This document shows, piece after piece, positions 1 through 64,000 of a DNA stretch of 64,000 nucleotides (its first letter is position 1; every line of letters starts with the position of its first letter). The notes below the pieces were generated by a model. That model did not search any database. It was not told where the DNA came from and saw nothing but the letters and a program-made list of their open reading frames with translations. A program made the position numbers and the translations under genes. This DNA is from Spizellomyces punctatus DAOM BR117 (lineage: Eukaryota). Location of the stretch: NCBI GenBank assembly GCA_000182565.2, contig KQ257450.1; one strand, given 5' to 3'.

Positions 1-3000
1 GCAAACGGGTCCACCGGACTGGACACTCTATTATTGGTCCTGGGAAAAAGCAAAGATGATGGCATCTGTAAAAACTGCCAATCTGCCAGTGGAAAAGGGT
101 GCTAGCCATGGGGTTACAGCAGGTGCTCAAGGTTCGGTAGCTGTTCTATCCTCAACGTCAATGGTTGCGAGGGAAGCTGCTTTTGGCAGCGTCGTATATG
201 AAGTCAGTTTCAACCCCACCGACAATACCCAGCTCTGCGTTATAGGAAATGGAATCTTCAAGCTATTTCGATACCAAGAGGGCGTATTGAAAGCTTTTGC
301 GATTCAAAAAGGTGACTTGAAGGTAAGCATGGTGACCCGATATTCATATCTGCCCTTTGATTGTAGACGTAATTTAATCTTTTCTCTAGAACTACATGTC
401 TCATTGCTGGTCGGCAGACGATCGCATCATTGTCGGTACCGAGGATGGCAAAATTCTTATTTTTGAGAACAATGGGGAACTACGTGCTGAGCTCAACTAT
501 CTACATGGATCATCGCAAATTCCTCGGGCAGTCTGCACCATGTTTGCGTACTCGAAGGGGTTTATTTGCGGAGGCTCCAATGGGAGTATTGCCATCTATG
601 ATAAGAGCGACGAAGCTGGTAGTAGCGCAGTTGCACAGCAATCCGGACAGTCACAGTTGTCGCAGTCCAACAAGGAGCTTTACCGCAAGGTGAAGGAACT
701 TACGCTACAGGATGAAAATGCAAAAATCACTAGTATGGCCATAAGTCCCAGCGAGGACAACCTCGTTTGTACCACGGAGACAAACCAGATGTTTGCAATT
801 ATGTTGGCCGGTACAGAAATGAAGGTAAGACAAAACACCGGGAACGTCCCACTGAGTGTTAAACCCGTTTATGCTCCGAGCAGGGGGAAGAATCGAGATT
901 TGAACTCTTTTCTCAGCCGTTTCACCATGGTCAAGTCACTGGGTGCGATACTTGCATTCGCAAACCTTTAGTCGTTACATGCTCCACCGATCGGTCTGTG
1001 CGTGTATGGAACTATCTCGATTCCACATCAGAACTTGTGAAATACTTTCCGGAAGAGGCCTTTTCGGTCGCGATTCACCCAAGCGGGCTGTATATCTTGG
1101 TTGGCTTTAGCGATAAGCTGCGATTGATGAACCTGTTAATAGATGACATAAGAACCTTCCGGGAGTTTACAATTCGCGGATGTCGGGAGGTGAGCAGAAG
1201 GAGATGCGGCTTGGGTATCACATCATTCAATATTTCGAAAAGCTGGCAACTTGCTAAAGCAGCGGACTGTCTCATTATCAGTGTCGATTTTCGAACGGAG
1301 GGCAATATTTTGCAGTGGTACACGGGAATACCATTCAAATATATTCTACTTGGAATTTCGAAAATCTGGGTAATCTGAAAGGTCACAATGGCAAGGTGCG
1401 ATCATTGTTTTGGACTCAGGATGATTCTCGAATCGTTTCGGCCGGAATGGATGGAGCGATATATGATTGGGCATTGAGAGACTTAACTGGAACAAGCGGA
1501 AGTGGGATCAAGCGTGAAGGAGAGAGTATTCTGAAAAGTTGCAGTTACACTTGTGCCATTGCGACAACAGATGGCCGTAGTATTTTTGCCGTTGGAAGTG
1601 ACAAGACCTTGAAGGTAGGTTTGCGAGGAATTCACTAGTGCCCATAATTGTTGATTGGCACGTACCTCTAATCAAATCTTGCTCAATAGGAAATCATTGA
1701 CTCGCAAATAGTTCGGGAACAAGAATCAGACGCAGTCTTAACCCAGGTCATTCTGTCACAATCGGGAAGAATGATGTTTGTGGGTAAGTCTACGTTTAGC
1801 GATTCTGCATCAGGTTCAATGTAGATGCTCATGCGAACACCTGTAAGGTACTGCTAACGGAACTATCCGGTCCATGAAATATCCCCTTGGCAGCGAGCCA
1901 GGAGATTACCAAGAGCATCAAGCCCATTCTGCACCCGTAACCAAGCTACGAGTAAGCTACGATGACCAGTTTCTCTTTTCGACGTCCGAAGACGGGGCAC
2001 TCTACGTTTTCAAAATATCGGACAAGGAAGGCCGAGGATTGAAACGGGATCGTGAGATCGTCTATGCAGATGAAGTGTGCCCTCAATTTGCGTTTCCTTA
2101 ACCAAAAATGCACCATCTAACTAAGGCCGTTGTTAGATCCTCGTAACGAAATCCGACCTCGAAGAGAAGAACTCTACCATGGCGGAGCTCAAGACCCGGG
2201 TGGAAGAACTGAAGATGGAAAATGAGTACCAGCTTCGGCTGAAAGACATGAACTTCAACGAGAAGATCAAAGAGGTTACCGAGAAATTCATGCAAGAAAT
2301 CGAAGCATTGAAAATTACAAGCACTGTGCTAAGGACAGATAAGGAGAAAGAAGAAGTTCGCCATGAGGAAGAAATGGCGGAAGAACGAGAACGGCATGCG
2401 AGGGAGTTGATGGTAGAGTATTGCACACAGAACGACTATCCGCTCACCGAGCTAAACGTTGGTATTCAATTTTTCTTAGGAACTTGAGACAGTTCACAAC
2501 GCCAAGTTGATGGCCGAGTATGAGCGCTACCAGGAGCTTCAGGGTCGATCAACGGAGCTTCAAGGACAATGGGAAAGACAAATGCGGGACATGCAGGCAG
2601 CCAAAGAGAAGGCACTCGCAGAACTGACAGCACATTTTGAAGCGAGAGTCAAAGAAAAGCAAGCTGAAATAGATCAAGTGAGTACTTCATTCGTGCATTT
2701 GAAACAGAATACATACTGCGACCATGTGCTGACACTAGCCTCTTGACGTGGTCAAGCTGCAACAAGAACTCAAAAGCCAACACCTTGAATTTACAGAAAC
2801 CACTCGAGAAACAGAACAAGATGCGGATACTGAAATTCTGGAGATCAAACACCGATACGAGAAAAAGCTAAAAGAAGAACGTGAAATTGGGCTAAGATTG
2901 AAAGGAGAAAACGGAATTATGAGGAAAAAATTCAATACTCTGAATTCCGAAATCGACGCTCACAAGGCAGAAATTGGAAAGATGTATAATGAGGAGAAAA

Positions 3001-4173
3001 AGCTGCATGGCGTTATCAAGAGCTTGGAGAAGGATATAGCGGGATTGAAGAAGGAGGTATGGTTTAGCGCATCATGAGAGTCTCATCATCTGCTGATAAT
3101 GACTGATGGCCCTTGGTAGATTCAAGAGAGGGATGAGACTATCCAAGACAAGGAGAAGCGTATATACGACTTGAAAAAGAAAAATCAGGAATTGGAGAAG
3201 TTCAAGTTTGTCTTGGACTATAAGATTAAGGAGCTCAAGCGCCAAATTGAGCCTCGAGAGCAAGATATTCAAGGAATGACGCATCAAATAAAAGTGAGCA
3301 GGGCTCCGAGTATAATTGCCTCTTCTACAAAGCAGTTCATTCATCCATCTTTAACTTCAGGAAATGGATGTTGAGCTGGAGCACTATCACAAGGCCAACT
3401 CTAATTTGGAGCTAACAATTGCGGATTTAAAATTGAAACTCCGTGCGGCAGAAAAGGAGGTGGCGAAGGAGCACGCTCGGGTGAAGGGCTTTGCTGCCAC
3501 TGTGAAGAGATTCAAAGTGGATTTGAACGAATGCGTCCAGTACATTCAAGAGCCGAAGTTACTCAAGGTATCTGCCTGATTGGTAAAGCATGAAAAGAGT
3601 GTGCTTCATATTGACAGGGTATCTAGACGCACATCAAGAACATCTACCAAAAGTATTGCCTTTCGACGGATACGTCTATTACCTCTAGCAGCTCTGCTAC
3701 TCCCGCCATCGCTTCATCTTCTACCACCGATATTCAACAGGAATATGCCCGCCAGCGGGAGTACCTCGAGCGCACCGTGGCTTCCCTTCGTCGCAAAGTT
3801 ACAAAAGATCAGAGCATTCACAGGGCCGATAATGTCCGCATCATGGCCGAAAATGTGGCTCTAATTAAGGAGATCAATCAGCTCCGAAGAGATTTGAAAG
3901 GAACCCGAGCAAGGGAGAAGGCTGCAGAGATTGCGCTAAAACATGTGAAGGGCCAAGATGATGAATCAGAATCTCCAAGTGGACCAACAAGACCCAAGAG
4001 TGAAGGTATGACAGAATAGCTTCTTGTACAATGCATACATGTTGGGTGAGCACAATACTCATCAATTACTATCGGCTGCTTTAGTTACAGCATACCGCCT
4101 CCCACCAATGGCTTCCCCTCCACCACCACCACTACCAGCTGTAGTCGAACAACAAGCGTTATCAACGCAGTGA
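1..4173 (+). CDS. CFAP57: Cilia/flagella-associated WD40 + coiled-coil protein (CFAP57/WDR65), multi-exon, 5' end outside window
   Basis: Spliced exons give WD repeats ([41 protein letters not shown]) and the C-terminal coiled coil ([30 protein letters not shown]) typical of CFAP57; GT-AG introns of ~50-70 nt; stop TGA at ~4171-4173. Confidence 0.92.
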
Positions 4174-4684
4174 GCAGCAATATGTGATAGAGACGGATTT
4201 TGTTTTTATACTTTGTGTTATATTAATCGTACGCTGGGATCCGCAGTGTTGACTGCCTGTAGTCTTCTGTTTGTTTAGTGTATCGAAATACACCAGACTT
4301 GAACCCTACGTTCACGAATGCTGACTAACTACATCAGGAGTGATACAAACGCCTAGCGGGACGGCTGCTCATAAATTGAGGCATCGTAGTTGGGTTGTCC
4401 AGAGGATTGCCAGGGTCTACAATGGATCGAATAATATCTGAACTCACACAAGTTGGGGAGAGTAAAAAGATATGATTTAAAGAGAAAGATGTGCTGATCA
4501 TTGCAAACAGTGTAAATCAATGACGGAAATGACAAAGTATCTTTGAAATAGTTTCTCTTGACTGGCGCGCTGATGTCCAAAGATCCGCGTTTTGTTTGTT
4601 TATACTGGTTTCCAAAAAAAGGTATATTGCACTGTCAGATGAGAATCCCACCAGCCAGATTTTGGAGATGCTACGACAACGGCA

Positions 4685-7658
4685 ATGACAAAGAAGGCAA
4701 AGGCAAAGAAAGCGAAGAGGGGAAAGAAGACTGGTACTCCTCGCCGTACACCGTCGACATCTGCGACAGATGTTACAGGTGAGCAACCTATGGTGGATCT
4801 GATCAGTGTCAAACGATACTAATTGCCATCTGGTAAGATGGGATATCTTTGGAGGTAGAAAATGAAAATGAGCAAGAGACGGGGGCAAATGCCCCCAAAA
4901 AATGTCCTCATCTCAAGACCGCAGTTCGCATAACTCGTTTGTCACGGCAGCTTCCAAGCACCCTTGCGAAAGGGGCTTATTGCATGGTAGCTAACTGTGG
5001 TGAATTTCACCTCGTTTCACACGAGCTAAACGTCACTCAAGACATGCAGAAGAGAGCAACAGCGCGCAGCGAATCAGCAAAAGAATAAGGCCGTTGTTAA
5101 CAGCGCAGAAGATGCTCAAACATCTTCAGCACCGGCCACTCCGCTGCATGCTGATGCAACCGCACTGTGGTTATGCTTAAAGTGTGGAGAAGTGAACTGT
5201 GGTCGAAACGACAATGCCCACGCTGTAGCCCATTATGATCGCGAGCAGCACGACATCGCCATACATACGCAAACTCTGGAGTGCTGGTAAGGATTTTTGC
5301 CTTGGACGCCCTTCTGGGTGGGGTGTAGAAGCTGAATTTTTTTGTAGGTGTTATGCATGCGACACGGAAGTGAACGGAACCTCAACCCACAATCTGTTAG
5401 TGATTGAAAGCAAAAAGATGGTGGAAACCATCTTAAAGCCGAAACAAACTATCAAGGGTCCGGCATTTCCATACCTGCTTGACTTGTATGGGTCATTGAC
5501 TAAAATTGAACACTTCAGATATCGTGGGAAAAGAGCCCAGCGCCGCTTCCGGGAAAAAGAAGCGCAAAGCTATTATTTCTGCTCCCGGCCTTACGAACTT
5601 GGGAAATACGTGAGTCATGACGCACAGTGGTTTGGACCAATGACAAGCACGACACAAAACTGAGCTTTCTCAACTCTCAGTTGCTTTTTCAATTCGGTAA
5701 TGCAATGCATAAACTCTACAAAACTCCTGCAAGTTCAATTGCAAGCGGCCATTTCAGAATCTCGTCTAGTTAAGGGACCTTTCACCGGTGCTCTTGTAAG
5801 GTTCCTTGCGTCAATGAACGCGCAGTTTGCGAGCGGCGGTGGTACTGTCAACCCTAGGGACCTTTTTGGCGCCTTAAGTAATACCTGGCGCATATACCGA
5901 ATGTATGGCCAGCAGGATAGCCACGAACTATTGCGGCGATTGTTGGATGGCGTGCGCGAGGAGCAACTTCAGAAAGGCGAAGACAACAAGCCTTTGCCCG
6001 GGCAACGAACCTTCGTGGACAGGGTATTTGGCGGAAAACTATGCCAGCTGATCGTGTGTGATGCATGTAAAAATGTTTCTTACTCATTTGAGGAGTACAT
6101 GGACTTATCACTGCCCATCCTCCAAGACGGAATCAAGCAGAGTAAAGGCTTCTTTTCCGCGTTTTCGCGTCGCCGAGTCAAGTCACCCGCTCCTGCGTCT
6201 TCTGAAGATATTGCAACCGATGTGCTTAATTCTATTATAGACAAGGTGGTCGCCGGGATATCCGATCTCTCCTTGCAAAATATGGCATCACGGTCGCCCT
6301 ATGCTAAGGACCCCACGCGGTTACAGCTTATCGATACGTTGTTGCGCCCATTATCCACGGAGCGTGAAGGAGAGCCTGTGGAGAAACCCGTAACTTTGCG
6401 CAGATGCTTGGTCGAATTCATGGCCGTGGAAACGTTGGATGGAGATAGTGCTTATTCTTGCGATCATTGTTACAAGTTGAAATATGGAGTGTCTCCTGGT
6501 GATGCAAAAGACAAAGACGAGGCCGACCCTAAGACGGAGAGTGAGTCGTCGGGGAGGCGCTCTAGTCATCTAGACACAGATGAAGCTCGACAATCTCTAG
6601 GGAACGAAAGCAGCAGTTTATCGGAAGAGACTTCGGATACCTCTAAAGATACACTGCCAGCAGAAGGACCAGCAACAGCATCAAGCATGACGCTGCCAAT
6701 TGTGCACGGTACTTCTGCTTCGCACACACCGAGCCAATCGGCTCCAGTAAAGGCGGAGCCCCATGAATTTCCTCTGCAAGAGACGGACGGCAGCGGACTA
6801 TTGGAGGCCGAGCCTGTCAACCCACTGAAGGAACGTTCTTTGTCGTCCGTAGGGACAATGACATCCAGTAGAGGTCCAGACACACGGCTTCCGAGTACCA
6901 ATTCGAGCATCGCCACATTGAACCAGATCGCTCTGGAAGAGGAGGACGTGGATGACATTGGGTCGGATGAAGATACTGCAGAAGGTAGAAGTAGCGATGG
7001 AAGCCCCGTATCGGACCAAGAAGCAGATGGATTGAATCTGTCTGTTCTTGATAACTTTGGTAACACAATGCGACCCGATGGTGACAGGAGCTCGGATATA
7101 TCACAAACACCGGAACCCATAGCAGTCGTTGAGTATCCCTCCACTAAGCCCGCAAGACCCCCAGTCCGCAGTCGTGCCTATAAACGCTACCTCCTCCACA
7201 GCGTGCCCGATGTACTGGTTATGCACCTCAAACGGTTTCAGCAAGTTGGATTTGGTGGACGGACACGCAAAGTGGAAGATCCAGTTGCGTTTGAAGAGTA
7301 TCTAGACTTGAGTCCCTTCATGGCACCAGATGAGGTCGAAGAAGCCGTTCAGGGCAGCGATACTCAGCCAATGGGCCGAAGAGATGGCGGAAGATACAGA
7401 TTGAATGGGGTGGTGGTGCATGGAGGCGGGCTTTTTTCGGGGCATTATATTGCATATGTGCGCATTGGCACAAGCACAAACACATTGGACAGCATTGCTG
7501 TGAAAGATGAAGCAAACACCGTTGATTTGGACGAGGAGGCTGTTGAGTGGGTCTACTGCAGCGATACTCATGTTCGGCCAAGTTCATGGGAGGAGGTGGC
7601 TCGATGCCAAGCATATATATTATTTTATGAGCGAGTCCAAGAGATCGTTGGGCGGTAG
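4685..7658 (+). CDS. Ubiquitin C-terminal hydrolase, USP16/USP45-like (ZnF-UBP + USP domain)
   Basis: ZnF-UBP (CPH...WLCLKCGEVNCGR..HAVAH...WCYACD), Cys box GLTNLGNT|CFFNSVMQ, QQDSHE, LHLKRF, His box VVVHGGGLFSGHYIAYV, AYILFYER. Confidence 0.9.
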
Positions 7659-7835
7659 GATACCGTGTAATAATAGAAACTGAATCCTGCAACGGTGAGG
7701 TTCGCGTTGAATTCGCGATCGCGCGTCGTATCATGTGCCACAGTCAGTCATCATCCCCGCCATCTTCCACCATAGCAAGCTCCAGAGGGAGATCTACCAG
7801 ACGGGGAATGCAAACCACTCAATATTGTCGACTCA

Positions 7836-10181
7836 ATGTCGCAACGTGGAGGCGAGGAGCTCCCTTCAACGCCATCAGAGGCCTTTCTCACTGCTCGGGA
7901 AAGCCCCTCCCAAAACGCACAACAAACACCAGAATGCTATTTTCCCATCGTTGGAGAAACCACCGTTAATGTAGACCAGGAACAAGGTGGCCCTCCCTTT
8001 GCAGCTGGCGGGCAGTTTGAAGAAGGAAACCAACCCGGTTCTTATCGTCCTTCAACATCCTCTGGTGCTCTCCTAGATTCTTCACAGCAGCCGACGTCAA
8101 CTGAACCTCGGGCAGCGAGTTCTTGCAACCCGACGCTTCCCCGCGGACAGCTACCTAACTGGCGGGAAATAAAGAGAAGACTCCAGCAGGTTTTCAAGAT
8201 CAATCATGCAGCAGCACAGGTCGCTTGCACCATAGTTTTGGTATCCCTATTCACTTTGATCAGGCCCATCGAAGAAGCATATCCGTCCAATACTGTATAT
8301 ATTACAATCGCTGCAGTCGTCGTTACCCAGCGTGAGTTTGGAACTGACCCTACGCGGCATTCTGTATGATATGTGTTAACGGCTTCTTTTAGCCAATCAA
8401 ACGGCTTCGGTGCGACTTTTTGCTCAAAGACTGATTGGAGTCATTGTGGCTGCCATCTTGTCTCTTTGCGTACTCGGGTTAGATGCTATCATACCCCCCA
8501 AGTCCTGTCTGGACTGTTCGTGGAAACCATATGCGATCGGCGTCATTTTATTCATATTCATATACACTACGGCCTCAGTACGTGAATCACTCCCAGGACA
8601 AGCTTACACCACGAAACTGACCGATCTAACATTTGTAATTACTTTGGTATGTACCTTTCGGAGGATTGAATCTTGCGAATTCCCCTGATACATTTGTTAG
8701 CTAGGTGCATATGATGATCTTCTTCATAATCCCGATACTCCGCGATACGCTCCCCCGCTCGCCCGAATGGCGAGCATGATTATCGGTACATTGCTCTCCC
8801 TGGCTGGTGCCTTCATATTCTGGCCTGTACGGATTACTCTGGTGCATCGAGTCGTGACGGGTAATTTGTTCAAAGATATTGCCGGATATTTTCATGATCT
8901 GGTGCATGAAGGGTGGGTAGATGGCGTATGCGCAAAATTCCAAGATCATATGGCGCTAATAGTATTGGTGAAGATATTTACGAGAGCCCTCCCAGTCAGT
9001 GACCCCAGCAAGTCCTCATAGACTAGAAACCCAGTGGAGTTCTACATCAAGGACAATTGCGGTGGAAGGAGGCATGGACATTCTCGGATCAGAAGAGGCT
9101 GTAACAGCGCAGCCTTTGGAAGGCCTCCCTAAGCGAGGAATAAGAGCAAAGCTTGGATGGTTGCTCGGTAAAGCACCTCCTTCCGAAACTGAGCACCGTC
9201 CTGCTGCCCCTCGACCAGAGCAAAGTGACATCACGAGCGCTGACTCGACCACCGCCGATCAGTCAATTCTAACATTGGATGACTGGGAACGAGTCATCGA
9301 TGATGCAGTTAAGAGAGAGGAGGAGGATATTGTAAAGGAGTTCCATGAGAAAACGCACCCAGCTGCGGTACATATCATACGTACCCTAGAGAAAGAAAGA
9401 GCCCGATTGGAAGCTAGCTATCAGGTTGAAGTTCGATGGACGCAAAGCCCTCATTTCGTTCATATAGCACCACTGGATCAAGTCATCAGACGCTTGCGGT
9501 AAGTGAACGTGGCGCTGATGAACATGCCCTGTTTCTAAGCTGCATTATTTCATTGGCAGACTCCTGTTTTATCAGCTGGCCGGACTTTATAGCGATCGAC
9601 TGATCACCCTGCGAGCCCTTTCACCCCGTCTGCTGGAGTCAGCGCACCTTGTAGGAAATACTATAATGTCCGAATGGCTAACTGCCTGGACATTAGATGC
9701 TGCCGCGCTGATGCACGCTATGGCTGCGCAGCCGTTAGGTGATACGGAATCATTTCATGTGAGCACATACACAACTTCCCTGTGCAACGCGTTAACGGAC
9801 CTTGGTGATGTTGTACTCTGGACTACAAGTCAGGGTACCCGAGTTATTGGGAGTGCTGAGCTGTCAGCTCGGTTAGAAGTCATTGTTCAAGAAGTGATCA
9901 AACGCAGGGATGTGTTAGAAACACATCTGTTGAAGCTCAGAACTAAATTGATGAACCCTAGTCAAGGGGATGATGCCCCAGATCCAAGTCACAAGGGCAA
10001 GGAACCGTGCGGCTGTGGCAAAATCGTAGCCAGCAAGGGAGTTTCGGAAGGACAGGCCCCAAATGAATCGCCCCCTGTGTTGGCGTTTCAGTACACAACA
10101 TATGTACACCTATGGGAGATTACCGAAGTAGTTTTATCCGCTGCCCGTGCGGTTGGACGGATGATCAATGCTTATGCTTAG
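7836..10181 (+). CDS. Multi-pass membrane protein, ALMT/FUSC (aromatic acid exporter)-like, multi-exon
   Basis: N-terminal TM hairpins (ITIAAVVV..., QRLIGVIVAAIL, RMASMIIGTLLSLAGAFIFWP) followed by a helical cytosolic region, the ALMT/FUSC layout. Confidence 0.6.
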
Positions 10182-10314
10182 AGTCGCGTCACTGATTCTA
10201 CAATTCATGCCCGTTTCTGGTCGCTGGAGCTGTAAATATAGCGAATACCATTTCGTGCCATTTTGTAAATGTTGTCTATGTCTCTGTAAGCAACGATCTG
10301 AGTGCGGAATTATC

Positions 10315-11587
10315 CTATAGGTGAGCTCGTGCTCCTCCCTCTACTTCTCGCAAGAAAGATTCAATGGCCGTCGCGGTTTGCCCATCGTCCATATGATACA
10401 TCCTAAAAATGGTTTCAGCATACCACCCAGTTATGCAGGATCGCAAACAGGCACTCCTTACATGTGTCCAACATTCGGTAAGGTTAAGAGTCGTGAGTTG
10501 GGTAGCAGTTCAGTGAGGCTGGCACCGAATTGAGCATTTATCAATTGATCATTAAGCCCATGTACGACGAGCGCAGGAGTTGACACCAGGTGAAGTTGAT
10601 CTGTCACATCAAACGTGGATAGGGCTTCCAGCTGTTGCACTTTGTGGGGAAAGCCGGTGAGCCAGCAATATACAGAAACAGTCCGATTGATACTTCCAAC
10701 CAGACATGGCATAACACACCTGTAATGCGTATAGGTCTTTTCCACTTTGCAGAGTTTTGAATCAATGTATCCACGTACGCACTATTAGCTCGACACCAAT
10801 CGGGAGTGAAGTTACTCTCAATCATCGCCCTCTGCAACTTCAACTTTTCATCAGCAGTGAGATTTGACTTCGATGCGCCACCCGTAGCGGCGACATTCAC
10901 GGCTAAACTATCCGACAGCTTTGCATGAAGCTATTCGAACCAATGGTTTAGATGACAATGCGGCCATGTCAGACACACTCGTTCCATACCTGCGCTAAGA
11001 ATCCCCGCAAAGCAGCTTTTGGGGTCGTACAAAGAAGAACAAGACTCAAGCATTCGCAATCGTCGCGGCCTCGAAGAAGCAGGGCAAGTTGTTGAGCTAT
11101 CATTCCCCCCATTGACATTCCTAATAGATGGAAACGGTGCCATTTCAAGTGGAGAAGGATTGAGAAAACATCTGTAGCCATTTGGGTTATCGTGAGTTGG
11201 GGTGGGTCTCGAAATGGCGGTAGCGGTGGCGACAGAGAGGATTCCCCTATGCCTCTGTTGTCCAAGACACAGACTGGCCGGGTACGAGACAGATCTATGA
11301 ATAACGTCAGGGTGAGTGCTTTGAACAGAGCACATGAGTTGACAGCTACACGTACCGTAAGCGAAATGAGCCCAGTCTTCCTTCACCCCCGTGCTACAAA
11401 CGCATATCAGGCTTGCTTTCCCAACCAATTAACGGCCTTTTCCACGCGTAGGAACCTACAGTCCCATGACAAGAATCAACGGTATTCCCACATTTTTGGC
11501 TCCAAGAACATGATAAGCAATGGTTGCTCCATCCGGAGTTTTGTAAAATTGCGTCGTAGTGTCGTGGGTCTCGCTGGAACTGGCCAT
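10315..11587 (-). CDS. Alpha/beta hydrolase with C-terminal PTS1-like tripeptide (AHL)
   Basis: DGATIAYHVLG, DNRGIGES, nucleophile elbow GMSMGG, LVVHGLNDQLI, LPNVGH; spliced last exon ends GGARAHL*. Confidence 0.85.
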
Positions 11588-11946
11588 TGTGTAGATGAAT
11601 GTTGGGTCAGATGTTGGGTGAGCCGGCAGAACAGATGGGCTTGTGCACTCGCGGTCCCATCGGATGAATCATCAAAGAGCATGTGACCGCGCTTACGAAA
11701 GACAACGCGAGAGAATATCCCGCCCTACATCCAAGGGTAAACACACGAATATTCTGAACCAATAACGACGACTCAAACCAAAGCTTGCGCATCGAGAGAG
11801 TGCATCCCATTTTGTAATTAGCAATTGCTGATTGCTGCCAAAGAAGTCTCAGTCAAACGAACAAAAATCAGATCCATTGATTATTGCCTACTGAAAAGTC
11901 CCAAACAAGTCAACTGGCCCAATATCATCCGCCGGCCCTCAATAGC

Positions 11947-14900
11947 ATGTCAGCAAAGCGAGCGCTTAGCGGCATCGCCGCAAAAGAGGATCCTGATACC
12001 CTCTATGAGCTGATGGAGCATATCGGAACGGGAAGGTACCTCGTGCACCCAGATAACTGAAATCTTTCCCTCTAACACTTCACTGTCCTTTCCACTCTCC
12101 TACAGTTATGGAGAAGTATTCAAAGTGAGCAATGAGCGACAAAGCTTTGATAGGCTGAAGGATCTTCTTATGTTATTCGTCTCACGATTCCTAGGCACGC
12201 AGTCGTGTTACTGGAGAACTGGCCGCGGTGAAAGTGATAAAACTGGAAGCTGGAGAAGAACTTGATGAGGTCCTACACGAAGTGAACTTCCTGCGAGACT
12301 GTAACCATCGGAATGTAGTATCCTATATCGGATGTTATATGAAGAAGGGGGCTGTACGGGGACAGAAGCACATCTGGGTGGGTTACGAATGACATTAAGT
12401 CGCAGATCCGGGCGTCTCCTCTACCCGAAAATTGCCACCTTATTTTCACCAAATACTAAGTTCTCCTAATTTGCTCTCCTTAGATTGTTATGGAGTTTTG
12501 TGGGGGAGGTTCTGTAGAAGCTGCATATAAGGGTATGGATGGAGATTTCCATGAGAGCTAATGGTGAGCTATTGTCACTAACACTGTGACCTTTAGGTCT
12601 GCGGGGTGCACTTACAGAACAAGAAATTACGTGCATAATTCGGGAGAGTTTGACTGTAAATATCATTGTCTTACCTCTTTTTTGTGTCCGATTGCTTTAA
12701 CGAAACGTAAACTGTAGGGCTTGGCATTCCTCCATTCCTGCAACAAGATGCATCGAGATATAAAATGTGGTAAGGGTTGTGGAGAAAAGTAGTCCACAGA
12801 AGTCTCAGACCGATGATGGCCGTTCTTTCTCTCTCATTCTGGCAGGCAACATACTGATGACTGAAAATGGTCAAATCAAAATCGGTGAGTAGGACATACG
12901 CCGTATAAGCCTTACCTTTTAATAATGCATTGTGACATGAATTGCAGCGGATTTTGGGGTATCAACGCAATTGACAAGGACATTTTCCAAGCGACATACT
13001 TTCATTGGCACACCATACTGGTAACGTTTTGTCTCTGAACACATTAATTCATATCATGTCTTCTCATCTGTATTGTATTCAGGATGGCCCCGGAGGTGAT
13101 AACAGCAGAGCAACAAGGCACAGCATATGATTACAAGGTAAGCAAGCACTCTTCCAGATGAAGATACGATCGATACGATCCTTGTCTTCACCGTATATTT
13201 GACAGGCCGATGTATGGTCATTGGGAATCACCGCGATGGAAATGGCTGAATGCTCCCCACCAATGTTTGACATGCATCCGATGCGAGTACTATTCATGAT
13301 TCCGAAACTGGATCCACCCAAGCTAAAAGACCAGACAAAATGGTGGGATCTTTTCCGCACGAACTAGATTGTGAGAACCTCATCATTAAACATTTATCCT
13401 AAATGGTGCCCAGGTCGCCGGCATTTCGAGATTTCCTGCACGTCTGCCTCGAGAAGGATCCAGACAAGCGGCCAACTGCCGACCAGCTTCTTCAGGTACA
13501 CTTAATCCAAGTGCACGAGTATTTAGCAAGAAACTTAAGGGAGTTTCTAGTATCGCAAAGCTTATCTCTTTGCTACAGCATCCTTTCGTCAGACCTGAAG
13601 GTAACCCTGCAAACATTGTAACGAACCTCATTGAACGGACGCGTGAAGCGAAACGACTACGAGCCGTACAAGGAATAAAGAATCCTCTATTTCCGCAAGG
13701 GCAGGACGAGGACGAGGACGAAGATGACGATGAAGCCCGCGAAAAGGCCGAAACGGTCAAAAAGCGAGCGACGGCACAAAAGGTCGAAATCAACATGGAT
13801 ACCGCACTAGATCAAACATTACAGCAGGTTGGATGAGGATGTTTCTTGCGTCAAAAGCATGAGCTCATTCGGTTCAACATTCAGTTGAGTGTCAAAGACC
13901 CAAAGAGTGACACACTGAGGTCAATAGAAGAAAGTGAAGGACATGACGAAGACACACTGGGACCTTTGGACGAAAGGAACAAAACAGTAAAGAAGATACC
14001 GTCGCATGCTAAGGAGGAATCCGCAGCATTTGTAGAGCGCGTTGCTGTGCCCGACAAGCCGGAGCAAAGCAACGAGAAGGAGACAACACCACAGCGCAAA
14101 CCAGTATGTACCTAGATCCCACAGAGCAGTATTTGCCGAGAGTTCTTACGCCTATCTTGGTCTAGACATTTAAAGCAAGCAGAATGTGCCGACTGGCAAT
14201 TCAAGTGAACTGTGCAGAATTCTTGGGTATTGCGCGGATGTAGTTGGCGGCGACCGTACGTTCCAAAGTTTGTTGATGATCCCCGCTCCCGCATTTGGTA
14301 GGCGACACGCTATTGTTGGGAACGGATGACGGGCTGTTTGGATTGAAACGAAAGGTAATGTGGCCTTCCACCAAGCTACTTCGCTCCGCTCGTTCAGTTC
14401 TCGCCCCTCACATCTCCGGGCGCTTTTTTAGAAAAAGACCCGAAAATGATACCCTTGTCGACACGCCGATATGAGCAGATAAATGCTTTAGAGGACTTGA
14501 ACATTATTATATCAAGATCCGGTACTGTCGCCCGGTTCAGAAAGATTCATTCCTCAAGTCTTACCAGACCCTCTAGGGAAATATGACATGGTTGCGACAC
14601 ATGACATGACTTCTACTACAAAATTCAAACGACGTCAAAAGTTTGAAACGGAGACCAAGTTGAAAAAGATGAAGGAGACAAAGGGGTGCCAATTTTATTC
14701 TCTGGGTCAGTTATAGTTTCTGCTTAGATTCGGGCACATACTTACACGTCAACTCTGACAGCTCGAATCGGACCATCAATATACCTGTGTGTTGCTACGC
14801 CTAAATCGTTGCTCGTACTTAAATGGGCACCACATCCATTCAATAAATTCATGAAGTTAAAGGTTTGTCATCCTCCGGCGTGCAAGTCATATTCAACTGC

Positions 14901-15591
14901 AAAGTATAATGTTGTCATTGAATTACAAAAAGGAAATAATGGTGGATTTTAAAGTCACAAGCCTAGATATAACAGAGTCTCCGACTGGGGAATTGCGACT
15001 GTATGCTGGAACGGCCACCCGCTTTAAGGTCGTGGACCTCCAAACTGTGACAGTCGAAGAAATTGTGGTACCTGGCGTCCCAGAGGACAAGTTGGGCCCA
15101 CCAGTCCGAGGTGTCTTGTATTCGCAGCTGTTTGTATTATGCTATGAACGTAAGTCTGAATGTGTTGTTGGGTGATTTCAACTTACCGTTACGGTTGTTG
15201 CTCACTGTTTTAAACAATCTTGATTGTAGATATGGGAATAATGACAAAGCTACATCTCAACATGAAAGAGAATCGGACACTAACATGGCGAAACTCACTG
15301 ACGTTCTCAGGTAAATCATCCTTGTTGCGATGCAAAGGAATAAGATTCATATCATTGACCCTACCTATAGGTAAACTGGGCGATGACTACCTCGTAGCGG
15401 GTTCCACAGCCGTTGTGGACGTAATTAACAGCGAAACAGGCAAAATTGTCCATGTTTTCGAAACAAAACGAGACAAGATACGATCTCTGAACCTTCTCGT
15501 ATGTAAAGGGGAGAAACTATTCCTATTAGCAGAGGAAGAGAAGGATGGGATGAAGACGGCTTCGATTATATTGATTGAACTGAGTCAATGA
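11947..15591 (+). CDS. STE20/GCK-family Ser/Thr kinase (MAP4K-like) with C-terminal CNH domain, many short exons
   Basis: [61 protein letters not shown]-like [38 protein letters not shown]. Confidence 0.9.
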
Positions 15592-15745
15592 AATGTGATA
15601 CAATGAAAACTGTGCTTTGAACACGGGTGGAGTCGTGCTTGGGTGATTCAGAGGTTTCCGACGTCCGACAGCCTACGCATCGTGTCAGTGAGCAAATTTA
15701 CATGCATTATGTATATCAGTAGATCGTATGAGTCCTCGCTTGCTA

Positions 15746-16391
15746 CTAGCTCTCTAACTTGCTGATAGCTTCATCAATGTCTGCTATATGGGACTTCAAT
15801 GTTGTCCAAGCAGCGGGAGAAATCGCAATTCCTGGAAGAGTCAATTGGAGAGCTAAGCAAGAACATCATCCATCATTTGGTCGATATAGCCTGAGGTACC
15901 TTTCTTTCCAGGTTTTTCTTTTCCATCATTTTTATCCGTATAAACTACGGTAGCCAACAGGCATATACAATTAGACTCTAAAGTTGCGCCTGTGGATTAC
16001 ACTTTATCACTCACATTCACGTATCCCAATCAGGGTAAGGTTCTTGAACTTGGATGCCGATGTGACTGGTAATTAGTAAACTTCGAAATAGGTAGGTACG
16101 TGGGAAGACTGCAAAACAGCACACCTTCTGGACAGTCAGTTTTTTCTTCCCATCCAAAGGAAGAACATATTCTCCATCCTTTCCAGTTTTCGAGTCGTTT
16201 TCGCCCTCTTTGGACTGTTTGGTGGGATCCTTAACCTTTGTTGCCCCCTGCTGTGCAGCAGCTTTCACCTTCTTCTTCGGAGCTACTTCTTCTGCAGAAT
16301 CCCCGCCATCTAGGTCCTCATCATCGTATGCGTCGAAGACATCCTCCTCTGAGTCTTCAACGTATTTTGCTGACTTGGTTTTGCGCTTCAT
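15746..16391 (-). CDS. SUB1: Transcriptional coactivator PC4/Sub1
   Basis: Acidic/basic N-terminus, then spliced LDGKKKLTVQK|FKNLTLIGIRE...KPGKK|GIAISPAAWTTLKSHIADIDEAI. Confidence 0.85.
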
Positions 16392-16756
16392 GATCTGATC
16401 TAAGAATGTGCGTTCCTGGGCGTATCGTGCACAAGAGCATGTCGTCACGTGTTTTAGTCCGACCTAACCGGACAGAAGTTTTACGTAACGTATCCCGCAG
16501 CTACAGTAGATCCCCGTCATATTATCTGCAAATCGTTTTGGTATGTCATACTGAGTCCCCTATAGCAAAGTCTTGATGCAGCAGTGACACGATGAGTTAT
16601 GTCCTATGACACCACTGCAAGCCTCCTGTATGTAATCTGCCTGTCCAAAAGTTGCGGGATGTTCTGTGGAGTATATAAATCAGTCGGCAGGAGTTGTTAC
16701 CCCCACCATCTTTTCCAGCCTCATCTTTCCACACTTTGGTTATTCGTAACGTCAAC

Positions 16757-17781
16757 ATGCCTGAACCCACCCACGGAGGCGAGATGGCCCGGAAATATAT
16801 CAAGGAAGTCAGCGATGCCAATATGGACGATTGTATCAGGTCGGCCAGCTTCAACGCTGATGTTCAAGAGGTAGGTAGTAGGCATATTCACCGACCTATC
16901 CAGGTGCGTGATGTAGCATGTTGTTTTGACGATAACACTTCCAGGCCATTAGCAAGCATGTCAACCTGGAACTTAGAAGCTGGTACGCTTTTAAGAAGCT
17001 CGCCGCAGACAGTTCTCGCGCTGATGTTAACCTTCATGGGTTCGCCTTGTAAGTCTCCACCGTGTCGTATCTACATACTACGTCTTACATGATTCGCACG
17101 ACTGTCTCTAGATTGTTTGAAAAATCGGCACTGGAGTGCTTAGCAGATGCCTGTTACCTTGAGAAGGTAAGAAAGGTACAGAACATATCATGGCAGAATC
17201 CAACGGTTTGTAACAGTCCATTTCATCCGTTTGGGTAGTATGCAATCCAGCGTGGAGGAAAAGCGCATCCCATGGTAAGGAGAAAATATTGTGTCCCTTT
17301 CATTGTCAACGATCTAACTAGGTGTGACAAAACGCAGGACATTCCGGCTCCCAAGATCGAGTACAGTACGCACCCGATCGATGGAATTCGCCCTATACAA
17401 GACGCGCTGCATATCCAAAAGGCGATTTTCGAAGACTGCCAGCGTCTCACGGAAGTCGCCGGCCAGAACAAAGATTATGCCTTGATGGATGTTGTCGAGT
17501 CTCGTTTCCTGTGCAAGGAGACCAAGCATGTCAAGGATTTAGGGGACCTCCTTAGGGAAGTTGCGAGGGTTTCAAAGAATCCTGGCCATGGTGAGTGGAA
17601 CTGTTGCGCTTTCTTTCAGATTTCAACTCCCCAACACCCGTCTGCAGGACTCTTCCACCTTGATAAAGAGCTCCTTAAGAACAAAGGACGAATTCCGTGG
17701 ACTTGTCACAATTTACCTGAGAGCGCCGATTTGGTTCTAAAGGAGATGGCTTGTAGCCTTGGCGAACCGAGTGCCATTTGA
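16757..17781 (+). CDS. Ferritin-like protein (animal/plant-type fold), multi-exon
   Basis: Spliced: AISKHVNLELRSWYAF...DVNLHGFALLFEKSALEC...KYAIQRGG...ALHIQKAI...DYALMDVVESRFL..VKDLGD...GLFHLDKEL matches ferritin helices A-E. Confidence 0.85.
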
Positions 17782-17939
17782 CTGCTGTGGTACATTGAAC
17801 TCTCGATGCGCTCTCTTGCTTTTCTTGTCATTGTAGATGTTATGCATGCCTTGCCCCGCTTGTATTTGATATGAAATTTCATGCAATAAAACTTGCCTTG
17901 AGGTCCCCCTACCACGTCACTAAATAACTGCTTTAAACT

Positions 17940-19118
17940 CTAACCTTTTCTAATCCCAAATTCTCTACAAAGAGTGCGTTCTACATAACTGCTAGGATAC
18001 GAAAATGAATGCCTTACGCCTTCTGGTATCTCGGCAAGCCGTGACGATCGCTCCAGATCTATTAAACATTGTAGCATTGCAGCGAGCTGCTCGTCTTGGT
18101 GGAGGCCCGTACGTACCATGGCATCAATAAACAACAGACGTACTGCTCGTAAAGCGGATAATGAGTCTACCATTTGAGTGCACTCGTTCGAGGGAACTCT
18201 TGGGCTGTGAGCAGGACGGGTAAGATATCTCCAGGAGGTTTCGCCGAACACGTTTGCCATATCTATCTCAACAACAGGCGGGTTGTATTTTCCTCGTCGC
18301 CAAAGCTTAGCGACGTTGATTAAGTGACCCATGGTTGAGCTGTTTTTCATCTGATTCCAAGTTTGTGCGTCCATTGTGCGGCGCCATACATGAAGGCGAT
18401 TTAGACAGTGTTCGGCTCTTTCCAGCGCTGCAGAGGTTGTTACATCTGTTACATGATACTTTCGATACTTCGGACCGAATTTGTGCCAAACGGAAGACCA
18501 AACATCGGATAAGATGGTCGCTATCCGGTACTGGATGAACGTGCGCATTGTCTCAAGCGGGATGTTTGTAGTGCTGGACTCACACCGGGCCTTCTTGGTG
18601 TCACCATAAAGATCGTTCAGCGATTGCTGCAAGATGTCCACCTCCGCCAGCGCCTGGTCCATTTTTGCTGCTAGTATCTTGTTATACTTGAAATAACGTG
18701 CAGGGATGCTTGAAACGACAAACAACAGAGCTTCAATTCCGACATCAAGGTCTGTGTTCGGTTCCTTTTTTTCCATTACAGCTGAAACATCGAACGTAGG
18801 TGTTGGAGCTTCAAGCTTCGGTCTGGGAAAGGTGTTTCCTCCTTGTTTGTCAGCAGTAGGCTTGCAGTCCTTTGCCATACCTTCCGCATCTATGGAGTCG
18901 TCCCAAACCACGTCGCTTTTGCTTGTTAGCTCGTACAACCCGGCAACCACGCTAGCATCCGGTTCCTGGGCGGAGTAGGCTTTAGTGGGATCCGAAATCC
19001 CGCGCAAACTTGGGCTTGCCCGAAAGGGAATCTTCAGGGCTGTACATATAAATCTTATAGTCGACGGACTGCGAATAGGACCATATGTAGTGGAACCATG
19101 AATGATTTTGATGGCCAT
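17940..19118 (-). CDS. Intronless hypothetical protein (392 aa)
   Basis: Long uninterrupted ORF with ATG and stop; no family recognised. Confidence 0.6.
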   Translation of the reverse strand: MAIKIIHGSTTYGPIRSPSTIRFICTALKIPFRASPSLRGISDPTKAYSAQEPDASVVAGLYELTSKSDVVWDDSIDAEGMAKDCKPTADKQGGNTFPRPKLEAPTPTFDVSAVMEKKEPNTDLDVGIEALLFVVSSIPARYFKYNKILAAKMDQALAEVDILQQSLNDLYGDTKKARCESSTTNIPLETMRTFIQYRIATILSDVWSSVWHKFGPKYRKYHVTDVTTSAALERAEHCLNRLHVWRRTMDAQTWNQMKNSSTMGHLINVAKLWRRGKYNPPVVEIDMANVFGETSWRYLTRPAHSPRVPSNECTQMVDSLSALRAVRLLFIDAMVRTGLHQDEQLAAMLQCLIDLERSSRLAEIPEGVRHSFSYPSSYVERTLCREFGIRKG

Positions 19119-20002
19119 ATCCCATACACAAGTTGCTGGATGGCTGACAACATTATCTTGTTGTGCGCATCAATACGTTGATGGGGGCATCGTATCTGAG
19201 GGTCCACTGGTTTGCATTGTTTACGGGATCCACTGGCTTTCTCGGACTGCGTTGATGTCAATGAAGCTTGCGCTTGTTTTACATACTTCTAACACATGCA
19301 TGTGGGAGGGCCTTGCTTGAGGTATTCCTTCCGAGCTACACAGATCCAGTAACAAGTGTTTATTTGTAGTGCGAAAACGGCGGAAATGTCACTGTATAAT
19401 ATACACATCCCTACACCCTTGAGCTATATCAGTTCTAACATATTTCTAGATTACCCAGTCTATCCCTCAATGTCCTTGTCCTAAAATGGAAATGTTAGGT
19501 TGCTGCACAAAGTTGAAGAAGTGAGGTCACCAAGCAGATACGGTGGTTCAGTAGAGGAACGCGATCAAGCCCGTAATTATAGTAGCAGCTTGCTTGTCAA
19601 ATGGAGAGGGGTGAACATGGCCGTGACCTATCGCAACAGAACAAGGACAAATGCACTGTTAAACTTGGGAGTCTGTGGCAATAATCGACCTTGAGTGATG
19701 AAAGCAGAACAAGAATTGGGGGAAGGGAGAGAGCAGCCTTTAATGCCCACGAGGACAGATCACCATTCCAGCGTCAGGATAATTGATAGATATTCTTATT
19801 ATTGATTTCTTTATTACATATCACCAACTCTTGGGCCCTTCTTTGTGTATGCTCATATAATGGTGAATCCGGTGTGGGTCGAGTTAACTTGGAAATATCG
19901 ATGGAGCTAATTATGCTTAGGCAATCAGCCAAGGTTGAAAGCACCTGATGACTCACGCCTGGCCGTTGTCGTTGGGACCATTGAATTCCATACATCAGCA
20001 AC

Positions 20003-20893
20003 ATGAGCTCCCCTTCATCTTTCTCTCCCTATCAGCCACCCCCAGCAGAGCCTCGTATCGGAGCGGGAGGTTATCAACAGGGAGGGGTAGCACCATCAAC
20101 ATCCGTCCACCCACCATCTTCCTCATCCACTCCCCGCGGTTACGGCGCTCCCCCATACCAAGCATCACAGCAGCAAGATGCGGCAGAGCGCGTAAATAAG
20201 TATGAGACCAGTTTGGGTGCCAGGGTAGACATTGAGGCAGCGTTGTGTTATGTACTTGGTTGTGTCACAGGTGGGGTCTACTGTCACGTCCCTCAGATGT
20301 CAATAAAACGGGGCTGAACCGCAGCTGCTTTTAGGTGTTCTTTTCTTGATTCTTGAAACAAAAAATGATTATGTTCGGTCAGTAGCTGCACTCGGGCTCT
20401 AGCGCATATCGCTGCTATGCTACCTTCTGCTGCCGTCACTTTACGTTAGGCCTCGCACATCTAATTTATCGATACAATCGTAGATTTCACGCCTGGCAAT
20501 CCGCTATCACCTTTGTTGGCATCCTGGTATGTACAGATTGCCTTCTGTTCTCTTTGAAATATGTGTACTAACGTAGTGCATGTGAAGGGTGTCCAATTTT
20601 TTTTCAGTTTGTTCTCCGCAACGACACTGGTGTGGTTAATTTTCCTGGTTGAAGTTGCATTAGCTGCTTGGCTGGCGTAAGTAGCGATCACTGAGATGTC
20701 TTTTGAAGGCTCCGTTCTAAACTGAACGAATGCTCGATAGTTATCAGGCGTATGTAAATGCAGATTCATTGGATCGATATCAGTTACCGTATATTGGAGA
20801 GGTCAGTCAGATTGGATGCGCAAGTTAAGGATATTTCTCACCATCCTCCATGTCAACCCCCAGATTGCATCACAGTGGGTGGATAGCGAGTAA
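20003..20893 (+). CDS. Small membrane protein, DUF4870/Tic20-like, multi-exon
   Basis: Spliced: ETSLGARVDIEAALCYVLGCVTGVLFLILETKNDYVRFHAWQS...YQLPYIGEIASQWVDSE*. Confidence 0.65.
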
Positions 20894-21276
20894 GGGCTAG
20901 AACTTTGAGCTGGGATGTGATCATCGTAGTGTAGTTAGCTATGCTTTGAGAAGCAGTCATAATGCAAGTAGTATTCGCTTTTTGTAAATAACCCAGAACG
21001 TTTCCACAAGCACCAATGGAAGCCCATGATTCTCGCTGCCGTCTTTTGCTGGCAAAGTGGTGATCAGCCATGTTTGCCTTGACAAGAGATCGTGGGGAGG
21101 TAAAAATGAACAGCGTTATCGCCTTTGTTTATACACCTGCATGAGTCACGAACGTAACTGGTGAAGCATTGACGGCCATGCCTCTTCGCTTTCTCCCCAT
21201 TTCCTTTCGTCGCACTTCCCACCTGGTGAGCTTGCATCTTCCTCGCGCTCTTTATCGTAGGCACGTCACAACAGCC

Positions 21277-23772
21277 ATGACCTCAAAACACTTTCTTGCT
21301 GGTGGGTGTTACTGGCGGTGGTAAAGTGTGAACTCGTTTTTCATCTCCCATTCTACAGACACCGATGCTCCCATCTGCCGCCTCGAAGCCAAGCAGCACT
21401 TCGAATCGTTGACGGAAAAGGAACAACTGTATGCCCACTATGTTGGACGTGCATCCTGGGAGGGTGCTCGCATCCTGTCAACAACGATATCTCGCGAGGC
21501 TCCGTTGTTGTACAGTTTGTTCATTGAAATATTTACGGACAAAGATAACTCTGGAAACATCCCACGCATGAAAGACATATTGCCGCTCAAAGCCAAGGCG
21601 GAGGTGTCTGACGATGCGTGGAAGTATTTCTTAGAGTATGCAGCACAGGTAGTGGTGGACACGCCAGATGTTTGCCGAGACCTTCTTTAACCTCAGTATA
21701 TCACGCTACAGGTCTTGAACAACCTGGGAAACTACAAGAGTTTTGGCGACACAAAGTTCTTGCCTCGCTTGTCTGTTAATGATTTCGAAAAGATTGTAAG
21801 AGCGTCCGGATCTGAAACAGCAGTCAAGCTATTTGAGCAAGTGCGGGACGCCGTATACGCGGCAGAACCAGATGCGCAATTGCTGATTGGATTTCCGGCT
21901 GAGGGACACGTATCTGGGTATTATTCGCCAAACATTTCAAAGCACGATGTTCAACTTGTGCAAGCGTTACTCGAACAAAAAAACATCTCTGCACTCAATA
22001 CACGTCTCTTCAAACTGTCCGAGAACGAGTACGAGGTGAGGATCGCATCAGCCAAAGTAACAAAATCGCCCGAGACTTTCGAGATATCGGAGGGGAAAGT
22101 TGTCAAGGTTATATATGGCGACTTCGCAGACAACATGACCAAAATTGCAGACAACATTCGACTGGCCATTCCGTATGCTGCCAATGACCATCAGAAAAAA
22201 ATGTTGGAAGCATACGCAGAATCCTTTAGCACTGGTTCTATTGACGCACACAAAGAAAGTCAAAGACACTGGATTCGCGATGTTGGGCCAAACGGTAGGT
22301 ACCCTCCTCTCCAATTGATGCGAGTATTGACTCATACACTTTCATTGAAATAGTTGAGAGCAACATTGGGTTTATTGAGACTTACAGGGACCCGGCAGGT
22401 GTCAGGGCGGAATGGGAAGGTTTCGTGGCAGTAGTCAACAAGGAGATGACCCAAAAGTTTGAGAAACTAGTCGACAGTGCCGAAACTTACGTTGGGCGCC
22501 TTCCGTGGGCAAAAGAATTCGAGAAAGACAAATTCAACAAACCTGACTTTACTAGCCTTGAAGTGGTGACCTTTGCCACATCTGGTACGCCTCCAGCAGG
22601 CATCAACATTCCCAACGTAAGTCCGTAAATGACTGAAGCGAGAATTTGCTGTTAATAAGCTCCTGTTTGTCAGTACGATGATATTCGAATGACGGAAGGC
22701 TTTAAGAATGTATCGCTTGGAAACGTTCTAAGCGCAAAGGCACTAAACGAGAAGGTCACGTTCATTAAGTCTGATGATTTGGCCGTGTACGACAAGTACC
22801 GGGGTCCGGCGTTCGAGGTGCAAGTTGGTTTGCACGAGCTCTTGGGTAGATATCACCATTGCAGGCAGACATGATTCGGAGAGACTCCGCGATTAACCTA
22901 AACGCTTTCAGGCCACGGCAGTGGAAAGCTGCTTCAAGAAGAGGCACCCGGCAAATTTAACTTTGACCACACCAACCCTCCTATCTCTCCTCTAACTGGC
23001 AAACCAGTAACGACATGGTACAAACCAGGAGAAACCTGGGGATCTGTTTTCAAAGCCGCTGCGGCATCATACGAGGGTAAATCTACATCTACCTACAACG
23101 TCCTACTTGTTTTCTGAAAGCTAAAGGATTGCTTGCGATTAGAATGCCGTGCTGAATCCGTGGCCATGTACTTGTGTGTTGACAGAGAAATTCTGAACAT
23201 TTTCGGACATGGTGAAGAGCAGGAGGCATCCGATATCATTTACGTCTGCTATCTTCAAATGGCGCGCGCCGGCCTCCTCGCGCTGGAGTTTTACGGTAAG
23301 TTCAGCATCGGGAGAATATGTTGCGCGTGCCGTTGATCATGTTTCTTTGTTATCAGATCCCAAATCGAAGAAATGGGGGCAGGCCCATATGCAAGCCCGC
23401 TATGCCATTCTACAAGTTTTCTTGCAAGCTGGCCTTGTGAGAATTGAGGAAACGGGTGCGGACGACCTGCTCATTCATCTTGATCGCAGTAAAATCGAAA
23501 CCGTGGGGGTGAAAGCAGTCGGTGACTTCCTGGCTAAGCTCCAAATCTACAAGGCAACTGCAGATGCCGATAACGGACTTGCGTTTTACACTAAACAAAC
23601 GACGGTATCCGATGACTGGATAAAGTACCGTGAAATCGTGTTGGCTCAAAAGCAACCGCGAAAAGTGTTCTTGCAAGGAAACACCTTTATTCAAGACGGA
23701 AAAGCAGTGTTCAAAGAATACCCTGTTACTCTAGAAGGATTCATCCAGTCTTTTGTAGAGAGAAACGTGTAG
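21277..23772 (+). CDS. DPP3: Dipeptidyl peptidase III (M49)
   Basis: [33 protein letters not shown] zinc motif, [15 protein letters not shown]. Confidence 0.95.
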
Positions 23773-24027
23773 AATTTGGGTGCATTTTCAGAGTAGAATG
23801 GATTAGAAAGATCATTATCCCCCTCCCCGCCGCCAAATACAGCGCTCGAAATATTTAGTGACCGTTGGCACATATTGTCGACTGAACTATGTGAATCAAA
23901 TAGCAAATTTATTACAATAATATGTATCACATGTAGCAGAGTATCAATGCTGTGAAGCGCCCGACGTTGCGGTCGTACGAATGACCTGCTGAACCATATT
24001 GGTTGAGGCTGTTTGGAGGTCGATAGT

Positions 24028-27000
24028 TCAACGTCTATCTCTTCGGGCTCCCGCACCAATGGAATCTCGAAAATTTGAAAAAGTCATGTCGTCATCGTCG
24101 TCCAGTACAACGGCTCGCTGTTGCGATGCCCCAAAATTCAGTTTACTTTGACGTGACTTGCCACTGGTAGTGGTCGTACGCTTGGCTAATGGGGCTGGGC
24201 TTGTCGTTGAAATAGACCTGCAAATTCTTTTAGCAAGAAGGAAATTAGAGCAAGGTCAGTCCAATTCTCACGTTGGTAATTTACGCTTCCGGGTGGATGT
24301 CGGTACAGGAGTAGATGATGTCTTTGCCGATGCCGGAATATCGTCGTCGATATCTTCAATCCCATCGTCGTCTTGGTCGTCCACCACCTGGAGGAATTAT
24401 ATCTTCAGCTTCAAGCAATCGTACTGAACACAATGGCAACCACGGACCTTTGCAGTCGTCAGTGGACTTCGAGTGCTTTTTGAACTTGAGCCAACCCGTC
24501 CTCGTCCTCGCCCCCTTCCTCGCCCTCTAGCCGTAGTAGCTTTGCTTTTAGCTGTTCTCTTCGTGTTGTTACTCGCTGCAGTTGCAGGCGCATCATCATC
24601 GTCATCTGAATCGATTACCACTGCACGGTCCACATCATCTTCCTCGTCATTGCTCCCTTTGTTCGACGTTGTGGATGTGCGCTTCGATGCTTTCTAGAGA
24701 AACCCTTTAAAGTTATTCAAAATTCCGAAAGCGGCCTCCGTGAATGTTACCCGTGCAACGTACATTTCGGGACGTCGAAATGAGTCCTCCGGTAGCCTTT
24801 CTTCTATCACTTTCAGCTGCAAACTCTTCAAATCTCTTTTTCTTTTCTTTTTCAATCTTCATATAGAACTTCTTGTAAGAATCAAGCTACGAAGACGCTA
24901 TTTCGACTGATGATCCCAATACCTCTTCTTTTATCGCATCATCATTGTCCACAGCAGACGGGTGGCGAGCGCTCAATGTTACGCGTGTTCGTTTCAAAGA
25001 TTCCACCACAAAACTTTTGCGAAAACCTTAGTCCGGAATGATCGCGAAGAGACAAAACTCCCTTTACAAAACTTACTCTTTGATGGCATCCTTATCGTCC
25101 TTTTCAACGAACATTCTGACCGCATCAGCGAGCTCATTCTCAGGCAGAATATCCAAATTCTGAGCATTCAGATACTCCGTTACTAAATCCTCTACCCTGA
25201 AATTTTCCAGTTTTTCGGGTAAGAATGCTTCAATATTAACGAGCTCCGACTTTTTCTTGGCTATAAGGATGAATGTCAACATAGTATTCATTTAATTTCC
25301 AGGCTTCCGATCGATGAGAGTGCTTCAGACTCTGCGCACCTGTTGCAATGGTGGAGGCTCTCTTCCGGTAAAACAGCAAGATATCCTTTGGATTTGCTAC
25401 TCGATTCACGAACACTTGTCCGAATCGCTGGGGATTAAATGTAGTAAATCCGCCGCCGTACTCCACCTGCATAGCACGTCACATCGTCAAACTTAAACCA
25501 TGCTTCTGCAACACAGATCATAGCGGTCATCTGATACCTTCAAGCGCACCAAAGGTTTGGGCCATTCAACTTCGGGTACGTCAGGGTTCAGCTCTTTCCA
25601 CTCGTTCATCGCAATGGTAATAAGCTCCGCCACCTGGTGTGGTAAGATACTTAGGTGGTTGAACCTTCACCACAACGCAGTGCGCGGCGCACTGACCTTG
25701 TCTTGAAGGAATTCATTGACCATGTTTTGATCTGTCGGTCGAAGTCCCTCCACTTCCTTCAGAATCACCTCGTCCATCACAAACGGTCGTACTTTCTTTA
25801 GGCGGATTCGATCCAGTTTGAATTCCGAGCCGCTTATACTCAAGAGGCCTACATGCCTGCAACATCACATCTGCGTAAGCTTACGCCTTTTCCTCCAGAA
25901 CCCGGAGCTTACTTAGGTACTGCTTCGCCTTCACAGAGAGATGTAGCAACAGAAGATCCAGGTTGGGTAATCCAGAAGTCTTGCACGGAATTACGAACCG
26001 GTTCTATTAGACACTCATGCTCGTGTCCCCAGAGGATCAGATTCAGGAATTCATCCAAAAAAGTCTCGGGTATAAAGTTGGTGGGGCCGTGCGCTATTCT
26101 TTTGGCGCAGAAAGATATTAGCTACGCACAATCACTGCGAAGTAATACCACCAACGATCGCAGGTTTTAAACTACCTGTTCTGATGTATTGCCATCAAAT
26201 TAAACCATTCATTCGTATCCTCCTGTGGTCGGTACATCTTGACCTTTTTTTTCTGAAACGTTCGATGAAGTCGCTCGTCTCGCACATTTCCCAATCCATA
26301 AAGCGCCAGCTTGCTTGTCCCTTTTTGCAGTAGAATTGGCTTTATAGAGATATCATCCACCTCAACTTGTTTCCCAAAGTAGTTCACCAATCCTGCTACG
26401 CTAAGAAGGTCTAATGCGCAAAGACTACCATCCTGATGGCAAGACGTAAACAAAAGGCTATGGCAGAGCACGAGTTAATGCTATCGGCTTACCCCCGACG
26501 GATCATCGTGGTTTCCGTGGATAGAAAATACTGGCATACCAATATTGAAGTTGGGATCTTGATAATTAACAGTAGCGAACCTGCTCCATACAAAGCTATA
26601 AACCTGTGTAGTTGCACAGGCAATGATGGGGCCCTACCGATTTGGGAAGTTTTCGTTCTGATCGCTCAAGAATTCCATCTGACATGGACGTTCCCCTAGG
26701 CAGTATTGCCTCAACAGCGTCATGGTGGTATGTAGACACTTCCGCGAAGGTTTGTTGTCATGAAAGAGGTCTCCGCCAAGCAATACAAAGTCCACCTGTT
26801 TTATGTGATTTGAAAAACTACACGCAGTCAACATAAAAACATAGCTAATACCTCATTTTCCTGTGCTAGCTGCAGGATTTCCTCAAAGGCCTCAAACGAA
26901 TCGTTTCCCCTTATAGGGTCCTTTTCCATATAGCCGACATGGTTATCGGTAGCAATGAGAATTTTAAACGTATTCGCGTTGGGATCTGCATTCCCATTGA

Positions 27001-27088
27001 GTTGCCCGATAGCAGCGTCCGGTTCAGTGTCCGCATCGGTTGAACGTGCACGACGAACTCGCACTTTACGTCCTTCCCCTCCTGTCAT
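24028..27088 (-). CDS. MRE11: Double-strand break repair nuclease Mre11
   Basis: [77 protein letters not shown]-terminal RG (GAR) repeat; start codon approximate. Confidence 0.95.
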
Positions 27089-27911
27089 TCCCACCGAGGA
27101 CGACGATATCTGAAGGTCCGCCCACCACTCTCGAATGAGTCATCTTTCATTAGGGTATCCATGGCAAATCTCATTGAAGATTTGTTAAAACGCATCTTTA
27201 GTGGTTGACCTTTAAGACGGACTCGATACCAAACATGTCAATATCCAGTATAACAGCATCGCTTGCAAAACTGTCAGTCGGTGCTGTTCCAAGAGCTCAC
27301 TGCGGTGTTGGGACTGCAAGGACCTTCAGGTGAGTAATTTAACTTGCTCCGTCTGACCGCCATGGCAAGTATGAGTGCTAAATTGTGTTGGACTAGCACC
27401 CTTTTCACCACTGGCATCACACGTTGCGCACCTGCAGCACCTACTTCTAGTATTTCACCCGTCGCCAGGTGAGTTCTTCTACTACCACATCTACAATCTG
27501 CTCCAGAAGAGTTTGTAGTGAACTGATACCGGTCATTTTACCACCAGCAACCTGCCTCTCTGTCCCTCAGCCGTACCGTCACCTTCTCCCTTTTTTTTGT
27601 CGCTTCGGCCTCGTTACAGAACATTTGGAAATGAGTACCGTCCCAGTAATCTCAAACGAAAAAGGAGACATGGCTTCTTGAAGCGATTGCGCACGCTCAA
27701 CGGCCGGAAAATGTTAAAGCGAAGAATGCTGAAAGGGCGGAAGTGGTTATCACACTAGAAATTGCATAGCCGCAGATGGCGAAGATTGATAAAGCGTTGG
27801 ATCAAGGCTGACTGTACAGTGGAAAGCACCATTGTCACAATGGAACAAATATTATATATTAGATTGAAATCAACAAATTCTCCCGAAGCAGATGCACAAG
27901 ATAGCACACCG

Positions 27912-29339
27912 CTACCACGGACATGCAGCCGGCAGTGTCGCGCGCATATCCGGGCTGTGCGATCTCGCCCGGCTCTCATGCTTCCTTGGTCCATATTCAC
28001 GATCCCCTATGTCTGACTCATTGGTCTCACTCGATACAGATCCATCCCGCTTTCGCTTCTTGCTCTTCTTTTTGGACTTTTTCTTTTTGTGCTTGCTGCT
28101 CTCCCGATGCTTCTTTTTTGGTGAGGGAGAAATGTCCGTTGCATGCAACGCTTCCGCTTTAACTTGTTCGTCAGCCAGCTCCTCCAGCCTATTCACGTAG
28201 TGAACCAGGCTTTCATCGTCGTAGTTAGAAATATCCAGACCCGGATCGTAGCCCTCTTGGAAAAATTTGTCTAGCCGTGAGGATCCCACCCCTCCCCGGC
28301 CGCGTTTCACGCGGACAGGACCACTATCAGAGGTCTTCAGAGAGAAAACATCTTCATTGCCACCTGATTCTCCAGATATTGACGAGCAATCAATAGACGG
28401 CAATGGCCCCTGCGACCTTCGAGCACGATTCAGTTCATCCATAAGCTTTTTATCTTTTCTGACGATACCAGCAGTTTCAGCACTTTTCGACTTTCGCCGC
28501 TTATTTCGTCCTCCTTCTCCAGAAGAGGGTGGCGAACTGTCTCTTCGTCGTTCTCTCAGGGAAGATCGAGAGGGTGACCTAGAGCGTGAGCGGGACGCAA
28601 CCATCGCACGCTGGGTGTATCTATGCTCTCGAGGTGACGGGGGTGAAGACCATACCGGCGAGGACGGTCGTCTAGAGTCTGGGGACTGTGATGATTTGTA
28701 AGCCCTACGTTGCCGGTCGATGCCTCTTCGCGATTCATCTGCCCATGTTCCCACCAGAACTGACGATGAGCTCTCCCCACGCGAACGTCGTCGATCTCGA
28801 CTGTCTGGATGCAATTCTCTTCTCTGCCGCCTTTTGAAGTCCCGCAGTCGCAGTTCCGCCTCTTCCCGCTCCTTTCGCAACAATGCATCATTATGCGCGT
28901 CTGTACTTCGAATAACACTGGCTAGAAAGCGCTTATTGGCCTTTGGAAGACTGAAAGGTTAGATTCAGCATGGTCTCTCACCTGAGAGACACTTGCGCTA
29001 GCTGGCTGACCTGTTCTTTCCCAAAAAGGCACTGATGCCAACCTCGTTGTAGCGCTTGTTGGCTACCGCCGCTTCCCTCAAGATTGTATCAGCAATATAG
29101 CGGTCGAGGTCATCGTCTGGGATATCATTGGGGACCCCTCCTACAGCCTGCCTTTAGATAATTAGTTCGAAGTCAATCGTCTCAGACCCGTGAGTTTCCA
29201 GAGCACTTACGGCTCGCATTAGCTTGGAGACTACTGAATTCAACGCAGAAGGAGGTGTTGATGAGGAAGAGGAGCTAGTGGCTTGCGTTTGATGTTGTGC
29301 AGTGCGTTCCGGCTTGGAATTGGAAGTGTTATTGCTCAT
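27912..29339 (-). CDS. Arg/Ser-rich nuclear protein (spliced), function uncertain
   Basis: Three exons: MSNNTS...KLMRA | GVPNDIPDDDLDRYIADTILREA | PKANKRFLASVIRSTDAHNDAL + RS-rich and Lys-rich tail. Confidence 0.7.
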
Positions 29340-29471
29340 CGTTTAGGTAACCAGGACAGATGAACCGACGCTGACATTTGTCGGCGCTGTGCCACTCGGT
29401 CGTTGCCATATCAACTAATTGGTCCATGGCCAATCTTCTTTCCTGAATAGTTTCCAATAGTTCCGCCAACC

Positions 29472-29867
29472 ATGTCCGCTCGCCGTCGCTTTCTCTCGCC
29501 ACGTTCGCCATACCCCTACCTTGGACTCGCTGCCGTCGGTCTCGGATGGTGGGCGCAAACGGTCTACGGCGGCATTAACTCACAAAAAGCCCACTCGGGC
29601 ATATTCAAGGCGGTTATGTTTCACCTTCGGCACGACGAAGCAGCTCAATCCCTTCTCGGAGATAATATCCACCATGACCCAAAAAAGCATCCAAGCGTCA
29701 AGGGCAACGTAAACATGCTAAAAGGAAAGGCGGACATAGAGTTTTTGGTGGAGGGGAGTAAGGGGACAGGAGTGGTGCGGTTTCGCGGAGTGCGCGGGGA
29801 GGATGATTGGACAAGTCAACTATTTACCTTGAAATCACCAGAAGGCAAAACCGTGGAATACCCATAA
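29472..29867 (+). CDS. COA1: Cytochrome c oxidase assembly factor Coa1-like
   Basis: Single TM followed by fungal Coa1-like HLRHDEAAQSLLGDNI...VKGNVNMLKGKADIEFLVEGSKGTGVVRF. Confidence 0.75.
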   Translation: MSARRRFLSPRSPYPYLGLAAVGLGWWAQTVYGGINSQKAHSGIFKAVMFHLRHDEAAQSLLGDNIHHDPKKHPSVKGNVNMLKGKADIEFLVEGSKGTGVVRFRGVRGEDDWTSQLFTLKSPEGKTVEYP

Positions 29868-30221
29868 ATATCACCGAGGAAACCTCACAGCCGTAGCTCT
29901 TGGTGGTATCATTCTTACCCGATCTAAGGTGGAAGGCCAGAATAAGTTCATATAATACCGGGGATGGAGGGGCAGGGCGTGCCAGATCCTTGGCAAGTCC
30001 CTTTACTGTTCCGAGAAAGGTGCAGAATATGGGATATTGAAATACGACATTTCCAGAGCAACAATCAACATGGTTTCCGGCTTTCTCTTGCGATATGTCA
30101 GAAACAGATAGCGTCGCAAGTGGAGTTTTCAGGTCGGGCAATTTCATAGATTTATAGATAGCGGAAAATGTGACTAGGAATCTTGTTGAGGCCTGAAACT
30201 CGGTGCATAGCAATATACGTT

Positions 30222-30505
30222 TTATTCATTTGTAGAGAAGAAGAACTTGTCACCTCGGCCAGCTCCACGGGGTTGGAAAGATCCCTTGATATAGGAAGGG
30301 CATTTCAATTAGTGGTCATGCAGCGGATATGCTGGAGTACATCGCCGACATTGAAACTCACCATCCACGCCCAGGAGCCCAGGAAGACTGCCGCCGGTAG
30401 AACCACTGTCAGCATCGCCCCAATTCCAACTGCTCTACGATTAAGCTTGTAGTACGCATGCGTGTTTTCCTTCATATGGTACCATTTTTCTGGAAACGCA
30501 GACAT
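30222..30505 (-). CDS. Mitochondrial complex I accessory subunit NDUFB4 (B15)-like, 2 exons
   Basis: EKWYHMKENTHAYYKLNRR + TM, spliced to GSFQPRGAGRGD, resembling fungal B15. Confidence 0.6.
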
Positions 30506-30876
30506 GAAGGTAAGCTTGAGGAGCGGGAGCGGGCGCCGTATTCACTGTTTGATGCGTCACTTACCAATTGCTGGGTCAATCTGTAGCGACAGAGAAAAGG
30601 TCACAAAATAGTAAGTACTCTCGTTCCAGCTATTGTCACTTGGGTGTATTTAGTTTCACGTACCAGCACGGGAGGGTATTTTCCACCACCAGCCATGTTG
30701 TTTGTCAAATCAAAAACGCTGGGAGGGATTTGTTGGCAACCGACACGGCATCCAATTTCCTGTTCATCCCATCCAACTGGCTGTGCCGCTAGTCGCGTGG
30801 CACAGCAAGATTTAGGTGCTGACTAGTTTGGTAGTGAGCATCAACAGCGGTTCGAGCAGTTGCAGAAAGCAGGACG

Positions 30877-35185
<4,309 letters not shown>

Positions 35186-35373
35186 ACAGGATGGTTCACT
35201 TGTATATAGTAATTACGATGAAGAGAATGTGGGCAGAAGGGCTGTGTATGTGGTCAATATCCCGTTATTTATACAATGATCTGAACCGCAGTGTACATGA
35301 CATATATCCGTGAGGTGGCAGTTATTATCTTCTATTGTCGCTGCTTTGCCAATGGTTGTTGAAGTGCCAAACT

Positions 35374-36869
35374 CTATTTCTTCAGCAAATGAATGGGAGC
35401 GTCGGCAGCTACAACAGCTTCCTTTCCCCCAACTGTACCCACGGAGCCTAGGGTATCAAGCTGAGTTAAACGGACGGTGCGACAGCGAAAGGTGCACGCT
35501 GGCTGCACCACTTACCGGTTGTTCCAAATGTCGTCCATGAAACAACGCCTGCACTCGGTTCGATGGTCGCCCAGCTGATGCCATTTGCTTTCTTCAACAC
35601 AAGTTCAATTTTCGTCGACAGTACTTCATATTTGCTCGCAGCAGCATCAATCGGCTGCGACAGAGGAGTATGGAACTTGAAGACCTTCCCATCCATAAAC
35701 TTCACGTCTACCTTCAACTGTAGGGAATGGAAAGTCAGGGAAGGTTCACCTTTTAATAATCGTCGCTCGTAACAGTACCTCATCAGTTGTAAACACGACG
35801 GATGTTTGTTCCTTGTTGACCTTCTTTGCAAAGATCGAGATTATCACGGATGATGGTGTCTGGTACCAATCATGTCTGCATTGAACTTCCTCCGGTACAT
35901 CCGTCTGCACAATTCATCAATAATGATTGTCACAAACGTAGGGCAGGTACGGCGTTACCTTGACATCCGTAAATCGATGCTTCCCTGTCTTACAGCCCTT
36001 GATCTTCAGGAACTCATCAAATTCCAGTACTTTTCTTGAGCAGCAGGACCAACCCTAAAACATTTCGAAAAACAGTAAGGATCAATCATCTCTTTTCATT
36101 CAGAGTCACGGCTGTAGGGTAGTAACCCGACAAACCTTGCTGCCTTCGTGGAAGATGGCTTGACCAGGGTGGAAGATGCATTCCTCCGATCGGGACTCTT
36201 CGCCGACCCATTCCTTCCCACAGCCACGCCGCTTGCACTTTGCCCCCGCTGAGATCTTTGCGTCACAAGGATCGTTGAGATCTTCCTCCTTTACTACCGG
36301 ACTTGGTTCTACGGATTTTGGAATGAACGCCTCCGTAGTCGCCGCAGGTGCACCAGATTTGGCAGTGGCTTTTCCGTACACTTCCACTCCATTACTGTCT
36401 ATTGTGACCGGCGCTATTGCAGGGTTAGGAGTGGCCGCTTGCTTCTCAGGTTCAGCGACAACCGTGCTATGACGACCAACAGTACATCCAGGTATCTAGA
36501 AAGGTCATCAGTAAACAGCATGTAGCCAACTGGGCGATCGGTGCTTCTCGGCATCGTACCTTTAAGAAGTCGTCAAAGTCTGTGACCTTTTTGTTACAGC
36601 AGGACCACCCCTGGGATCGTATGTGTGAATAAAGATCTAGGTGAATGAAAGTACGCAAGAAGTGTACCATACCTTGAGACCTTCGTGGAATACCGGGTTT
36701 CCTGAGTGATATTCACAGGCTGTGTCTCTGTTCGAAGCCTCTTCAAATGCTTTACCGCAGCCTAACCCGAAAAAACTGTTTAGTATGATCGCTTAAGGAA
36801 GGGGCAAGTATAAGCATGACACGAGCATATAACTTGAAATAATTTACCTTTGTTTGTGCACACAGGCAT
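35374..36869 (-). CDS. CHORDC1: CHORD-CHORD-CS Hsp90 co-chaperone
   Basis: Two CHORD domains (CTNKGCG...HSGNPVFHEGLKGWSCC; CKRRGCG...HPGQAIFHEGSKGWSCC) and CS domain (CRHDWYQT...KIELVLKKANGISW). Confidence 0.9.
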
Positions 36870-37011
36870 CGTTGCGAGATCAACGCAGATCGGTGATGGA
36901 GACACAAAAGGAAGGTGAGGAAAGTGTGGGGAGAACCCCGTAGAAGGCTCCCGATAGCACAGCAGACGGAGTACAACTTCATATAGTGATGTATCCTGAT
37001 CTTTACAACAA

Positions 37012-37095
37012 GCAGGATTGGCGAAATTGGTATACGCGTCAGACTTAAGTTCTGATGGTCGCAAGACCGTGTGGGTTCGACCCCCACATCCTGCA
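37012..37095 (+). tRNA. tRNA-Leu(UAA), intronless, long variable arm
   Basis: Acceptor GCAGGAT/ATCCTGC+A, D-loop TGG, anticodon stem TCAGA-CT TAA GT-TCTGA, variable arm GGTC-GCAA-GACC, T-loop GTTCGAC; oligo-T Pol III terminator ~25 nt downstream. Confidence 0.95.
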
Positions 37096-37617
37096 ATATT
37101 GAAGCCCAAACAACGATATTTTTTTCGGTCAGACCAAATAGCTTTTAAGCTAGTCGAAAAACTTTGAGCATGTCTTGATCAATACTGAACTGCCTAATCG
37201 ACTTTTCCTCCAGTGTTTTAGAATGTATTAACCATCAGCTTTGTTTTTCTGGGCGATCTATCCCTGTCCTGCCAAAGTTATCAGTTATCAAAGTGATCAT
37301 ACACCAATATCATCAGGCATCTCGTCAACGGTGTGAGTTGATATGAAATCCCACGATGAACTTCTCATGACCTCTCCTTGATGACGTCGTTTGATATGTG
37401 ATCGGTCTCGATATGAAAAGGCCATAGATTGTAGAACTCAATGTTGTCAACAGTGTGCCTTGAAAGTATTTATGAAACTCACTTTGGGCAACGCAACGCA
37501 CATCCGATGCTTGCAGCTCAAGGCAGAGTCACGGGGACGATGGACATGGCCTTGGACGCTTGGACGTGAGTGATCAAAGGACATCACCTTTGGTGCCTTA
37601 AACAGGCAGAAACGGTC

Positions 37618-38160
37618 ATGCGTTACATTCCATACCAGTCCGAGCTCCAACTTCCAGCAATAACTTCCCTCATTGAAAACGATCTCTCCGAACCGTACTC
37701 CATATACACCTACCGATATTTTATCCATAACTGGCCACAGCTCTGTTTTTTGGCGGTAGATGGTGAAAAAGATGAGATTGTGGGGGTCGTCGTATGTAAG
37801 CTGGACAAGCATAAGGAGGACATGAGGGGCTACATTGGCATGCTAGCGGTTGCGAAGGGGTATAGAAAACGCCGTATCGGTAAGTCTCGCGGACGGGACA
37901 TCTTCCAGATACTATAAGCATGTACACGAGCGGGTAGACTTCTGACGTTCGACGTTCTTAAACTAGGTTCCACGCTTGTTCAGATGGCCGTCGAGGAAAT
38001 GAAGAAGGAAAATGCGGACGAAGTGGTACTGGAGACCGAGGAATCCAATCAAGGTGCCTTGGCTCTCTATCAAAACCTTGGGTTTGCCAGAGACAAGCGC
38101 TTATCTCGCTATTATCTCAATGGGGTGGATGCCTTCAGACTGAAGCTGAGATTAAGATGA
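37618..38160 (+). CDS. NAA30: N-alpha-acetyltransferase 30 (NatC catalytic subunit, Mak3)
   Basis: [53 protein letters not shown]; true start may lie in an upstream exon. Confidence 0.92.
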
Positions 38161-38567
38161 AGAGAAACCACTGTTAGGTTTCTTGCTGCCGGATGGCCGA
38201 TTGTTGTCGGTAGACCGCGTTCGTCATTTGGAGGAGACGCGAGGAGATCGTAGCTGTCTAAGTATAGCCGCAAACAGGACCGGTCGTCGTCCGAGGACGA
38301 TACTATCGGTAATCCCTACAAGCGGAGGACTGAGAACAGTACATCGGTTGAACCAAGAAATCAGTTGTACACGACATGCATCGAATCTGCCAGCGAGAGC
38401 CAATATATCCGAGACAAGTCGCCATATATTAAACTCTTCTTTAAGCAATCATTTAGACGAAGATCAGTGTAGGGATATGCACTTTCGGAAAATACAAGAG
38501 CGGATGTGGTCCGCCGTGGCGAAATGAAAATGGGTGTGTGGATGTGAGGAAGCAATGTCAGATAGAA

Positions 38568-40604
38568 TCAATGCATTTTTCCATCCCTCTCTGGGCCCTT
38601 CAGTCGTCGTTCTTCTTGACTGTCCAATGAGGACCTAGCCGGCCCCACATTTTGCTCTGCCCACTTCATCACGTCTTCATCTTCGTCCTCTTCATCGGAA
38701 ATGTCCCTTAGCACCTCATCATCACTCCCGAACCCTTCTTCCTCATCCCGGGCAACAACTTTTCGCAGATTGAGATTTTGGCCAGCTGTATTCCCGTTGG
38801 TGACCCGAAAATCATCATCAAAGTCATCTTGAGCCAACTCATCCAGTCCGTAACGCTGATTATTCTCAGTCGGCCGCCATAGAATACAAATCCCCAAGAA
38901 AACGGCGAGATATAAAAGATTCAGCCAGCCGTCCAGCAAGAACCAACGGACCTGCCAGTGATCGGGCAGCCAGTTGGGAGAATCTCGATCCATGAAGAAT
39001 ACCTAAGGTGGAGAGTGCCCGTTAATGCTGAGAATTCCTCTACAGTCCGCGGACTCGCGCATAACCCACCGTATCCACGATAAACATCAAAATGATGACA
39101 GCCACAGAAGCCACCAATAGTCGCCAGAGCCCTGAAGATCAAGGACTGTTTTAGTATACTAGCGTGGACGAGACCTCTCACATTTAAAACCTTACGTCGG
39201 TACATTTGCAATTTGACTGCCTGTCTTCGATTTTCGAGATGAGCCATAGACTGCGTGATACCTATGATGAAGTGAACATGCTTCAGTACTGTGGACACTA
39301 AGATTGCAATTCTACGTATACCCACCATTCAAAATCCAAAAGTAGAAAATTGTCATTGTTATAGACAAAGGCATAACGCAAAATAAGAGAACCCAGATAG
39401 TAATGTCGATTACGAGTAATGAACTCGCAGCGTAGACAATGCCACACGCGAAATGCACGCAAGCGAGGTACACACACTTCTTCATCGTACGGCCCAATGT
39501 CGGTCTAACGACCCCATACCCCAGCGCGACGATGAGAAGCATGAAGAACGAGACACTGTTTCGGGCAGCATTGAGCACAACAACGAACACCAGGAGAGTA
39601 CTTGCTGAGCAATAGGTTAGCACATGGAGGACAAAGTCAAAGAAGCATGATACATACAACTCCGTCCCCAGACATTATAATCCTCAAAATAGCCCTACAT
39701 TGACCTGTCTTTAGAGGTGCATGTTTAACTGGACGATTCACAGCTGCGCTAACTTACATAATTGAAGGACATTTCTAATGTCAAAAAAATTGTGACCGCT
39801 GATATGTAGTGCTGGATCAGCAATAAGTCTCGCCAGTGCATGAATGATAGAACCATCCATCCAACCCCGATAATCAGGTACACTATGCTCAAAAAGCCGT
39901 AAAACTAGTGCAAGAAAAGGGAACGTTAATTTGGACGATGACCTACGAGAATAAAACCGTCATTACCGGTAATTTGGGATATTCTATTGCGGGAAGAAGT
40001 CCGTATGGATTTTCAACTTGCACCGGCATTGCATAGTCGTCAATTCGCCCGGCAACAGGCAATGCGACGATGCAGTAGAACCCCGTCTGAGTGACAGGAT
40101 AGTTGACTCTCAACGTTGGATTAGCAGGCAGAGCGTCGACATCCACGATACGGTTCAAAATTGTGGATGTCGTTGTCCCATTCCGAACCACCCACTTTCC
40201 ACGGTCCGCTTCTGTGCATTTGTTGTCAACTATGGTTCTTCCCTCCCCACATATCTGAAACAGGCCTCCGTTGTCGGCTAGCACCTCAATATCCTGGTAA
40301 TTATAAATTAAAAGAGAGATATTCGTGGCAGGTGGAATTGACGAGAAAATCGGTCGGAGCGTCCCATCCTTGTTTGCGCCAGGTACAGAACCTGGACCGT
40401 ACATTGGCCAACATCGCGGCTCGCCGTCTGTTCGCTACGAAAAACCCTTTTAAGATCCATCGTCGACTCTCCTCCTACTACATGCGTACCACTTACAATA
40501 TTCTCAGTATACGCTAGAACACTAGATGCATGATACAAGAGCACAAGGAGCCCTACTGCAACGGCAGAGACCAGCGTTTGTCGTGAAATTGATGTTTGCA
40601 ACAT
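38568..40604 (-). CDS. GOST/lung-7TM family protein (PTM1/TMEM87-like)
   Basis: Signal peptide, luminal domain ending NPYGLLPAIEYPKLP, LNAARNSVSFFMLLIVALGYGVVRPTLG, WFLLDGW...LWRPTENNQRYGL. Confidence 0.88.
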
Positions 40605-40770
40605 CGGGCAAGCTGAGAAGGGCTCGCGCTTTGCCTCTGCTGCGCGATGTGTCATGGCTCATACTAAGCCTCCAAGCCATTACCCAAGCATTTGAATTCT
40701 TTTTCGGTGTGGGGCACTTTTATCTCGTAGCCATTCAACTCACCTTTGACGCTCTAAGTTGCCATCGACC

Positions 40771-41292
40771 ATGACGAGATATAGGAGAACAAAGACACAT
40801 AGAGGGTGTGTATTACTCTCTACTGGATAAGATTCCTTTCTATTTGGGTTGGGACTAAGTGCGGCATTTACAGTATCCGCGATATAAAGCGGGCAAAGAG
40901 AACCCGAGCACGTACAAAGGATTTGGACCAAATTCATGAAGACATGAAAACACCGGAGAAGTTTGAGCAACAGGCTGTGGATGCTGATTTGCCCGGGTTA
41001 GGACAGCACTATTGCATACAGGTGAGACCTGCGGCAAATGGTGGTTAATGGTCAAAGGTGTATCTGGATGTGGTACTGATACCCTCTCCAGTGTAGCCGC
41101 TATTTCACTGATGCAGGTGCACTGTCAGACCATTATAAGACAAAGCTGCATAAAAAGAGGCTGAAGGTTTTAAAAGAATCCCCCTATACCCAAAAAGAGG
41201 CCGAGGCAGCAGCTGGTCTCTTTACGGACAACGGCAAAGGTAGGGTCTCGGGTGTGGACGATGCAACTGCCACTGGCCTTATGGACACCTGA
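40771..41292 (+). CDS. BUD20: C2H2 zinc finger ribosome biogenesis factor Bud20/ZNF593
   Basis: [31 protein letters not shown]...[12 protein letters not shown]...[12 protein letters not shown]. Confidence 0.92.
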
Positions 41293-41663
41293 GACCCACC
41301 CTGAGACATTCTCAGTAGGACTTCAGTTTAGTTAATTCTTTTTGCGTAGTATCCCCGTTTTACTCTTGTAAATATTGATGTTGGCATCCACATATTTATG
41401 ACATACAAATGAAAAAGCAAAAACCTGGGTAAAATCCTCTTCTGTGATATTATGTTGCATATGGCGACGAGAGCAAATTAACGACATGTGAGGGTCTCAA
41501 CACTTCGGGCCAATCGGTTGACTGATACAGGCAGAAAGTTGATGAAAATGAACGGGTGATGGGTCTCCTATTACATCGTTGATGAATCGGTATACCTTCC
41601 CTGGCCGTTATTAATAATTTACAGAATTGCGGATGGGTGATTTGATATTCAATCGAAGGCCAG

Positions 41664-43357
41664 CTAAGTTGCCCTGCCGGTGGTATCGTATACTTTCCGT
41701 TTCTTGGCTGTATGTTTTTTTGCAGTCAGCGTTAATACATCAGAGGCAGAATGGAATCCGTGCACTTACGGTCTCTCAAAACGGTATACGCTTCGACAAG
41801 CTTTTGAAATTGTTCCTTTGCTCGGTTCTTCTCCGCGGGATCTGTCACCCTGTCAGGGTGATGTTTCATAGCCAAACCCCGGAACGCTGCTTGAATTTCC
41901 TCTTTGGTCGCGTTCGGCTTGATGCCCAACGTCGCATAAAGTCCCAGTGGGTCGTTGGAAGCATGGGTTCGTGTGCGACCCTCTTCCCGCCGCTCGCCAT
42001 ACTGATATTGCTGCTGTCGACGCTGTTGCTGGCGCGTCTGTCCTCCTGCAGTGTCACCTTGCTTGGCGGCTTCTTCCGCACGCCGCCGCAATTCTTCCCA
42101 CCATGACCCAAAAGTTCGAGCACCTGATTGTTCGTTGGTTGATTTATATGCTCCTTGATCCTGTCTCCTTTGATTCGTCCGTTGCGCATCTGCCTCTGGG
42201 TCCCAGCCAGCGGCGCCGCCCATCCAGTTTTCCCGCTGTTCGTCAACGCGTCTCCTAGTCTCATAGATTGTTGACAAAAGTATAGGCCAGTAGCGAGCCC
42301 CAAGCATGCCCACCAGCGCAGGAAAAACGAACCACCACCAAATTCCGGAAGCACTCCAGAAAGCTCCAGTAATGAGAGCAACTAGGGTTGCACCTGCACC
42401 GGCTATCAGGCCAATTCGCATTGGATCGGGGAGTTTCTGCCCTCCAGTTTCGCCCGTAGCTCCATTGACAAACGTCCTCAGAATAGTACCATGGTAGTCT
42501 GCAGAAAAGACGTAACACGATAAAAATATCGGCACGGCTTCTGGACCTCCACCTCTGCCCTCAAAAGGTTCCAGTCCAAATTCTAGACGAACCCCGCGAA
42601 CCTCATCAGCTCCTGTAGATTTTTTCAAGAATTCTTCAGCGAGTAATTCTTCCTCTCTCCTGATGCTGTCACGTACTCTCTCAACCGCGGTCGCTGGCCG
42701 CATTTGGAAAGCATCCAATCCGACATCTGGTGGCGCGCGATATTGACGGAAAGGGATCGCATCTCGCCAGAGCGATGGACTGCGAACGCCGTCGACGTAT
42801 TCACGACGAAAGCGATAAGATGCGTACACTTGTGCTACCGGTTCAGTTCCCGACAGAGTTCGAGTATGCAGGTTGGTGTAGTCAAAGCTTCGCGGCTCCC
42901 AACGTACTTTGCGCACCCGATTGTACCGCTTATGATAGTGGTCGTATTCAGTCGTCCAGTAATGAAATCCCAAATGAGCGGTGACGAGATACACTCTAAT
43001 TGTATCTACAGCGTTAAGACTGCTTCTAGATTTTAGTGACAGGTGTCTCCAAGAACTTCACCTCAACCGCATCCTCACGACCCAAAATGGTAGCAGTAGC
43101 CGCTCCACTTTGAGATCCCGCAACCTCTTGGGTGTAGTAAGCCAGCCTTCATGATACTTTCGGAAAGCTTCCTCGGCCTCAGCTGCTGTAAGTCTGAACG
43201 GTACCACTTTCAGATTCTCTTGTGAAGGACCTGCGTCCGAGAAAAAGTGTGCGTGACTTGGACGGGCACGCCAAACAGTAGGTAACGCATTCCTCAAATG
43301 CCCAGTCTCACAATAGCGTAAATGACAAGCCCGCAGCGGAAACCACAGTAGTCGCAT
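41664..43357 (-). CDS. Membrane J-domain protein with C-terminal DnaJ domain and probable mitochondrial presequence
   Basis: Arg-rich N-terminus; two TM segments; YATLGIKPNATKEEIQAAFRGLAMKHHPDR...FQKLVEAYTVLRD..KRKVYD. Confidence 0.8.
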
Positions 43358-44003
43358 CTTTAGCAAATCTACTCGTTCCTGCTTGAGAATGAATCATCTG
43401 GATTGCCCACGTCATGAAAGGCAACTACGTATTTCGCGTTTTGCGGTGTCATTGCTCATTCCAAGCAGCATAAATTCATACACCAATGCGATACCATTCA
43501 TGTCGGTTAACAGCAGAAGGAGCTGCCCGTGCTACCAGTGGCCATGCTATTGTTAGCTGGACAATACCGCTTTGCGCACGATACCCCAAAGCTAATATCG
43601 AAGTGTAGTCTCAAGCTAAATTACTGTCTCCCGTATTTTTCTTTGTTCCAGCCAAGATTTGTATGCAAAGATTGCTTCAGCACCAATATGCCTGACGATT
43701 TGAAAACATATCTTCATTGATAACATGGCGCTAAATACCAGTACCCGAAACAGCTGAACAAAATGACGTAAAGTCAAAACCCGACAATGAGCTGGGTGGA
43801 CACCCATCTGAACCAATCCCAAACTCCGCCGTTACCCTGGTTGACAGACGTCTACTACACGATGCATCCTTCTCGCTATCATCAGAGCGGAATGCTCTTC
43901 TTCTGATCTTACCAACTGCTGGTTGTCATTGAGCTCTACTTCGCCTCAGATCGACCATTGAGTAAGCACCGTGTCATGTGATAGCCTTGCCTCCGCATTC
44001 ATA

Positions 44004-44030
44004 TCGACAGCCGATGGGTATTGGCACTAG
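44004..44030 (+). repeat. Fanzor left terminal inverted repeat
   Basis: AGCCGATGGGTATTGGCACTAG is the reverse complement (1 mismatch) of the CTAGTGCCAATACCCACCGGCT segment I recall near the 3' end of the SpuFz1 omegaRNA scaffold (from memory, to be verified). Confidence 0.7.
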
Positions 44031-44116
44031 TACAGTGATTCCAACCAATTGAATCATAATTTTACTCGATTTAGACTCATGAACTATGATTTGATAATGG
44101 TTCGATGCCCAAACGA

Positions 44117-44207
44117 TGCTCCACCATTGAAAAACGGGTCCAATATGTGCGGCAATGAACGGATTGAATATTCTGCAGTTGCTCCACCATTGAAAAACGG
44201 GTCCAAT
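44117..44207 (+). repeat. Perfect 28-bp direct repeat x2 (44117-44144, 44180-44207)
   Basis: TGCTCCACCATTGAAAAACGGGTCCAAT twice, separated by 35 bp. Confidence 0.95.
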
Positions 44208-44224
44208 GCGCAGTTGTCATATCT

Positions 44225-44320
44225 CTATATAAACCTGCCTTCTCTGCCCATTTCCCAGGTTTTCATCATTCTCTGCCGATAGGTTTTCATCATTCTCTGC
44301 CCATTTTCCAGGCTTTCATC
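44225..44320 (+). promoter_or_regulatory. Putative TATA box and tandem pyrimidine-rich 5' repeats of the Fanzor gene
   Basis: CTATATAAA at 44225; AGGTTTTCATCATTCTCTGCC at 44257-44277 and 44281-44301, plus a degenerate third copy, ahead of the ATG at 44342. Confidence 0.5.
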
Positions 44321-44341
44321 CATTTTTCTATTCCAATCATC

Positions 44342-45427
44342 ATGCCGCCAAAGAAAAAGCAAAAGCTTGAAAAACTCGACAAACCCACCTTACATACCTG
44401 CAACAAGACTTCCTTTGCAAAAGCTTTCCTGCCAAACTATCGCCAACAGCTTCTAGATTACATCGCCATCATCCATCAACTCGCCAACCACGCTTCCCAT
44501 GCTCTCAAATTCTACATCCTATCTGCACCAACCTTCACCATGAACGAGGAGACCATCGAAGCGATTCTCTATCTTCTCAACAAGGGGGAGGCTTGGCATC
44601 CAAGAAAGGAAGCAAAGAAGGCATGGCGGGATTGTTTGCTGCCATATGTTCAACGGTACTGCCAAATCGTCAGCTTCGTTCACCCAAATCTACGAGGCGA
44701 GCAGCAATCAGTCAATTACCTGACAGCGAGTATGATGACGAACCTGAAAGTCAACGTTCAAGAGCATTTCATGCAGATGCTCCTTCGGTACATTAATCTG
44801 CGGCTCGACGTGAAGGGACAGAAGCAGCGACTGCCACCAAAAAGCAATGCGCGAAAGGCTTTCTTTACTCGGCTACGCTACTTGAAGTCAGTTTTCCTTT
44901 TTGATGTGGTGCCCGAGTTGGAGTTCCTGGATGACTTGACACCATTGGAGAGCGAGGTTCTTGAAGAGATTTGGTCATTGGATCTCCCATTCCTTCCTAA
45001 CGATCCCCTTGCCTACACCATTGTTGCTGATCCAATGTCATTTTTTCCCGCGTACTGCAAACTCTCTGGGCTGTATGAACAATATGGCTTCTGACGGTTC
45101 AGTGCGATACCTCTGCGCCACTCACTCATTCAAAGTCACGTGTGAATCGACACCATCATCCTGTACCAGCATATCCTTTGCATCATGTGGCGAGATGCAG
45201 AAACTGTCGAAAAGGATGATCTGTGGATGCACGTCTGCAATCTATGTACCAAGGCTTTTCGGTCTCGCTGTGGTATGCATTTTGAAGGCTCGATCACCAC
45301 GGACGGAGCCTCGGTGTCTGTATACCTAAAGCACCCAGAAGCAGACAAGTATGGAAAGCGCAGAGCGAGAAAGTCAGCAAACACGGTGGCTGCAGAGGTT
45401 AAAGCGCTTTATGTGGAGAACAACTTA
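44342..45427 (+). pseudogene. Fz1: Fanzor1 RNA-guided endonuclease (SpuFz1-like), N-terminal ~362 codons, two in-frame TGA stops, RuvC/TNB missing
   Basis: MPPKKKQKL NLS, HTCNKTSFAKAFLP, MMTNLKVNVQEHF, F*RFSAIPL..SLIQSHV*IDT, HFEGSITTDGASVSVYL (Fanzor1 WED motifs); TGA at 45092 and 45143; similarity ends at YVENNL. Confidence 0.92.
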
Positions 45428-46137
45428 CTACAAAGTGAGGCACTGTGGGACAATTTCATCAAAAATATTCCCAGGGAAAAAGTGCCACAGGATAAAACCA
45501 ATGGTAAAAATTGGAAGCTTATGGAAAGTAAAAAATTATGTAGAGACATGTAGGGATGAGAAATGTCCCCATTTTCCTAGCAAGATTGCAAAAAGAATAG
45601 AAATATCCACATGTTTAAATGGCAACATTGGTTTCCTTGTTTACACAAAAATCCACAGAAGATGTAGGCAACTCAGGCGTCAGAACTCATCCCATCTCAA
45701 CATTACCTTCGAGGCATACCAGCCGGGATTGGCCGCTCCGTGCCCGGCATGCCTTCCGGCATATGGCTCTGCACCAGGATCCTCATGTCCGTTCTTCAAA
45801 CGGACTACATCTGCGCCGGCATCTTCCGCCGCTTTTGATGCTACTTTTTTACATGTAGCCCTGGGATTTCGTTTTCTTTCTTCATGCATGCCGGCACGGC
45901 GAGCGGCAAAAGTGGTAGATATGTACTGTTGACAATCATGATGAACGATAGCATGATTTCGACCATGCAAATAGTTTTTTAGTTTATCCAAACATTCATA
46001 GCAGGAATACACAGCGCATTTCAGACATATGCAGAGTTGATATTCTCTAAAGCCTGTACAAGTATCGCAACGCATCGAAACGCGCATTTTTATTATAATG
46101 AGTGGAAGATTATTCAGCGTGCATTTTAAGTACCTTT
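45428..46137. mobile_element. Unidentified AT-rich inserted segment or element terminus
   Basis: Abrupt compositional switch at the Fanzor break; terminal hairpin CAAAGTG-AGG-CACTGTG and dispersed AAWW..CCACAG-like motifs. Confidence 0.5.
45680..46087 (-). CDS. Small Cys-rich (Zn-finger-like) hypothetical protein, 135 aa, intronless
   Basis: MRVSMRCDTC...CICLKC...CYEC...HGRNH; ATG preceded by AT-rich ATAATAAAA. Confidence 0.5.
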   Translation of the reverse strand: MRVSMRCDTCTGFREYQLCICLKCAVYSCYECLDKLKNYLHGRNHAIVHHDCQQYISTTFAARRAGMHEERKRNPRATCKKVASKAAEDAGADVVRLKNGHEDPGAEPYAGRHAGHGAANPGWYASKVMLRWDEF

Positions 46138-46737
46138 TGTAACGACGAGGACGTCTTCGAGAGATCGCGAGTAAGCCCAAATCGGACACGGGAAGCACGA
46201 ATCGCGTGACCAACTCCACCGATTGGGTTACCGCGACCGAAAAAACCGGTTCGGAGAATGGCAATTGGCGCATTAGATTTCAGCGTGCCTCGTACAACCT
46301 GTGGAGGCCCGAGCCAGTGCGGAAAAGGAAGAGATCAGTACCGCCACCAATAAATCAGTTGCGGTGCAGCGACACCCATTAGTTTAGTTTAGTTTAACAG
46401 TTTATCCAAGAATCTTGTATAAAAAGGATGTATTCAATAAAATAAGTCGGGGGCAGAAGCCGTAGCGACACAAAATCCCCATAACTCGCTTCTCAACTCC
46501 AATCTTAGGTTAACAGGAACCTAACAGAGCGCTTCAACGGCCTGATCACCCGTACCGAAGCCTCTAAATCCTGCTCGGTTCACAACTAACCGACTCTCCT
46601 TGCCTCTCGCCCCCAAGTCGCTACCGACGCCCAAAGAAAGGATTCGGAGACTATGATTCCTAGTACGGCCACCCACATAACCTGCTAGGAGACCCAAGTC
46701 GTCTTTACCGTAGTCTACCAACAAAAAATCCGCTACA
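46138..46737 (+). repeat. Gypsy 5' LTR (~600 bp)
   Basis: Begins TGTAACG and ends CGCTACA (imperfect terminal IR); internal TATAAAA and AATAAA; immediately followed by the PBS. No second copy is present to confirm it. Confidence 0.75.
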
Positions 46738-46752
46738 TGGTGGAGAAGCGCG
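46738..46752 (+). other. Primer binding site, complementary to the tRNA-Ala 3' end
   Basis: TGGTGGAGAAGCGCG directly after the LTR CA. Confidence 0.7.
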
Positions 46753-46811
46753 ACGAACCGCCTTCCCCTCTCAAATTCAGCTGAAAACCTTATTCGGTCA
46801 TACCGAAACTC

Positions 46812-49800
46812 TTGCGCAAACCGAGATCCGCTCAGGTAGCTACTCGGAAACCTTTTCTCTCATTTCGGAGACAGAACTTCACAAAACCAAGAATGATGCC
46901 GGTGGAACGCTCACCAACGCGAGGCCGCTCACCTGTGATCCAGACTCGTAGTCAGGGTCCTGCGGAGGACGTCGAAGTCCCTCCCGCAACACGCCCAAGG
47001 CGTTCAGGGACCACTTCCATCGAACCGGAAGCCCCTAACTTGGCCACGATGGCCTCTGAAGTGGCAGCATTAAAAGAAGACATTGCCCGCTCGACTGCTG
47101 CAATGCAGTTGGCAACTCAAAACCTTACGGAACAGCTTCATAGGCTTTCCGAATGTCAGACAGCGGCGGATGAGCGCCTCGCACGAGCCTTAGAAGCCCT
47201 AGCGCATCGCCCGCTGCCTGAACAACCTCCCATAGCACGAGCTACAAGAGAACGGTCCGCAACCCCGTGGGAAACGGCGGACACACCAAGGGAGCGTACC
47301 GAACCAAGTTTTTCAGGTGCGGTGCCTCCAATCCAAGTGCCAGCGGCCCCGTGGGCCAGCGACACCAAGGTCGATTCCTTGAAAGCAAAGGACGTACCCG
47401 AGTTTACGGGCAGAAGAAACCAAGATGTTGAAGAATGGCTTAACAAAGTCCAACTTCTTCAAAACGTTAGCGCAACTTCGGATGCCAGGATGGTACAGCT
47501 CCTACCAGCCATGATAGCCGAGAAAACCCCTGCTGACGCTTGGTTTTACACTCTGGAAGCCCAGGAAACTCGCTCATGGACCTGGAAAAGGTGGAAAGAG
47601 GAACTGCTTCGAGAGTTCCGAGATCCGCTAACCGAGTCCAAGCGCAAAACCGAATATGTGCGCTGCCATGCGAACCCCAAAGAATTTCGCAGCTTTCTCG
47701 CGTTCATCGACCACAAAACTCATCTCCGGCGCCTCGCTTATGGCGACCGGGCAAACATAGAATGTCCCGCTGACCAGCATTTCGACCTAATAGTCGAACA
47801 ATTGCCCAGCGACATCCAAATCATGGTCAAATCCTGTAACGTCACGAACCTGACCAAATTAAAAGACTTCCTGCGCCTTTATTTCGGCTCTGATGACACC
47901 AGAAAACGAGACCCTTGCTACAGCGGTGCTGCAGAAGCTCAGAAGAAGTCACAAAAGACCGGAACTGACAAAGGCCCTAAGCAGACGGCTCCGCATAAAA
48001 CCGGAAACCCCGAAAAGGGTCGCGATGGTCCTCAGAAGATGGTTCCGGACCCCAACAAGGAACCACCGGCACCCTGCAAATTCTGTCAGAAAAAGCATTG
48101 GAATGTTTTCTGCTGGCAGAACGCGAACCGAAAAGATCCTGAAGATGGAAAGAAAGGACCATATGGAGCACCCATGCCCTCAGGTTGGAAACCCAAACAG
48201 GAATCGAAGAAGGCATACATAGTGGAGCTGGACTCGACGTCCGCTACCACCGAGACTCTTTTTTCAGCTTCGGAACTGGAAAGAACGGAAGCCACTAATC
48301 AAGGATTCCACACCATCGGGTTCTTTCATTCACCCAAGCACTCGGAATCAACAATTTTGATGACCGCACCTCTTTCCAAGGTCACGGTGACCAAGGAAGA
48401 GGACCCCCGCACGCCCACGCAGGGCTGGGACCAAGTCTGGGACAACATAGCCATCATCTGGGGCACCCCGCAAGTGGCTCTGATGATGGGCAACAACCCC
48501 CGCGTGCTCAGCTTCTTCGCCAAAGAACTGAAGCGAGGCGCCGGGCACCTCGGGAACGACCCCTACGCAGTCGTGTGGAGTTCCCACCACCTCTACATCG
48601 CTGCCGCAGCCGAAGCTGACAAGGATCGAATCCTGCGAAAGGTCCGAGAAGACGGTACCCCTCGTTTGATTCTCCTTGCCTGGATAAAGCTCGACGAGCG
48701 CGAGAAATTCTTGATGTGGAGCTCTGAAGATCCTGTTATCTTTGATGCGTACGCCAACCTGCAACTGGTGGCATTTCTCCTGACAGGCAATATCGTTCGC
48801 TCAGACTATTATTATCGTCGTGGAAACCCCAAATTTCGGCATGTTAAAGACCATCCACGTCTCCAAAGACACGAAGAGAGCGAACGGACGCGTATAGTCA
48901 TGCTGGCTATCGAACAAGTTGCTCGCCAGAATAAAACAACAAAACCACAAAATGACAAAACTAGAGAACACTTTGAGAGTGTGATCAAGGCTACGGAAGC
49001 AACAATTAATGACATCGCGCCCCATTTCGAGATCGCAGTGCCTTCTATCAACGCCTTCTACTCAGTAGATTTAGGCGATGTACTCAAAAGCCAGACTAAG
49101 ACCCAAACGCAGCCTTGCTGGACGCTAGCCGTCATCGCGCAGCTCTGGGCACCTGTGGTACTAGACACAGGGGCCTGCGAGTCTCTGATTTCCGACACGT
49201 ACCAAGGCCTTCTGTTCTCCGAAACCGATTTGCAGGATGCGGAAACGATGGCTTTCAACGGCATTGGTGGACATATCTCATCTACCAAGACAGTATGCCT
49301 CAAAACTTCCCTCAGAGGCCGCGGCGGAGAATACCTGACTTTCCGCGCCTACTTTCGGGTCATCGCATACGGGAAACCTCTCATCATCCTAGCCAACGAC
49401 GTTTTGGGACATTTGAAACTCCAAACCTTGGTTCAGGAACCCCCGTTACCCAGTTTCGCGGTGACACTCAAGAATCCAGACATCCTTATCCCCTGCTCCA
49501 TAACGGATGAGCTGGATACCGATCACATGCGCGGCACGCCATACAAAACCAAGCAGGGTGAATTCATGAAGGATGTGTCAATGCCACGGCTGACCAAAGC
49601 CAAAGCTCAGAAGTCTAGATTAACCATGTTAATCACGGGACAGATGCGCGTGGCAGCCCAAACTTTCCTCATCGAAAACCCTCTTGATGCCACCGCAGCT
49701 AGCACAACGGCCCCGTTAGGCCTCAAACTGTCCACCGCGACCCATAATTCGGTCGCGGACCCCGAAGAGAACATTTCCGAAGAAGAATGGCAGACACTTC

Positions 49801-52800
49801 GGAACAAATGGAACCTCAACTCTACAGAGAAGGCTCCAGGGGCCTTCGAAGCCCAATTAAAAGACGCGGAACATTTCCACGTCGATCTCAAACGACCCAA
49901 ACCTGTGGTCTGGGCCCTAATCAACATTCTACGACACTTCCATCAAGCCTTCAGCTATGAGGGTCATCTCATAGGGAACTACACCAAGATTCCTTATGCG
50001 CCTCGATTTATCTTGGCTCCGCCACCCCTTTCGAGGCCACGGTCGTACTCTCCGTTGGAGCGGACAGCCCTCGAGACGGAGTGAGACACCATGATGGGGC
50101 TTCAGAGGTGGAAACGAACCACCGAAGTAACCTTCGCCAGCGATCCTGTTATTATTCGCTACGCAGACAAACCCCCGCAGGTAGCCTTCGACTATCGCCG
50201 AGCCAACGACTGCATGGCCTGGGATCCATATCCCTTTCCCATCATGCTCGACATCCTGAACTGGATCGTTGCAGTCCCATTCCGATACATATCGGGAGGT
50301 GACGCAAACAAAGGATTTTACCAAATCGCCATCACTGATACGTCGGTACGCAAATGGCTCGCGATCAGACTCCACGATGGCATCTACGAACCACTTTTCA
50401 TGCCCTTCAGACCCAAGACTGCCCCCTCGCACTTCTGTCGGGTGATGGACGACACCTTGGGTCCCTCCAAATGGCGAAATATCAACAACTTCGTCGACGA
50501 TATCCATACACGAGCGGAGACAGCCGCGGAAGCCCTAGATGCCATCGCAGACTGGCTCGACCGCTTTTCCAGGGCCAAACTCACCCTAAGACTCGACAAG
50601 TGTCAATGGCTCTTTCACCAGCTCACGGCCCTCGGTTTCGTTGCCTCTTCCCAGGGCCTCGCTACCAATCCAGACAAGGTCGCAACCATAGTCGATTGGC
50701 CACGACCTAAATTTATTGGTGACCTATGGTCCTTCGTGGGTCTCCTTGGGTTCTATGCCCAATTCATCCCTCGCTACGCGGAACTCGTCCGACCCCTGCA
50801 AGACACTATCCAAGAGGGCGTTCGTGAATACCGAGACCTTAAAAAGGGTCGCGCTGACCCAAGGAAAGGAGCTGAAAAGCTCAATTCACCGTCCATGCTT
50901 GACACGGCAGTGGCCCCAACAATCACAGCAACCGGAGCCCGATTTGAGGTTTCGCAACATCTTAAATCTAGCTCCTCAGACCTACCGGCGGTCAATCTAC
51001 GCCAATCATCGCTGGCCGACTTGCCCATTGACCCCTTTTGTGTCGGACGCCTTGCTCGCAAGCGCCCCGACCAAGGTCTGCGCAGATTCGTCGCGAAGCG
51101 TGAAGTTTCATGGACCGACTCCCGAAACTCTGCCTTCGCAGCCGCCAAGCAGGCTCTGACAACAGCTCCAGTGCTTGCGGCACCCAGAAAAGGGTTCCCC
51201 TACACCCTTCACAGTGACGCTTCCTACACAGCGTTTAATGTCATGCTCGAACAGTTACAGCCGGATGCTTCTAAACGCCCGCTGTGCTACCATTCCCGAG
51301 GCACCACCACCTCGGAAAAGAAGGCCCCACCTGTCGAACTCGAGGCCGGATGCCTCATTTGGGGCCTCGGAAAACTCCGCCCATACCTCGAAGGCCTGCC
51401 TTTCACGGTCATTACCGATCACCGAGCTCTTTTGTGGCTCGCCAAATACAAAGGCGAGAACCGAAAGCTCCTCCGCTGGGCCCTCGATCTTAGTTACTGG
51501 TCCGAATGGATGACAATCGTACACAAACCAGGACGCTTCCACATAGTCGCTGATACACTTTCGCGGCTACTTGGCGCGGAAACTCTTCTTTGCTCTACCG
51601 CAACCGAAATATGGGTGTTGGAACGCAAAGGATGACGGCCGCGCACCCCGCCAGCCGGTCCCGCACCCTCCTCAACACTGGCAGATGCCATCTTTCGTTT
51701 GGCGTTACAGCCCGCACTCATCACCGCCATCCGCGCTGGCCTCACCGGCCCGCTCCACCCCATCGCCCAACAGGCCCGCACCCTTCTATGGGAGACCAGC
51801 CCCGACACGTACACTACCGCCGACACGCACTTTCTTCAGGACTGGCAATGTGCAGATAACCTGCTGTGGCACCGTTTTTCAGTCTCCAAAGACCTTTGGC
51901 GCCTTTACGTGCCCCCTGCTTGCACCCCTGAGGTGCGCAAGCTTTTTCACGAGGGGGGAGGACACTTCGGATTCGAAAGAACCTACGCTAGAGCTGCAGC
52001 GCAAGTCTGGTGGCCGAAAATGGCACAAGATTTCAGAAAACACTGCGCAGGATGTGAAACCTGTCAACGCTCAAAAAGGGTACCGCAACTGATTCCGGGG
52101 TTGCTGAAACCCATACCACCAGCTCCGGGACGCTGGACAGTCATCACGACTGACTTCGTAACCAAGCTCCCACTTACTTCCAGAGGGTACGACGCCTTTT
52201 GGTTAATAGCATGTAAATGCTCAAAGAGGATCCACGTATGGCCCCTCAAGAGCACTGCGACAGCTATTCAGGTCGCGGAACTCTTTATAGAGCGCTACGT
52301 CCCATTGCACGGCATCCCGGAGACCATTATCTCGGACCGCGACTCCAAATTTACGAGTCGATTTTGGCAGGAGGTCTGCAAAAACCTAAAGATTAATCAA
52401 GAGCTCACCACAGCCTACCACCCTCAAGGTGATGGACAATCAGAAAGAGACAACGCAACGGTCTTGCAGGTCCTTACCACAATGGTCAACACCCGATTAG
52501 ACGACTGGGACACCTTTCTTCCGGTTGCGGAATTCATTATCAACAATACGGTACACGAGGCGACAAAAATGATGCGATTCAGAATGGACCTAGGCTATGA
52601 GCCCCACAATCCACTGGCGGACATCGTCGAAAGGCCGTCAGAAACCAGAAATGCAGATGCGGAGGAGCTCTGTAAACACCTCGGCGACCTAAACATCCTT
52701 ATCCGAGATCTGATGATCGAAGCCCAGGATTCGCAGAAAAGATATTACGATTTATCGCGACGACATTTGGAGTTCCGGAGAGGAGATAAGGTGCTTCTGA

Positions 52801-54371
52801 GCACGAAAAACCTAGCAGGGTATGAGTCCAAGATCACTCCGAAATGGCTGGGACCAGTCACGGTGACCGACTGTAACCCTCTCCGCGACAACTACAAGTT
52901 AAAACTGCCAGACAAGATGAGACGACTTCATCCATGGTTTCACATATCGAAATTACGTCCGTACCAGAAGCCTGTCGACGCCGAAACTGAGGAAAAGGTC
53001 GCGGAAGCACAAGCGGAGGATTCTGACGCTTCAGATGGCGAGTTTGAAGTGGAAGCGATAGTAGACCATCGAACCAGGCGCGGAAAATGTCAATTTCGAA
53101 TACGTTGGTCCAGATACCCACCCCATGAGGATACCTGGGAACCAGAGGAAGCCCTAACAGAGGCTTCCGAAGCCTTAGAAGAGTACTGGAGATCCAGAGC
53201 TCCCACTAGCGCGCTAGTAGAGGACTCTTTGGTAGTCAGCCTTGCAGGCGACGCCCCGGAAGATACAGCTTATGCTTCCGACCACCAATGCTTTGCGGTT
53301 TATCCGGACGATAGCTCACGTGATAATCACGCCCTCTCACCAGAAAGAAAACCAGTTTCGCGTGGCTTACCTCACCAGTCGAGAACGCCACACCAAGCCT
53401 CCCGATCACGCTTACGTGCGTCCGAGCTGTCAAAATCAGCCGGCGACGACCTTAAAAGGACGCCCCTGCACGCTCCCCCTCTTTTTTCTTCTTCAACCGC
53501 CCACGACCTACTTCCCTTACACACTCACTCTGCTTCACAAACCCCTTCTATCGACACCGAAACTAAAACTTCCATTTCTAACACAATGAACACCGATCTC
53601 AGAGGACAAGCAGGAGTGAGCGTACCCTCCACGTACATGTCCGGCTACCCTTGGGAGGAAGACTCGGGCGACTTCGAGGCCGAGGGCGTGCTGGATCGCC
53701 TTGGGGTTGCGATCGCTACCTGGGTTCACTCCTGGGTTCATCAGCTTCGGACCAACCCCAACGCGCCGCTGCAGACTCCAGGGCATGAGTTTTGGCTGGG
53801 AGTCGACGCTCCGAAACCTTACGCGGTGGGCCAGCCCCTCACAAACCACATTGCGGACCCCTACAGCAAGGCCACCGATGGTGGTGAAGCAGCGGTCAGA
53901 ATAGTTGCCGACGCGAAAAAACCCGGAAAAAGAGGGCGCCCAGCTCCGTGCGCCGCTTGGCTCGACCGCGGGGTTCCCCAACACGAGGCGGGAAGCCGAA
54001 AAACGGCTCCATTCACCGATTGGCCGAATGACGACGCCCACAAGTTTGCGTCCACCGTCATTGAAGCAGCTAGGACGGTGCTCCTAAGGACGGCGAACGC
54101 AGCGGAAGCCTCTGCAAGGCTCACCAGACCCCGACATCACGAGCACGCGGAGTACCATTTTCGCGCGACAAACCTGAAAAGGGCCGCGGAGACCTTTACG
54201 GCCCTCTACGTAACCAGAACTGGCCCCGACGTGACCCCGGGTACCATCGTTCGTACCGCAACAGATCAAATCTGGTTTTGTTGCAACGTCGGTGGCCGTG
54301 CCAGTATCATCTGGGTCGTGAACCAAGATGCAGATGAAGCGGACCCCACAGATCCGGTACTGACCTGGTAA
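46812..54371 (+). pseudogene. Gypsy gag-pol single reading frame with two in-frame TGA stops (50082, 51633)
   Basis: ORFs 46812, 50091 and 51699 share one frame. Capsid (PEFTG..VEEWL), CKFCQKKHWNVFC knuckle, VLDTGA protease, RT (DANKGFYQI, MPF, FVDD), RNase H (LHSDAS, TDHRAL), IN (GGHFG..CETC, ISDRDSKF, HPQGDGQSE), GPY/F-like region, chromodomain ~53040-53190. Confidence 0.92.
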
Positions 54372-54384
54372 TTGACGTCCCAAC

Positions 54385-54765
54385 TGTTGGAATTAATTGA
54401 TTGATTTCATCGAAGTTGCCATGGGACGGTAACTTGAATAACTTAGCGAGTTATTAACTTATCGACAAGACCAAGACGGTTCTAGAAAGCCCTGAATCCG
54501 CGCTACAAGCTTGTCAAAACACTTCGTTAGTTAGTTGCTTTATGCGCCCAAAATTAGAGGTCGAAGTCAGGTTGTCATCATGTGATCTGTACTATATTTA
54601 GGACCCCGTTTTTCTTTCTGTAATACAACTCTTTCGCTGCTCTTTCGACACAAAGTCCCCAGAGACGTTCTCTAGCGACGGCATAGCTTCTAACATGGCT
54701 ATCCACCTCTCAGGTGCACCCAGTCTAGTTGTAGGATAACACCTATTTCTCGACTTTCCCCAACA
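54385..54765 (+). repeat. Copia 5' LTR
   Basis: Identical to 59478-59858 except one A/G difference (GTCAAAAC vs GTCGAAAC). Confidence 0.95.
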
Positions 54766-54777
54766 GGTTATGAGCCC
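54766..54777 (+). other. Copia-type PBS (internal half of initiator tRNA-Met)
   Basis: GGTTATGAGCCC directly after the LTR, like the Drosophila copia-type half-tRNA PBS. Confidence 0.8.
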
Positions 54778-54851
54778 TGGTTGCCTGTCAGACAGCTGAG
54801 AACAACGCGAATACGAACTACTGAGCGGTGTATTGAAAAAGGAAGCAAAGG

Positions 54852-57800
54852 ATGCCCCTGGACAGAACACCAGCGCAAAAGGGAAAGAGAAAGATGTCTC
54901 TTTCTGGTCAGTTTGAGGAGATTGAAGAGCACGCCAGAAGGGAAGCTCAGCAAGCTCAGGACGACGACATCAGTAGTTACCTGGAAGCTCAAGACGAGCC
55001 CCAGTACCTCACTCAGGAGTCCTTTTTGGAGTTCAAGGACGAGATGAGGATGTTCAGAAGAGAGCTTCTGAACAATATTCAGGAAGTTTTGGGACAGAGG
55101 ACCCAAACCCAGCCAGCTAGAGCCGCGGAAACACTTCCTACGATGGTGCAGGAGGTGCCATTCAAACCAGAGCAGAACTTGAGGCATAGGGATGCAGATA
55201 TCAAGTCAGAAGGCTCTCGGAGCACATTCTCTCATGAGGAAGAGAAGCAGGTGCTAAAGACTTTGAGGGAAGAAGTCCCTCGCTACCATGGTGGTAGCAA
55301 CACTAATAAGCTGCTAGAGTTTGTGCGCAAACTTGAAGAGTACTTCAGCATAGCAGAACTGCCCCCCAGACTGGAACTGAAGGTTGCCACGTCAAAGCTG
55401 AAGGATTCTGCAGAGGTTTTTTGGGGGAACCACCTCACAGAGGTTGAGGAGGATGATCCAAGGCGAATCAGGACTTGGAGTCAGCTGCGGAAGGCTCTGC
55501 TTGAGCGCTTCACACCCCCAGATTACCAGAGGAAAACTCTGGAGAGACTTTTCGACATCTCTCAGGACACAGAGAACCTCACCATTGTCGAGTTTATTGA
55601 CCAGTTCACCAATCTATCCATGCAAACAATGGTGCTGCATGACGAGGTGATGAAGGTATTATTCCTGCGAGGATTGCGCAAGGATTTGAGAGCCAGCATT
55701 GAGGCAAATCCATCGAACTTGGACAGCATGGAGACGCTCAAATTGGCTGTTTTGAGACTGGAATACATCAACAACCCACGGGTATTCAACCAGTCAAAGC
55801 AAGGGAAGAAAGCTCATGTCAATGCGGCTAAGACGAACCAATATGACGACCAGAAACAGTCCCACAACTCCCAGAGCTATGGAAAGGCGACCAACGGCAC
55901 CAATGGCAAGAAGCAGACGATGCAGAAGACCTGTTTTACCTGTGGGAACCCAGGCCATCTTGCATACCAATGCGCCATGAAGGAGAAGAGCGGGTCGCAA
56001 ACCACTGGAACAGCCAAGGGAGACAGTACAGCCAAGCTGGCTGTGGATAAACAAATGGATGGTCATCAGGACGATGCGAAAGCCATTGCTTTGATTAGCA
56101 GGAAGCTACCACAGCAATCTTACAGCAAGAAGGTCCAATTTATAGTTGATTCGGGCTGTAGCCAGCATATGAGTCCCCACAAAGAACTCTTTGTCAATCT
56201 GAGGCCCATTTCACGACAAATTGTGCTTGCAAATGACGAAGTTATCAATGCAGAAGGCATTGGTACTATCCCCCTGGAGTTGGAGACTCCAGGACAGCAA
56301 CATCAACGGCAGGTGGTGTTGCAGGACGTCCTGTATGCCCCAGAGTTGGGCTGCAATCTTCTGTCTATCAGAGCCATTATTGACAATGGCATGGACGTCA
56401 CCTTTTCGCAGTCTGGAGGAGTGGAATTCCATCTAGATAAGCGATTGTTTGCTGCAGGAAACAGGGAAGGGGAGCTTTACAAGCTTGCTGCTTACCCTGG
56501 CAGCGCGAGCTGTGACTCCCAAGTGATGGGAGCTGAAGTACAGCATGAAGACCAAGCTTTGGGTCGCCCTGAGAAGCAGGATGGCGGGAAACTGAAGCTG
56601 TGGCATCGGCGGTTAGGCCATTTAAGTTATGGCAATTTGAAGACGCTCACCAGTATGGTTGATGGTCTTAATTTTGATGGCAAAGCAGTGGTTGAAGACC
56701 AGCTTTGTGATGGATGTCAGAAGGGTAAACAAACACGATTGCCCTTTCCTGAATCACCCAAGAAGAGTTACCAGCTTTTGGAGGTCATATGTAGCGACAT
56801 ATGTGGACCAATACGCACCAAATCGCTTGGTGGAGCCAGATATGTGCTCACATTCTTGGATCTTGGAAGCAGATATAGCAAATGCTTCTATCTCGACTCG
56901 AAATCAGCGACGTTGTGCCTAGAAAAGTTCAAGGAATTTAAGGCCTGGATCGAGAATCTGACTGAAAGGACGATCAAGGCATTCAGAACTGATGGCGGCG
57001 GTGAGTTTGTGAACCACCAGTTTGATGCCTACCTCAAATCTGAGGGCATCACCCACCAAACTACGACGCGCTATACTCCCCAGCAGAATGGAGCTGCTGA
57101 GAGATTGAACAGGACTCTGGAGGATAAGGTTCGGTCTATTCTGCATGAGAATAACCTTCCCCAGAAGCTGTGGGCAGAAGTCTGGGAATCTGCCAATTAT
57201 TTGAGGAATTTGAGCCCGACCAAGGCGCTGCTGGAGAGGAAGATTACCCCCTCTGAGGCCTTGACAGGGGCGCGCCCTAATGTAGAGCATCTGAGAGCAA
57301 TTGGATGTGTCGCCTACATGCAAATACCGAAGCAACTACGAGGGAAACTGGATCCCACATCAGCAAAGTTGATTCTGGTTGGTTATGGGCAAAATTCACG
57401 ATGTTATCGACTGTGGAATCCCCAGAATGACACCATCTTGGAGTCTAGGGATGTGGCATTTGATGAGACGGTTAAAGGGCAATCTGACGCATGCTCTGAA
57501 CTGATGGGTTCACTTCTGGAAGAAGAAGAGCAGGAGTTCCCTGTGGAGGAGATCCTTGCTGAGGATAAACAAGGCGACGAGACATACTACCTTGTCAAAT
57601 GGAAGGGTTACCCCAGAACTGAGAGTACTTGGGAGCCATTGGAGCATGTCAAGGACACTGTCACACTTGACCTCTGGGAACAGCAGCATTTCCCCAGTGA
57701 TTTGGAAGGAGAAAACAACGATGTTGACGCCTTCCATGCACACCTAGGAACGCCTTCAGGACCCCCCACCACCACCACCACAGATCTGGAGATGCAGCAA

Positions 57801-59447
57801 GAAGGTTTCGGCCATGAAGACCCAAAAACACTTAATGGCGCGCTGCGATCACCCCAGAAAGAAGCCTGGATGCAAGCCATGGAGGCTGAATATGCATCAC
57901 TGGTCGAAAATGGGACGTGGGAAATCATCCCCAGACCCTCTGGAAGGCCTGTAATTGGCAGCAAATGGGTCTATAAAACAAAGCGGAAGACTGACGGCAC
58001 TGTAGAAAGGCACAAAGCGAGATTTGTAGCCAAAGGGTACAGTCAAATCCATGGATTGGACTATGATGAGACCTTTTCACCCGTCATCTCCTTCCCTGCT
58101 CTGTGACTGATCTTTGCCCTGGCAGCAAAGCATGGGCTTTTATTGGATCAAATGGATGTTGCAACAGCATTTCTGAATGGCGAGGTTGATTCAGAGCTGT
58201 ATGTGGAGCAACCCCTAGGAATTTCAACAGAGCACCCACCAGACAAGTTTGTTTGCTTGTTGAAGAAGGGTCTCTACGGTTTGAAGCAAGCTGGAAGGCT
58301 ATGGAACCATACCCTGCATGCGTACCTCCTCGAAAACAGCTTTAAACAGCTGGCGCACGAGCCTTGTGTTTACATTTGGCAAGGGGAAGAGGTTCAGGAA
58401 GCCAAACCACATGAGAAAGATGAGTGCGCAAACATAAACAAATGGCTCATCATACTGGCGGTTTATGTCGATGATCTGGTTATTGCAACCAAGTCAAAAG
58501 AAGACATGAATTGGGTCAAAACGACATTGTCAGCGCGATTTAAGATGCAGGATCTTGGCCCTATCCACCACATCTTGGGTTTAAGGGTAATCAGAGATGA
58601 ACCGCGCAGCATTCTTTCCCTGGATCAAGCACATTACATTGGTGAAGTGCTCAGAAGATTCAAGATGGAAAACTCGAACCCAGTGTCGACCCCACTGGAT
58701 ACCTCTGTTCGATTTGAGGCTCTTGGGTCAAGGCAACCCATGGTAGATAAATCGAAGTACCGCAGTGCAATAGGCAGCTTGATGTTTGCTGCGATTGCCT
58801 CTAGGCCTGACATCAGTACAGCAGTTGGGATACTTGCTAGGCACTGTGAGGCGCCTGGAAACATGCACTGGACGGGCATAAAGAGGATATTTCGGTACCT
58901 GCAAAAGACAGCAAGCTACGGGCTTGTTTATCAGCAAAACAGCGACGATCTGGAAGCCTATTCCGATGCAGATTGGGGTGGAGACCTCTCAGATAGGAAG
59001 TCAACCTCAGGATGGCTTCTCAAGCTATCAGGCGGCGCTATTGCTTGGAAATCTTCAAAGCAGAGATGCACAGCACTCTCCACAGTTGAGGCAGAGTATA
59101 TTGCGGCATCAGATTGTGCACGAGAGGTTATTTGGATGAGAAACCTCTTAGCAGAGCTCGGGTTTTTGGAAGTCAAACAAGGCCCTACTGTGCTCAAAAT
59201 GGATAACAACGGCGCGATGGAACTGGCAAAGAACACCCTGATTTCACAACGGACGAAGCATATTGATATACGCTATCATTTCCTCAGGGAACACATCCAG
59301 AGTGGCGAGATTTCAGTTAGAAGATGCCCCACTCAACAGATGACTGCAGATGTTCTTACCAAGGCAATTCCTGCACCGAGGTTTGCCCAGTGTTGTGTAG
59401 AACTTGGCGTTCAATCACTGGATGACGCAACAAACAAAAGAGCCTAA
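54852..59447 (+). pseudogene. Copia gag-pol with one in-frame TGA (58104)
   Basis: CFTCGNPGHLAYQC knuckle, FIVDSGCSQHM, LWHRRLGH, RTDGGGEF/PQQNGAAER, chromodomain 57534-57683, KARFVAKGYSQ, YVDD, YSDADWGG, KHIDIRYHF. Confidence 0.93.
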
Positions 59448-59477
59448 GAATAGAATGGAATTTTGGGCGAGGGGAAG

Positions 59478-59858
59478 TGTTGGAATTAATTGATTGATTT
59501 CATCGAAGTTGCCATGGGACGGTAACTTGAATAACTTAGCGAGTTATTAACTTATCGACAAGACCAAGACGGTTCTAGAAAGCCCTGAATCCGCGCTACA
59601 AGCTTGTCGAAACACTTCGTTAGTTAGTTGCTTTATGCGCCCAAAATTAGAGGTCGAAGTCAGGTTGTCATCATGTGATCTGTACTATATTTAGGACCCC
59701 GTTTTTCTTTCTGTAATACAACTCTTTCGCTGCTCTTTCGACACAAAGTCCCCAGAGACGTTCTCTAGCGACGGCATAGCTTCTAACATGGCTATCCACC
59801 TCTCAGGTGCACCCAGTCTAGTTGTAGGATAACACCTATTTCTCGACTTTCCCCAACA
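59478..59858 (+). repeat. Copia 3' LTR
   Basis: Preceded by polypurine tract 59465-59477; 381 bp. Confidence 0.95.
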
Positions 59859-62800
59859 GTACCATCATCGTGTACAGGCTATTAGTTGTAGCATTCATTG
59901 GCTGCTTCGTTGCCAGTGCTGTGTTAACAGCATTGTTGTTGTTAGTAACCGTTGTTGTCAATGAAGATAACGATTGACTAATTGGTGCAATATTGTCAAT
60001 TACAAATTTCTGAGTTGCGGCTTCAATGCCAGCAATATAGAGCATTCCGCCAATATAGGCATCGGTCGAAACTCCAAGGCCTCCACTCACAACTAAATTA
60101 CCTGAAGGGTCAAGTCTGAGAACATAACCTTTATCTTGGAATGAAGAGTACAGCCCAAACACTCCAGAAGGTAGGGTTCCATTCGATGAACCAGAAACAT
60201 GGATGCCCCATGTCTGTGCAGTGCTAGTATTGCCTAGAGTAATAGCGGTAGCACTGGGGTTTGAATTTTGTGCCATTAAACCACTTAGATTGAGAGAACT
60301 TGATGGTGAAATCAAGGGTTGATATGCGCTGAGAATTTCATCTTTAGGTACAATCCTGAAAAAACCGCCATTTCCACCCATCAAAAAAGTTCCATCGGCC
60401 GGAGTTAGACTACTTATATTGTCAAGCAAAGGGGATAGGTTTTGTTTACCAGACAAACCTGTTGTTACAAAGGATTCCGTGGCAACTTTGTTCGCATTGG
60501 TGTAAATACTTCCACCAACGTACAAATCCTTTGCTATACCGACACCACCAGGACAAACTAGGGCACCTGTTGTCGAAGAGGTTGATACGGTCGATGCATC
60601 CAGTGTAACGTTTCCAGTTGTTGCTGCAATATTGATTCCACGTGCGCCTTGTGATTGCAACCGAAGAAGACCATCGTCGTTCCTGAGTGTCATGCTTCGA
60701 GCCCCTCCATCCACGGTTCTCGAAGAGCCATTTAGAAAAAGAACACCTGAATTGGCTGAACCATTGTTTAGAAACAGAATTGGACATGCATTATTCCCGC
60801 CGCTGCTGTTCCTTATAACAAGGCTCCTCAGACCATTTACAGGTGAGTTCCCCACTGTCATATCCCCTTCAGTGGTTAGATTTTTCCCAAATGTAGCAGA
60901 CCCATCTGTGTCAATTCAAAGCCCTAATGAGGGCGCACTCGAAGTTCGAGAATATATGTACATAGGCAAATCCTGGGCACCGAGCCATGTTGCAGCACCG
61001 TTGTTGTATCCTAAGAATCCCGTTCCATCAAGACCAAGCCATGAACTCTTAGTTCCATCGAATGTAGAATATGTCATGACCGATGAAGTGCCTGTCGAAG
61101 CCGGAGCAATACTCAATCTGGTTCCGGTGATTACTTTACCACCGATATTGCCTCCAAATGTAACATTGTTTGACGTCAAATTCGTAATCTGTGTTCCTAC
61201 CCATGGTTTAATAACCTCGGTATCATAATCCCGTAGCATCGAGAGGTTAATCGCTTGTTGGGGGTGCTCATATTTGATGGTACGATAGCAACTTGGTACA
61301 TCAAATAGTAATCGAGTGCAGCCTCCAATCGGGTCCGAAGCAATTGCAACATTGCTTCCAGGCTCTAAAGGCGGCATGAAGGTAACAGGGTCGATTGGTT
61401 CGTATACAGGGTTACCTTCACTATCGAGCACAGGTTGCCCTTCTGAATCTCTTTGTACTTTTCGTTCTCTCTGACCACCGAAAATCATTCCCCAAGGAAA
61501 CGTTGAGACGATTGGGAGGATGGAGTTTACAGCCATGGGAACTGTTAACGGTGGCGATACCATTGCTGGAAAGGGTATTGTTGTCAGAGGGGTTGTGCCA
61601 GAGAGGATAACCACATTTCCACCAGGAACATCCATTTTTAACACTTCAGCTGTGTCAGTCTGTTCAGTATTATCGGTATCCCTTTGTTTGGACAATGGTG
61701 TAGGGTCGATGAGGGTAAAGTTATATAGCGGATAACTTCCTGTGATAATCAAGTTGGGTGAATTGGATACAAACTGCGGTGGTATTAAATTGTATGAAAT
61801 CTGGTTCCCAAGAATCAAGACACTTCCGTAAGAATTTGTCGAACCAATGTAATTTCCCTTCAAGGTATCACCCACATGAAGAACGGTATCGCTTCCGGAA
61901 AGGGAACATGAAATCAAGTCTCCGGAAACACTGACACCGTTTATTCCACGTAAGTTTGCAGATAAAACGGCACCATTTTTCTGAAGCCCAATCCCAGCGC
62001 TGATATTGGAACTTAAGACTCCATTGTTGAGAGTTAAATCAGGAGACTGTGCTGTTAAGGATAATCTGAAATCACTGCCAACCCGTGTTATTCCTTGGGA
62101 TGCTGTGAATATATCACGGATTGTATCACGACCTGACATTGCAAGCCCTGAATTCGCATCACATTTCAAACTCAATTGTATATCGTTCTGCAATCTCTCA
62201 ATTCCATTGCTACATGTCAGTACATCTTTTATCGTATCTGCTTTGACCATTTGGAGACAACTACCAGCCTCGGCTTTTAACGATAGTACCACATCGTTAG
62301 TTGTACCAGGTCTAATAGCAACTCCATTAAAATCCTGAAAAATCAGTCCTGAAACAAGTTGATTACCAATGATGCATATGGTCTGGTTATCAACCAAAAC
62401 CCCAATCTCGCGCCGTCCACTAAACTCGGGGCCGATAGCAATTGCACCTGTTTGACTGCCTTGATAATACTGACTCAAGTAGTCCTTGGACACAGCATAC
62501 GAGCCTCCACCGATTGCTGGTAATGTACCGCTCAATTTCACGTTAGGCACTCGTAACTCCTGTAGCGTTGTCGAATAGGTGAATGAAGGACTCCCACTGT
62601 ATCCATAAGTCATGTTACCATACAGTATCTGCTCGTATCCTGGACTCTTCAAAGACAACTTGGAACCGGCTTGACTGAATGTAGAAGTGTCGGTCATGAG
62701 TCGAATGGCAGTCGTATCTACCTCCCCTAAGACGTCTGTGAGTTCAGTCAGAGATGAGAAGCCGAAATCAAGCCAACTGCTTCCGATGTCAAGGATACTG

Positions 62801-63130
62801 TCTGCTCCAGACGATGTCTTTATTGCCCCAAAAGCCTTGAATAGTTGACTTGTATTTGTTTCGAGTTCATCTGAACTGTTCACCTTCAAACTCTTGTGAA
62901 GTTTGACACCGATTCCATTGTCACGATATAGTGGTTTCTTCAGCGTCTCTGGCGGTGGAGGGTCAGGAAAGTTGACAGAGAGTCCGTTTTCGTTTATGAT
63001 AAAACTATCATCTGCCAGTAAACCAATAGTCCTTGTATCTGCATCATGATATAATGGAAACTCGTAATTCAAAGGAACAACTGTCAATTTTCCATTATCC
63101 ACTTTCAATTCATCATCATCAATTTGTATA
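59859..63130 (-). pseudogene. Large intronless viral fibre/adhesin-like protein (>1000 aa), one in-frame TGA at 60916-60918, C-terminus cut by the Copia element
   Basis: ORFs 60916..63130 and 59836..60861 are in one frame (GL*IDTDG); Gly/Ser/Thr/Asn-rich, beta-spiral-like repeats, STSSTTGALVCPGGVGIAKDLYVGG motif. Confidence 0.65.
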
Positions 63131-63513
63131 NNNNNNNNNNNNNNNNNNNNNNNNNNNNNNNNNNNNNNNNNNNNNNNNNNNNNNNNNNNNNNNNNNNNNN
63201 NNNNNNNNNNNNNNNNNNNNNNNNNNNNNNNNNNNNNNNNNNNNNNNNNNNNNNNNNNNNNNNNNNNNNNNNNNNNNNNNNNNNNNNNNNNNNNNNNNNN
63301 NNNNNNNNNNNNNNNNNNNNNNNNNNNNNNNNNNNNNNNNNNNNNNNNNNNNNNNNNNNNNNNNNNNNNNNNNNNNNNNNNNNNNNNNNNNNNNNNNNNN
63401 NNNNNNNNNNNNNNNNNNNNNNNNNNNNNNNNNNNNNNNNNNNNNNNNNNNNNNNNNNNNNNNNNNNNNNNNNNNNNNNNNNNNNNNNNNNNNNNNNNNN
63501 NNNNNNNNNNNNN
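63131..63513. other. Assembly gap (383 N)
   Basis: Run of N. Confidence 1.
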
Positions 63514-64000
63514 ACCCGAGGCTCCCATTGGTAAGTATACCTGTTCCATTAGTTGCAGCGTGGTATGTACCCCAAGAATTACTCGAAGCAGCATTGTTAC
63601 TAATCAGAATGGCCGTAGATGCTGTGGCACTTGAAGGCGCATTGATGACTATGGCAGCCAGCTGCAATCCTCCTCCACCTGCTCCTAGGGTTAGAGTTTT
63701 TCCTATGCCGACTCCACCTGATACCTGGAAAGCACCTGTTGTCACACTAGTTGAATTGGTTGTGTTTGGTATCTGCGTTACGCCTGTATTGGAAACTCTC
63801 AGAACGAAGCCTGTATTGTTATAAGAACTATTTAGACCGAATCCGCCTGCTGATAATGTTCCGTCTCCTGTGCTTCCGGCAACTCTCATGCCCCATGTAA
63901 CATTACTCCCAGTATTTACTAAGGACAATGTTGTAGATGCTGCGCCATTTTGAATGGTTATACCCCTGCCAACAGTGGCACTGTTAAATGATAGCGCAGT
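63514..64000 (-). CDS. Upstream part (or paralog) of the fibre-like protein, open to the window edge
   Basis: TWGMRVAGSTGDGTLSAGGFGLNSSYNNTGFVLRV and TTNSTSVTTGAFQVSGGVGIGKTL repeat motifs found at ~60100-60600. Confidence 0.6.

What the first reader, a model, noticed from the sequence alone, without database searches (positions are those of the whole stretch)
44000..45427. Eukaryotic RNA-guided nuclease (Fanzor1) transposon, with its CATA TAM preserved at the insertion site
Seen: an ORF starting MPPKKKQKL that continues in frame through two TGA stops to HFEGSITTDGASVSVYL...YVENNL, preceded ~340 bp upstream by CATA|TCGACAGCCGATGGGTATTGGCACTAG. Established (recalled): this closely matches S. 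punctatus SpuFz1, a TnpB-derived OMEGA nuclease with a 5'-CATA TAM, whose omegaRNA comes from the element's right end and includes the TIR. Inference: this is a real insertion at a CATA site. The host sequence beyond the missing right end would have been the guide, and the rejoined empty site its target. This copy is dead, because it stops just before the RuvC-I aspartate. The system is published; the locus history here is what is new.
Basis: partly seen in the sequence, partly recalled or inferred. Interest (0 to 1): 0.85.

Follow-up and report, generated by a model that had tools for sequence, protein, structure and literature searches.

The report
Dead fragment of known Fanzor transposon
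This is a broken, mutated left-hand piece of the already published Spu-1/SpuFz1 Fanzor transposon in the reference genome of the chytrid fungus Spizellomyces punctatus, so it is an ordinary decayed copy of a known element.

Summary
Window 44342-45428 (+) encodes residues 1-370 of SpuFz1 (PDB 8GKH, E 2.3e-227; 93.9% identical to SPPG_07727). It has two in-frame TGA stops. CATA sits at 44000-44003, directly before the terminal repeat. The 250-aa ORF is an exact entry in NCBI/UniRef on a 2.24-Mb contig, so this is the S. punctatus DAOM BR117 reference. Saito et al. 2023 counted 42 full or partial Fz loci in that genome and described the conserved CA before the 5' repeat.

What I add:
- Homology stops at 45428, 13 codons before D383. 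No C-terminal half, right repeat or omegaRNA lies in the remaining 18.6 kb.
- The breakpoint is not the Ty3/Gypsy junction. 710 bp of low-copy DNA separate it from an LTR that starts at 46138.
- All 10 of 10 private amino-acid changes, and both stops, fit CpG-to-TpG/CpA transitions. This matches the published restriction of 5mC to transposons in this species.
- The TAM-reading residue R291 is now W.

Already known; low interest.

The parts
44000..44003 (+). CATA: the conserved CA plus TA (TSD or first two bases of the repeat). It equals the SpuFz1 TAM.
   Evidence: Sequence. The TAM and the conserved CA are from PMC10432273. The TA TSD is from PMC3627910.
44002..44036 (+). Left terminal inverted repeat of Spu-1: 30 nt from 44002 by Saito's description, or 33 nt from 44004 by Bao & Jurka's.
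   Evidence: Other family members in reads and contigs share sequence from 44009 onward. No inverted partner was found in the window at up to 10 of 30 mismatches.
44037..44341 (+). Element 5' non-coding region with two pairs of direct repeats (44117-44144 = 44180-44207; 44240-44270 ~ 44293-44324).
   Evidence: Self-BLAST. Similarity to ghost-type elements ends at 44095.
44342..45428 (+). Fanzor1 pseudogene covering codons 1-370 of SpuFz1 (the WED/REC part). TGA stops at 45092 and 45143; R291W, R268H; a private 6-nt deletion after 44436.
45429..46137 (.). 710 bp of low-copy DNA of unknown origin that replaces the 3' half of the element. It begins with TA.
   Evidence: No Fz, LTR or other repeat similarity. 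No Pfam family at E <= 10 for 45683-46138 (-); one sub-threshold match (C6_DPF, E 0.064, 14 bits against a cutoff of 27) for 45330-45932 (+), which begins inside the Fz pseudogene. The only homologues cover 16% of the query, which I infer is its LTR-derived part. Low read depth, and an X1 contig at 45334-45691 with 0 mismatches spans the breakpoint.
46138..46737 (+). 5' LTR (TG...CA) of a Ty3/Gypsy element whose genes follow at 46893-54371. It is not adjacent to the Fz breakpoint.
   Evidence: Repeat boundaries at 46138 and 46737, and poly(A) read ends at 46475, come. AATAAA is at about 46437.

Best explanation
This is an inactive 1.43-kb left-hand fragment of a Spu-1 DNA transposon, the element that encodes the RNA-guided nuclease SpuFz1 (Fanzor1), in the Spizellomyces punctatus DAOM BR117 reference genome. 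It keeps the CA-TA junction, the left terminal repeat, the 5' non-coding region and codons 1-370 (the TAM- and heteroduplex-binding WED/REC part). It lacks the RuvC and zinc-finger nuclease half, the omegaRNA gene and the right repeat, so it can neither cut DNA nor supply a guide. After it stopped being useful it decayed by CpG-to-TpG/CpA transitions, the mutation type expected from 5-methylcytosine deamination. These transitions produced both premature stops (CGA to TGA) and changed the TAM-contacting R291 to W. Shown: identity, truncation point, lesions, mutation spectrum, and that the junction is real. Inferred: that methylation caused the spectrum, and that the 3' half was lost by a deletion or one-sided repair event rather than by the neighbouring Gypsy insertion.
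For: Identity: PDB 8gkh_P at E 2.3e-227. 25 of the 42 homologues found are S. punctatus DAOM BR117 proteins, the best 92% identical. The exact 250-aa ORF is on record on a 2,242,449-bp contig. Truncation: tblastn finds only aa 1-370; D383, E541 and D606 have no counterpart. No right repeat at up to 10 of 30 mismatches, and the only Rfam hit is a tRNA. Junction: an X1 contig at 45334-45691 with 0 mismatches spans 45428/45429, while other copies continue CTGCTTGT. Decay: 10 of 10 private substitutions fit a single CpG transition. DNA reads show G or C in other copies at 44448 (298/300), 44540 (294/301), 45092 (46/46), 45120 (72/74), 45143 (74/78) and 45188 (90/90). 5mC is confined to transposons in Spizellomyces (PMC12695648, section 9 passage). 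CpG observed/expected is 0.80 in the fragment against 1.03 in the left flank. Expression: at the copy-specific site 44448, 1 of 55 RNA reads carries the window's base.
Against: The left repeat's recurrence at other Fz (not ghost) copies could not be checked directly. No genome is held, the repeat sequence is not in the text of the papers, and a metagenome scan gave one chance hit. CpG depletion is modest (0.80). Methylation of this copy was not measured. In DNA run X22, which carries the same species label, the window's private bases are almost absent (0/46, 0/90, 2/300), although 45489-46073 is covered at about 7-15 reads per direction. That strain or line may therefore carry a different version of the locus. 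How the truncation happened is unresolved.
Confidence: 0.9

Rival explanations
1. The element is not deleted but split. Another mobile element inserted at 45428/45429, possibly at the TA at 45426-45427, was later invaded by Gypsy and copia, and the 3' half of Fz with its omegaRNA lies beyond window position 64000.
For: Saito 2023 reports 11 Fz loci with extra genes between the repeats, including Ty3/Gypsy inside the Fz gene, and merged hits up to 25 kb apart. Everything from 46138 to the window end is repeat-derived: Gypsy, copia, and a multi-copy ORF family. The 710-bp stretch and 59859-63100 share low GC and CpG depletion.
Against: The DNA touching the breakpoint (45429-46137) is low-copy, has no LTR or TIR signature, and has no partner in the window. 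No Fz C-terminal half lies in the next 18.6 kb. The Gypsy has no 3' LTR in the window and the copia has no TSD, so the region has been rearranged rather than neatly nested.
Confidence: 0.3
2. One reading: a fresh insertion at a host CATA site whose history (guide = right flank, target = rejoined empty site) can be read from this locus and is new.
For: CATA precedes the repeat. The TAM is CATA, and the omegaRNA guide is the 14-15 nt beyond the right repeat.
Against: CA is invariant at all Fz and ghost loci, and TA is the TSD or the repeat start, so it carries no locus-specific information (2 of 2 ghost-type X1 contigs). The right end and guide are missing. No empty-site joint was listed in any of the 4 runs laid. 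The copy is old enough to carry at least 10 private CpG transitions. Partial loci in this genome were already counted.
Confidence: 0.1
3. The annotated 250-aa ORF (44342-45091) is a functional, nuclease-free TAM/DNA-binding protein, for example a regulator of Spu-1.
For: It is annotated as a protein. Several other 232-309-aa N-terminal Fz fragments are annotated in the genome. R96, Q129, Q130 and N133 are kept.
Against: The ORF ends at a CGA-to-TGA mutation. It lacks the R291 and Y345 region. Its substitutions are all mutational-decay type at otherwise invariant residues. About 1 of 55 RNA reads at the diagnostic site come from this copy.
Confidence: 0.03
4. The junction at 45428 is an assembly artefact.
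For: The region is repeat-rich and has an N gap at 63131-63513. X22 reads lack the window's private bases.
Against: An X1 contig of 358 nt with 0 mismatches spans the junction with 95 and 263 nt on its two sides. X1 contigs also carry the private bases at 45143 and 45092.
Confidence: 0.03

Closest known systems
Spu-1 element / SpuFz1 (Fanzor1) of Spizellomyces punctatus (Bao & Jurka 2013, PMC3627910; Saito et al. 2023, PMC10432273; PDB 8GKH)
   Same: It has the same protein over residues 1-370 (93.9% identity to SPPG_07727) and the same genome. CA-TA precedes the left repeat, and there are about 340 bp of 5' non-coding DNA before the ATG.
   Different: It lacks residues 371-638 (RuvC D383/E541/D606 and the zinc finger), the omegaRNA and the right repeat. 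It has two nonsense codons, R291W, R268H and small in-frame deletions.
Ghost Spu-1 elements (Saito et al. 2023)
   Same: They share the left-end segment 44009-44095 and the preceding CATA.
   Different: Ghost elements have both repeats and an omegaRNA but no Fz ORF. This locus has part of the ORF, no right end and no omegaRNA.
TnpB of IS200/IS605 (ISDra2)
   Same: The logic is the same: the TAM lies next to the left end and the guide is read from the right flank. This is the published comparison.
   Different: The similarity lies in the C-terminal half, which is missing here. No transposase is known for Spu-1.

Membership tests
Fanzor1 (SpuFz1) protein | Sequence homology to SpuFz1 WED/REC region | tested here: met
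   8gkh_P at E 2.3e-227 and Parasitella Fanzor1 9cf0_P at E 3.8e-19; 340 of 362 aligned residues identical to P0002.
Fanzor1 (SpuFz1) protein | RuvC catalytic residues D383, E541, D606 | tested here: not met
   Homology ends at L370. There is no C-terminal half anywhere in the window. Residue numbers are from PMC10432273.
Fanzor1 (SpuFz1) protein | C-terminal zinc-finger (NUC/TNB) domain | tested here: not met
   Absent, for the same reason.
Fanzor1 (SpuFz1) protein | TAM-reading residues R96, Q129, Q130, N133, R291, Y345 | tested here: not met
   5 of 6 are kept. R291 is W through a CGG-to-TGG change at 45188. The residue list is from PMC10432273.
Spu-1 transposon | Left inverted repeat preceded by conserved CA (with TA) | tested here: met
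   CA-TA is at 44000-44003 before the repeat, matching the description. Recurrence of the exact repeat at other Fz copies is only partly shown: similarity to other family members starts at 44009.
Spu-1 transposon | Right inverted repeat and TA duplication | tested here: not met
   No inverted copy at up to 10 of 30 mismatches in 64 kb, and no inverted repeats were reported. TA does follow the breakpoint at 45429-45430, but the chance of that is 1 in 16.
OMEGA system | omegaRNA (75-nt scaffold over the right repeat plus 14-15-nt guide) | tested here: not met
   No right end is present. The only Rfam family hit in the window is a tRNA. Folds of the left end are no better than shuffles, with z-scores of -0.68, -0.27 and +0.36.

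The most novel reading that the evidence does not exclude
The fragment could be a footprint of interrupted copy-repair. After a break at a Spu-1 donor or target site, synthesis from a sister copy would have started at the left end, aborted after 1.43 kb, and been joined to the right flank, which begins with the TA of the target site at 45429. That would be natural evidence for a Fanzor-linked cut-and-copy route in a eukaryote. The original target would then read CATA followed by 45429 or 45431 onward.
Probability: 0.06. Interest if true: 0.55.

Novelty: already known. Interest (0 to 1): 0.12.

Why it matters
It matters little as a discovery. The system, its TAM, its repeats and the existence of partial copies in this very genome are published. 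The modest additions are a documented example of how a Fanzor copy dies (loss of the nuclease half plus an exclusive CpG-deamination spectrum, in line with 5mC on transposons in this chytrid) and a correction: the nearby Ty3/Gypsy did not cause the truncation. The fragment can serve as a natural negative control when Spu-1 activity or methylation is studied.

Tried and rejected
- Whole-genome search for partner repeats: no genome is held for this window.
- Metagenome scan with the 19-nt repeat core: 1 locus, and reading it showed an unrelated chance match. No further scan was allowed.
- Repeat or omegaRNA sequence in the text of three papers: 0 occurrences. Supplements were not seen.
- Pfam on the read-through protein and on full-length P0002: no significant family in this Pfam copy, so no Fanzor HMM test was possible. 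PDB sequences were used instead.
- A left-end omegaRNA-like fold: not better than shuffles.
- A polypurine-tract-plus-LTR motif for a Gypsy 3' LTR in the window: 0 matches.
- Coding potential of 45429-46137: no Pfam family reached significance; the only match was sub-threshold (C6_DPF, E 0.064) on the + frame that begins inside the Fz pseudogene. Homologues of the minus-strand ORF cover only 16% of it, which I infer is its LTR-derived part.
- RNA holders: no RNA holder was listed by the index.
- Laid RNA run X21: it gives family-level reads only. Strand assignment is uncertain, because 5850 of 6361 reads lie only partly on the stretch.
- Empty-site or Fz-less joints: none was listed for any of the 4 runs. 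This is weak evidence for X22, whose reads are 38 nt.

Full report
**1. What is in the sequence**

CATA lies at 44000-44003 and is followed by TCGACAGCCGATGGGTATTGGCACTAG at 44004-44030. That 27-mer is unique in the window and occurs in 0 of 100 shuffles. An ATG at 44342 opens MPPKKKQKL. The frame is interrupted by TGA at 45092 and 45143 and otherwise runs to 45553.

**2. Identity**

- phmmer of the read-through translation (X at each stop) against all PDB chains returned 2 sequences.
  - The MBP-SpuFz1 fusion 8gkh_P scored E 2.3e-227, query 2-368 to chain 396-770.
  - Parasitella parasitica Fanzor1 9cf0_P scored E 3.8e-19.
- The large protein search gave 42 hits among 1476 candidates. By my count 25 of them are S. 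punctatus DAOM BR117 proteins. The best is SPPG_07727 (P0002, 638 aa, 92% identity).
- tblastn of P0002 against the window gave one real hit, aa 1-370 to 44342-45427; the 3 other hits have E >= 0.87.
- Over 362 aligned residues, 340 are identical.
- P0002 carries D383 in the motif IDPN, matching the residue numbering in the Nature paper.
- The window's 250-aa ORF is an exact entry in NCBI, UniRef and EukProt on a 2,242,449-bp contig. That contig length is also listed for three other S. punctatus proteins. The window is therefore the S. punctatus DAOM BR117 reference.

**3. What is already published**

Sources and how much I read:
- PMC10432273: passages, and the whole of section 7.
- PMC3627910: passages.

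Saito et al. 2023 report:
- a 2.1-kb Spu-1 locus;
- 42 loci with full-length (19) or partial Fz genes, and 134 ghost loci;
- 30-nt inverted repeats with a conserved CA before the 5' repeat;
- 11 loci with extra genes such as Ty3/Gypsy;
- an omegaRNA of 75 nt plus a 14-15-nt guide that runs over the right repeat;
- the TAM 5'-CATA.

Their search used tblastn at e < 0.05 on all DAOM BR117 contigs. It should therefore have found this fragment, but I could not open the supplementary lists.

Bao & Jurka 2013 describe 33-bp TIRs and putative TA target duplications.

CATA in the window is therefore the family-wide CA plus TA. It is not a relic particular to this site.

**4. The left end in other copies**

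No genome is held, so I laid public reads.
- Depth in DNA run X22 rises from about 42 reads per direction (43851-43967) to about 204 (43968-44084).
- RNA reads (91) and 2 X1 contigs share the segment from 44009, and their similarity ends at 44095. These are preceded by ...CATAGTGCGG, which I take to be the ghost-type repeat. Both X1 contigs show CATA.
- The output table was truncated (677 loose ends not shown). The boundary of Fz-type copies at 44002/44004 was therefore not seen directly.
- A metagenome scan for the repeat core gave one chance match.

**5. The right side**

- Reads from other copies match through 45428 and then continue CTGCTTGT, which encodes P-A-C as in P0002. The window continues TACAAAGT.
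- A 358-nt X1 contig (45334-45691, 0 mismatches) spans the junction, so the junction is real.
- 45429-46137 shows no similarity to anything else in the window.
- No Pfam family reached significance there; the only match was a sub-threshold C6_DPF hit (E 0.064) on a + frame that begins inside the Fz pseudogene. Its minus-strand ORF finds only 2 proteins, each covering 16% of the query. I infer that this is the ORF's LTR-derived N-terminus.
- Read depth over this stretch is low.
- A repeat boundary lies at 46138 (TGTAACG...). In other copies it is preceded by a purine tract, ...AAAGGGGGGA. A second boundary lies at 46737 (...CA).
- Within this span there is an AATAAA at about 46437, and poly(A)-tailed reads end at 46475.
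- I read this as a 600-bp Ty3/Gypsy LTR. It is followed by a 1063-aa ORF, RT/RNase H (50091-51635) and integrase/chromo (52020-54371).
- The Gypsy therefore did not cut the Fz gene; 710 bp lie between them.
- No Fz C-terminal half, right repeat or ghost repeat occurs up to 64000. Rfam finds only a tRNA.

**6. How the copy decayed**

- I compared the copy with five relatives (P0002, P0003, P0004, P0007, P0017). These are 5 of the 42 hits, chosen as near full-length.
- Ten positions carry a residue private to the window while at least 4 of the 5 relatives agree. All 10 can be explained by one CpG-to-TpG or CpG-to-CpA change.
- DNA reads confirm that other copies carry G or C at six of these positions and at the first stop (counts):

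| Position | Reads showing the other base |
|---|---|
| 44448 | 298/300 |
| 44486 | 388/406 |
| 44540 | 294/301 |
| 45092 | 46/46 |
| 45120 | 72/74 |
| 45143 | 74/78 |
| 45188 | 90/90 |

- One well-supported exception runs the other way: at 45308 the window has G and 702/766 reads have A. P0002 shares the window's residue there, so this is a subfamily difference.
- Both stops fit CGA-to-TGA.
- R291, which reads the TAM, is now W. R268, a backbone contact, is now H. R96, Q129, Q130, N133 and Y345 are kept.
- CpG observed/expected is 0.80 in the fragment, 1.03 in the left flank and 0.55 in the copia element.
- A 2025 Nature Genetics paper states that in Spizellomyces 5mC is confined to transposons (PMC12695648, passage in section 9). 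Deamination of methylated CpG is therefore my inferred cause. Methylation of this copy was not measured.

**7. Expression**

- RNA run X21 gives reads over the left end and the first 200 nt of the ORF. At the copy-specific site 44448, only 1 of 55 reads has the window's base. The reads therefore come from other family members.
- Strand assignment in this library is uncertain.

**8. Mechanism of truncation**

This is open. A deletion or one-sided repair (my preference) fits the low-copy DNA at the junction. A split by another insertion, with the 3' half beyond the window, is not excluded. Saito's loci span up to 25 kb, and everything from 46138 to the window end is repeat-derived.

**9. Points against my reading, or unexplained**

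- In DNA run X22 the window's private bases are nearly absent, although the 710-bp stretch is covered.
- X22 also shows fixed differences at 45445 (12/12 reads) and 45969 (14/14 reads).
- X1 contig 6 (1473 nt) covers 45662-46137, and its other 997 nt did not lie on the window beyond 46137.

**10. Verdict**

The system, and this class of partial locus, are already published. The proposed locus history cannot be recovered from the data at hand. Interest is low.

Noticed in passing
window 54385-59858: This is a Ty1/copia element (gag, integrase, chromo, RVT_2) with about 380-bp LTRs (54382-54766 and 59475-59859, 99-100% alike). The 5 bases on either side differ (CCAAC vs GTACC), so there is no target duplication. 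That suggests exchange between two copies, or a deletion. CpG observed/expected is 0.55, the lowest in the window.
   Followed up: partly
window 46138-54371: This Ty3/Gypsy element has a 5' LTR but no 3' LTR anywhere in the window. Its first ORF (1063 aa, 46893-50084) matches no Pfam family. RNA reads cover the LTR in both read directions, and poly(A)-tailed reads end at 46475.
   Followed up: partly
window 59836-63129 (-): A long minus-strand reading frame (about 1,100 aa, one internal stop) runs into the copia LTR. Part of it (60916-63129) has 4 paralogues at 81-83% identity on other S. punctatus contigs and none elsewhere. One paralogue carries a precomputed Pfam family PF06536. It is a multi-copy family of unknown nature.
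   Followed up: partly
window 44448-45188, run X22: In a DNA (ChIP-seq) run with the same species label, the window's private bases in the Fz fragment are nearly absent (0/46 at 45092, 0/90 at 45188, 2/300 at 44448). X1 contigs do carry them. This could be strain or line variation, or locus loss.
   Followed up: no
This may be an allele without the Gypsy insertion, or an assembly path through a different copy.
   Followed up: no
window 44117-44324: The Spu-1 5' non-coding region holds two pairs of direct repeats: a 28-nt exact pair at 44117 and 44180, and a pair of about 31 nt at 44240 and 44293. Contigs of other copies vary in this stretch. They may be promoter elements.
   Followed up: no
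window 43968-44552, run X21: Family-level RNA reads over the first 200 nt of the Fz ORF lie almost entirely in one read direction (76-84 against 1-3). That is the opposite direction to the reads ending in poly(A) at the Gypsy LTR, which hints at antisense transcription of Spu-1 5' regions. The library type is unknown.
   Followed up: no
window 37012-37095 and 63131-63513: There is a tRNA gene at 37012-37095 (Rfam, 56.4 bits) and an assembly gap of 383 N at 63131-63513.
   Followed up: no

Follow-up and report, generated by a model that had tools for sequence, protein, structure and literature searches.

The window analysed here, a 64,000-nucleotide stretch of contig KQ257450.1 from the chytrid Spizellomyces punctatus DAOM BR117, ends in a long fibre-like coding sequence that we assign with good confidence to the vertex fibre of integrated Polinton-like viruses (PLVs), a family of ~21-kb elements in this organism. 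The 'giant gene' that this sequence appears to form in the window is most likely an assembly chimera of two fibre paralogues. The left-hand portion of a Polinton-type element falls inside the window, whose features are as follows (coordinates with the prefix G000 lie in the genome outside the window numbering; C numbers are scaffolds):

44010..45426, plus strand: 5' part of a Fanzor gene, with an open reading frame (ORF) from 44342 that has an internal stop; broken by the virus
45421..45426, plus strand: target-site duplication (TSD) CAACTT, 6 bp; second copy at G000:C1:851048-851053
45427..45832, no strand: left terminal inverted repeat (TIR) of the Polinton-type element; its partner is G000:C1:850660-851047
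45833..46137, minus strand: virus DNA adjoining the TIR, including part of a small Cys-rich ORF; 89-97% identical to the equivalent place in the sister elements on C9
46138..54384, plus strand: chromodomain Gypsy retrotransposon within the virus; 5' LTR at 46138-46737, 3' end truncated by the Copia
54385..59858, plus strand: chromodomain Copia retrotransposon; LTRs at 54385-54765 and 59478-59858
59859..63130, minus strand: middle 1,090 codons of a fibre gene of the sister-element (G000:C5) type; most likely misjoined
61741..62502, minus strand: repeat-rich shaft segment of 254 aa, holding a 37-aa duplication and 17-19-aa repeats; predicted intertwined homotrimer
63060..63130, minus strand: 71-nt overlap with the contig end G000:C5:648354-648424, 70/71 identical
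63131..63513, no strand: assembly gap, 383 N
63514..64000, minus strand: piece of the fibre gene native to the C1 element (G000:C1:833599-837982); the gene continues into the gap

An earlier note on this DNA, made from the letters of the window, had suspected that a virus split the Fanzor gene. The borders of the element bear this out, as the TIRs are accompanied by the TSD CAACTT and the 3' part of the Fanzor picks up again at G000:C1:851048. The TIRs, of ~300-400 bp, are 99% identical over their first 294 bp and 93.6% identical over 406 bp, and a 6-bp TSD was present in all six A-capsid elements in which both ends were seen. Numerous intact Fanzor copies exist in the genome, and of the 19 Fanzor loci matched by a strict pattern, 5 carry a single CAACTT at the empty site. 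An insertion point common to the C16 and C1 elements in the Fanzor was considered and proved wrong; the C16 insertion lies ~100 bp further on.

The same note read the fibre-like sequence as the structural region of an integrated virus extending past the window, and pPolB, an rve integrase, an A32 ATPase and a capsid candidate were indeed found beyond it. The polymerase occupies two ORFs split by a stop at G000:C1:845443-849582 (PF03175, E 8e-21 and 6e-25), and the integrase matches PF00665 at E 8e-17 on C1 and 1e-8 on C5. For the ATPase it is the C9 copy that exceeds the PF04665 cut-off (E 1e-6); the C1 copy is 97.5% identical to it and split by a stop. The candidate for the double-jelly-roll (DJR) major capsid protein is identified at the sequence level, with feature scores of 0.97-0.98 to virus clusters; in the two clusters concerned, 10% of members carry PF21738 and 24% carry PF16903 (DJR or Capsid_N families). 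It has 46 relatives, mostly of 400-470 aa, and this type A capsid and the type C capsid of G000:C2 score as homologues (96.9%) at 14% identity. Its single-sequence model has a pLDDT of 29, a scan of IMG/VR with the protein gave no relative, and a PDB sequence search with its profile, A1, returned chance rows only. A 247-aa ORF beside the ATPase, 26% identical to its type B counterpart and with no Pfam or PHROG match, is a penton candidate named by position and size only. An adenain-type maturation protease is a feature of the canonical animal Maverick/Polinton; no protease family was found among the scanned ORFs of the C1 element (a few under ~115 aa were left out). Replication genes vary, with pPolB in C1, an SF1/PIF1-like helicase in C5 instead, and a D5-like helicase in C16. 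Elements of types A and B number at least 15 in the genome, and fibre homologues are also found in other chytrids.

Whole fibre copies measure ~2,035 aa, and three frames of ~2,040 codons are open. Trimer prediction, proposed in the earlier note as a check, gave the 254-aa shaft segment a pass in our homotrimer test, at 0.78 (median of 3 runs) against 0.00 for the best of 3 controls, with models of pLDDT 86-89 and at least 95% contact agreement between runs. The test is run without an alignment and is calibrated on two copies; among microbial proteins 21 of 30 solved pairs attain its mark and none of 23 single chains does, and among eukaryotic ones 17 of 29 pairs and none of 30 single chains. 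The shaft is probably a homotrimer, though the pass may reflect memory of, or likeness to, solved fibres. Contacts in the model repeat about every 18-19 residues, and this period and the contact pattern suggest a beta-spiral; a PDB sequence search with profile A3 yielded chance rows only. The family PF06536 scores above cut-off at the N-terminal repeats of four homologues (P0001, P0006, P0007 and P0008); the pieces inside the window gave no Pfam match and, in PHROGs, two 40-45-aa motif matches only.

The ~120-aa C-terminal tip was modelled from the C5 copy, outside the window, at pLDDT 63. In structural comparison its best match has a Z of 10.5 and an rmsd of 2.9 over 114 aligned residues, identities are 6-16%, and the top rows are nearly all TNF/C1q-type trimers. 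The tip of the C5 copy is predicted to be a TNF/C1q-like jelly-roll knob, a Z of ~10 being little above that of a common beta-sandwich. No knob on C1 was found among the 14 matches. The whole copy P0001 has no Peptidase_S74, laminin G or collagen domain; Peptidase_S74 is absent from the type C fibre too and present in a partial relative, P0056. A metagenome locus (L167, the one locus from 311 shaft pattern matches) was rejected, as it encodes a bacterial-looking repeat protein adjoining a cyclase-like gene.

The A and B elements differ widely in their other structural genes: capsid proteins are 13% identical, penton candidates 26% and ATPases 25%, and the fibre N-termini cannot be aligned. Their shafts are up to 98.9% identical in nucleotides across capsid types, with nearest neighbours that shift along the gene, and the C1 fibre is 97-100% identical to that of the type-B element on C3 over ~2.4 kb. 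All 14 close shafts lie inside capsid-encoding elements of the same genome; the shaft identity table omits one of these, C15:33500-34132, which differs in length, and the type C shaft. The N-terminal ~115-130 aa are capsid-type-specific and match the capsid type in 14 of 14 A and B elements where they were seen. The exchange of fibre DNA is visible in these comparisons; the two capsid lineages would carry it out by recombination, each retaining its own N-terminal anchor, presumably because all meet the same host. Purifying selection is evident in 12 of 12 comparisons (pS 0.66-0.82, pN 0.09-0.14), and synonymous sites are saturated while the fibre protein is still 85-89% identical.

We take the elements to descend from viruses that would integrate by means of the rve integrase, with TIRs and a 5-6-bp TSD, and that sit inside other mobile elements, where they appear silent. 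Their fibre would consist of a type-specific N-terminus, adenovirus-fibre-like repeats, a trimeric shaft, shuffled repeat modules and a knob. The N-terminus, which covaries with capsid type, would dock on the penton, and the knob would attach to the host cell surface, with a glycan of the wall-less zoospore as the probable ligand. The fibre could instead bind a helper giant virus, with entry like that of virophages, which we judge unlikely. Giant viruses of zoosporic fungi are known (parts of PMC13533422), some PLVs need giant viruses (parts of PMC12220804), and silence in culture is consistent with induction by a helper; nevertheless, published fibre-bearing PLVs are interpreted, in the relevant parts of their reports, as entering the host independently (PMC12220804; bioRxiv 10.1101/2022.07.28.501842).

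It is similarly improbable that the elements are now only intracellular transposons, the fibre being a relic that gene conversion between the resident copies keeps uniform. Many copies do bear stops or insertions, RNA depth was zero in 26 of 30 bins in one run, and the near-identical patches could stem from chromosomal conversion. A relic would however be hard to reconcile with protein conservation across saturated synonymous sites, with the three long open frames, with an N-terminus that tracks capsid type in every A and B element seen, or with the homologues in other chytrids.

Returning to fibres that serve host entry, we tentatively extend this reading, in a form that may well not hold in full. 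Several small dsDNA virus lineages of one chytrid host, unrelated to each other and differing in replication module (three kinds) and capsid (two types), would draw on one recombining fibre gene, a swappable N-terminal adaptor would fit the ~2,000-aa trimer to different pentons, the TNF-like knob would recognise a zoospore receptor, and the proviruses would be steered into silent islands seeded by chromodomain retrotransposons and Fanzor elements.

In the window itself, the earlier note described 59859..64000 as one giant gene, and this did not stand. The fibre-like coding on the minus strand is intronless, as claimed, and with 1,090 codons at 59859-63130 and 162 at 63514-64000 it reaches 1,252, in line with the more than 1,200 reported. 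It is however broken by an in-frame TGA at 60916-60918 and by the 383-N gap, the codons on either side of the gap 63131-63513 fall in different nominal frames, and two paralogues are involved. The ~17-aa repeats are present in the translation as ~17-19-aa repeats, and the units of the 37-aa duplication begin at 62286 and 62175, 111 nt apart. Both of the modules described as twice repeated can be seen in the translation, but in each case the repeat beyond the gap belongs to the other paralogue; strict regular expressions find the TWG motif once and the TTGA motif not at all, because the motif spacing is off by one residue. The sequence is only mildly AT-richer (GC 0.441, against 0.475 for window positions 1-44000), where the note had called it visibly so.

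The most likely explanation for the joined paralogues is that, during assembly, scaffolds C1 and C5 traded the segments running from the Copia to the next gap. The Copia copies on C1 and C5 are 99.5% identical and, among 27 matches, are the only ones with LTRs at 99% or more. The window Copia is flanked by CCAAC on one side and GTACC on the other, which differ from each other and match crosswise the flanks of the C5 copy. The overlap at 63060..63130 with the C5 contig end is at most 83% identical to any other fetched locus. C1 carries two shafts and C5 none, while the 12 other elements carry one each. Beyond both gaps the ancestral order is back, with CAACTT and the Fanzor halves on C1 and the TSD CTCGAG on C5. 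At 63514, 19 loose read ends continue as in the whole C3 copy, in full agreement, though close paralogues may be their source; no loose end at 63130 was found among the best 8 of 70 rows, and no reads span the 5.5-kb Copia. LTR-LTR differences (0-2 of 381) are uninformative on whether a swap occurred. Loss of the fibre 3' end by recombination of two Copias at one locus was considered and dropped, the flanks being found crosswise on C5.

That the assembly is correct, and that a true exchange between both Copia elements, or else fibre genes arranged as a tandem pair, brought a C5-type piece into the C1 element, seems to us distinctly improbable. Ectopic recombination between 99.5%-identical LTR elements likewise swaps flanks, one of the 71 overlap letters differs, and the C5 contig end lies 0.94 kb from its Copia in the scaffold where a swap predicts ~3.2 kb. 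With the ancestral order resuming past both gaps, however, a second, non-colinear exchange would need to be hidden in both of them; the loose read ends at 63514, possibly from close paralogues, extend C1's own gene; and none of the 12 other elements has two shafts. A swap in assembly remains our preferred reading. The misjoin at the gap that the earlier note had named as grounds against its proposal thus largely applies to the gene, and does not touch the viral nature of the DNA. Left in place, it would mislead annotators into a giant or tandem fibre gene for these elements.

A host adhesin gene or contamination is scarcely credible, and the gene context already refutes it. Cellular adhesins, too, can have TNF/C1q folds and repeats rich in Ser, Thr and Gly, but the gene has no introns, all 14 close shafts lie within capsid-encoding elements of this genome, and 30 of 30 bins are covered by DNA reads labelled as the same species.

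Adenovirus fibres consist of a trimeric shaft with a terminal knob. The predicted combination of trimeric shaft and terminal jelly-roll knob also resembles PRD1 P5, the Sf6 tail needle knob and the C-terminal domains of BclA and Pgp3, although identity to these knobs is 6-16% and the chytrid protein is several times longer. Phage tail-fibre genes are mosaic and adenovirus fibres recombine. The chytrid fibres are similar in that putative receptor-binding genes are swapped in patches among otherwise different viruses sharing a host; here, by contrast, the partners are co-resident eukaryotic proviruses with capsids 13% identical.

Chytrid PLVs with fibres are already published. In the section of Starrett et al. 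(2021; PMC8502044) on the Powellomyces MELD viruses, several midsize dsDNA viruses from one chytrid dataset carry adenovirus-like fibre genes with pPolB or other replicases, including a superfamily 1 helicase. By that description the S. punctatus elements are alike, combining the fibre with pPolB (C1), an SF1/PIF1-like helicase (C5) or a D5-like helicase (C16), whereas fibre architecture, near-identical sharing between capsid lineages and insertion in mobile elements are absent from section 3.4 of that paper. Bellas and Sommaruga (2021; PMC7805220) report, in the parts concerned, one integrated PLV of S. punctatus and an 'S. punctatus group' of PLVs, and their main text makes no mention of fibres. 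The group's capsid in row 174 of the supplement, annotated as double jelly-roll, resembles by eye the type C capsid on G000:C2, to which the A capsid is 14% identical, and against their one element we count at least 15 of types A and B. Long fibres of other PLVs (Ltf of Gezel-14T/PgVV and those of cryptophyte PLVs), as portrayed in portions of two reports, are the longest gene, modular, and bear avian-adenovirus-fibre repeats of PF06536, all shared by the chytrid fibres; Ltf was detected in virions, and nested retrotransposons disrupting PLV fibre genes were reported (bioRxiv 10.1101/2022.07.28.501842; PMC12220804). Compared with these portions, chytrid P0001 differs in lacking Peptidase_S74, laminin G and collagen domains and in its tip, a predicted TNF/C1q-like knob. 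A literature search that excluded subscription papers and bioRxiv supplements, which may list these elements, found no description of fibre sharing between co-resident PLVs or of PLV insertion in Fanzor genes.

To our knowledge, fungal viruses are mostly thought to have no extracellular entry step. That at least 15 integrated elements of a chytrid carry a fibre whose tip is knob-like and whose sequence is under purifying selection speaks for their having been infectious particles. Its knob is a concrete candidate for a ligand-binding domain in a genus that can reportedly be transformed, and a fibre common to capsids of 13% identity offers a clean example, from eukaryotes, of viruses exchanging a host-range module. 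If a common fibre with a zoospore-binding knob proves true, fungal DNA viruses would have a defined route of entry from outside the cell.

The fibre-like sequence at 59859-64000 is genuinely that of a fibre gene from Polinton-like viruses (PLVs) of chytrids, and its minus-strand translation bears out the intronless coding sequence, the repeats and the 37-aa duplication (units starting at 62286 and 62175) described in the earlier note. The single giant reading frame proposed there is contradicted by an in-frame TGA, a gap of 383 N and a changed nominal frame beyond the gap. The AT-richness holds as a slight difference (GC 0.441 for the fibre stretch against 0.475 for window 1-44000), and the TTGA and TWG modules are each repeated, with the second copy past the gap. 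The large size of the in-window gene is mostly an assembly artefact, and the true fibre copies are longer than it, with open frames of 2,036-2,039 codons in three copies and a protein of 2,035 aa for the copy on scaffold C3.

Features of the window and of the integrated virus on scaffold C1 (the C1 element) of the S. punctatus genome, G000
Window: G000:C1:770086-834085
Window 45427 to C1:851047: C1 element, bounded by inverted repeats and a CAACTT duplication
46138-54384: Gypsy, nested in the C1 element as assembled
54385-59858: Copia, nested in the C1 element as assembled
59859-63130, minus strand: fibre-like coding piece (the window piece), 1,090 codons without introns, in-frame TGA at 60916-60918
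Between 63130 and 63514: assembly gap, 383 N
63514-64000, minus strand: fibre-like coding piece, 162 codons, in another nominal frame than 59859-63130
C1, beyond the window: penton candidate, 247 aa
C1, beyond the window: A32 ATPase
C1, beyond the window: capsid candidate, 461 aa
C1, beyond the window: pPolB
C1, beyond the window: rve integrase

The C1 element is framed by inverted repeats (294 bp, 99% identity) and the CAACTT duplication, immediately past which the Fanzor gene picks up again; the earlier guess that a virus had split the Fanzor is therefore right. A scan past the window for viral core genes was likewise rewarded, with the A32 ATPase, capsid candidate, pPolB and rve integrase all found on C1. 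The capsid candidate gave no Pfam match; it has 46 relatives and scores 0.97-0.98 against virus clusters, and DJR or Capsid_N families occur in some of these clusters. The sister elements have a length of about 21 kb. Near-identical database proteins are labelled uncharacterised and come from chytrids of the genus Spizellomyces, with homologues at 73% in a further Spizellomyces species and at 28% in Fimicolochytrium. The Copia at 54385-59858 has a chromodomain after its integrase and a Ty3-type capsid match.

Chytrid PLVs and long PLV fibres are already in the literature. Starrett et al. report, for a single Powellomyces dataset, six MELD viruses in which adenovirus-like fibres are combined with varied replicases (PMC8502044), Bellas and Sommaruga describe a single PLV integrated in the S. 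punctatus genome (PMC7805220), and a 2026 preprint adds further PLV ATPases in chytrids (10.64898/2026.06.19.733378). Long PLV fibres and their disruption by retrotransposons have been published (PMC12220804; 10.1101/2022.07.28.501842), as have the SPu-1 Fanzor elements (Bao and Jurka, PMC3627910).

Integrated elements in G000, classed by capsid protein
Type A: C1, C5, C8, two on C9, C15 and C22, plus a fragment on C9
Type B: two on C3, C8, C15, C16, C22 and C25, plus a deleted one on C4
Type C: one, distant, on C2 at about 158000-184100 (L113-L115)

Capsids A and B are homologous at 13% identity, and their pentons, ATPases and integrases share 26%, 25% and 21%, respectively. The fibre N-terminus covaries with capsid type, the first 110 aa of A and B fibres giving no alignment. 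Over the shaft (61741-62502 in the window), amino acid identity averages 91% for A-B, 90% for A-A and 92% for B-B pairs (13 of 14 close shafts compared), and A-B pairs reach 98.9% nucleotide identity. The fibre has been exchanged as a patchwork: nearest-neighbour shafts differ from one third of the shaft to another, and over about 2.4 kb C1's own fibre matches a type B gene on C3 at 97-100% identity. We consider it unlikely that the fibre is a relic homogenised by conversion. Between the window shaft and 12 other copies, pS is 0.66-0.82 and pN 0.09-0.14, and the shaft has therefore been under strong past purifying selection. RNA was sparse, with 27 reads, mostly on the LTR, and 26 of 30 bins empty along L021:300-10000, a stretch without a control host gene, in 26.4 million records (about 6%) of one run.

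Replication modules differ as well: C1 has pPolB, C5 an SF1 helicase and C16 a D5-like helicase. In the C5 element (G000:C5:633875-657749; L135, L110, L111), A-type capsid genes stand beside a different integrase and an SF1/PIF1-like helicase that ends in an HNH; its replication module was therefore exchanged. The type C element has pPolB-like matches, an ORF that we take from its motif to be lipase-like, and a 1,790-aa fibre whose shaft is 33% identical and whose knob, the C-terminal tip, is 25% identical. Type B ends are ~45-50-bp palindromes followed by tandem repeats (G000:C16:387543 and 411987; C4:355344; C8 and C3 ends) and A-capsid ends are non-palindromic; target site duplications (TSDs) measure 5 bp in all three clear type B cases and 6 bp in A-capsid elements.

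PF06536 (avian adenovirus fibre) scored above cut-off in the N-terminal repeats of four of five fibre-type database proteins scanned, fell below it in the type C fibre and had no match in the window piece. Three copies of the in-window shaft are predicted to form a homotrimer, scoring 0.78 against 0.00 for the best control, in a test that 21 of 30 solved pairs and none of 23 single chains pass; the model has a pLDDT of 86-89, and its contacts agree to at least 95% and span its full length. This pass may stem from resemblance to solved fibres. Because its period is ~18-19 residues, we infer that the shaft is a beta-spiral. At the C-terminus of the C5 copy, ~120 aa have a predicted TNF/C1q-trimer-like fold (pLDDT 63), with structure-comparison matches to the Pgp3 C-terminal domain (Z 10.5), C1q (9.6), BclA (8.8) and PRD1 P5 (7.7). 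FasL and CD40L rank first in Foldseek, phage and giant-virus fibre tips in BFVD, and Atlas leads are needle-knob, C1q and BC2L-C clusters at 0.87-0.88. That the fibre binds a helper giant virus seems doubtful. Two knob variants with 55-58% mutual identity each occur in both capsid types (A2 alignment, 14 fibre tips) and may be two receptor specificities. Distant fibres among the database proteins (P0007 and P0056, on contigs of 16-21 kb) have shaft or repeat modules in common but bear discoidin (F5/8 type C) or Peptidase_S74 domains.

All 15 A and B elements with an examined flank (C1, two on C3, C4, C5, two on C8, three on C9, two on C15, C16, two on C22) lie inside other mobile elements, which were matched directly in 13 cases and inferred from nearby pol genes in 2; C25 is outside this count, its flank falling in a gap. 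Four of the 15 directly hit Fanzor genes, all at different sites (P about 1e-5 under random insertion, assuming 1% Fanzor content and a model without selection against genic insertions). Selection rather than targeted insertion could lie behind these locations. Transposable elements of S. punctatus are described as bearing H3K9me3 and H3K27me3 (bioRxiv 10.1101/2025.03.17.643675); a chromodomain is present in the C16 integrase and absent from that of C1. For the Gypsy family of 46138-54384, Fanzor sequence flanks 11 and virus sequence 6 of 30 LTR loci (30 of 40 matches, counted as LTRs rather than as independent insertions). It seems that Fanzor loci seed nests of chromodomain elements.

The simplest reading of the placement of 59859-63130 on C1 is, very probably, a contig-level misjoin with C5. 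The window Copia's flanks, CCAAC and GTACC, do not match each other; the C5 Copia, 99.5% identical, carries them crosswise, and these are the only copies with LTRs of at least 99% among 27 matches. Past the C5 Copia, the fibre resumes from the codon that closes the window piece and ends in the knob, in agreement with uninterrupted sister copies, while the opposite side holds the missing end of the window Gypsy. The far end of the window piece overlaps the C5 contig end at 70 of 71 nt (other fetched loci, at most 83%). Identity to other copies is only 70-83% for the window piece and for each of the 5' and 3' pieces on C5, whereas it is 92-93% between C1's own fibre and its nearest copies. Furthermore, two shafts lie in the C1 element and none in that of C5, against a single shaft in each of 12 other elements. 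In one DNA run, 19 loose read ends at 63514, with close paralogues a possible source, extend in agreement with the whole C3 copy. The swapped segments on C1 and C5 both terminate at gaps, past which each scaffold resumes its TSD-fixed order. Against a misjoin, no read spanning the Copia was found in one DNA run and a swap would call for a C5 gap about 2.3 kb longer than the one in the scaffold; a genuine rearrangement that put a C5-type piece into C1 is nevertheless quite improbable. Of 25 differences between the two Copias, 20 cluster within 400 bp (window 57064-57470), perhaps through conversion or additional assembly mosaic, and 16 are transitions at CpG, a pattern that fits methylation-driven decay.

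Helper binding, a conversion relic and a real rearrangement are not mutually exclusive and can hold together. For the viruses themselves, the fibre N-terminus would be anchored on the penton and the knob would bind a ligand on the host surface, and fibre exchange would be favoured among virus types because all of them infect one host. We tentatively suggest, as one possible model, a shared fibre with a swappable anchor and a zoospore receptor.
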